A DNA stretch of 63,214 nucleotides, the filler included, from Octopus bimaculoides (lineage: Eukaryota), in assembly GCF_001194135.2 (NCBI RefSeq). It is 6 parts of 6 records of this genome, joined end to end, with 100 filler letters (N's around TTAATTAATTAA, not from the genome) between each part and the next. Parts side by side here need not be neighbours in the genome. Positions count along the whole stretch, not along the records: positions 27,091 to 51,222 come from NC_069000.1; 5 more parts are not named here. One strand, written 5' to 3'. The translations under genes were made by a program, and so were the position numbers. Under the pieces are notes generated by a model that was not told the origin of the DNA, searched no databases, and saw only the letters and a program-made list of their open reading frames with translations. This document shows positions 1 to 63,214 of the stretch, piece by piece; within the stretch, counting starts at the first letter, position 1, and each line of letters opens with the position of its first letter.

Positions 1-1777
1 TTTTTTTTTTTTTTTCCTTCCTTCCCCCTCCCAAAAAGAAAAGCTCTACATTGTATTTGTCCCATCTTCGTTGAGCCCTGTGTGGCTAATAAAAGAAATG
101 TATCTACCTAATTAAGTAGGTATCTACCTACATACCTGCCTATCTCTCTCTCTCTCTCTACTATCTACCCACTTATCTACATCTACTTACATACCTACCT
201 ATCTATCCAGCACATCTCAGTATATGCCCAAATGGAATTTCAAAGGACTGAAATCTAACAGTACAGACGACCCCTTCCTACTTCCACCAAAACCACTACA
301 TCTGCTGATCTCTTGAAGAGCAGCAGAAGGAAATCCTCAGAGTCAGAGTGTCCTTCTAACAAAGACCATTAGTTCAGACAACCAAAGAAAGAATATGAAA
401 ATCCACAAGCTGTTTTGTTACCCTATCGTTTATTGACAAACTTCTACTGCTATGTTTGACCTACATTCATGGCTCTCAAAATAATTAATATCCTTTTCAT
501 AAGCTATGCAAAGAAATACTAAATATAAATCTAGCAAAGTTCTCTGGCCTCATAAGCACTGCTCAAACATAGTTAGGTTATTATGTGGAACACCAGGTAG
601 TTGGAATTACAAAAATCTAAGAATTTTAGGTTACATCAGCTTTTTAATATTATTCAGCTTTGATACAATTTCTTGTTCTATGACAACTATCTTCTTCACT
701 GCTGTTATTGTTATTATAATTAGTTAGGCAATATAAAATGTGTACAGTGACGTCTTTGACCATTACACTTTCACAGTGCCTTCTAAAATTACAGATTCTA
801 CCAGGTGAACTTCATTTGTTCTGAACCTGCCCACCAGCCAACAGTATATCCAGTTTCCAGTGTGTCATTATTACTACTGGTATACAGGAAATCTCATGGT
901 GTCATATTACACAACCAGCTCTCTATAGTTTCTATTACAAGGCCATAAAACACTGAGGTGTACTATACATAACTGAAGGAGAAATATGATGGTTTAGTTG
1001 CTGTAGTATGGTGGTGATGGTGGTTATAGTAGTTTTAGTGGTGGTTGCAGTGATGTGGTGGTCACAGGGGAAGTATTTGATATAGAGCACAGAACTGGGT
1101 CCTGCAGTATAGCTCTAAATATGCCAGGTACCTCAGGTAAGAACAGTGAGATTATAAACAGGTGGAGGTGAAGTATTGAATAACCAACTAACTTGTTTAC
1201 TATCCTTTACTTCTTTCTTTCTTTTTTCATATCTCTCTCAGATCTTTCCACTTATTTACGCAAGGAATCTTGAGTATCCTTTGTGTTGATTCTTAAATCA
1301 GCCAAACAACAAACAGAATTCCAACAAAAGAATAAACAAGTTGGTGAATCAAGATTTAGACTGTACCACATCACAGAACAGGAGAAAGTCTACATCAAGT
1401 CCCCATTGTAATTTAGGGGTGGTAGGTTAGATCAAATCCAGTGTAGCATTGATTAAGACATTTTGAGTCATTCCATGTTGACTCCACAAAATGTAGCAGT
1501 TAAGAGTTTGGAATCTCAACACTTTCTGGTAAGAGAATGGAATCATCAAAATTAATAAGTAAAAGGTGTGTCACTGTACTGTCTTGAGAGCTTTAGCAGT
1601 AATAGACTGACAGTAAATTGCTGTGTGATACTGTGCTCTTATAACAGTATACCACTGGGACAATGTCACAGTAGTTACAGTGTGACACTGTTACTGCTGT
1701 AACAATATACTTTTGTGACAGTGCTTTTAGTGGTAGTGACACTATTGCTGTGACAATGCTTTATTAGTGATATTGAT

Positions 1778-1968
1778 GACACAAGGGCAGCAATTTTGCA
1801 GGAGGGGTAAGTTGATTACATCAACCCCAATGCTCAACTGGGACTTATTTTATCCACCTTGGAAGGATAAAAGGCAAAGTTGATCTTAGCAGAATTTGAA
1901 CTCAGAATGTAAAGATGGATGAAATGCTATGCATTTTGCTTGGCGTGATTCAAAAAAATCTAGCTCAC
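1778..1968 (-). mobile_element. tRNA-derived SINE family A, old copy
   Basis: Decayed match to the family-A core (GATTACATCAACCCC..AAAGGCAAAGTTGA..GAATTTGAACTCAGAA) also seen at 19376 and 59092. Confidence 0.8.
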
Positions 1969-3079
1969 ACATGTAAAAAAGCAGGGTCAGCTTTCACCAA
2001 TGAAGGCCTTTACAGATGAAACTGCTTGGAAGTCTGTTGAATGAACAATTCCTGCTTTCAACAAATGGAGTCTTTATCCATTCCCCAGTTTAACACCACT
2101 GCTTGGGCCAGGGGTGACTATGTTTGCAGATATTTGGCCCAGCTCTCTGGTTTGAAGAACAACTGCCTATCTTGTTCTCACCAGTCTTGGAGGTGCTAAA
2201 ACAGGTCAAGGGCACTGTCCCCCACCTCTAATTAAGCTGTAAGCCTCTCTCCCCCAAAATCTGCATCAGTAAAATACTGTTGAAAACAGACCACTACAAG
2301 ATATATACCTAATATCAAGTCAGGACCAATTCCACATCATCCAGGAAACCACATAATCCAGCACTATCTGCTTACAATTGAGTGGTCAGTGACTAAACCA
2401 GGCCCCTGCTGAGCTTGTTCAGTGGGCTCTGACCAATTTGAATCAATCAAAAATTTTTGATAGGTTCAGTCATCACTACTTCATGACTGTTTTCTGGATG
2501 GGTTTCCTCCCCATTTCCAGAGGCTGGATTATTTCAATGTACAACACGATGGTAATCAAATTAAATGGCAACCAATCAGAACCATATTAGATTGTTTGAA
2601 CCATATAAGATTGAATGTCCTATCTCATTTTTTCTGTCCAACTCAATTCCCATCTCTAATCATCCATCAGATGCTTTTCACTATAACATATCTACCTACT
2701 CACCCACCATTCCTTTTCTTCTGTCCCTATTCTCTCTCTCTCTCTCTCGTATTCACCTTTATCTTGACCTCACATTTCTCTCACTCTCTCTAGGTGGAAG
2801 GTCATGCATGCACCTTGTTCAGTAAAACATCTACTCCAGTCCCTCAATACTATATTTTCATATACCTGAATACTTTACCCTAATCAGTTGAGAGATCTTG
2901 TCTTGCAAATATTTGGTAGCCTCACCAATGCCGGTGCCATAAAAAAAAAAACACTCAGTACACTCTGTTAAGTGGTTGGTGATAAAAAGGGCATTCGGCA
3001 GCAGAAACCAGACCAAAGCAGACACTGGAGCTTGGTGCATCTGTCAAACTGTCCAATTCAAGAATGCATACTTGCAAGT

Positions 3080-4850
3080 ATACATAATATATGTGTATGC
3101 ACCATTCATCAGAATGTCAAACTAATGATTTCTGGCATGAAGCTATCAGATTTAACCAAGGATATGAAGTTTTACATGAATGATGATAAACAATATTTGG
3201 AATGAATTACTTACAACCCAGCAACAAACAACTGCTACATGGGCTGCTGTTCAAATTGTAATTCTTTGCTTGAAAAATTCTTATAAGAAATGTTTAATGT
3301 GAATATGATTGATGAAGTACAATATAAGCAATGGCTAACAACAGACAGAACAATCCTAGAAAATATATCAAAATCAACAGATGATTTTGTTGAAATTTTC
3401 TGTCAAAAGCTTAAAGCACTTAAAATACATTTCACTGCAAAGGAACAATCTAAATTTTGTACTTCAAGAAAAGTATCTTCTAGTAGAGGAGAAATCTTAG
3501 TCATAGCAAATTTTTCAGAGAATTATTCATTCATCTTGCAAAATGCTACACTAAAATTTCATTGGAGCAATGCTCAAGCCACTATCCATCTATTTGTTAT
3601 TATAAACAAAACAATGATGTGACTAACATCAATGTTGTCATTATATCCGACTGTATGAAGTATGAGACGGTAGCAGTCCATCTCTTCCCAAAAAAGCTAA
3701 TAGATTTTCTTAGGGGCAAAGTCTTTAATACCAACAAAATTATCTACTTTTCAGATGGTGCTGCTTCACAATATAGAAAATTGTAAGAATTTTATAAATT
3801 TATGCTACCATTCTATAGATTTCCAAACTGATACAGAGTGGCACTTCTTTGCTACTTCTCATGGTAAGGGACCTTGTGATAGCTTAGGAGGTACAATTAA
3901 ATGAATAGCAGTTTGGGTAAGTTTACAATGTCCTTTCAATGAACAAATCATGGCTCCAAGACAACTTTATGATTATGGTCAGCAAAACATTCTTGGAATT
4001 AATTTTATCTACTCAAATGATGAAATGCCGAATGAGGAAAATCTATTGAGAGAGAGATTTAGAAATGCAAGGACAATACTAGGAATACAAAAGTTGCATT
4101 GTTTTATCACAAACTTACCTTCAGAAATTAAGGTAAAAGTGATATCTACAATACATAATTATACTAAAATTAGAATCTCCATGCAAGATGCTGTTCAGTT
4201 TGAGGATATAAAAGGATTTGTAGCTGCAATTTATGATGGTGACTGGTGTTTAACCTGTGTTCTAGAAACATACCCAGAAACTATGCAAGTAAAATTCACC
4301 TTTCTTGAACCTAAAGGACCCTCATCATAATTTCAGTATCCTAGAAAGTCAGATGTTTTAACAGTGGGTTATTTAGACATCCGTGGAGGCGCAATGGCCC
4401 TGTGGTTAGGGCAGCGGACTTGCGGTCATAGGATCGCAGTTTCGATTCCCAGACCAGGCGTTGTGAGTGTTTATTGAGCGAAAACACCTAAAGCTCCACG
4501 AGGCTCCGGCAGGGGGTGGTGGCGAACCCTGCTGTACTCTTCCACCACAACTTTCTCTCACTCTTTCTTCTTGTTTCTGTTGTACCTGTAATTCAAAGGC
4601 CTTGTCACACTGTGTCACGCTGAATATCCCCAAGAACTACGTTAAGGGTACACATGTCTGTGGAGTGCTCAGCCACTTGCATGTTAATTTCACGAGCAGG
4701 CTGTTCCGTTGATCGGATCAACTGGAACCCTCGACGTCGAAAGCGACGGAGTGCCAACAATTTAGACATCCTTTGTAAATATGACCCCAGAACTGCTTGA
4801 GGAAAAATATACTTTGACAGAAAAAGAAATGAAAAATGCATTACAATTAT
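3080..4850 (+). mobile_element. Decayed DNA-transposon-like transposase (DDE/DDD-like, superfamily not assigned), interrupted by a SINE
   Basis: Frameshifted pieces carry NFSENY..HWSNAQAT, FSDGAASQY, WHFFATSHGKGPCDSLGGTIK and a C-terminal AIYDGDW..FLEPKGPS..YP module. The reading continues after the SINE at 4772. Confidence 0.7.
4383..4759 (+). mobile_element. Full-length tRNA-derived SINE (family B) with 12-bp TSD
   Basis: tRNA-like head (TGGCCCTGTGGTTAGG A box, GTTTCGATTCCC B box). Identical ATTTAGACATCC at 4371-4382 and 4760-4771. Confidence 0.9.
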
Positions 4851-5379
4851 TCATATCATCATATAACCAGGCATATTCCCCCTTTTTTTTTTAGGTGGGG
4901 ATAGCCACAGTAAGACACACACCAGGTATTCAATTCATTTCCCAGCTTCAATGGGCAAGCCCCGTTTTATTATTAATTTCAAGAAAATTGTCTCATTAAA
5001 TTTCTAAGATTTCAGGATTTTCTCTAACAAGTACCTAATCATTTAAAGCAACGCAAGAGTGGGAGGTTGAGACATGTAGCTTCATCCGCTAAGCTTATCA
5101 GGAGTGGCCCCTTAGGCGATGGGGATGCCAACAGTTTGTTTGATGATTCTAAGTGTTGGCAGTGGCATTGCTACCATTGACCATAGCGGAAAAGTAGTTA
5201 CACTTAAAGTAGACATTATTGAAATAACAAAAATGCTTATTTTGGTTATCAGCACTTTGTTTTCTCCTTCAAGCTCAAATTGTCTTACTTAGTAAGCAAT
5301 TGTTGATAATTTGTCATTACTTTTCACTATAATTATATTTATCAAAAATACTTCCCATTGAGATCCCAATATGAATTTT

Positions 5380-5965
5380 TTTTTCATGCGAGTTGTGACT
5401 AAGTAGGGCAACCTGTCTTAATTTCCTCCATTATTGCCTGGAGGACTAAGATGAACAAGAGGGGGCTGAGCACTGATCCTTGGTGAACCCCTACTTGTAC
5501 CCTGAATTCTTCGCTGTACTCGTTGCCCACCTTCACCTTATTAATAGCATCCTTGTACAGGTCTTGTACAGCTCTCACCAACCACTCATCTATCCCTAGT
5601 TTCTGCATCAACCCCCAGATAAGGGATCAAAGGAGTCTGTCAAAAGCTTTCTCCAAGTCAGAAATATAGCATCAGTGGTGCTTCTACCTGGCACAAAACC
5701 AAACTACATCTCATCTAGACTAACTCTCTCTCTCTGAGTAGTTGGGCTATGACTCACTCTACAACTTTCATCACCTGATACAACAATTTGATGCCTCTGT
5801 AATTATTTCTATCTAAGGCATCACCTTTACCTTTGTAGCAGTTGACTATGGTGCTGCAACACCAGTCATTGGGTATGACTCCTTCATGACCCACCTGATT
5901 TACAATGTATATATCAGTGGCATGTGGTGACTTCTGAGGTTGGTCGTGCAATAAATACCTGACGT
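5380..5965 (-). mobile_element. RTE-clade LINE reverse-transcriptase fragments
   Basis: GVHQGSVLSPLLFILVL and IPNDW..STIVNCYKGKGDALDRNNYRGIKLL motifs. Confidence 0.85.
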
Positions 5966-6950
5966 ACATGGTGGAGATGTACCCACTTTAAAAAGAAATT
6001 TTTTTATGGAAACCCACGTTTTCGGCTATGAAGATTCCACTTCAGAAAAAAAATTGGCGAAAATTGCAACTTCAAAATTTCAATTCCCATTCCCATTTCT
6101 TCATTTTTCACTTTTTTCAGAATTTGTTTTTGGGAAAAATACAGAGATTATGATTCTGAAAAAAACAATTGATGTATGTATGCATATATGGATGTATGGA
6201 TAAATAGATATTGTCTATTCATCTATGTGTATATGCATACATATGTGCTAGCATCCATGTTTGCGCGACTTTAAAATGTCCACATATATACCATTATAAA
6301 TGTATTGCAATAATATTAATGTGAGCAACTGTAAGGCAATTCTTCAGTTTGTCTTGAGATTATCAATTTTTCCAGCTGATTGTTTGGCAATTTCCATAAA
6401 GAATTTTTATTTATTTAGTTTTGTTTTTGTGTCCTGTTGAAGCCGACATTTGCTTTGAGGTCAGTTAGAAAGGTGAAAAGTGAAAGACACGTTCACGCAT
6501 GCGTGCACATGCCCATTGACTTTCATGTCTATCAGTTGAATAGTGGAACACATGCTCACACAATGTATGTATGAACATGCATATGAAAGGTAATGGGTGT
6601 GTATTTGTATTCACTTACAGACATACACCCATTCTCTCATATACACATACATAGATAAATACATATACACACATCGTTTTTTGTATGTATGTATGCGTGT
6701 GCATATGTACATGTATTTTTGTATATGTATGTAAGTATATGCAGCTGAGTTCATTTCTCATTCAAGTCACCATTTTTTTTTGTTTCTCAATATACTGAAA
6801 ATCAGTTACCTTTTTTACAATTATATGTGTGTGTGTGAGAATACAGCTGCACACACACACAATGGGTATATTGGGCTTCGTATATTTGTACCCCAATGTC
6901 ACTTTGATGGCATGTGCTGCATTCTCCCTCAATAATAATAATCCTTTCTA

Positions 6951-7360
6951 CTGTAGGCACAAGGCCTGAAAATTTGGAGAAAGGGATAGTCGATTACATT
7001 GACCCCAGTGCATAACTGATACTTATTTCATCAACCCCGAAAAGATGAAAGGCAAAGTAGACCTCGGTGGTATTTGAACTCAGAATGTAGTGATAGGTGA
7101 AATACCACTAAACATTTTGTCCAGCATGCTAACAATTCTGCCAGCGTGCCGCCTTATAATAATAATAATCTTTTTTACTAGGGAGGTGACTAGTCGATTA
7201 CATCAATTCCAGTGTTTCTCTGGTACTTAATTTATCTACTCCAAAAGGATAAAATGCAAAGTCACCCTTGGCAGAATTTGAATTCAGAACATAGCAACAG
7301 GCGAAATACTACTAAGCATTTTGCCCAGTGTGCTAACGATTCTCCTAACTTGCTGCCTTA
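6951..7360 (-). mobile_element. Two tandem SINE family A copies (about 6951-7156 and 7170-7360) separated by (TAA)n
   Basis: Two successive matches to the family-A core with TAA repeats between and around them. Confidence 0.85.
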
Positions 7361-7366
7361 ATAATA

Positions 7367-7860
7367 AATGCCCTGATGCAGTACCAGGCAGTGGCTCTCG
7401 TAGCTTTTGATCTTAACTGATTGGAAGTGTTATCATGTACATTGTTTTGTCTTGGTATAAAAGATGGACTACAGCAAATATTCTGCTCAATACCACAGAT
7501 TTGCTTGTCAGTTGTTTGACCTTGAGCAGAAGTATTGGGGGAGCATCATAGCCATGTGTTAAAAGGAATTCTTTGGGGTTTGAATAATTCACCTTTGGAA
7601 ACATGGGTGTTTTGTTCATCATCCTTAAACAAACCTTATTCAGGGACCTTTTGAGTAGTATGGGCTACTCAATCTGAAGAAAATTCTAACTGGGCCCTAC
7701 CTGCAAAGTCACACACTGTTTATCTTGATATGAGATCTCATGTCGTGCACATATGGTTGTGATGCATGTGCCTAGTATACTTTTATCAGACGAGTAGTCA
7801 TGATGGGTATATTGGGCTTCGAATATTTGTACCCCCAGTGTCACTTAGATGGCATGTGCT
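7367..7860 (+). repeat. About 490-bp non-coding interspersed repeat with (TAA)n-associated ends
   Basis: The same sequence recurs at 26410-26670 and as 3'-end fragments at 6858-6940 and 50170-50200, ending CTCTCACTC-AATAATAAT. Confidence 0.8.
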
Positions 7861-7869
7861 CAAACCTAT

Positions 7870-8820
7870 CATTGATGGAAAAAACATCAAATAAAAAGCA
7901 AAGAAGGTTTGCATGAATAATATCGAAGACAACTAGAAAGGCAAACTCCTGCATGGAAAATACCCTAGCTACCTGTCCAAGCGAGATATTAAACAAAATC
8001 TAACACGCCAATGGCTACAAAGGACAGGTCTGAAAGGAGAAACAAAAAGTTTTGTTATTGCAGTGCAAGATCAGAGCTTACTTACCAGAAACTACCATGC
8101 AAACGTCCTTAAAGATTGATCTGATCCCTCGTGCAGAATTTGCAGAAAATTCAGAGAGACAATTGATCATGTTGTTTCTGGCTGCCCAGTCCTTGCTGAA
8201 AAGGAGTACCTCATAAAACATGACAGACTAGGGCAGTACATCCACTGGAATCCTTGTAAATACTACAAAATTAAATCCCATAAGTGGTACAGTCACCATC
8301 CAGAGGAAGTAGTAAATGGCGAGGGCGTCACCATCCTTTGGAACTTCCCAATACAAACAGACAGAAAATTGACTCCAATCGACCAGACATTGTGATCAAG
8401 GACTACAACAGAGGAACTTGTCTGTTAATAGATATGTCTGTCCCACAAGATCAAAATGTCTCAAGAAAGAAATACGAAAAGCTTTCTCACTATAAAGATC
8501 TGCAAATTGAAATCACAAAAATGTGGAAGCTTGGTATTACGATAATACCAGTAGTAATTGGTGCGTTGGGAATGATAACTAAGGGAGCTGAGAAGTATAT
8601 TTAGCAACTCCTTAGTGACTCTAATCTCCGTGAACTACAAAAGATAACCTTGATGGGTACAACTCCACTCTCCATCTAAAATGGAATAAATGTGATGATA
8701 ATTTTAGCATGCATAGCAAAACAAAAGTGTCCATGCTACTTTTGGCCTCCGGAGGATGCCCGGTACTAAGGCAGCTGGAATAAAGTTATAATGAAAGGAA
8801 ATCATATATAATAATAATAT
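7870..8820 (+). mobile_element. 5'-truncated Dong/R4-clade non-LTR retrotransposon (CCHC knuckle + restriction-like endonuclease)
   Basis: AVQDQSLLTRNY, CRICRKFRETIDHVVSGCPVLA..EY..KHD, RPDIVI..IDMSVP..KYEKL, IPVVIGALG. A short 3' UTR ends in TAATAATAAT. Confidence 0.88.
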
Positions 8821-9300
8821 CTCTCTATTTATGTATGTATGTACCAGGTAACATGACAGGAAGTAAAATATTGATATAGCTTTTGTTTTATCGTTACAGT
8901 GTAAGATACTTCTTCAAGTTGTACATAGAAACACATTGAAAAACAATGAATTCTGCAGAATGAATGACGATGATTGTACCACGATGACTGTTATCACTTG
9001 TGAGTGCACCAACTACAGCTGAAGAAACTTCCGCTGTGCAAGTTGTGCGTGTGCATATGTACCAGATAAACACCAGGAAAATGTTTTGTGGATATGATAG
9101 ATATATCAATGAGTGTGAGCGTGTGTGTGGTGTTATATAACTTATTTGTTTGTAATTTGACTGCAACCATGTGGGTGAGTGAATGCATATTTTAAGAAGT
9201 TGATTGTTATGGCCGGTCAGAGAGTAACCATAGGTTTCACATCAATAAAGCGCTTAGCCGTATAGGCGACTCGTCAGCCTCAAATGGACGAATGCACAAA

Positions 9301-9367
<67 letters not shown>

Positions 9368-9659
9368 CATACACGCACACACATACGGAGAGATTCATAT
9401 AAGCCTATACATCATGGGAGTGTGTGTGTGTGTGTATGTATATATATATATATATATATATATCCTATCTGAATCTCTAGCGACGGTGCCAACTCGCCAT
9501 AAGTGTGTGTATGTAGTATGTGCGTGTCCTACGACAGGGATATAAACGCCTTTAGTAATCGGAATTCATTAACCTGCATCTATAATATATAGACACATTC
9601 ATATACATATATATACACACATATAACATGATGTAAAGAGCGAGAAGTGTATACATTAC

Positions 9660-9877
9660 CATGAAAACTGTCGATGTTTGAATGTAAAAAATATATTCTC
9701 CTGGTAATAGTTGGTTATGATATTTGAATAAAGGAGGAACTAAATTAATAAAGTGTCGTCGTCCTGGATGGAGATGAACGCCGGAGCATTTTCCCCAGTC
9801 CACCGAGGGTTACCGTAGAGGTCAGCGAGTGTCGTCGTTTAGAGGAGCAACAGTTTAAAAAATGCTTGTCAATAACA
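9660..9877 (-). other. Candidate exon of an unidentified minus-strand gene (5' UTR ending in ATG)
   Basis: Long pyrimidine tract + CTAG acceptor (+ strand 9878-9930) and ATG|GTAATG donor at 9659, within a CpG-retaining patch. No protein homology recognised. Confidence 0.35.
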
Positions 9878-10259
9878 CTAGGAGGGGAGAAGAAACTGAG
9901 ACGACGAAACTAAAGGGAAAAAATGGAAATTTTGTTGTTTTTGTTTTTCACTCAGAGTTATCTCCCCTGGCCTCTATTGATTAATTATTAGTTAATTAAC
10001 AATTCTTATCTTATACCCCTCTTCCTCCCATGCCAAACTAAATCTATTTCATTTTACGTCCTTGACATTGTGTTTGACAAGCTGTTTTAATTGTGGAGAC
10101 TGCTTCGACTAAGTGTAAAATATATAAAGACTAAGTATCATGTAATAAATATAGTGCACTAAAAATATATTTTGTGGGTTCGAGTCTTGCAAGCAACCAT
10201 TATCTTATTCCCTATCCAAGGTTGTTAATTTTTTTAAGCCAATGTATAATATGTTATCA

Positions 10260-12335
10260 TTTATAGCTATATCTGTACAGGAATATCCTGAAAAGTAGAC
10301 CCACTCTCACCAGCTAGATCTAAAGAATTTAATGGGGTGAAGAGCAAGATAAGGCCTTCCGTATGCTTATCACTCATCTGCAGTTTTGCAACCATACTCA
10401 ATGGAGAAGATGCGTTCTTGATTGCAGTAGCTGGGGTGTTATCCCTTGAAGGACACCCAGTAGCATTCATAAGTTACACCTTTAGCCAGGCACAACGAAA
10501 TTGGTTGAACAGAAAGAGATAGGCTCATGCAGTAGCATGGAACATAGATAGACTGCAGCATTTCCTTTTACGAAAGAAGTTTTATTTGGAATCAAATTAT
10601 CAGCCTTTAAAAGCCCTGTTCACGAAGGATTTAAATGCTTCGCCAAAAATAGCCAGGTGGAGTTTGATTCTATCACAATGCGTTTTTGTTGTTAAGCATG
10701 CTCTGGGTTAGAGCCTTGCGCACATCAATGCCCTCTCTAGATTGAGGTATAAGATTAACGATGGTGGTATGATTTTCTTTGCTTCACATTTAGATAAATG
10801 CAACAGTGCGTGGCAGGACATCAGTCCTGTAATGATGGAAGGCATCCGAAAGGAATTAAAAGCAAACGCATTATATAATAAAATAAAAGAAAGAATTTTA
10901 CAGCAAAATTGGAAATCAGTCTCGAATCTGGAATATGCATTTATTAAAGAGAAGGATTTTCTAACATGCGAAAAGGGCTTTATATACCATAAAAATCGTC
11001 CATTTATCTCAGCACCTTAAAGAGCCGCAGTATTAGCTAAAATACATAACACACATATAGGCATTCAACAAACAACTAAGAAGGTATGACGCTGTGTTTA
11101 GTGGCCTGGGTCAGCTTACTCAGTGGTGAAACTTGTCAAATCTTGTAATAGTTGTCAGAGTTATACCATATTTAGTAAAGGCATGGCCTATTTCTGGACC
11201 ACAGGAACATGTGCATATGGATTGGGCATATGTTCCAAACATCAGTAACATACTTATAATTGTAGATGCCTATTCAATATGGATTGAGGCATTTTTGTGT
11301 CCTAATCGCTCAACTGAGGTGATAAAAAACAAGCTGCTTGAGGTCTTCGCTCATTTTGGTGTGCCCACAGCTTTAGCATGGGTCAACAGGCCTGAATTTG
11401 TTGCATTAAAGGATATGTTGTCATCAATGGGTTGCAGAAGAATTGAAATACCTGCTTATAGTCCAGCATCTAATGGCACTGCTGAAAGGGCTGTACAAGC
11501 TGTGAAAGCTACACTGAAGCATTTTGACCCAAAGACAGGGAATTTCGGCAACTACTTGAACAAAATTTTCCTCAACCATTTGAGTGCTTTGGGTAGTTGT
11601 AAATTATCAGTGGCCAAAAAGTTAATGAAAAGACCACTGAGGGTTGCTGTAAACCCATTATTTGAAATAGGTGAGGATGTAATGCACAAAACCATGTTTG
11701 ACAAGGTTGCATCTAAGGTAAAATATGTAATATATGCTGGAAAGAATACTGCATAGATTAAGAAGGAGGGTTGCCCACTGCAATTAGTAGCATTTGAGCA
11801 ACTGGCCCTGCTAAATACCCAGGAACCAAAATTAGATTTAAGCACAGCACCTGGCACAATGGTTCACACTGAGTCTGCAAGGATGCCTAACAATGACGGT
11901 AAAACCATATCAAGTCCCCAGGCTAGGCATAACACCAACACTGGAGTTATAGAAGTGGAGCAGCTTATTATTAACAATGCTAGCCGTTGAAGATTGAATA
12001 TGAAAATTTCATCAAGTCCCCAACTGAGGCAAGGTCCAAGAATTGTAGCAGGATGTAAAAAACCAAAACATTTCGAGGAAGAATAATGTGATAGTTGCAT
12101 TGGGTTGTTGATTGTGGTATCCTAATATACATATAGAAATCCCAAGGGAAATCTTGTGCAACCATGTGGAAATCATGAGATGAAAGATGAACGAGCTAGC
12201 AGCCATAAAAGGGGTGATACCACTACACATGTGAAAGATGATGTTAGGAACTGTACAGCATGGTCCTTGGAAGTGAGCTGTGTAACTTGCAGTTATGAAC
12301 ATTCAATATATTTTCTAAATGAGTGAAACACAACA
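10260..12335 (+). mobile_element. 3' half of a Ty3/Gypsy LTR retrotransposon (RNase H, integrase, putative 3' LTR 12087-12335)
   Basis: GHPVAFIS..AQRNW (RNase H), HNTHIG..YWPG..KSCNSCQ (zinc-binding), HVHMD..LIIVDAYS..PASNGTAERAVQ (integrase core). Purine tract GAGGAAGAATAA is followed by TGTGAT...ACAACA. Confidence 0.85.
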
Positions 12336-13959
12336 ATATCTATTTCAAGATCCCCTAAAATGATTTATTTCACATTGCTATTTTATTCCATGGAAACCCT
12401 TCAGTCAAGTGGCTAATGTATTAGAGAAATTCATTTATTGACATATTCGACTTCCACTAAAGATCTTAGGCTTTCTTTTTCGAGAAAATATCAGCATCTA
12501 AGCTAGTATGCCTTTTGCGGTCATTGGCTTGTTAAAAATGCCAGCCAACCTTCCATGAAACCACATCCTTCCATTTCAAAGAAAAAAAAAAAGAAAAAAA
12601 GAATTTATTGGATAATGTAGTTGGCTGTATCTAGAAGTAAAGAAGGGATAGCCATAGCTAGAGCATCTATCAACGCTGACTTGCTGCTAAATAACAAAAT
12701 CAATATTTAAGTTGCTATTGTAAGGTGAAGTTATCTTTTACTATTGAATTACGTCTGGCTTGAAGCTGGTTTATTTCATTCATGCAGCTAATGCTCTCTC
12801 AGTGTCATGCCCAGCATTTATCATTATTTTCATTCCTCCCTGTTGACAAGATTGTTTACTTCCTGTCATGGTTAACTTTACCTTTCACTTTTTCTGAGAG
12901 CGATAAAATAAAGTACCAGTTGAGTACTAGGATCAATGTCATTGTCTATGCTCCACAATTCACTACTTTGTGACTTTGTATCTGTGTTAGAAATCAATAA
13001 ACCGGAGCATAGCTTACTTACTAGTTGATAATTTTGCTTCACAATTAGGATATCAAATTGACTTCTACCATTGTGAAGGAAAAATTGGGTTGACGATAGA
13101 TTACTGCTGTTGTATAGAAATCAAAAGCATTTCAAGGTTAACCTGTTATACAAATAATGACTGCCTTTTGTTTTTTGTTACAATAGTTGCTTCTTTCACA
13201 GTACAATTCAAAATATATATGTAGGCTTTGTACCCCATATTTATGGACGACTATCACTGATGAAACGATCCACTATCTAAATGATAGTCTGGATACCCTG
13301 GAAATATATAAGGTTAAGTGAGAACCTCATGTAGAGACTGCAGCCAAGAATCTTGAATGAATCCTAATAGTGCTTTCACAATGAATCACAGTGTTTGTGC
13401 TAACTGCTGCAATGTTTCTGTGAAGTAGAGCAATCCCATGAATAAAAGACAGGAGCAGCATCACCATAAATGCAAGAACGAAATTTGCTTAAGAAGTGCA
13501 AACCCAGGTTTAACCCAGGATGTTCAAAATGTTTCATTCCCCCAACCCCCAACAAAATTTTAGTGAGGGCACTAGCACCCCCTGTTCCCTGAGCCTACAA
13601 GTATCACAAAAACCTTATCATCAACAGGATATATCATGTGTCTGTCATCAAGCTCGACGCAAGATTTGAATTGAGAACGGGGACATTATACAAATACAGA
13701 TATTAAAGGTAATCTTTTGAATTTAGTACATAAAAATAGGGCCACTTTAAAAGCAGGATAGTCTCACCTCCCCCAAGCAAAGCAATGCACTGGGGTCCCA
13801 CACATACTTACACAGCATAACTAGATTAGTACCCGGCTCCTATACCCATACCTTCCCCTCAAGCAATTGTTCAGTGAGTCAATACCTGAAGACAAGATTG
13901 CATATAAGTAAAAGAAACTGAATTGGAATGAAGGGTAAAGATATATTCATTAATAATTA

Positions 13960-14238
13960 GCCATGCATTTTATGGTAGGTCCCTTGACTCCACAAACCTT
14001 CATGGCTTAAATGCTTGTTGTTTCACTCGTCACACAGAGCTAAACCTTGTCACTAAGTGGGCTCTGGAGCCAGTGGGATAATCCAGAAGTGATGGGAAGA
14101 GACCAGATGGTCTTACCCTTTGTCCCTAGGTAAGAGGTAGGTTCCATATCTGGGATGCCACTGGCTAATGTCTTAGCCTCACCATCGCCTGTGGTAATGC
14201 CACAAGCATGTTGGCTTGCTTCAGCAGATTCCATTGAA
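13960..14238 (+). mobile_element. CRE-clade non-LTR retrotransposon C-terminal fragment (REL endonuclease)
   Basis: Reads LHGL..RHTELN..EPVG*SRSDGKRPDGLTLCP*VRGRFHIWDAT, then LSLTIACGNATSMLA after an internal deletion. Confidence 0.75.
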
Positions 14239-14246
14239 CCTTGTGG

Positions 14247-15598
14247 GGATCTTTTCTGTTTGGCTGACAAAGTTAATTTCTGTTTGAATTGATTTCATAT
14301 TCAGTGTAATGATACACTTTTATATGCTAATTAATGTCATGAAAATCATTTTCGACATAAATCAATAAATAAAGAGTTATTAGCTATTAAAGTTTTAAAA
14401 TTTTAGGTAATTTTAGCCAATTGTAAACCACAGACACATTCATACCTGTTTCCATAGTAACAAGCCATATTTGAGAACTCTTTTGTCTGCAAGAAAGCAC
14501 ATGTTGACTAATATGTTCCAGTCATTGAGATGGTTGTCATATGTGCTAAAACTAGCAGCCAAATAGGCTTTAAATCATGCACCAGAGGAGGATGCAGTTT
14601 CATACTTGCAAGAAAAGGGTGTTATGCTAAAAAAAAAAGAAATTATGCAAAACGAAGAAACATTTTATGAGGACAAGAAAACATGGTAGGAATAATGTAT
14701 TGGTGATGCATGCACCAAGGATGCATGGAGTGTGTCAGTGAGGAAAGACTCATAGTTTGAAGGTGGTATCCTTCCTCTTAGCGCTGTAGTATTTTTCCTT
14801 TACTCATGGGTTAAGGAATTGACTCCAGTCTAGTTTTGTGTTGAAGAACTGGGGATGAGCCATAGCACAGCTGTTGATTATAACAGCTATGTTAAGGAAG
14901 TATGTGTGGAGAACTTGGCCCGTCAACTAGTTAAGGTTGTTGGTCCTGGGAAGATTGTTGAGAAGTTTATTTTTTAAAGATATTTAATTTGTAATGTGCT
15001 ATTTTGTTTTTGGATTAATCTTTTAAGTTTGTGCTATAAGTTTCTTATTTTGAGAAATATTTAGTTTTTAATATGCTGTTAATTGCATTAAATGCTTAAA
15101 ACTATAAAATACATGTTGTTTACTTGTTTTTTGTCATTGAAGTAGTTGTGAGGTGTGCTAAAAATGACAGCTAAATAGGCCTTAAATCATGCACTCCCAC
15201 AATTTTTTTTCTTTTGGCATAATTGTATAAAGTCCTGCATGTAGAATACAAATTTGCAAAAATTTTCTGAAAATTCCCAAAAATAAAAAGGCTATGCGGG
15301 GTTACATGTCGTGTGCAATTGATTTGTTTATGGTTTCATATAAAAACACAAGTGCTATTTTCAGGATGCTGACAAACTGTGCAGTCATGCACAAAATGAC
15401 AGCTTCCAAATCCAGTTTCCTGACTGGGTGAAAATGATCAAACTTTAAACCTCTATAACTTAAAAAAAAAAAAAAACTTCTGGAGAAAGTGAAGTAACTC
15501 CAGCAATTCAGCTTGGAAAACCACATAATTGTACCAAATTAAAAAATTTTCAATAAACTTTGATTTTTGAAATCTTGGCAGCCAAATAGAAAAGATCC
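14247..15598 (+). mobile_element. Merlin (IS1016/ISXO2-like) DNA transposon, internally deleted
   Basis: TIRs GGATCTTTTCTGTTTGGCTG / CAGCCAAATAGAAAAGATCC, 8-bp TSD CCTTGTGG/CCTTGTGA. Transposase remnant SVRKDS*FEGGILPL..FCVEELGMSHSTAVDYNSYVKEVC..VVGPGKIVE at about 14730-14965. Confidence 0.85.
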
Positions 15599-15772
15599 CC
15601 TTGTGATGTGTGACTAATTAAAGCACTTGGTGTTGAATTGATGTGTTTTTTTTCTTTTCTTTCTTCCTCTTCGTCTCTTTTCTTTCTTTTCTTCACTCAT
15701 GTTTGTGTTTTCTTTGATTTTGGATTTGTATTTTAATGTGACTTCGTATTATATGTTTCATATACATACATG

Positions 15773-16529
15773 AGATCTTGTCTGTTTGACTGCCAATCTT
15801 CAATCTCTTCAATTTCAGCTCGAATTGATTTCATATTTGGTGTAATGACATTGTTTTATATGCTAATCAGTGACATGAAATTCATTTTTGCCATAAATCA
15901 ATAAATAAAGAGTTATTAGTTTTTAAAGTTTGCAAATTTTAGATAATTTTAGCCAATCATAAGCCATAGACGCATTTATGCCTGATTCCATTGTAACAAG
16001 CCAGACATGAGAACTCTTTTGTCTGCAAGATAGCATGTGTTGACAAATATATCCTATGCAAAAGTATGTACTTTGTTCAACTGCTTGTGCCCATCTGCTG
16101 CTTGTATCCTGATCAAGAGATGAGCTAAAAATAACATACAAATGGGTCTTAAATCACGCACCTACAAATTTTTTTGTTGTTGTTTTGGTCTTTGTATAAT
16201 CATATGAATTCTCAAATGTAGAATCCAAATTTGTAAATATTTTCTGAAAATTCCCCCAAAATAAAAAAGTTATGAGGGGTTATACGTCATACATAAAGCA
16301 AAAATTGATTTATTTACATGTCATGCACAAAATAACAGCTACCAAATCCTGTTTTCTGACTGAGTGAAAATTATCAAACTTTAAACCTCTAAAACTTCTT
16401 TAAAAATTTTTCTGGAAAAAGTGAAATATCTCCTGAGATTCAGCTTGGAAAACTGCATTAATACACCAAATTTTTAAATTTTCAATAAACATTGGAATTT
16501 CCACAGCTGCAGCCAAACAGAAAAGATCC
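15773..16529 (+). mobile_element. Non-autonomous Merlin derivative (MITE-like) of the same family
   Basis: Same TIRs and subterminal sequence as 14247-15598, without the transposase segment. TSD CATACATG/CATATGTG. Confidence 0.82.
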
Positions 16530-17089
16530 CATATGTGTAGTTATTAAATTCAAAGTTTCTAATTTAGGAAGATCAGCAATTCTGATAGGAGAGGATTAGT
16601 CAATAGCATCAATCTCCGAGTACTTTATTTTATCAACTGCGAAAGGTTGAAAGGCTAAGTTAACTTCAGCAGGATAAGAGCTGGAACAAATAACCACAAG
16701 GCATTTTGTCCAAAGCTCTAACAATTCTACCCTTTCACTATGCTTGCGTTTCATTGGCATTCCTGTAGAATAGAGTCATTGGTGGAATAGAGGTGTAGGA
16801 AATTATTTGGTACATGGAAAGCAATAAGTTTTATGTATCTACATACTGTAGATTATGAACATGCAAAAAAAAAAAATAAATGATAATAATAATTTTTTTA
16901 AATGAGGGGCAATTTTATACCCCACCCTTTCTGTAAATTTTCATTTTAACTTTTTCCAAAACTTTTTTATGTTAATGTTATAAATAGTTTTGAAGAGTCA
17001 TAAACCTTAGATTTACAATACAGGTGACTAGACTATAACCCACACTGCCAGATATTTTAAGCATCTCAGCAGTGATTCCTGATGGGCTG

Positions 17090-18420
17090 GGGGCTTTCCT
17101 TGTCTTCATATCCTTAATTGTTTTATCTACCAGGGTACTGTTGATTCAGGAAGCTGGTCCCTCAATATTTGGTAGATTCTCCTCCTCCCATTCATTCTCC
17201 ATGTGCAGCAGTCTTTCATAATGGCATCTCCAAGCCACTTTCCTTAAAAGCAAGTGCACCATCATCCATGTGGACACATTTCTCCCCTATGACATCACAA
17301 TTTTCTTTCACACATTGTCCTGCAATCCAAAATACTTCACTTCTCTGGTCCTCACAATGCTGAACATAGGCAAACTTCTTCTTTTCTGCTTCTCCCTTGG
17401 CTAGATATACCTGTCTCCTCGCTATCTGATAAAGTTCCCTGCAGCCCCCACTCTTCCAGGCCTGTTTCTTTGCTCTAATGGCCCTGTCTACAGCATTGTT
17501 TCATCACTACATTACTCTAGGTCTGAAAGGAACTTTGCACCATCCACAGATTTGGTCTGTGGCACACAGCAAGCTGTCTCACAGGAATTCCCAGCTGCCC
17601 TCTATATCACAAGTTTGTAGCTCTTCCTCCCTCTCATCTAATTTCTCTATTAGGATGTCCCTAAATCTCTGACCATATGAAGGTCCTTAAGCTTCTAGAT
17701 CCTTCTTTTCCAGATTGGTCTGCTTCTTGGCATCCTTCTGGCCTGGAGTCTAAAGTTGCTAAGGATCTTGGTATTTAAGAGCAACCATGTATCCTGCTGT
17801 CTGGTGAGAATGAAATTAATCTGGCTAGCAGAGTCACCTGATTGAGAGGTTATCCAGGTGGCTGGCTGGCTTCCTGAAGTTGGTGTTGCAGCTCAAAAGG
17901 TTATTTGTTTCACAGAACTTCAGTAGCCTTGTTTCCTCTTCATTTCAGGGACCAATTCCATGGCCCCCATGAATACCATGGACGATACCAGGTTGCTAAC
18001 TGACATTCCTGTTGAAATCCCCAGCCATGAAGATGAGATCATTGTCACTTGTCTTTGAAGTGGCCTGCGGAAGAATAACATAAAAGTGGTCCTTCTGTTC
18101 ATTTGATAGCCCCACTTGTGGGGTGCAGGCAGATATAATTGTAGCTATACTATTCTGCAAGACTAGCCTGAGCTTAAGTACTCTATTACACACTCCGACT
18201 GCTTCTCTGACGTTATCTACCCATTTCTCTCCACCTACTCTATCACAGTTACCTTCCCAGAAGATTTTATACCTATGTGTCTTGCCTGTGAGGAACCTGG
18301 TTGAAGCTTCTCTCCACCTTACCTCTTGGATGCAACATACATCAACACACCTCCATTCAAGCATTTCTACAATCTCATTAGACCTACATTTCAATGTGCC
18401 TACATTTACAGTGTTAAAAC
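17090..18420 (-). mobile_element. RTE-clade LINE, APE endonuclease and linker region
   Basis: VGTLKCRSNEIVEML..VCCIQEVRWR and IFMAGDFN motifs, followed by a WWWNNAVDRAI-type linker. Confidence 0.85.
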
Positions 18421-18662
18421 ATGGGAAGGAGAGATGTTATTCAGCACCTGAAAAGAAGATTTCCGTGATTGTTTGATAGCAGATATGTCATAAAAGTTCT
18501 TCTCGCTTTTAACCTATCATCATTCAAACATGTTAAAATTGTTGATTCTACTGGGGGTGAGAGTAAAGTAAGCATTGTAAATATAAGCATTACTGCAGCT
18601 GTAAATATAGATATAAATATGCCAATGTTAAGTAAATGAGCTGCTATTTGGTTGTGTTAGTC

Positions 18663-18704
<42 letters not shown>

Positions 18705-19375
18705 AGAGAGAGTGAGAGAGAGAGAGATGNNNNNNNNNNNNNNNNNNNNNNNNNNNNNNNNNNNNNNNNNNNNNNNNNNNNNNNNNNNNNNNNNNNNNNN
18801 NNNNNNNNNNNNNNNNNNNNNNNNNNNNNNNNNNNNNNNNNNNNNNNNNNNNNNNNNNNNNNNNNNNNNNNNNNNNNNNNNNNNNNNNNNNNNNNNNNNN
18901 NNNNNNNNNNNNNNNNNNNNNNNNNNNNNNNNNNNNNNNNNNNNNNNNNNNNNNNNNNNNNNNNNNNNNNNNNNNNNNNNNNNNNNNNNNNNNNNNNNNN
19001 NNNNNNNNNNNNNNNNNNNNNNNNNNNNNNNNNNNNNNNNNNNNNNNNNNNNNNNNNNNNNNNNNNNNNNNNNNNNNNNNNNNNNNNNNNNNNNNNNNNN
19101 NNNNNNNNNNNNNNNNNNNNNNNNNNNNNNNNNNNNNNNNNNNNNNNNNNNNNNNNNNNNNNNNNNNNNNNNNNNNNNNNNNNNNNNNNNNNNNNNNNNN
19201 NNNNNNNNNNNNNNNNNNNNNNNNNNNNNNNNNNNNNNNNNNNNNNNNNNNNNNNNNNNNNNNNNNNNNNNNNNNNNNNNNNNNNNNNNNNNNNNNNNNN
19301 NNNNNNNNNNNNNNNNNNNNNNNNNNNNNNNNNNNNNNNNNNNNNNNNNNNNNNNNNNNNNNNTATATAAGATAT

Positions 19376-19590
19376 AAGGTGAGCTGGCAGAAACGTTAAC
19401 ATGTCGGGCAAAATGCTTAGAGGGTATTTTGTCTGTCTTTATGTTCTGAGTTCAAATTCTGCCTAGGTCGACTTTGCCTTTCATCCTTTCGGGGTCAATT
19501 AATTAAGTACCAGTTGCGTACTAGGGTCGATCTAATCGACTGGCCCCTTTCCCTAAAAATTTCGGGCCTTGTGCCTAGAGTAGAAAAGAG
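19376..19590 (+). mobile_element. SINE family A, near full-length
   Basis: GAGCTGGCAGAAACGTTA A-box region, GAGTTCAAATTC B box, family core and GGGCCTTGTGCCTAGAGTAGAAAAG tail. Confidence 0.88.
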
Positions 19591-19623
<33 letters not shown>

Positions 19624-20081
19624 AGAAATTATGAATTAGAGGTTATGTAACCATCTATGGGATAAATGTATCCATAGGCATTACTGGTGTATTACCTAAC
19701 TATGTATAGGCCTTGCTGTAAGGTTAACAGTAGTTGATAATTTCAGATAAGATAAGAGAAGAAATGGAGCAACATGTAACATCTACTTGAATCAACTGTA
19801 CACACATGTGCTATCTTTTAAGGACACAAAAATGTAAGCCTAAAGACCTAATGAACCTTTTCCTTTTCCGTTTCTTTTTCTTTTTTTCTCCTGTCAATAT
19901 TCCCCTGGTAAAGTTCAATTCGTTCTGATGTTTGTTACATGGAATGAGATAAACGCAAGTTTACCTAAAAAATAACAAACTGAAACAGCTGTAAATGTTA
20001 TCTTAACCATAATTCAATTATCATTCAATACTAATGATTAGTTTCTAATTGTTACATGTTGCTCTATTTCTTCTCTTATCT

Positions 20082-20113
<32 letters not shown>

Positions 20114-20356
20114 AGTTGTATGCTGTCAACTTAATGTGACAGTCCCATGAAGGGAATAATACTACTGCTATTTAGCCCCAGGAAGTAGCACCGCTTCCTG
20201 TTGACAGGCCATGCTACTCCAGTTTCTTAAACCTTGATGAGCCCATTATTATAAACTATGTAAATCCTATATATTAATTCTTTACATTAGTTACAAAATA
20301 AATTTTATCTCTTATGTGTCCTTTAAATGATATTAGATATATAAGGTTTTAATTTT

Positions 20357-20533
20357 CATCATCATCATCATCATCATCGTTTAACGTCCGCTTTCCATGC
20401 TAGCATGAGTTGGACGATTTGCCTGAGGACTGGTGAAACCGGATGGCAACACCAGGCTCCAATCTAAATTTGGCAGAGTTTCTACAGCTGGATGCCCTTC
20501 CTAACGCCAACCACTCAGAGAGTGTAGTAGGTG
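20357..20533 (-). repeat. RTE-type LINE 3' end with (GAT)n tail (related copies about 2900-3070 +, 12450-12700 -, 34680-34910 +)
   Basis: (CAT)n followed by CGTTTAACGTCCGCTTTCCATG..GGATGCCCTTCCTAACGCCAACCAC. Decayed versions occur at the other positions. The RTE assignment is an inference. Confidence 0.7.
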
Positions 20534-20633
20534 NNNNNNNNNNNNNNNNNNNNNNNNNNNNNNNNNNNNNNNNNNNNTTAATTAATTAANNNNNNNNNNN
20601 NNNNNNNNNNNNNNNNNNNNNNNNNNNNNNNNN
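20534..20633. other. Artificial unknown-size gap marker: 44 N + TTAATTAATTAA + 44 N (also at about 26991, 51223, 57243, 61247)
   Basis: Identical 12-mer with stops in all six frames, embedded in 100-bp N blocks five times. Confidence 0.95.
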
Positions 20634-20666
<33 letters not shown>

Positions 20667-22902
20667 GTGTGTGTGAAGACCTATAAATATATTGCTTTCT
20701 TATTATAAGTAATTGACAAAAATAGATCTAAAATTGATAGCTTTTTTCTCTGTATGTGTTCAGTGTTAGTTATTTGATTTAAAAAGTAATCACTTTTTCA
20801 GAGAAACGTGTCAAATATTTAGTCACGAAAACCAATTAGAATAGTGTTTAGATGAACCTATTGGAACATAATGTACTTATATTTCTTGTGGTAGTAATCA
20901 TATATTGTGTGTAAATGTATACTTTATATACGTCGCAAATGAACCTAAATCCACATTTGTTTATTTCCTGCGAAGCGCAATATAGATATTATTAGGTTCA
21001 ACATTATTCAAAGGGCTATCATCCAAATTCATAAAGAATTTGATGATATTGTTTTAAGCAACCGCGTTACAGTTTTTGCTTTTAATAGGAGAATGTTATG
21101 TTGTACTTATTCATACTAAGGCTCCGATCTGATGATGGAAAACATAGAGTTTCCTTACTTACTTGCGGTTCTAGTCATTCAGATATGAAAAATGTTAACA
21201 GATCGATTTCTTCTCGTATATGGTAGTCTCTTCTCTAAAGAACACAATTTACACTTCTCTATATTTTTTAATTGTTACTATAGAAATACATAGATATATT
21301 AAACTACAAAATATTAGTTTTGGATGCTATAACAAGAAATTTTAATACGTGAGCCAAAATATTTTTTGTTCAACGATGCAAATCTCGGAAGCTTAACATT
21401 GCTAGAAAAGAAAAAAAAAAAAACAGCATATAATATCCAATTTTTAAAGTCAAAATTTTGTTATATCTCTTTGTTAATAGTATCATCGATTGAGACTTAT
21501 TATACAAATTTTTATCTAAGTTACATACACTGATTATCAGTTTATGAATACAGAGAAATTGTCCAAATGCAGAAGAATAGACGAATAGACATATTTACGA
21601 CATCAATCGATATCAATGAAAAGCTAATATTTTGGAAATTAAAACTTAAAACAATGCTGGTTAAAATTCTATTCGCTCGAATCTCTATAAATATCAGGAG
21701 AAATAAACCCCAAGTCAACCAAATATCGATTTTCTAACTTATTTCCAGGGGTCGATGTAATCAACTTAGCTCCTCTACTCGAATTGCTGGCCTTGTACCT
21801 TTCGAACGTAAACATTCTGATTTCGAATTTTAGCATGTCTGTCTACCAGAAAATAGAATGCTTCCGGTCTTGTAGCCAACAGAAATATTTTGAATCGTGG
21901 ATATGAAGCTGTTTTAAAATTATTACTGGAAGGAATTTCAATGCATAAATGCAGTGAAGGTCGTTTTGGCAGTCGGCAAATTATGCTTTTTTACTTAGCT
22001 CGTTGGTAAATTACCTTGTTACTTACACCACGCCTAGCTTTCTTCTTTCCACAGGTGATTAGAACCTTCAATGCTATAATATTTTCTGCTAGGATAAAAC
22101 GTTAAATTTTTTAATGGCTGTCGAAAGATGAGCAAGTCATCGTGTCACTTGAAAGCGACATATTGAAATTTGCATTTTTATTTTGACATCAATAAATAGT
22201 AGATTAATTCTTCGTCTCTTTAATAATATTTGCTATAAAATCGACGCGAAATGATATATTCATGTCATCATACACCATAGAATATATAAAATTGATATGT
22301 TTTATTTTAGCAAAACCAATTTACGTATTTCAATAGTGGATGAATCGTAATAGAATTTCCTTACTCCAGTGAATGTAAGTTAACAGCCGAAGGCAACAGT
22401 TGCATTTTACTATTTGAATTCCAAGCAGTACTTTTCAACCAATTCTTTTTTTTTTTTTTTTTTTTTTAATATGTGAAAATATATTTCAGATGTTAATAAC
22501 ATTTTGAAGGTAATATTGAGGCTTGTTAATGAAATTCGACGAAACGCCTTAAAGACATGCTACACTGGATGTATTGAAATTTTTCTAATTTTGCCTGCTT
22601 CGAAATTACTTATATATTACATTGGCGATTTCAAAACAACATAAATGGTATTAATATTTGAACATAATGGGAGGGATTTGACTCAATGAAAATTAAATTT
22701 CGATGTTAAAAATAATTTAATAAAAGCACGGTTACCTATATATGATATGCGTATATAATATCCATTACTTATCATTGCACATATTATTGAATTGCTCGTT
22801 TTACATCGTTAATTATAATCCATAAGGTATTTGTGCAATATTTGTGATACCCATCTCTGTTAAACTATAACGATATTGACTTAATATTTAATATAGAATT
22901 GA

Positions 22903-23200
22903 GTAATGGCGCATGGCAAAAGGGTTGAGATATTTGGTTGAAGATTGTGATTTCGATGTCTGGAGATATAGATAGTGTCCTTCAGCAAGTCACTTCATTT
23001 CACGTTGCCCTAGTCCCCTCAGCTGGCAAAACACCTGTATTTGGAAGGGCCAGCTTTGTCACATTCTGTGTTATGCAGCATATCCTTGAGAACTATATCA
23101 GCGATATACATGTCTGTGGAGAGCTCAACCACGTGCACGTTAATTTCCTGAGCAGGTTGTTGCCGATCAACTGAAAACCTCCTCCTCGCTAGCAATGGAA
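22903..23200 (+). mobile_element. Old SINE related to family B, with a CORE-like segment
   Basis: 3' half matches 4600-4750 (ACATGTCTGTGGAG..GTTAATTTC..GAGCAGG..GATCAACTG); contains GTGTCCTTCAGCAAGTCACTT. Confidence 0.7.
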
Positions 23201-23923
23201 TGCCATTTAACATTAAATTGTGTTTATTACTTTACATATTGCCTACGAAAATACACAAGCAAACAGATGTATTTTCATTTATAAATGGCTTTATACGCCG
23301 ATCATTTTCTTCTAAACTTTCGCAAGGTTTTATTTGCTTTCAGTATGTATTAATTACGATTCGTATTTGTAAAATGACCGCGCTCGAATTTTGTAGCATT
23401 TAACATGCTAAAATGATATGTTGTGAGTATAGATCACCCGAAATTACACATTGTTTATGCATATACTGGTCCTCTCGTTGGTTAACGATCGTCCACATTA
23501 TTTTGGTCGATATGGTAACTTCAATCGGATTAAGTAATGACTTGTATAAATTCAGGCTCTATACTATACGTTTGATATATAGCTGTAGCATTCACTCATT
23601 TTAAAGGTACCAGGTGAGTTAAAAATGATATATATTCATATATCTATAATAATGTACGAACCTTTATTGTACTTTTCAATTTGCATTTTTCCATCATGTT
23701 TATATATTCAATTTCGTTCAATTTACCCGTGGGAGTTGTTCAGATATTAAGTTTTTATTGATTTCTATCGCCTACGCTAGCATGCTCCCTTTCCATACAC
23801 GCATAAACTCTCATAGTTGTGTGCATATACATATAAATATATATAAAATCATCATGAGTGTTTACGTGCCTGTGTGTGTGTGTGTGTGTGTATGTATATA
23901 TACATGTGTGTGTGTGTATGCGC

Positions 23924-24003
<80 letters not shown>

Positions 24004-24020
24004 GAGTGTTTGTATGTATG

Positions 24021-24053
<33 letters not shown>

Positions 24054-24429
24054 CACCCACAAGCACACGCGCACACACAAACATATTATATGTGCATAAC
24101 TATACTACGTATATGCACATTAACATACATACAGAAATAAACATATAGGAAAATATATATGTAATGCAGAGAAAGTGAGAGAGAGAGAGAGGGAGAAATA
24201 GAGAGGGGAGAGAAAAGGGAAAAGAGAAAAAGAGAAAGATATATGACAATCGCAAATCATATTTTGTATTCATAAGCTGGCTGATGAGAATTTGTCTTTT
24301 TGTTACGTGTACAAAGACACGACAAAATTAGCTGACCAATATATCCCGCACACCTGTAGAAGAATAATTATTTTCAAAATAATCAAAAATGTAAGTGCTC
24401 CAGCATTGCCGCAATCAAATGACTGAAAC

Positions 24430-25600
24430 AAGTATGACAGCGCTACAAAGGTGATGACAGTGACGATCCAAGACAGTCATCGTCTTCTGATTCTTGCTCA
24501 TTGTTTGTCATGGAAACGGATGTGGCCGCAGATCCTCTCGCATAAGGCACTGAAAGTGACTTCAAACAAAAGCTGCATGGGGTTTGTGCCAGCGTCTCCT
24601 CTCTTCGTACATTCTCCTGCATTCGGTTCCAAAGTGCACTATTGTAGTATCACACAAGTAATTCCATGTCTTCCGAATAGAAGCCAGGTGCGAACCGATT
24701 GTGAGGGACACTCCATAAATTGAGACACCACTTGAGATGATCAGGAAAATGAACTTTTGGACTTTCAGTAGACCAAAGTGCATTTCCGGTGTTGAAGACG
24801 ACTGTCTTTGGGACCCAATGACTCGGCATCTAAATGACATGGCCAACCAAGCGGAGAAAATGACGATGGATGCAGGCCTCAATACTGCAGATCCCCGCCC
24901 TCAGGAAGTTTTCTATATGAGTCTCTTTGTCCTTCCATGTGAGACCGAGGATACCATTGGAGTGATCTCTTACGGAATGCTTGTAGTTGTCTGACCTGAC
25001 GACTATAAAAAGTCCAACTCGCAGGCAAGGACTGAAGCGTGGATTCACAGACAGCTCTATAAATGGAAATGTTTGTGCTTGCTCTAAGGTCCTTGCTCTG
25101 AGAGACTCGTTTGCTGAATCTTCCGAAAGATCTAGACGCCAACCTGATCCGACGGCGTATCTGCTCGTCAAGGAGTCCAGTGTTAAATAACGTGCTTCCA
25201 AGGCAGCAGAATGAGACCACCTGCTGTAGAAGAGCATCAGCAGTAAGGACAGGCTAAGGGGATGGTAACTAGAGGAAGAATAATTAGAGAATGTCTGTTT
25301 TGCGTGATTCACTTGAAGACCGACCTAGGTACTGTTCATTGAGTTCGTGGGGTGTTGAAGAGAGTCGAATGCAGCTGAATCGTCGGCATACTGGACCTCG
25401 CACCCGGTGGTTGAGAGGATATTTCATGTGGATGTGAGGCGGGATAAACTAGTACTGTTGACCGTATCAAACGCCTTTGATAGATCGATGAATGTGCAAC
25501 ATAAGCCTCTCTGCTGTTCTCAAAACTTCTCAAGAAGACAGGCCACAAATATAACGTCAGAAGTACTTCCTTCTTTGAAGAGTGTAGTGTCAATACTTGT
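24430..25600 (-). mobile_element. RTE/BovB-like LINE, RT and 3' region
   Basis: FIDLSKAFDTVN, LGSTL..LDEQIRRRIRLASRSFGR..STNISIYRAV..STL motifs. Confidence 0.85.
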
Positions 25601-25934
25601 CAGGTAAAAAATGGAGAACTTAAGAATGGATGGAAATTCGAAAAAGGCCTGAATGTTGTAACAGAATGACTCAAGCAGCACATATATGCGAAAACAGCAA
25701 ACCTGATTAGGTTTGGACACTGGATTAAGCAATACCGGCAAATCAAATTGTTTAGAACTGACCAAAACGATTCTATCAAGAGATTAATGTCGATAAAACG
25801 TGAAAGATTAGTCTCTGGAGCTGATGCAATACAGCTTTTTAGGGGTAAGATACGGAGTAAGTCAGAACAACATAATACTACAGCTGAGTGGCTCTGCAAC
25901 CTGAAGCAAACAGCTTCCTATCCCCAGTAAGAGG

Positions 25935-26405
25935 CTATCCACTTCACAGAAGACAGTATTAGAAATATCAGTAACAAGATAAGCAATTGAAAAGCATCAG
26001 GACCTGATGGTGTACAGCGATTTTGGATAAAAAAAAGTTCAGTAGTTTCCATGAATTGATCGCTGAATAATTTAATGCATTGATCAATGGAGAAGATGAA
26101 ATTTCGGACTGGTTAATAAAAGGACGAACGGTGTTGTGCCTGAAGGATGCGATGCATCAAAGGGAAATGCTGCTGGCATATTCGCAGCTCAGGAACAAGC
26201 GTTAAGGATCAATAATATGAAGTGGAAAATGGACAACACTACCGATATCAAAAACGCAGAATGTGTGGTGAAAAGAGTGAAACGGTATGGCACACCGTTA
26301 GAAAATGTCCGAAATTGGCACAACACTAATATAAGCGACGCCATGATAATGTGACAGGAATGATCCATTGGGACGTCTGTAGAAATCACGGCCTAGAAAG
26401 AGTAA
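25935..26405 (+). mobile_element. Internally deleted Dong/R4 element
   Basis: KASGPDGVQRFWIK..WLIKGRTVLCLKD..SKGNAAG joined directly to IFAAQEQALR..CRMCGEKSETVWH..C..YKRRHDNV. Confidence 0.8.
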
Positions 26406-26409
26406 AGAC

Positions 26410-26670
26410 TCGTTCAACATCCTTAAACAGCCCTTAGTCTGAAACATTTTGAGCGGGATGGGCTACTGAACCTGAAGAATATTCTAGCTGTGCCCCACCT
26501 GCAAGGTCATGCGCTGTTTATCTCAACATGAGATTTCCATGTCGCACATATATATTTGTGATGCATGTGTCTGGTGTACCCTTATCAGAAAAGTAGTCAT
26601 GATGGGCCTACTGGACTTCGTATATTTTACCCCAGTGTCACTTTGATGGCATGCAGTGCTCTCTCACTCA
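26410..26670 (+). repeat. 3' part of the about 490-bp repeat, ending in an (AAT)n array
   Basis: Aligns by eye with 7620-7860. Confidence 0.8.
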
Positions 26671-26694
26671 ATAATAATAATAATAATAATAATG

Positions 26695-26731
<37 letters not shown>

Positions 26732-26756
26732 TAATAATAATAATAATAATAATAAT

Positions 26757-26990
26757 ACAGGGCTAAAAGCAGAGAGTGAAGGTTTCATATTGGCTGCTCA
26801 AGACCAAAGCTTATTAACCCGGAACTACCAAGCCAATGTGATAAAAAATGGAGCTGACCCAAAATGCCGATTTTGTAACGATGCGATTGAAACTATAGAC
26901 CACCTAATCTCAGGGTGTAGAGTGTTAGCACCTGTAGAATATAAAGCAAGACATGACAGAGTTGGCCAGTATTTACACTGGACAATATGT
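26757..26990 (+). mobile_element. 5'-truncated Dong/R4 fragment starting immediately after (AAT)n
   Basis: GLKAESEGFILAAQDQSLLTRNYQ..DPKCRFCNDAIETIDHLISGC..EYKARHD; runs into an assembly gap. Confidence 0.88.
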
Positions 26991-27090
26991 NNNNNNNNNN
27001 NNNNNNNNNNNNNNNNNNNNNNNNNNNNNNNNNNTTAATTAATTAANNNNNNNNNNNNNNNNNNNNNNNNNNNNNNNNNNNNNNNNNNNN

Positions 27091-27101
27091 TATTATTATT
27101 A

Positions 27102-27139
<38 letters not shown>

Positions 27140-27153
27140 GTTATTATTGTTAC

Positions 27154-27199
<46 letters not shown>

Positions 27200-27455
27200 G
27201 TTATTATTATTATTATTATTATCGTTGTTGTTGATGATGCTGATGTTGTAATTACTATTATTATTGCTCTTGTCATTGTTGTTATTATATTTATAATTGA
27301 TTCATTGCTATAATTACTATTATTGTTATAATTATTGTTGTTGTTATTAAGGTAGCAAACTGGCAGAATCATTAGCATGCAGGACAAAATGCTCAGCGGT
27401 ATTTTGTCCATCGCTGTGTCCTGAGTTCAAATTCCGCCAAGGTCANNNNNNNNNN

Positions 27456-27495
<40 letters not shown>

Positions 27496-28009
27496 AATAT
27501 AAGGGTAAAAATTATTAGAGAATTATTTACCAGTGGCTAGCATGCGTAATAAGAGTCAAAAGACATAAATTATTTTAAAATATAATGGTGTATGAAACAT
27601 ACAAGAAGAGACAACCACCATGTGGATTTCTTACATACTTAAAATGGCAGTCAAAGCCTAAAACCATGAAAGAATATCGTTATATTAAAGCGTGTTGATT
27701 TGTATGTGAGCATTCACTCAGATATCTTGCTCGCATACAAATCAATGTGCTTTAAGTCCTGGGGTTGATTTGTTCAACTAAAAGCCTTCAAAGCAGAGCC
27801 CCAGCATAGCTGCAGTCAAAATGACAGAAACAAGTAAAAGATTAGAATTTATTATTCCTGTTCTTCTTTTTAAAATTCCTTCACATTGTGTCAAGCTGTA
27901 CCATGCCTAATATTTTTGTGAGCCCTTAATTGTTGAAAATAAAACACTATTATTAGTGTCATTATTGTTGTAATTATTGTTACTATTATTATTATTATTA
28001 TTATTATTA

Positions 28010-28050
<41 letters not shown>

Positions 28051-28064
28051 GTTATTATTGTTAC

Positions 28065-28122
<58 letters not shown>

Positions 28123-28151
28123 GTTATTATTATTATTATTATTATCGTTGT
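27091..28151. repeat. Long (TTA)n/(TTG)n microsatellite arrays with an intervening SINE-A head (27350-27445)
   Basis: Directly visible trinucleotide arrays at 27091-27345 and 27945-28151. Confidence 0.95.
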
Positions 28152-28460
28152 NNNNNNNNNNNNNNNNNNNNNNNNNNNNNNNNNNNNNNNNNNNNNNNNN
28201 NNNNNNNNNNNNNNNNNNNNNNNNNNNNNNNNNNNNNNNNNNNNNNNNNNNNNNNNNNNNNNNNNNNNNNNNNNNNNNNNNNNNNNNNNNNNNNNNNNNN
28301 NNNNNNNNNNNNNNNNNNNNNNNNNNNNNNNNNNNNNNNNNNNNNNNNNNNNNNNNNNNNNNNNNNNNNNNNNNNNNNNNNNNNNNNNNNNNNNNNNNNN
28401 NNNNNGTAATCGACTTATACCCTCCCCCAAAATAGCTGCCCTTGTGGCAAAATTTGAAAC

Positions 28461-28499
<39 letters not shown>

Positions 28500-28514
28500 A
28501 ATTATTATTATTGT

Positions 28515-29625
28515 TTTACTTCTCAGAGTTCTCAGTCTTGCTTGTTCTGGTAGATTCTGTGAGAGCAGACAGAGCCTGCTGTCAGAGGTCTCACAGGATC
28601 TCTTTCCACACATTTTAAGCTTTGATACTTGGTTGTTTAATTATCGTGGAAGACATTCAACAACCAAGTACCAATCTCAAAATCCTAGCTGTCCCCAGCA
28701 GAGCAAGTTTTGGGGCTTGCTTTGCTCTCATGTCAATTCCAATTTCTCTAACATATTTTTCAGACTTAATTGTTAATACTCTGAGAATCCCTACAACTAC
28801 TGGGATAACAGACATTCTCCTCATTGTTCACATTCTTGCGATTTCCTCTTTTAGTAGTCTGTACTTTTCCATCTTTTCTAGCTCTTTGTCACTTATGCAT
28901 GCATCTCCAGGTATTGCAATATCTATAATCTTGGTTTCCTTTTGCCCTTTATCTATCACAACAATATCTGGTTGCCAGGCATCAATTAGGGAGTTACATT
29001 GGATGGTAAAATCTCACAGTATCTTATATTCCTTGTTCTCGGTTCATGTTCGTCCCATTTCTGTGCTCTCTTCAGACCGTACTTTTCACATAGCCTCCAG
29101 TGGACGAACTTAGCCACGTTATTGTGCTTTCTTTTGTAGTGCTTTTGAGCCAGCTTGCTAAACTCATTTACAATATGTGAGATTGTTTCGTTTCTGCTGC
29201 CACACATCCTACAAAGAGATGATTCGCTACTCTTATCTATTTGGAACTTGGTGTAATTAATTCTCAGAGCTTGTTTCTGGGCGCTGCATTCCAATGCCTC
29301 AATGCATCCTTTCAGATCACTTTTTCTTAGCCACCTTCAAGCGTTGACCTTGTCTTTTCCTTCAATTTCTCTGAGGTGTTGCCCATACAGTAGTTTCATT
29401 TTCCAATTGTTTACTCTTTCTTCTTCATCTTGTTTCTTAAATATTTGTGGGTGCATCACATTTTCAGTAGGTATTGTATTGTTAATTCTAACAGCAGCAA
29501 GCAAGGATTCACTCTGCTGTTTGATGTATCATGCCAAACTGTTCTTCTCATTGACAACCCAGATCTTGCATCCTATGAAGCCTCTTCCTCCCCTGTTCCT
29601 AGGCACATACAGGCACAAATATGTT
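28515..29625 (-). mobile_element. 5'-truncated Dong/R4 copy with 3' end fused to (ATA)n
   Basis: SAQKQALRINY..LCRMCGSRNETISHIV, ILWDFTIQC..QPDIVVIDK..IIDIAIP, LGTARILRLVLGC*. The 3' UTR is followed by the TTA array at 28463-28512 (+ strand). Confidence 0.88.
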
Positions 29626-31807
29626 ACATTTAGAATTAATGTCTTTGGTAACAGGTCACAACCAGTTTCCTTAGATATCGAGGACCTTTCTCATTATCTC
29701 TGTTATTCCCAATAGAGCAAATTTTTGTATTAATGCATCTCTTGCAGTTATACTGATTTTAATAAGGAAACTACCTAGTCCGTTGGTAATGGTACCAAGG
29801 GCATTTATAACTACTGGGATTACCCTTGTAGAATCCATCTGCAGTCTTCACATTTCCCTAATAAAATTCTGGTCTTTTCCTATTTTCCATTCTTTGCCTG
29901 CTACATTCATGTCTGCAGACATAGCCACATCTATGAAGAGGCACTCTTTCTTCCCCTTTGTCCAGAATGATAATATCTGGTTTCCTTGCTTGAAGTTTGT
30001 GATCAGTCTATACAGTAAAGTCTCATAAAATCTTAAACTGATCACTTTCTATTTCACTCTCTGGCTGACGTTGGTACCATTTTCTGCCTACTTCAAATTC
30101 TTTTTGCTCTAATATGTTCCTTGATTACACAATCATATTTACATCTATATTCCTTCTTTGCCAAAGGACTACAGGAGCTTATTATGTGCAGATCCTGCTT
30201 TCTCAGACAAATTCTGCAGTTAGCACTTTTCACAGTTTTATCTTTTTTTGCCTAGATGACATTCATCCATAATGACAGGCTTTGAGCAACCATTATGAAT
30301 CCTATTTCTTTCTTAAGTTCTCCATTCTTCAGCCATAACCAAGATTCATCTGCTGCAACATACTGCATTTGTCTGAGATGCTGATCATGTAGTTCTTTTC
30401 CCCACATGTTTTTTCACCCTTTTTTCTTCTTTTTTTTTTTTGTATTCCATTGCTGTTTCCACAGCTTCTTTCTACTCTCCGCTGGCAAATGAAATCAGTT
30501 TTTCTGTGTTATTTCTCAAATAATCTTCTATATCATGTTCTGCCATCTTTATTGCAGTCTTTTATTGATATCAGACCTATCCCTCCCTCCTTTCGTGGCT
30601 TGTATAACCCATCAATACTGTCTCTAGGATGTAATGATCATTGTCTTTCTGGTTTTACAGCCTATGTTTCATAGTTCTTCCTTAGGCCAGTTCAGGAAAG
30701 CAGCAGAATATTGTATTAGAAACGCTGTTCGTGTGTTTACTGCAGTAATGCTTTTAGCTCCATTTAGTTTTCAGCTTAGCACCTTTTTCACTCCTCTGGG
30801 ATGTTAATTTCTCACCTTCTTCTTCGTTTCTTGACAAAGAATTCTATCAAACTCCAATACCCAAAGGTATTTGTAACTGTCGACCTCATCCATTGCTCTG
30901 ATTGATGTCTCTTCTGGGAGTTTAATCACTTCTGACTTGCATATTTTTCTCCTTTTTATTACTAGAACTGCGCATTTATCTATTTCAAAATTCAGACCTA
31001 TGTCATCAATTACAATTGTAACAGTTTGAACCAATGAATCTAAAGGTTTCTCAATTTTGACAAATAATTTCAGGTCATTCTTAAACAGGAAGTGGTTTAT
31101 TTTCTCACCACTGCATGGTTTAGCCTCTCTCTCAAGCTGAATGTTAGAGAGATAAGAGCAACTACAAATAGCAGTGGAGAGAATGTGTCACCTTGGAATA
31201 TTCCCCTTTTTATGTTGACTTCACCTAACTTATCTTGGCCTGTAGTCTGTATAGTTTTCCATTTTAGCATACTGCCTTGTAAGAGCTGAACAACATTCTC
31301 AGCTAACCCAAGTATACTGAAGCATTCTTGAATCCATGAGTGTGGTAATCACACCATACAGTTGCTCAGTTTTTTCTTTCTGCTTTTGACTTGATGACCT
31401 ATATATAATAGGGCATTTGTCTCTTTAGAACCTTTCTGTTCTTCTGGCAGTAGATCTCCCTCCTCAAGATATTTGTACATATCCTTTGCAATAACACCTG
31501 TTAGCAGGTGCAAGGCAAATTATTAGTTGGTAGTTACTTGTATTTCCTTTCTTTTGATCTTTCCTTATCAACAGTGTCCTGCTTTTTGTCATCCATTCAG
31601 GAACATCACCCATCTCAATACAATTATTTAGTTGTGTACTCATTCTATCAAGAAGTGCTCTGCCTTTAGTCGAGCAAATCGACCCCAGGACTTATTCTTT
31701 GTAAGCCTAGTACTTATTCTATCGGTCTCTTTTGCCAAACCGCTAAGTTACGGGAACATAAACACACCAGCATCGGTTGTCAAGTGATGTTCAGGGACAA
31801 ACACAGA

Positions 31808-31865
<58 letters not shown>

Positions 31866-32440
31866 CGACGGGCTTCTTTCAGTTTACGTCTACCAAATCC
31901 ACTCACAAGGCTTTGGTCGGCCCAAGGCTATAGTAGAAGACACTTGCCCAAGGTGCCACGCAGTGGGACTGAACCCAGAACCATGTGGTTGGTAAGCAAG
32001 CTACTTACCACACAGCCATTCCTGTGCCTAAGTGCAGTGAAATTCCTTAGCTAAAATCCCTGGACCCAATCTGATCCAGGGGATTTCCAGCTTGGTTGGC
32101 ATCCCTTTCAAAACATTTTTCAACTTTTCTCCTGTGATCTCTACGTTTCTTTGTTTTTGGTAAATCTGCATTATTTGCCTTTATCTTTTTTAACCATTCT
32201 GCATTGCCATTGTGCTTCATTTTGTGGCTCCAAATGCTTCTCCAGAATTCCTTTGTCTCTTCTTTGTCAGTTGGTACATTCACTGCAACATCTCCATTTA
32301 GTTCCTTGTAAAATCTACTTTGATCTGTTTCAAACAATATACTTTATTTTGTTCAATTATGTTGTATTTCTTCATCTTGGCAGCTTTTGCTTTTATCCTT
32401 TGTTTTCATTCTTTCATTACTTTTCTATGTCCTCTCCATT
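29625..32440 (-). mobile_element. Decayed Dong/R4 element (RT + CCHC + REL), interrupted by a SINE
   Basis: FETDQSRFY..FWRSIWS..HNGNAEW, IFQGDTFSPLLFV, DIGLNFEIDKCAVL, FIDVAM..IPVVINALG, IMRKVLDI* (stop 29671-29673). Confidence 0.88.
31665..32030 (-). mobile_element. SINE family C (tRNA head + CORE-like segment + internal (TA)n(TG)n + 3' domain)
   Basis: GTGTGGTAAGTAGCTTG..GGGTTCAGTCCCACTG..GGCACCTTGGGCAAGTGTCTT head, internal microsatellite, then the AACTTAGCGG..GGGGTCGATTTG domain. Confidence 0.88.
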
Positions 32441-32558
32441 TCAGCCAATACTTTCTTACTTTATTATTATCATAATTATTTCACTTTCTATCATTTTTAT
32501 GTTATTATTATTTGTTGTTATTGTTTTTACTATTGATATTATATTACCTTAAATCTGT

Positions 32559-32624
<66 letters not shown>

Positions 32625-32679
32625 CTTTCTGCCTATCACATTTGTGTATGTGTGCTTATGTAAAAATATGTAACTGCAT

Positions 32680-33632
32680 ATGGGTCCACCAGAGCATATA
32701 TTGGGAGGTATGGCCATTATAGCCTTCCTTTCTCCACCCCATCACACTCCTCTCTCATGCATTCGTACTCGCCTTCTTTCACCATATATTCTACAATTCT
32801 GCTCTAATAATCTAATGGCACTTATTTGCATACAGGGCCTGCAACTTTCTTTATTATTATAGTTTTGCTTATAATACTGACGAAGTGAGTCAAGGGCATA
32901 GTGGAGCCTACCAGCTTGTGTAATAATGGTGGTTGGCTTGCTGAAAAGTGTACACTACATATAGCATAAATACCAGTTATGCTTTCTGTGTTTCTTTTAT
33001 TTGGCACAAACTCCACATAGTAGACTATCTGTAGTTATGATGGTTATTGTCACAGTACATCAAACAGCAATGGAATGTAGAACTTATCTACAGTACCCAA
33101 ACCTTTTGGTATTGTGTCATACATTCCAGTGCATCTATCTATTTCTTCATACCTTCTAAAGTACACTGCAAATGTTATACCCTTCTCTGGGTCATAACTG
33201 AATTCTCTTATAGAGTTCGATATGCCATCTGGCAAAAACAAACTTATAGTGTTTCCGGACTTCTTATGACATAGCTCCATTAACTGTTGTTGTTTTTCTT
33301 GTTGCTGAAGTAGTTGTTTCTGCAACTCCTGTTGCTGTTCTTGCTATTGCTTTTGCAACTGTATCATAGAAGCTAACAGGTCTTCCATAATTAACTTTGT
33401 ATCACAAAAATTTGTTAAGTGATCTGCATGAGCTTCTTCAAATCCTCATCACCAATATTGTTGTCTCATCAATTGTTATGATGATGATACCTTTCTACAC
33501 TATAATCGTGTATTAGCAATGAAATATATAATGAAGCAGATAACAACAATGTAACAATCCGACAAACTCTCCACAAGCTATACATGAACCAACAAACAAT
33601 ATTCTGACAAACTATCAAAACAACACCTTACA
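32680..33632 (-). mobile_element. 5' part of a Ty3/Gypsy element: putative 5' LTR 33459-33632, PBS 33440-33454, decayed gag from ATG 33388
   Basis: TGTAAGG...ACAACA termini. PBS TGGTGATGAGGATTT resembles a CpG-decayed TGGCGACGAGG. gag reads MEDLL..QQQ..ISNSIREFSYDPEKGITFAVYFRRYEEI. Confidence 0.8.
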
Positions 33633-33639
33633 ACTTCCT

Positions 33640-34290
33640 GTGATTAATGCCCTGTGTCCTTCTGAAGATCTTCAAGCACTTCCTTGATTTTGGTCTTATT
33701 GTTACAGGCAGAGCAAGTAGGTGTCTTTCTTAAATGCACCCCACACATAGTAACCCATGGGATTACAATGAAGGGAATTGGAAGACCAGAAATATTAGGG
33801 CTGATGAAGTCGTAGCAATTCTTCAACATCTACTTCTGACTCTTTCTGGAAGTATAGTAAGGTATGTGCTGCCACACATATGGCCTTCCACTAGCAATCC
33901 TCCCTAGCCAGGGTTTGACCACAGTTTCTAGCAGATTCCTATAGCCATCTGAATTGATCCTATGCCTCTGTTCAAAGAGATGGGGTACTATGACATCACC
34001 TTCACTGGAGACAAATCTAAAGACCATCACAGTTTAGGGGAACTTAGTTTTCATGATGTCTATGTCATGTCTTACAGCTTTTACAGCGTTCACAGAGCAT
34101 TGAGCTGCAATCATGATATCAGCATTTTGATACCCAATGTGAATCTTCATGATATAAGTCACTCATTTCTAGTATTCAGATGGCGTCTAGTCCTCCATGT
34201 CAGTTAACTCTTTTTCAACTACAACTTCAATCTGTATGCTCTCCAATGCCCTTGACTGTTCACCAATACATAAAAGCTGTTCCTTGAAAA
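33640..34290 (-). mobile_element. IS630-Tc1-mariner (maT/DD37D-like) transposase remnant
   Basis: MVFRFVSSEGDV..INSDGY..LETVVKPWL..GRPYVWQ..TSRKSQK, followed by a decayed SP.N..P.D.YYVWG-type region. Confidence 0.78.
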
Positions 34291-34349
34291 AAAGAGACAT
34301 AAAATGTCATCAAATTTAGCCCAAATACCCTGTATATGTGGGGGGGGGG

Positions 34350-34500
34350 CATGGCTATGTATTTAATATATTTACTTCCCAACTGCATGGCCTCAAGTTC
34401 AGTCCCACTGCATGGCACCATGGGCAAGTGTCTTCTGTGGCCTCAGGCTAACCAAAGTCTTGTTACTAGAATTGGTTGACAGAAGTGGAAAGAAAGCCAT
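34350..34500 (+). mobile_element. SINE family C head, running into a CA/TA microsatellite
   Basis: TTCAGTCCCACTGCATGGCACCATGGGCAAGTGTCTTCTG..ACCAAAGTCTTG. Confidence 0.8.
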
Positions 34501-34525
34501 TGTACACACACAACACACACAAACA

Positions 34526-34591
<66 letters not shown>

Positions 34592-37083
34592 CATATATAT
34601 ATGTATGCATGTATGTATTTTTATATTTATATGTGTATGTATATGTGTGAGTATATCTCCTGGAGTATGTAAGAGCTGTAAATGAGTGTCACTGTCATAC
34701 AAGCAGTGTTATTCTTTTCCAGTGTTTCTGGGGAGACATGTCTAGCCATGGATAAATATTACCTTGCTTGGAAACAGGTGTTGTTTGGTAACTGGGAGTG
34801 TATCCAGCCATAGAAAATTTACCTCAGTAAACTCTGCCCTCCACATGCAAGTGCAGAAAAGTAGATGTTAAAGCAATGATGATTGTTATGATGATGATGA
34901 TGATGATGAAGATGAGGATTTTTTCCGAACTTGGTGATTCCGTTCATTGCTACTCTGAGTTTCTTGCTTGATATAATCCTCATATGACAACTAAACAGGG
35001 TGCTCCAGTATGAATCACCCATCTTTCTGCAAGTAAATATACTGTACATCATCATGTACATCTCATTTGTAAAACCAAAAAAATGTGATGGGTGTGTGTG
35101 TGTGTGATTTAAGAAATATTTTCTACTTAGATTTCAATAAACTGTTTGACATGAAATATCAGAAGTTTTGAGGGGTTTATTTATTTATTTATTTATTATT
35201 AATTATTATTTATTTATTTTTTGCAAAACCGAAATATCTCATTACTGTTTGTTTCCCACAACTCATTTTGTTTTTCAGATCATCAGCATTTTTTTTCTTT
35301 ATCTTATCTGGTGTTGAATATATTTTTCTCTTATTAATATCCCTCGTTAATATTGTTAGACTTGACTGGAGACTATGCGAAAGCAACGAGACTCACCTGA
35401 GTTATATGGTCTTATCTTAGTACATCACTATTCTCTATTTAAACCTTATCTGGGCTGGGTTAAAATAGTTATCAATAAATTACTTTTATTCTTTATATCA
35501 ACTTATAATAATATAAGTAGTCTTGAAGGAAATCCTTGATGTTCAGTGTTAATATATTCACTCGTTTAAATTGTCATTTTACGAAAATGGCTGAAATACT
35601 CCTAATTAACATTTAAATGACTTATTTTTTTTTTTAAATAAAGAGTAAAACATCTGGAATAAAATGGAAATATTGCTTTTGGGTGGCTGGAATGATTAAT
35701 CAATCATTATAGATAGTGTACATTAACTGATGATACTTATCCACTCTGACTTAATCCCAATAAATTGTGATCCAATACTTGGCCGCCTACTGCATTTGCT
35801 CGTATCACATAAATAGTGTGAACGATTGAAATTTGTAGCACAATAAGATTACAGCTACTACTGTTGCTGCTGCTGCTGATACTGCTGTTGTTACTGCTGC
35901 TGCTGCTGCTGCTGTTGCTACTACTTCTAATATTATTGCTCTGTCATTGCTGCTGTTACTTTTTCTACATCATATTGATCGAATGTCATGTGACCTGGTA
36001 TCTGGCCTGCAGCTCAATATTAGACCAGTATTTCAACAAACATCTAGCTATTTTCAGTGAAATACCTAGAATCTCCAGTTCTTCCAACAATTGCAAAACT
36101 CTGCTTTCTCGTCACATCTGCATCAATATCACTATGGCTTTGTAAGTTGCTTTTTACTCAGTAGTGTTTTAATTCATTTTTAAATTGTTATCTATTTTAG
36201 ACACCAATGCACACTTAAGAGTTACAGGTAAATTCTGCTAAATGCCGGCTCCAATTGCATTTCTTTCTCTCTCTCTCTCTCTCCCCAACCCTCTTTGTCC
36301 ACTCTATATTTTGCTATTATTTCTATGTATTGTAATTATTGACGTTACTATATTACTTGCATACATATATTTATCCATCTTTACCTCTCTTTCCTGAGAG
36401 CTCTCTCCAGGAAGGTGACCTTGCAAAAGGAAGAAAATAGATTTTTCCCTTTTTTTTTATATTTCTTTTCTTTTTTTTATGAATCATCCAAAGTTGTACT
36501 CCGAATCATCTCAGGAGTTCTTCCAAAGCTTAACATTTCACAAAAAAAAATACAGAGTAATTTTACCTTTCAAAATTTCATCTCTCCTCACCCTTTTCCT
36601 CAGCCCCTCCTTCTACTCCTAAATTACATTTGATTAAATTTCATACAAAACACCAAACTAAATGCCTTACAGAATTTAGTTTCATCCCTTTATGTCCCGA
36701 GATCAAATCCTAGTGAGGTCAAATTCGTCTTTCATTCTTCAATAAGGATAATTAAATACCAGTTATATAATGGCATAAATTTAATATCCGTGCACATCTC
36801 CATCAAAAACTGGCACTGTGTCTAGTCAAAAGAAATCACTACTATTATTGATATTTATTCATTTATTCACTTGCAGATGAAGAAAATTTCTCATGCAGTG
36901 ATATTCAGAATTAAGACGATTGTCTGATAAATTTACTGAAGAAATAAGAAAAAGAAATAGAAGGGAGGATGACAGAGAAAAGAAACGAAAAAGCAGTGAT
37001 TTTATTTTATTTTTTTTTGTNNNNNNNNNNNNNNNNNNNNNNNNNNNNNNNNNNNNNNNNNNNNNNNNNNNNNNNNNNNNNNN

Positions 37084-37115
<32 letters not shown>

Positions 37116-37235
37116 AATTGACTGATAGTATATCAATAAACTGTAGTCGTTTTCAATGACTGCTAACAGTGAAGAAATGACAGGAGGCAGTTTAACTAAT
37201 GTTTGTTCCTCATCTCCATGAGGTTCACTCATACA

Positions 37236-37285
<50 letters not shown>

Positions 37286-40120
37286 GTCACTCTCTTCTCC
37301 CTCCCTCCCCCTCTCTCTCTATCCATCTCCGTCTCTTTCTCTCTATTCGTCTTACCCTGCTAGCCTAGCTTCTTTCTCTTCTAACATTCAACAGTGTTTC
37401 CTCAACTGCCAGAGAAAATAAACATTACAAAAGATTTTAGAATAGCTTTTATAATTAATCCTAATCATTTCAATGCAAAACAGTAATAAGAGCTTCATAG
37501 TGTGTGTGAATGCATTTGCACATACACACTTACACACACACACACACATATTTATGAGTGCTGTGTGTATGTGTATGGATGTATGTATATGATATGGTAT
37601 CTATAATGTATCTATGGATACATATATGTATACATGTATGATATGTATATTTGTGTGTATGTGTGTGTGTTTATGCATGTATAATAAATGTATAATGTGT
37701 GCTATGTTCAGCTTTTAACCAGTCAGTAATGGTTCTCTAATCGATCTTTGTGAACTATTTTTGATTCTTGATGATTTTGTGTAGGTGTTAATGAAATCAT
37801 TCACACAAGTATTAATATTGCTTTCTGCCAAACTCCCATATCATTTTCCTCTCGTGCAAAAATGACATTCAAGGTTCATTTACTTTGTTACTATATACAC
37901 ACATACATATACATATATATACACACATACCCACACATATATCTAAATAATAATACGCACATTATATATATGCCTATATATATATATATATTTACATGTT
38001 TGTGTGTGTCTGTGTCACACAGATCTCAGACTATAAAAAAACCTTTTTTACGTTTTTAAGCTTTTGAACTGGAAGGAAATTATTATCAAGATAATTTACT
38101 GATTTATTGACTTCAATTTTTATTCTCTTCAGCCAGAATTTACCATGGGATTTCTTGGATTAAGTGGATTTTTTTTGCTAAGACTTGAAGGCAACTATCA
38201 AACCTATGACAAGTACAAAATTAAATTCCTGGTATAAAGTTTATGTCAATTACACATCAAAGCTTATAATAAAGCATTTGTTTCTTAAATTCTAAAATTT
38301 GTTTCATTCGTTTCTTAAATTTTATTCTAATTTCCATTTTATATTCACCAATTTATATAATTAGTTTTATTTCACTAACTTGTGTTACACATTGTTCACT
38401 AATAGGTAGAATGTATGCAAAAGGGGTAAGGATTTATTTGTTAATTTTCTCACCTATCACAACATCCCAAATTGCATTCAAGCACATGATGTAGAATATG
38501 ATGAAACAAACACTTTTCACCTATTTCTCTCACCTATTGTAGTGTTGACTTCAAGGAAGATAAATGTTGGCTGTTCAGTATTGCAGCCAGCTGCAAGGTT
38601 CATTGACCTGAGATGAGTATTTGTAAATGGTTTGCAACTATAAGATAACAGTAATAATTGTTTAAGTATTTTAGATGTTTTATCTAAACATGATACAATC
38701 ATGTGAAAACAAATCAATGTCACAGCTGTAAAAGAGATTAAGGCATACAAATTCTCGTAAATAAATGTAGAAGTTTTGTTGGTCCTTTGGGAATAAGAAA
38801 ACCAAAGAGGTGTATGTTGCTGAACTTGTTAAATAAAACAAAGACGAATGTTTTAGGCAGAGATTTTATTATATGTAACAATATACACAGCTCATTTAAA
38901 TTTTGAATCATGCTTATACTGACCATTTTCAGTCTCTTGTTAAGTTTGTATGTCTGTAATATAATCCGTAACTCAGAGTTTAAGACATGTTTATTTGTCT
39001 TTCTACTTGCAGTTTGCAGTTCATCGTTACAAATGAACAATTCATGTTGTACATATACTGGTGTAGGATTGGTGAAGTTTTGGCTAAGCAAAGCGAAATT
39101 AGATGTTTATAATATTCAAATACATTAATTTATAACATTAAAATATGCGTTGAGCATATATATCCTTATTATAAATAATTACTGTTGGAAAATCAAGACA
39201 AATATATGTGTGCTCTAATCATACTAGAATTAGCTAAGGTTTCCATTAGGGTAATATATCATCTTGGGACAACAGTTATTCCAGGTAATGATTGCTTCCC
39301 TAATATTTTATTCAGATCTAGAGTTTCCAAGTTTGGTTCTTTTTCCTAGTTGATCTGCAAAATACTACTACTACTACTAATAATAATAATAATAATAATA
39401 ATAATGATAATAATAATGATAGGCACAATAATATGAAAGTGTTTCAAATGTTGGCACGAAGCCTGTAATTTTAAGGGATGGCAGCCTAGTTGATTACAAA
39501 AGTAACCAGAACATTATTTTCCTAATTTAATTTCATCAGTTTATTTATCATATTATTATGTGCAACATAACAATCTATAAAAGGTTGAATATATTTTTTT
39601 ATGTTTCCCTTCGAAAGCATGGTTCAATACCTTATTTATGAGGTCACTCTAAATATGAGGCTAATTTATTCCTTGTTTTTTTTTTTTGTTTTGTTTTTTA
39701 TCTGCTACTGAAACCAGTTTTACTGATGCAATTGTCTTGATATTTGTTCAATAATGCTGGAATATATCGGTTTTTTTTTTACTATTATATTTGCAGCAGC
39801 CTAATAAGAAAAGCACATTTTGAGATTTTTAGTCAAGAATATTTTTAAACACTAACTTCTAGTCTCTATGATGCTATCCAGTATTTCGAAGGAGTTTCCC
39901 AATGGCAGAGTATATGATTGTCTTCTTAGAAAAATTGGAATATCTTTTGGTTATTCTTATTCATTTATTTGTGTTAGATGTCAGGACAATTGACAACACA
40001 AACTGTTTGGATTAGGGCAAAGGATCTTTTTGCCCCCTATGATATATAAATATACATACACACACAAATATATATACACATGCACACACATAGATACATA
40101 TACATACAAACACATATACA

Positions 40121-40162
<42 letters not shown>

Positions 40163-40579
40163 NNNNNNNNNNNNNNNNNNNNNNNNNNNNNNNNNNNNNN
40201 NNNNNNNNNNNNNNNNNNNNNNNNNNNNNNNNNNNNNNNNNNNNNNNNNNNNNNNNNNNNNNNNNNNNNNNNNNNNNNNNNNNNNNNNNNNNNNNNNNNN
40301 NNNNNNNNNNNNNNNNNNNNNNNNNNNNNNNNNNNNNNNNNNNNNNNNNNNNNNNNNNNNNNNNNNNNNNNNNNNNNNNNNNNNNNNNNNNNNNNNNNNN
40401 NNNNNNNNNNNNNNNNNNNNNNNNNNNNNNNNNNNNNNNNNNNNNNNNNNNNNNNNNNNNNNNNNNNNNNNNNNNNNNNNNNNNNNNNNNNNNNNNNNNN
40501 NNNNNNNNNNNNNNNNNNNNNNNNNNNNNNNNNNNNNNNNNNNNNNNNNNNNNNNNNNNNNNNNNNNNNNNNNNNNNNN

Positions 40580-40664
<85 letters not shown>

Positions 40665-41637
40665 ATGTATGTATGTATATATATTTTTTAGGCAGGACAA
40701 AGGCAGTGTCCATGACACTTTACAGGACCATTGAGCCTGGTGAGAGGGAGAAAGGAAGGTGTTGTCAAACTGGAATCATGGCCCAAATATTTGCAACAGA
40801 GTGGACTCTACTGATGGCACCCAAGAACCGGGTATTAACTGATTTAGTTTGTGACCCAAGTAGACCAAGGCAGGACTTGAACTCAGAATGCAACCAGTTT
40901 GAACAAATGCTGTCATGTATCAGGTCTGATGCTCTTACTTCTGCCAATTCACTACTGTAGACTGGTACTTTGTTATTAACTCTAAACTCAAAAGTGGATA
41001 CTGCTGTGTGGGGAAACAGAGGATCATGATTGTTCCTGTTCTACCATGTCTGCAGTGTGCCCCCAAGAATGATAAAAATATTCACAGGTGGTGGTATTTC
41101 ATTGTTGTAGATGTACATGATACTACAACCATTATAACAAAAGTCACACTTTCTGTTTATGGTTTCAAAAAGTTTGCATCTTCACTTTTGCTGAGAAAAA
41201 AAGAAAGGCAACTAAAACAGAAAAAATACCCATACACCAAATTTTATAGTGACAAATACTTCTGCAGCATGTGGGTCTTTCTCTAAATGTCTGAAAATAT
41301 TAAACTAGTGAGAAATAAACAAATAACAAATTTAGCCATTGTCTACAAACACTGCAGTTCTCAAGAGTAACCTTCTTCCATGTACATTTGCATAATTATG
41401 CAAATACTGATATATATATATATATACACTTGCATAATTCAATTGGATGGTGATTGTCCTAAATTCTTCCACCATTTAGCAGAGTTTGTATTTCATTCTG
41501 CAGTGTCCAAAAATTAACCTCCTTGTCATGTAGGGTCAGTAGAATTTTGGTGGGAGTTACCCGTTTAGTCTCCAACAGTTTTCCCATGTAACAGGTTTGT
41601 AGTGGGTTACATGTTGCCAGTAGCATTCACAAGTAAC

Positions 41638-41687
<50 letters not shown>

Positions 41688-42658
41688 TATGTATGCTTAT
41701 ACATACATACATACATACATACATACATACATACATTCATACATAAACACACACATATATATATAGCTCTATATTCTTTTACTGTTTTCGCTTATTGAGC
41801 TATACCCATGCTGGAACACCACCATCAAGGTTTAGTTATTTATACTGATATTTATTGTATCAACTTAGAGTGAGAGAAAGTTGTGTGGAGACATAACTAG
41901 AACGTAAAGTAATGTAATGAAATTTCACAAGTTGTCTTGTTTGATACCCTGTCTTCATTCTTCACTAATATATCTCTTTCTTTTCTCTTTTATCTCTTTT
42001 CCTTTTTTTTTTTTTTTCATTATACATACACAACACACATTATTATACATCATATTACAATACAAAACTAATATACAGTTATGACTGCTTTTATATTTTC
42101 TTTTACATTGTTCATGTTGATTATGGAGATGGTTTTAAGAGGGCCAAAGGATTATTCCAGTAGAATCCAACATGGACTCAGACTTTATCATCACTGAGTA
42201 TCTTGTGAAATAAATACTACTGTTGGCCATAGCTGTGCAGTAAATAAGAAATTCATTGTTGGATAACTACTAGCATGTTCATTCTTGTTTTCTATTCTTG
42301 AACGGTTGTCCATAAATGTATATGTTTAATATGTACATGCATATATCAGTCTTACAGCCAAATGGCTTTTTTTTATATGTATATTTTATTTTATTGTGTT
42401 TGTTTTCATCATTATCCTGTACATTTGTTAGTTATTCCCGGTGACTTTTCTCCACTAGCACCACCAAAAGTGAACAATATCAATGTTAAAAGTGTGAAAT
42501 TGTAATGATCTTTTGGACATTGACTGATAAAAAATTAGCTATGAATTTTCTGTTTGGTGTGTTTTTGTTGAAATATATATATATATATATATATATATAG
42601 TTGAATAATATATGTATTTAAGTCATTAATATATTTTTCTTTCTCTTTCATTTTTCAG

Positions 42659-42724
42659 GGTAACAAGATATTGTTGCCAAGTCAATGGTGTGTCATTGCT
42701 GACAGGCGGAGGTGATTTCTTAGA
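42659..42724 (+). other. 5' UTR part of the first coding exon of the KIAA0513-like gene
   Basis: Strong acceptor TTTTTCTTTCTCTTTCATTTTTCAG ends at 42658 and an in-frame stop lies upstream of the ATG, implying at least one upstream non-coding exon. Confidence 0.7.
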
Positions 42725-45519
42725 ATGGATTTAGGATTTTTTGGTAAAAAAGTTCCTGGAAATCCAGTTGGTGCCGGATTTGGATCGAGTTTCTTTGCAG
42801 GAACATCCAACTTTCTGAATTCTGTCACTGCTAAAAAGGACGGAATATTTAGTGATTTGTCAAATAAAGTTGACTCATTTATTAAAGGAGAAGAAATACC
42901 AGCAAATGTTGGGCAACCTGCCTTCAACAGAAATCCTCCGCGAAATGTACCACCACAACATCCTACTGCACATGGCCAACAGCGTCCACTTGGTTTTCCT
43001 CCAATAGTTCCAGGAAGCCAACCACGAGGGATAACACCACAACAAGGGTTTCCACCTGTTCTGCCAGATCCCAAATTAGCTCGGCAACAAGGTATACCCA
43101 CACCACGAATTGGTGTTCCTCTAGGACTAAAGGCGACACCCCCTCCAACAACTAGTCTCCAAAGCAAACCTCTAGATAAAGTTGATATTTCAGCCACTCG
43201 CAGAGATCTTAAAGACCCTGTTTCTGAAAGAAATGATGTAAATATTCCTCATGATGAAGCTCAAAGAGATAGCAGTTTATCTGAGAGTTCTCAATCAAGG
43301 TTAGCTTCTAGCCAAGTCAAACCTGGCCAGAAAGCTGGACCCCAAACCCAAGGTCAGCCTGGACAATATCAACAAAAGACTGGTGAACGACCTTCTCAAA
43401 AATCAGCTGCTGACAGGCAGAGAACTTCTCCTTCTGCTGAACAAACCCTAAGGTCATCTCCAACTCCAGCTGAAAGACAAAAACTAACTGACCGGCGAGG
43501 TCAAAGACCAGGAAGTTCACAAAGTGACCGCTTGGGACAAGGTCAGAAATCTACTCCACCTTTAACAGAACGACAACAACAGAAAGCTCATTCTGAAAGA
43601 CAGGGACAAAGGTCATCACCTCAACCAACAGAACGCCACAGTCGATCATCTCCACCACAAGGCCAGCGAGCAAAACCAGAACCAGAACGTCGTCTTTCAA
43701 GATCAGGACAAGAACTAAGTATCACTGAACGACAAGGTGTACGGCAAGGACAGGAACCAATAGAGCGTTTTCGTGACCAACGATCAGGTGGGGAACCAAT
43801 AGCTCGTCGTACATCACGAGGTAGTCAGGAACTTACTGAACGTCATAGGTCTGGACAAGATCTAACTGACCATCGAGGTCAAAGAATTAGTCAAGATTCA
43901 TTAGAAAGGTATGGACCTAAAGGTCAAGAGATATTAGACAGACAGAGATTAGAATCTTTAGATCATACTGGTAGGCAAATTCAAAGATCTCAGGACCCTC
44001 TTGACCGCCATCAAAGGACAACTTTAGACCAATCAGAACGTCATAGGATTTCTGATTCATCAGACCCACATAAAATTAGTTTAGGTGATTCTCGAGGTTA
44101 TTCGGAATCTATAGATCGATATTCACAACGTACAACACCTGCTGCTCAGACAAGATCCGGTCAAGATACAAGTCATCGTCGAAGTGAAAGATCGTCTCCA
44201 ATACCAGCTCAAAGGCGTAGCCAAAGATCATCTCCAGAACCTTTGCAGCGGCGTAGCCAAAGATTAGATCAGGAACATGATATTACTACAAAATCAGGAT
44301 CAACCCTTAGAAGCCAAAAATCTACAGAATTCCATAGTCAAAGAACAATACCAGATGGAGCAGATCGACATAGTCACCGTTTAGACAGAGATTCCCTTGA
44401 CCGATATAGTCAAAGATCAATAGATGATTCTTCAGATCGTTATGGACTGAGGGGAGACAGGGAAATAGAGCGATATAACCAGAGATCAATTGAAGAATCA
44501 GCTTCCCGGCAGGGCCAAAGAACAGCACCCCCTCTCTCCTCTCGCCAGCGATCAAGTTCAGATTACTATGACCAACACTCATCACCAGAACCTGCTGATC
44601 GACCTCGAGTTTCACGGCAAACTCAAAGAGTAGCTGATGATCCAGAACGTAGTGTTCTTAGATCCCCATCATCTGAGGCTGAATATTACCATAGTCACCG
44701 GCCAGCCCCTCCCCTCCCTGATAAACATACACAGAAAGTAGCTCCCGAACCAACCAGACGGCAATCTCAAAGGACTGATAGAGAATCTGATTACTACCGT
44801 CACAGATCTGATCACGGTATTGCAAAGCCAACACCCATTCCTGCTGACCGTCATCGATCTGCTTTTAAACCAATTGAACGACCTGGCCGGAGATCAGCAC
44901 CAAGATTAGGCGAATATAGTGATCGAGAGTCGACTGAACACCAGCAGCGAACTACTGCAAGTGGTAGGTTATCAGAACCATCAGAGCGAATTCTTCGATC
45001 ACCATCGTCTGAAGACTTAGAGCGAGAAATGGATGAAAAAAGAGGAGGGAAATTTGCCTCAGGGCGTCGCCGATCTAGTACAGTTGATGAAATGCTGTTT
45101 GATGATTACGTTGAGCCACCTGAAGATCAGACTGAAGCACCAGCATCAGAAGCAGCTGAAACGGCTAGTAGACGCCGAACTCTCATGCCCATGGGAGATC
45201 TGATTTCTTTTGATGAAGAGGATCAGCGGAGAGGCTATAGTGAGAGGCGTCACAAGCCAACCGCAGCTAAAAGGAAGACTGACCGCCGTCGACTCAGCCC
45301 TGATTCTTCTGATGGGGGATATGGCGGAGAGGCTGGACGACACTCAAGCATCGATTCATCCGGAGATGAATTCGGTGGAGAGCCTTACCACCGTTCTCTA
45401 TCTATGGAATCAGAGCAGTCATGGGATTCTACTTATAGCATTGAAAGCCAGCCTGATGACATCACTCTGGAATGCATGGAGTTTATGAAAATGTTTGTAG
45501 AAAAAATATTCTTGTTGAA
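42725..45519 (+). CDS. KIAA0513: KIAA0513-like protein, first coding exon (931 codons + 2 nt; long disordered N-terminus, start of SBF2-type domain)
   Basis: Uninterrupted 2.8-kb ORF. Acceptor (pyrimidine tract + CAG ending 42658) gives an exon start at 42659; in-frame TGA at 42713-42715 precedes ATG 42725. Donor AA|GTAAGT at 45520 (phase 2). C-terminal SMESEQSWDSTYSIESQPDDITLECMEFMKMFVEKIF resembles the KIAA0513 segment before its conserved domain (recognised from memory, not searched). Confidence 0.9.
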
Positions 45520-46581
45520 GTAAGTTTAAAATTTATTACTTGAAAATTTGAAAGGAATATGTTTTTTTGTTTTTTTTTGTTTTCATTTGAGGTTTGAAAC
45601 CTTTTCTTTTCTAAATTTGGGATAAAGTAAATAGTTTTTCTGTGATTCTACACATGATGTGTAGTTAAATACTGCTTTTTAATGGGGACTTATTAAATGA
45701 AAATTAGTAACAAATTGTATTAATAACTAAAAGCTATACTTAATAATAAAACAGCTTCTAGCTAAAACTAAAGAAATAAATAGCTCCCTGAATTACAAGT
45801 TTAATGTGAATATATATTTGTTGTACTAAAGTGTTAGCATTGAAAATTCCAAGTACCAAATTTTAGTGTTGTCTAGGGAAATACTTTCTGCGTCATCCTA
45901 GAATCATACATACAGATAATTATCAAGTTTGGCATAGATTAAAGTTTCAAAATAAAGCATTTCATAACATTATATTCTATAAGTGTTAAATGAAAATGTC
46001 TTGGTGTGTTTACTGAGACTAAAGGTTTGGGGCTGAAAGTATTTTCATCTTTAGTTTTATGTATGTTTTTTTTTTTTAGCCTGGTATAGGTTACATATAA
46101 TTTATTATTGTGCATCTAAAGCCTTTGTCTAGCTGGTTGTTATTCTTTAATTTCTAACAATTTTATTAGAAACCTGTATCCATGTTATTTATATGAATAA
46201 AACAAGTATTTAAGACTAAAAGTTAATCACAGACTTGTTTAGATGAAATCTATAGTTTTTAAAAATTTTAATCTTAGATATAGTTAGATAAAAACATTTT
46301 TATATCAAAATTGTATACATTATTCATTATATATATATATATATATATATATATTCTATGTATGTGTACGTATGCATATATATGTGTGTGTGTGTGTGTG
46401 TGTGTAAAAAGGAATTTATTTATAGTTATGAGATGAACTTCAGTTTTTCTACACCACACATCCAAAAGCACACAGCAGAACTGCATTCTCATGTAGCCAT
46501 GTAGAAAATTGAATACATTTCAAATTGACTGTTTCAGTAAGTGTTAATGTAATTCATCTTTCTTTGTTTAACTCTTAATAG

Positions 46582-46675
46582 TGAAGAGATTTCTCAAACA
46601 GAGAAAGCAAAATTTGGGGAACTTTGCCAACATCAACCAGGAAGAATTTGGTTTGCCAGATATGTCAACTCTCAA
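46582..46675 (+). CDS. KIAA0513: KIAA0513-like coding exon 2
   Basis: TAATAG| acceptor and CAA|GTAAG donor. 94 nt completes phase 2 (AA+T=Asn) and reads EEISQTEKAKFGELCQHQPGRIWFARYVNSQ, matching the KIAA0513 EKARFGE..GREWFARYVSAQ pattern. Confidence 0.92.
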
Positions 46676-47745
46676 GTAAGCTTTGATTTATCATTTATTC
46701 TTATGTATTTTGTGAAAGTTAATCAATCAGTAGTTCTCTTACTTAGTGCCAATAAATTTACACCCTAGTATGTTTACTTAGTGACTTGCTCAGTAAAACT
46801 TCATCATATTTAATGCTAATATGCATGTACAATGCAGAAATTATTGATTATGCAAATGCATTAAGCACTACCTTTCAGCTCATTGCCATGGCTATTTTTA
46901 AGCACATTTCCATTGATTTTAAATGATTTCCTCTGCATGATTTTATTTGTAGTGTTTTTATTTTCCAGTCATTCAACTTTTCTTTTTATCAACATTTTCT
47001 GATATTGTAGTAACCAAAAGTAAATATAACAGCAATTCTCCATCCAGTAAGTTATATTATTTCAGAATGCGAGTTGATACAAGTATCGCTAACAATGAAA
47101 CTGATTTTCATTAGCTTATATAAACAATGGGTAATAACCACCAGTATAGAAAATGGTTCATAAATTTTATCACCTTAAGATATTTACTTTCAAAGAAAAA
47201 GCAGTGTTATCTTAGTATCAGAGTATTCATTTTTCATAAACACATATTTAGAGACTTGACATTTACTAATAAATATGTATATCTATCCTTGGTAGTTTTT
47301 CCCTTTTTTTCCCCCCATTAAACATCAATAATCTAACACCTGACATTAATGCTCATATACATTTATTATGATCCTCAATAATTATGAAATGATTGTTCTC
47401 AGAAACATTAATTCACTTTCCAAGAGAATAGCTATTGAAATATATTTAACATTAGTTAAACGGAAACTATTTTTATAAAGAAATAAATTACACTTTTTTA
47501 TCCTGTAAAATCCCTTGACAATTTACATTAGATTTTAAGCAAATATTTTTACAGTTTTCTTTTATTTAGTTAGTGGGAAGCCCTTTCAGACAGCTCTATT
47601 TATGGCTTGAGTCACACTAATTGAAATCAAAGTTTGGGTTACAATTTCACTTCAAATTGATGGTCTGAAAAAAAATAGATATGGTCTAAAGGTACACATC
47701 TGTCCAAAAATTATATATTTAGTACTCATTTCCTTCCTTTTACAG

Positions 47746-47890
47746 AGAGTGCACAACAAGAGAGTTGATGAACAGATTTTCTTCCGTCTAGTCCAATATT
47801 TCTCAGTGGTATTATTTGAATGTCACATGGCAGAGGACTATACCCCAGCAAAGTCATTAATGAATATGTGTTTCACATTTTTCTATGAAA
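47746..47890 (+). CDS. KIAA0513: KIAA0513-like coding exon 3
   Basis: TTTTACAG| acceptor and A|GTAAGT donor. 145 nt, phase 0 to 1, reads RVHNKRVDEQIFFRLVQYFSVVLFECHMAEDYTPAKSLMNMCFTFFYE, matching KIAA0513 FYRLVQSFAVVLFECH..DDFGPAKNLMTMCFTYY. Confidence 0.92.
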
Positions 47891-49785
47891 GTAAGTGATA
47901 TATTTCTTTTTCCATTGTTTATTCCTTAAGCAATTCCTATGTTTTTATCTATGTTTTCCTGGGAAACATTTTGGTTTTAGCTGTTACTTCACCCCTTTCT
48001 TGCCATAAATATTTAACTAAATATTCTGTAAAACTAATTGATTTAAATATTCATTTATTTTGTTATTGATTTATCACATACAGAAGCAACCAAATATATC
48101 CTATTTCACGAGAAATTGGGCAGCATTTGAATATATTTTTTATACCACACACCTTAAAATTGTTATAATTTTTAAAACACATTACCTACTTCTGAAGTTC
48201 AGTTTTGAACATTTTTTTATATTTTAACCTTAAAGCATGCTATGGCTATAACTATTTCAATAACAATCTATTTTTGTAATTCTTTCAAAAGATGTGGGGT
48301 GAGAATTTGTCTGCAAGACATAATGACTAAGGATATTAATTTAATGTTTATAGATTAAAATATTATTTTGATATTTATCTATGGTAATATATATTGCACA
48401 GACTTATTCAGACAATCTACTGTCAAGGTGTAAAACACTAAAATTTCAGGATGGTTTTTAAATCATGTTGATATTATGAATAAGATAGGAATGCAGAAAT
48501 GTTTAAAAATGAAAGTAATTATTACTTTGCCTATACCTTTCTTTATACTCTGAAACTACTCCAATTTACCTCAAAGGTAATTCACACTCTTAATAAGATT
48601 ATTCTTTACTAACAATGATATTAATTAATCAGAATGAAATTTCTTAATGATTAATACAAATTCCTACTTTTCATTATCAATTGTTAAATTACACAGAATA
48701 CTTTCATTAACTGTTAAAGAAAATATATTTCGTCTGGAATAATTGATCAAAATTTTGTTACCTGTTGTAACAAATTTTTAAAAAAACTCAAATCCATCAT
48801 TTATGCTCAATGTCCAAACTGTTTATTCATTTCCAAAGGTCAATTAAATAACCCTACCCTATGTACTGTTTATGCATTAAATTATTAGGACTTTTAAACT
48901 ATCTTTAAAATTTTCTCTTAAGAAATAGAAAATTTTAGGAAGTCTATAACTTGTTATAATTATAAAAATCCCAAAGAGTTGCAGTGATGTTATTCTGTTG
49001 CTTCTGCTTTTCCCAATAACACTTTATTTGTTGTGTCAGTTTAATATAAAAGGTTATTAAACACTGAATGATCCACCTTATTCATTGTTTTGTATAAAAC
49101 TACACAGTACATAAAATGTATTATTTGGTCTTTAGATAGATCCAAAGATTTTTCTTTTTGTTCATTGTGTCACTTCTTAAATATATTCCAACTGTCACTT
49201 TATACACCTTATTCTTTTTATCTTTTTCTGTTAATGGATTGTAAAAGTATATGAAATGAAAGCACTATTGCTGCAGATGTTGTTAATGATGATGATGTGT
49301 CCTTGTACATGACCAATGAAAATATCATGTGATATATATATGTACATATGTAATGAATATTACCAAAAAGAAATAAACCTGTTGTGGAAATTAAGAAATG
49401 AACAAATAGTAAGGTTGAATATGAAATTTCTATCATCTCTCTCAGTGATTTAGAAATTCAACATATCAGGTAACATCAAAATTGCTTAACTTTTTCATTA
49501 GTCCATGATCCAAAAATGTAAAACTGCTTAAACCAGCATTGTATTTTGACCAAATATATATAATCCAGGAATAATTTATCTCACATACAGTATTTATATA
49601 TTTATCTCACATACAGTAATATATACATACATAGACACCACACATATGTGTGTATATATATTTATGAGAAAAGTTTTAAAGAGGCTTTAATTGAATAATA
49701 ACTGTTAAGAAATGAAAGACATTATTCCTTGTCCTATATCAACTTTATTCTCATTTCCAATAATAATAATAATAATAATAATAAT

Positions 49786-50010
49786 GGTTTCTAATTTAGA
49801 CACAAGGCCAACAGATTTGCAGGGAACAGGGATTAATCAACACAGTAAATCACAGTGTTAGATTGGTACTTGTTTATTTTATCAAACCATCAAAATAATG
49901 AAAGGGAAAGTTGACCTCAGCAGCATTTGAAGGCAGAACATAAAGAGCCTGAAGAAATAGCACAAAGCAATTTTTTTCTGACACTCTAATGATTCTGCCA
50001 GCTTGGTACC

Positions 50011-50012
<2 letters not shown>
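49786..50012 (-). mobile_element. SINE family A flanked on both sides by (TAA)n
   Basis: Family-A core; TAA arrays at about 49760-49785 and 50013-50140. Confidence 0.85.
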
Positions 50013-50050
<38 letters not shown>

Positions 50051-51167
50051 TGAAGATAATGATGATAATAATAATAACAATAATAATGATGATAATAATA
50101 ATAATGCTGATGATGATAATAATAATAATAATAATAACGACAACAGCAACCCTAGCATCACTTTGACAACATGTTCTGCCCTCTCACTCAATAATATAAT
50201 TTCATTTTAGAAAATATCTGCTCTTCCAGCATAAAGTTTTCAAAATCTATTTTAAGTCAATACATAACCTGAATCTGTCCTACTTAATTATTTAAAGACC
50301 TGTTTACCCAAAGAAAGCAATTTTGTAACAATTATCTATTCAAGGATTTTGATGCTTAAAGACTTATATTTTAATCTCATTATTTGTACGATGTCACACC
50401 TTTCAGCAGGTTTATTTCTTCTGGTTTTATTTTTAAATGTATTTCTTGTGGTAACTCAGTCAAATTACCTGTATGTTCACTCAATCTTTTTATTCTTCTG
50501 CATTTTATAAGCAACAATTTATATGATTATTTCTTTCATTAGTAAGATCATTATTTCCAACATGATCAACATCATGATGGTCGAAATGTCAATGATAATG
50601 TATTCAGTATATAACTATGTATATGTTTGTAATTATATATAATTCATTAGACAGAAACATAAAGTGATGCATTGAGTCCCTTAGACGCAAATGCAGAATG
50701 GCTTTGAATTCAAAATTTCAAGACTAATTGATCACCAGACAAGCTCTTGATGACAACATGTCACATTCACAATCACTCTGTACTTTTGTCTAATGAATTA
50801 ATGAGATTCTACATTTGTATAAAGCCCTTATTTTGTGAGTGTTACATGTTTTTGATAGTTTTTTGTAGTAAAAAAAGCAAACTACTTACTACAATAGAAT
50901 TATGTGTATGTATGTATATATATATATATATGTGTGTGTATAAATTTGTACGTGTATATATTTGTGTGTGCAAGTATATGATAATGGTAAGAAGTGTATG
51001 TGTATATATGTTTGTATATATTCATTTATATATGTGTATAAATGTGTACATATATATATTTGTATGTGCAGGTATATGATGATGATAGGATGTATATGTG
51101 TATATGTCTGTGTGTGTATAAATATGTGTATGTATGTATGTATACATATATATATATTTACACACAC

Positions 51168-51222
<55 letters not shown>

Positions 51223-51322
51223 NNNNNNNNNNNNNNNNNNNNNNNNNNNNNNNNNNNNNNNNNNNNTTAATTAATTAANNNNNNNNNNNNNNNNNNNNNN
51301 NNNNNNNNNNNNNNNNNNNNNN

Positions 51323-51358
<36 letters not shown>

Positions 51359-51467
51359 TATCCTTTTGTGTGTGTGTGTTAGTGTTTACATATCTATGTA
51401 CATACATGTATGTGCATGTGTGTCGGTGTGGGTCTGCACAGCTAACTATAATATACATAAAGTTAGG

Positions 51468-51504
<37 letters not shown>

Positions 51505-63214: not shown

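What the first reader, a model, noticed from the sequence alone, without database searches (positions are those of the whole stretch)
42725..45400. KIAA0513-like protein with a roughly 880-aa disordered N-terminal extension in one 2.86-kb exon
The conserved KIAA0513/SBF2-type region starts only near residue 890. Before it lies a long, stop-free R/S/Q/E/D/P-rich tract. Vertebrate KIAA0513, a poorly characterised brain-expressed protein of about 400 aa as I recall, has only a short N-terminus. An open frame this long, rich in CpG-containing Arg codons within CpG-depleted surroundings, suggests selection. Inference: a lineage-specific, phosphorylation-rich scaffold or condensate-forming arm on a neural protein.
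Basis: partly seen in the sequence, partly recalled or inferred. Interest (0 to 1): 0.7.

Follow-up and report, generated by a model that had tools for sequence, protein, structure and literature searches.

The report
Octopus KIAA0513 gene's enlarged disordered arm
This is the first coding exon of the octopus version of the poorly understood KIAA0513/Krang gene; it encodes a floppy N-terminal arm that octopus and cuttlefish have enlarged about 2.4-fold from an arm already present in other molluscs, which is a real but fairly ordinary kind of protein evolution.

Summary
Window 42725-45519 is a stop-free 932-codon frame (about 51 stops expected by chance). It lies in one 2,861-bp exon (42659-45519) that splices to 46582. 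Spliced exons 1-3 are identical to Octopus bimaculoides RefSeq XP_014788591.1/XP_014788589.1, so the gene is already annotated, under composition-driven misnomers (SRRM1-like, ZC3H13-like). It is a KIAA0513/Krang orthologue: Pfam SBF2 starts at residue 919.

The arm is real protein. dN/dS is 0.11-0.13 among octopuses. Against cuttlefish dN is 0.16 with synonymous sites saturated. A spliced cuttlefish mRNA carries the whole exon. Composition and AlphaFold indicate disorder.

"Lineage-specific extension" is only half right. Gastropods, bivalves, a brachiopod and a nemertean already have a 333-577-aa arm (median about 370), in one exon wherever exon structure could be judged. Their arms have the same N-terminal motif, the same last ~150 residues, and two probable internal motifs in the same order. 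Octopus and cuttlefish stretched the spacers between these motifs to 891-916 aa with degenerate, duplicated R/S/Q/D/E/P modules. These modules have no detectable homologue among 1.84 billion representative proteins.

The scaffold, phosphorylation, condensate and neural roles remain untested. Interest is modest.

The parts
42659..42724 (+). 5' untranslated part of the exon. Acceptor AG at 42657-58 and an in-frame TGA at 42713-15 just before the start codon.
   Evidence: The homologous stretch is kept in the cuttlefish mRNA L002 124-187, which has its own in-frame TGA.
42725..45519 (+). Coding part of exon 1: residues 1-931 plus 2 nt. Residues 1-915 are the N-terminal arm; residues 916 onward begin the SBF2-type domain.
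   Evidence: identical to XP_014788591.1 residues 1-1011 once spliced; 0 stops against 50.6 expected.
42773..42886 (+). N-terminal motif, aa 17-54 (AGFGSSFFAGTSNFLNSVTAKKDGIFSDLSNKVDSFIK). Shared with the arm of other molluscs, Lingula and a nemertean.
   Evidence: BLASTP hits to aa 16-54 in 16 other exon-1 ORFs; alignment A2; second matched stretch in the profile search.
42917..43156 (+). Proline-rich island, aa 65-144. Found only in octopus and cuttlefish, 87.5% identical between them.
   Evidence: dN 0.072 against cuttlefish; dN/dS 0.09 against O. vulgaris; no match outside coleoids.
43157..44554 (+). Repeat-derived core, aa 145-610. R/S/Q/D/E/P-rich, built of degenerate ~12-aa modules carrying [DE]R[HYFQ]..QRS(S)P. 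This is the fastest-evolving part and holds 50 of the 53 indel columns against cuttlefish.
   Evidence: over aa 145-772: 18 motif copies against 2.5 in shuffles, 0 of 2000 shuffles reach it; over aa 1-915: 119 internal window pairs scoring 40 or more against 0-7 in shuffles; dN/dS 0.21-0.24.
44187..44264 (+). The only tandem repeat still visible in the DNA: a 36-bp unit, 2.2 copies (RSSPIPAQRRSQ / RSSPEPLQRRSQ).
44483..44503 (+). aa 587-593, RSIEESA (cuttlefish RSFDEPI). Probable remnant of the mollusc N[MI]SFDEPLY motif.
   Evidence: MAFFT alignment A2: columns S588 and E591 invariant, F589 and P592 in 90% or more of sequences. This rests on the alignment only.
44555..45040 (+). Second conserved island, aa 611-772, 84% identical to cuttlefish. 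Its tail (aa 702-754, PTPIP..GRRS..SGRLSEPSE) aligns with bivalve PPIPPPP..GRRS..SSGHSSDSE.
   Evidence: (dN/dS 0.03-0.05).
45041..45469 (+). Last part of the arm, aa 773-915, shared with other lophotrochozoans. It includes RRRSSTVDEMLFDDYVEPPE (45065-45124) and MGDLISFDEED (45191-45223). Only from the latter motif onward is there weak similarity to the vertebrate N-terminus.
   Evidence: BLASTP hits to aa 718-781 through 929-931, E 1e-22 to 1e-37; invariant R782-D794, D825, L826, F829; primate alignment score 71 against a shuffle maximum of 66, marginal.
45470..45519 (+). Start of the conserved SBF2-type helical domain (ECMEFMKMFVEKIFLL).
   Evidence: Pfam PF12335 from aa 919; AlphaFold helix 912-928, pLDDT about 93.
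45520..46581 (+). Intron 1 (GTAAGT ... AG).
   Evidence: The cuttlefish mRNA joins the homologous exons directly.
46582..46675 (+). Exon 2 (EEISQTEKAKFGELCQHQPGRIWFARYVNSQ).
47746..47890 (+). Exon 3 (RVHNKRVDEQIFFRLVQYFSVVLFECHMAEDYTPAKSLMNMCFTFFYE). The remaining exons lie beyond the piece.

Best explanation
Shown: window 42659-45519 is the first coding exon of the Octopus bimaculoides orthologue of KIAA0513/Krang. It encodes a 915-residue intrinsically disordered N-terminal arm followed by the first helix of the SBF2-type domain. The arm is an enlarged version of one already present in other lophotrochozoans (333-577 aa, in one exon wherever exon structure could be judged). The enlarged arm keeps an ordered set of short conserved motifs. 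These are the N-terminal GTSxF(F/L)xSxxAKK(N/D)G(I/L)xSDLSNK, a probable SF(D/E)EP remnant, a probable PxPIP...GRRS block, RRRSSTVDEMLFDDYVEPPE, GDLISFDE, and an acidic Ser-rich run leading into ECMEFMK. In the octopus-cuttlefish group the spacers between these motifs grew by about 520-550 residues. Growth was by duplication of short R/S/Q/D/E/P-rich modules of about 12 aa (36 bp), which have since diverged. The whole arm is translated and kept by purifying selection.

Inferred mechanism: the arm is a flexible, multivalent docking and regulatory region. It would present short linear motifs and many Ser/Thr sites to partners, and so position or regulate the C-terminal helical domain on membranes of the regulated secretory or endocytic pathway. 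The expansion would add reach and extra low-affinity sites rather than a new fold.
For: Identity:
- Spliced exons 1-3 are identical to XP_014788591.1 residues 1-1011.
- That protein hits Pfam SBF2 at 36.3 bits against a cut-off of 22.1.
- The conserved tail plus exons 2-3 retrieves only KIAA0513 homologues, E down to 5e-38.

Real coding sequence:
- 0 stops against 50.6 expected.
- dN/dS is 0.128 and 0.107 against two other Octopus genomes, with dS (0.06-0.09) matching intron divergence of about 9%.
- Against cuttlefish dN is 0.157 and dS is saturated, yet the ORF is kept at 907-911 codons.
- CpG is retained only in Arg-codon phase.

mRNA: the cuttlefish transcript L002 covers the whole exon as one block, from the acceptor to the donor. 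It then joins exons 2 and 3, and has an in-frame stop before the homologous ATG.

Ancestral arm and expansion:
- The anchor motif sits at residue 333-577 in 36 non-cephalopod sequences and at 891-916 in 10 coleoid ones.
- The taxa were named.
- Both ends are homologous.
- A profile search of 1.84 billion representative proteins found no match to profile positions about 60-650 outside the coleoid cluster.

Internal duplication.

Disorder: charge-hydropathy places aa 65-915 on the disordered side. In the AlphaFold model 787 of 932 residues have pLDDT below 50, and the only confident helix is 912-928.

Sites: 17 SP/TP, 26 R..[ST] and 7 RR.[ST] sites, with the Ser/Thr kept in cuttlefish at 15, 21 and 7 of them.

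Trafficking link:
- Zebrafish krang/kiaa0513 mutants fail in cortical-granule function at egg activation (PMC11302925).
- From my own knowledge, not tested: LISFD fits the clathrin-box consensus L-hydrophobic-x-hydrophobic-[DE], and RRxS is a PKA-type consensus.
Against: - No expression, phosphorylation, binding or localisation data for any mollusc were available.
- The motif readings (clathrin box, basophilic kinase site) come from memory of consensus patterns and were not tested.
- The AlphaFold alignment is shallow (21 sequences), so low confidence is only weak evidence of disorder.
- The core (aa 145-610) evolves fastest (dN/dS 0.21-0.24, 66% identity, most of the indels). Part of it may matter only for length or composition.
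- Nautilus and squids could not be examined, so the node at which the expansion arose is not fixed.
- Octopus RNA evidence was not seen directly; it rests on RefSeq models and a cuttlefish mRNA.
Confidence: 0.7

Rival explanations
1. Passive spacer: the coleoid-specific ~530 residues are tolerated low-complexity growth in a slippage-prone hinge. Only rough length or composition matters, if anything, and the sequence has no specific function.
For: The same hinge expanded independently with unrelated repeats in Littorina (P0111, ESERQAK..EY.ARQ units), P0116 (SQQSQGGH units) and P0112. The core, aa 145-610, has the highest dN/dS (0.21-0.24) and 50 of the 53 indel columns. Its modules are degenerate.
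Against: dN/dS is well below 1 everywhere. Identity in the core is still 66% although synonymous sites are saturated. Two coleoid-only islands (aa 65-144 and 611-772) are 84-88% identical, with dN/dS 0.03-0.09. CpG-bearing Arg codons are retained while CpG at the other codon phases has decayed.
Confidence: 0.2
2. One reading: the arm drives phase separation and forms condensates, with Arg and Tyr as stickers and phosphorylation as the switch.
For: The arm is a polyampholyte: 31-36% charged residues with near-zero net charge, 15.6% Arg in the core, and recurrent DRY/ERY/DYY/EYY. It is predicted disordered.
Against: Nothing here tests it. Aromatic content is low (Y 2.2%, F 0.5% in aa 145-772) and Pro is 8%. 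Many disordered arms of this composition do not form condensates.
Confidence: 0.12
3. RS-domain or RNA-processing protein, as the RefSeq product names suggest (serine/arginine repetitive matrix protein 1; zinc finger CCCH domain-containing protein 13).
For: High R and S content. RefSeq assigned these names to XP_014788591.1 and XP_014788589.1 and to the O. sinensis models.
Against: No Pfam domain other than SBF2. There is no run of RS or SR dipeptides: 25 RS, 9 SR, none consecutive. The exhaustive profile search gave only 37 hits, and every hit inspected or named is a KIAA0513-type sequence. Both ends of the arm are orthologous to KIAA0513-like arms.
Confidence: 0.03
4. Annotation artefact: part of the open frame is really intron or 5' UTR, with a downstream start or internal splicing, or the exon is a fusion of two genes.
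For: The O. vulgaris model CAI9737802.1 splices out the first 35 codons and starts upstream. No octopus RNA reads were inspected directly.
Against: The O. vulgaris genome keeps the same ATG-initiated 930-codon ORF. The cuttlefish mRNA retains that segment and the whole exon. The first 35 codons are conserved as protein at the same level as the rest of the arm. The N-terminal motif is shared with non-cephalopod orthologues, which argues against a fusion.
Confidence: 0.03

Closest known systems
Lophotrochozoan KIAA0513-like proteins (e.g. Haliotis rufescens XP_046361837.1, 544 aa; Pinctada imbricata KAK3085349.1, 585 aa; Mya arenaria XP_052816779.1, 606 aa; Lingula anatina XP_013404477.1, 553 aa)
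   Same: Same gene family and layout. A large first coding exon, recovered as a stand-alone ORF or gene model in many molluscs, encodes a Ser-rich disordered arm. The arm has the same N-terminal motif, RRSSTVDEMLFDDY, GDLISFD and ECMEFMK anchor, followed by the SBF2-type domain.
   Different: Their arm is 333-407 aa, up to 577 with lineage-specific repeats; the octopus arm is 915 aa. The coleoid proline-rich island (aa 65-144), the repeat core and the island at aa 611-772 have no detectable counterpart.
Vertebrate KIAA0513 / zebrafish Krang
   Same: Orthologous SBF2-type helical domain: 55% identity over octopus aa 911-1010 and 1018-1125. Marginal similarity runs from GSLIDFG (octopus MGDLISFD) into the acidic Ser-rich run. 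Zebrafish Krang has a genetic role in cortical-granule function (PMC11302925).
   Different: Vertebrate proteins are about 330-424 aa with only about 90 residues before the domain. The N-terminal GTS..AKKNG..SDLSNK motif and RRSSTVDEMLFDDY were not seen in the primate sequence examined.
MTMR5/MTMR13 (SBF1/SBF2)
   Same: They share the Pfam SBF2 region PF12335.
   Different: No DENN, GRAM/PH or pseudophosphatase domain was found by Pfam in the octopus proteins. PMC11302925 notes the same for Krang.
SRRM1 and ZC3H13 (the names RefSeq gives these octopus models)
   Same: Arg/Ser/Asp/Glu-rich low-complexity composition.
   Different: No PWI or CCCH domain, no RS dipeptide runs and no sequence homology. 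The names reflect composition only.

Membership tests
KIAA0513/Krang family | SBF1/SBF2-type helical domain (Pfam PF12335) above the curated threshold | tested here: met
   XP_014788591.1, identical to the window over residues 1-1011, scores 36.3 bits against a cut-off of 22.1 at aa 919-1070. Only aa 916-1011 of the domain lie in the window; alone they do not reach the threshold.
KIAA0513/Krang family | Closest relatives in a database-wide search are KIAA0513 orthologues | tested here: met
   The 231-aa conserved tail plus exons 2-3 gave 81 hits. All named hits are KIAA0513, KIAA0513-like or SBF1/SBF2-domain proteins, best E 4.9e-38.
KIAA0513/Krang family | No DENN, GRAM/PH or phosphatase-like domains (these would make it MTMR5/13) | tested here: met
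   Pfam finds nothing else in the 932-aa ORF or in either full-length isoform.
KIAA0513/Krang family | Function in regulated secretory granules (zebrafish Krang), or neural expression | not testable with these tools
   No mollusc expression or functional data were available. The tissue of the cuttlefish run SRR8281684 is unknown.
Lophotrochozoan long-arm subtype of KIAA0513 | An N-terminal arm (single-exon where exon structure could be judged) beginning with GTSxFFSSxxAKKNGLxSDLSNK and ending with RRSSTVDEMLFDDY ... GDLISFD ... SQPDDxTLECMEFMK | tested here: met
   invariant R782-D794, D825, L826, F829 and S908-D911; G26, T27, S28, A36, K37, K38 and G40 present in 90% or more of sequences.
SR/RS-domain splicing proteins (SRRM1-like) | Runs of RS/SR dipeptides plus a PWI or RRM domain | tested here: not met
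   25 RS and 9 SR dipeptides, none consecutive; no Pfam domain.
ZC3H13-like | CCCH zinc finger | tested here: not met
   No Pfam hit at E up to 1 in the 932-aa ORF and none at E up to 0.1 in isoform X1, P0085. The arm has a single Cys, in the ECMEFMK anchor.

The most novel reading that the evidence does not exclude
The two islands found only in octopus and cuttlefish (aa 65-144, proline-rich, and aa 611-772; 84-88% identical across the deepest split within coleoid cephalopods; no homologue in 1.84 billion representative proteins) are new partner-binding modules. They would rewire an old secretory-granule factor (Krang/KIAA0513) for a coleoid-specific use, for example in neurons or other cells with intense regulated secretion. 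The repeat core would then act as a phospho-tunable multivalent tether.
Probability: 0.15. Interest if true: 0.5.

Novelty: new variant of a known kind. Interest (0 to 1): 0.3.

Why it matters
KIAA0513/Krang is a conserved animal protein with almost no known biochemistry. Its one genetic phenotype, in zebrafish, points to regulated secretory granules.

This analysis shows that invertebrate orthologues carry a long, motif-bearing disordered arm that vertebrates largely lack. It also shows that octopus and cuttlefish enlarged it about 2.4-fold and have kept it under purifying selection across the deepest split within coleoid cephalopods. The conserved motifs (N-terminal motif, RRRSSTVDEMLFDDYVEPPE, GDLISFDE) are concrete handles for finding binding partners of this family.

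Practical points also follow. The RefSeq product names in Octopus are misleading. Several mollusc gene models split exon 1 from the domain exons. The O. vulgaris model probably mis-splices the start.

Length change in disordered regions between orthologues is common, and the gene is already annotated, so the surprise value is limited.

Tried and rejected
- Pfam on the 932-aa ORF and on the O. vulgaris model gave no hits. The family assignment needed the RefSeq isoform X2.
- The first word-based homology search with the whole ORF was swamped by low-complexity candidates and returned only two clusters. The conserved tail and the exhaustive profile search were needed.
- BLASTP self-comparison gave no off-diagonal hits for technical reasons. 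It was replaced by windowed Smith-Waterman scoring with shuffles.
- PDB sequence searches with the SBF2-type domain and with the alternative C-terminus gave only chance-level hits.
- No fold search was run, because the model is low-confidence.
- Rfam and tRNA scans of the piece found nothing.
- Literature: no paper holds both KIAA0513 and octopus, and none cites the run or assembly accessions. The species and tissue of the Logan and ENA samples therefore stay unknown.
- The 171-aa minus-strand ORF at 42682-43197 was considered and rejected as a shadow of the coding exon, because purifying selection follows the + frame.
- A gene-fusion origin was considered and rejected, because both ends of the exon are orthologous to other molluscs' exon 1.
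- A check for A-to-I recoding was considered. The cuttlefish mRNA product looks the same as the A. pharaonis genome ORF by eye (no formal comparison was run), and the one difference between the two transcripts is R to C, which is not an A-to-G type change. This was not pursued.
Full report
**1. What is in the sequence**

The piece (27091-51222) is AT-rich, microsatellite-laden eukaryotic DNA with four assembly gaps. One feature stands out: an ORF at 42725..45523 (+) of 932 codons.
- The coding frame has no stops. The other five frames of the same stretch have 34-100.
- Base composition predicts 50.6 stops (P about 2e-23).
- The next longest stop-free run in the piece is 188 codons.
- GC rises to 0.42-0.46 over the ORF, against 0.25-0.35 around it.

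The ORF sits in a typical exon:
- A polypyrimidine tract and AG lie at 42657-58.
- An in-frame TGA lies at 42713-15 and the ATG at 42725.
- The donor is GAA|GTAAGT at 45519|45520.
- Two further exons lie in the piece, 46582-46675 and 47746-47890.

**2. Identity**

The spliced product of exons 1-3 (1,011 aa) is identical to residues 1-1011 of two Octopus bimaculoides RefSeq proteins:
- XP_014788591.1: 1,131 aa, 'serine/arginine repetitive matrix protein 1 isoform X2'; UniRef calls it 'SBF1/SBF2 domain-containing protein'.
- XP_014788589.1: 1,282 aa, 'zinc finger CCCH domain-containing protein 13 isoform X1'.

So the window is O. bimaculoides and the gene, with the whole arm, is already annotated.

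Isoform X2 hits Pfam SBF2 (PF12335) at aa 919-1070 with 36.3 bits against a cut-off of 22.1. A database-wide search with the conserved tail plus exons 2-3 returned 81 proteins. All the named ones are KIAA0513, KIAA0513-like or SBF1/SBF2-domain proteins.

The RefSeq names are driven by composition. There is no PWI, RRM or CCCH domain, there are no consecutive RS dipeptides, and no such protein appears in the exhaustive profile search.

**3. Is the long frame real protein?**

Four lines of evidence say yes.

(a) Within Octopus. The same ATG-initiated ORF exists in O. vulgaris (930 codons) and in a third octopus assembly (928 codons).
- dN/dS is 0.128 and 0.107.
- dS (0.06-0.09) matches intron divergence of about 9%.

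(b) Against a cuttlefish. The cluster of P0002 contains Acanthosepion pharaonis CAE1318802.1.
- The ORF is kept at 907-911 codons.
- dN is 0.157 while synonymous sites are saturated (dS about 2).
- From my own knowledge, octopuses and cuttlefish represent the two coleoid superorders, a split of a few hundred million years.

(c) mRNA. A 4,027-nt transcript contig from a cuttlefish RNA-seq run (L002, SRR8281684) encodes 1,260 aa.
- Its bases 124-2907 align as a single block to cuttlefish genomic DNA, exactly from the acceptor (ttttacag|GGTAAC) to the donor (GAA|GTAAGT).
- It then continues directly into sequence matching window exons 2 and 3.
- An in-frame TGA precedes the homologous ATG.

(d) CpG.
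- Observed/expected is 0.64 in the exon against 0.12-0.24 around it, and 72 of 121 Arg codons are CGN.
- By codon phase, CpG observed/expected is 1.03 at positions 1-2 (Arg codons, where deamination changes the amino acid).
- At positions 2-3 and 3-1 it is 0.25 and 0.39.
What is selected is the Arg residues.

**4. Where the arm came from**

Many hits are stand-alone ORFs of 360-405 aa from ENA and Logan assemblies, along with gene models from Mytilus and Batillaria. They start MDFxRRRLS...GTSRFFSSxxAKKNGLxSDLSNKFE and end ...KRRSSTVDEMLFDDYVEPE...MGDLISFDE...SWSSxYSxDSQPDDxTLECMxFMKxFVEKIF. These are the same first exon in other molluscs.

BLASTP shows two homologous blocks:
- Octopus aa 16-54 matches their aa 4-59.
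- Octopus aa 772-929 matches their last ~150 residues.

A profile of the octopus and cuttlefish ORFs was run through HMMER against 1.84 billion representative proteins.
- It gave only 37 hits.
- Only the coleoid cluster covers the middle.
- In every other hit the best-scoring stretch lies at profile positions from about 656-770 onward.
- Most of those hits have a second matched stretch; BLASTP and the alignment place that match at the N-terminal motif.

Named members are listed below:

| Taxon | Length |
|---|---|
| Haliotis | 544 aa |
| Pinctada | 585 aa |
| Mya | 606 aa |
| Sinanodonta | 464 aa, partial |
| Lottia, exon-1 model | 426 aa |
| Plakobranchus | 442 aa |
| Bradybaena | 473 aa |
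| Nucella | 414 aa |
| Littorina, exon-1 model | 593 aa |
| Tubulanus (nemertean) | 498 aa, partial |
| Lingula (brachiopod) | 553 aa |
| Orb-weaver spiders | 501 aa |

The ECMEFMK anchor lies at residue 333-577 (median about 370) in 36 non-cephalopod sequences and at 891-916 in 10 coleoid ones. The cnidarian, priapulid and vertebrate sequences examined have about 36, 180 and 90 residues before the domain.

The multiple alignment suggests that two internal landmarks are also kept in order:
- Mollusc N[MI]SFDEPLY aligns with cuttlefish RSFDEP and octopus RSIEES at aa 587-592.
- Bivalve PPIPPPP..GRRS..SSGHSSDSE aligns with octopus PTPIP..GRRS..SGRLSEPSE at aa 702-754.

So the arm is old. It is shared at least by lophotrochozoans. 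By eye a similar N-terminal motif is present in spiders, but HMMER did not score it. Octopus and cuttlefish expanded the spacers between conserved motifs by roughly 520-550 residues.

The same hinge expanded independently, with unrelated repeats, in Littorina, P0116 and P0112. It is therefore a hot spot for such growth.

**5. Anatomy of the expansion**

Composition of aa 145-772 is R 15.6%, S 15.3%, Q 10.5%, P 8.1%, D 7.6%, E 7.5%.

It is made of degenerate modules of about 12 aa:
- The pattern [DE]R[HYFQ] occurs 18 times against 2.5 in shuffles; 0 of 2000 shuffles reach it.
- Over the whole arm, 119 internal window pairs score 40 or more, against 0-7 in composition-preserving shuffles.
- One 36-bp tandem (44187-44264) is still visible in the DNA.

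Conservation between octopus and cuttlefish is uneven. The dN/dS values are the comparisons with two other Octopus genomes:

| Residues | Identity to cuttlefish | dN/dS within Octopus | Note |
|---|---|---|---|
| 65-144 | 87.5% | 0-0.09 | proline-rich island |
| 145-610 | 65.7% | 0.21-0.24 | 50 of 53 indel columns |
| 611-772 | 84.4% | 0.03-0.05 | second island |
| 773-932 | 95.0% | 0-0.05 | shared with other lophotrochozoans |

Charge-hydropathy places aa 65-915 on the disordered side, and aa 1-64 and 916-1131 on the folded side.

AlphaFold2 on a 21-sequence alignment gives a mean pLDDT of 44.9, with 787 of 932 residues below 50. The only confident element is helix 912-928, the start of the domain. 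A weaker helix is predicted at 391-410.

**6. How it most likely works**

Shown: the arm is a translated, selected, disordered region that carries conserved short motifs.

Inferred: it serves as a flexible multivalent docking and regulatory region for the C-terminal helical domain. The leads are:
- RRRSS(784/785) is a basophilic kinase-type site next to the invariant acidic-aromatic TVDEMLFDDYVEPPE.
- LISFD fits the clathrin-box pattern. Both of these pattern readings come from my own knowledge and were not tested.
- There are 17 SP/TP and 26 R..[ST] sites, mostly conserved in cuttlefish.
- Zebrafish Krang/Kiaa0513 is needed for cortical-granule function at egg activation. [quoted passage not shown]

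The condensate idea fits the polyampholyte, Arg-plus-Tyr make-up. It has no direct support, and aromatic content is low.

**7. Comparison and novelty**

The closest relatives are the lophotrochozoan KIAA0513-like proteins. They have the same exon layout and motifs with an arm about 40% as long.
- Vertebrate KIAA0513/Krang shares the domain and, at most, the last ~95 residues of the arm (marginal).
- MTMR5/13 share only the Pfam SBF2 region.

No paper in the library mentions KIAA0513 together with octopus. The Krang paper does not discuss molluscs or the N-terminal region.

I rate this a new variant of a known kind: a lineage-specific enlargement, conserved under selection, of a disordered arm in an annotated orthologue. 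It is useful for annotation and as an entry point to motifs of a poorly known family, but not very surprising.

**8. Limits**

- No octopus RNA reads, tissue data or proteomics were available.
- Nautilus and squids were not found in the collections, or could not be recognised, because Logan and ENA entries carry no organism names.
- The node of the expansion is therefore 'at or before the octopus-cuttlefish ancestor, after the split from gastropods and bivalves'.
- The motif functions are hypotheses.

Noticed in passing
window 42659-42800; L003 10329-13121: The O. vulgaris model CAI9737802.1 (P0001) starts upstream (MALVTKYCCQ...). It splices out an ~89-nt mini-intron (window equivalent 42712-42800) and so drops the first 35 codons. 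Yet the O. vulgaris genome keeps the same ATG ORF of 930 codons, and the cuttlefish mRNA retains this segment. The model is probably a misprediction.
   Followed up: yes
window 42725-47890 (whole gene): The RefSeq product names for this gene in O. bimaculoides and O. sinensis ('serine/arginine repetitive matrix protein 1', 'zinc finger CCCH domain-containing protein 13') are misnomers driven by composition. The protein is a KIAA0513/Krang orthologue.
   Followed up: yes
outside the window (downstream of 51222); P0085, P0090, P0098: An alternative isoform (X1, 1,282 aa) replaces the second half of the SBF2-type domain after ...FTFFYE with about 288 residues. These are recovered as a single stand-alone genomic ORF and end in a coiled-coil-like heptad stretch. 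Two cuttlefish mRNA contigs (1,260 aa) carry exactly this form. There is no Pfam or PDB relative.
   Followed up: partly
P0108/P0080 (Lottia), P0111/P0053 (Littorina), P0073/P0048 (Batillaria), P0117/P0068 (Nucella), P0076 (Mytilus): In several mollusc annotations the big first exon and the SBF2-domain exons are predicted as two separate genes, or the first exon is read through into the intron. Database orthologues therefore look much shorter (166-260 aa) than the real proteins (about 545-606 aa).
   Followed up: partly
P0111 aa ~225-400; P0116 aa ~195-330; P0112 aa ~240-330: Independent tandem-repeat expansions with unrelated units (ESERQAK..EY.ARQ in Littorina; SQQSQGGH; YSNxxSxN) lie in the same hinge, between the SFDEP motif and RRSSTVDEML, in other molluscs.
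   Followed up: partly
P0109 (Plakobranchus ocellatus GFO47112.1): UniRef labels this exon-1 orthologue 'WH2 domain-containing protein'. Gastropod arms have a PPPRPPPP tract followed by REKEKIIKRMxSxPAY. Nothing comparable was detected by Pfam in the octopus arm.
   Followed up: no
window 33050-34030 (-): Short broken ORFs upstream look like transposon relics. One has a sub-threshold Pfam DUF7083 match (22.9 bits against a cut-off of 27). Another has a transposase-like ...GRPYVWQH... stretch that gave a chance-level tblastn hit.
   Followed up: partly
window 27446-27455, 28152-28405, 37021-37083, 40163-40579; 27091-28512, 40042-40684, 50012-51222: Four runs of N (assembly gaps) are flanked by long TAT/TTA, AT and TA-rich microsatellites. 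These produce spurious poly-Ile, poly-Leu and poly-Tyr ORFs in the mechanical ORF list.
   Followed up: yes
window 42682-43197 (-): A 171-aa Gly/Pro-rich ORF lies antisense to the start of the coding exon. It is most likely a shadow of the proline-rich coding region.
   Followed up: partly
window 43895-43954 (aa 391-410): AlphaFold predicts one moderately confident helix (pLDDT 73-79) inside the otherwise disordered repeat core (DSLERYGPKGQEILDRQRLE). The cuttlefish sequence has Pro and Gly changes near its end.
   Followed up: no
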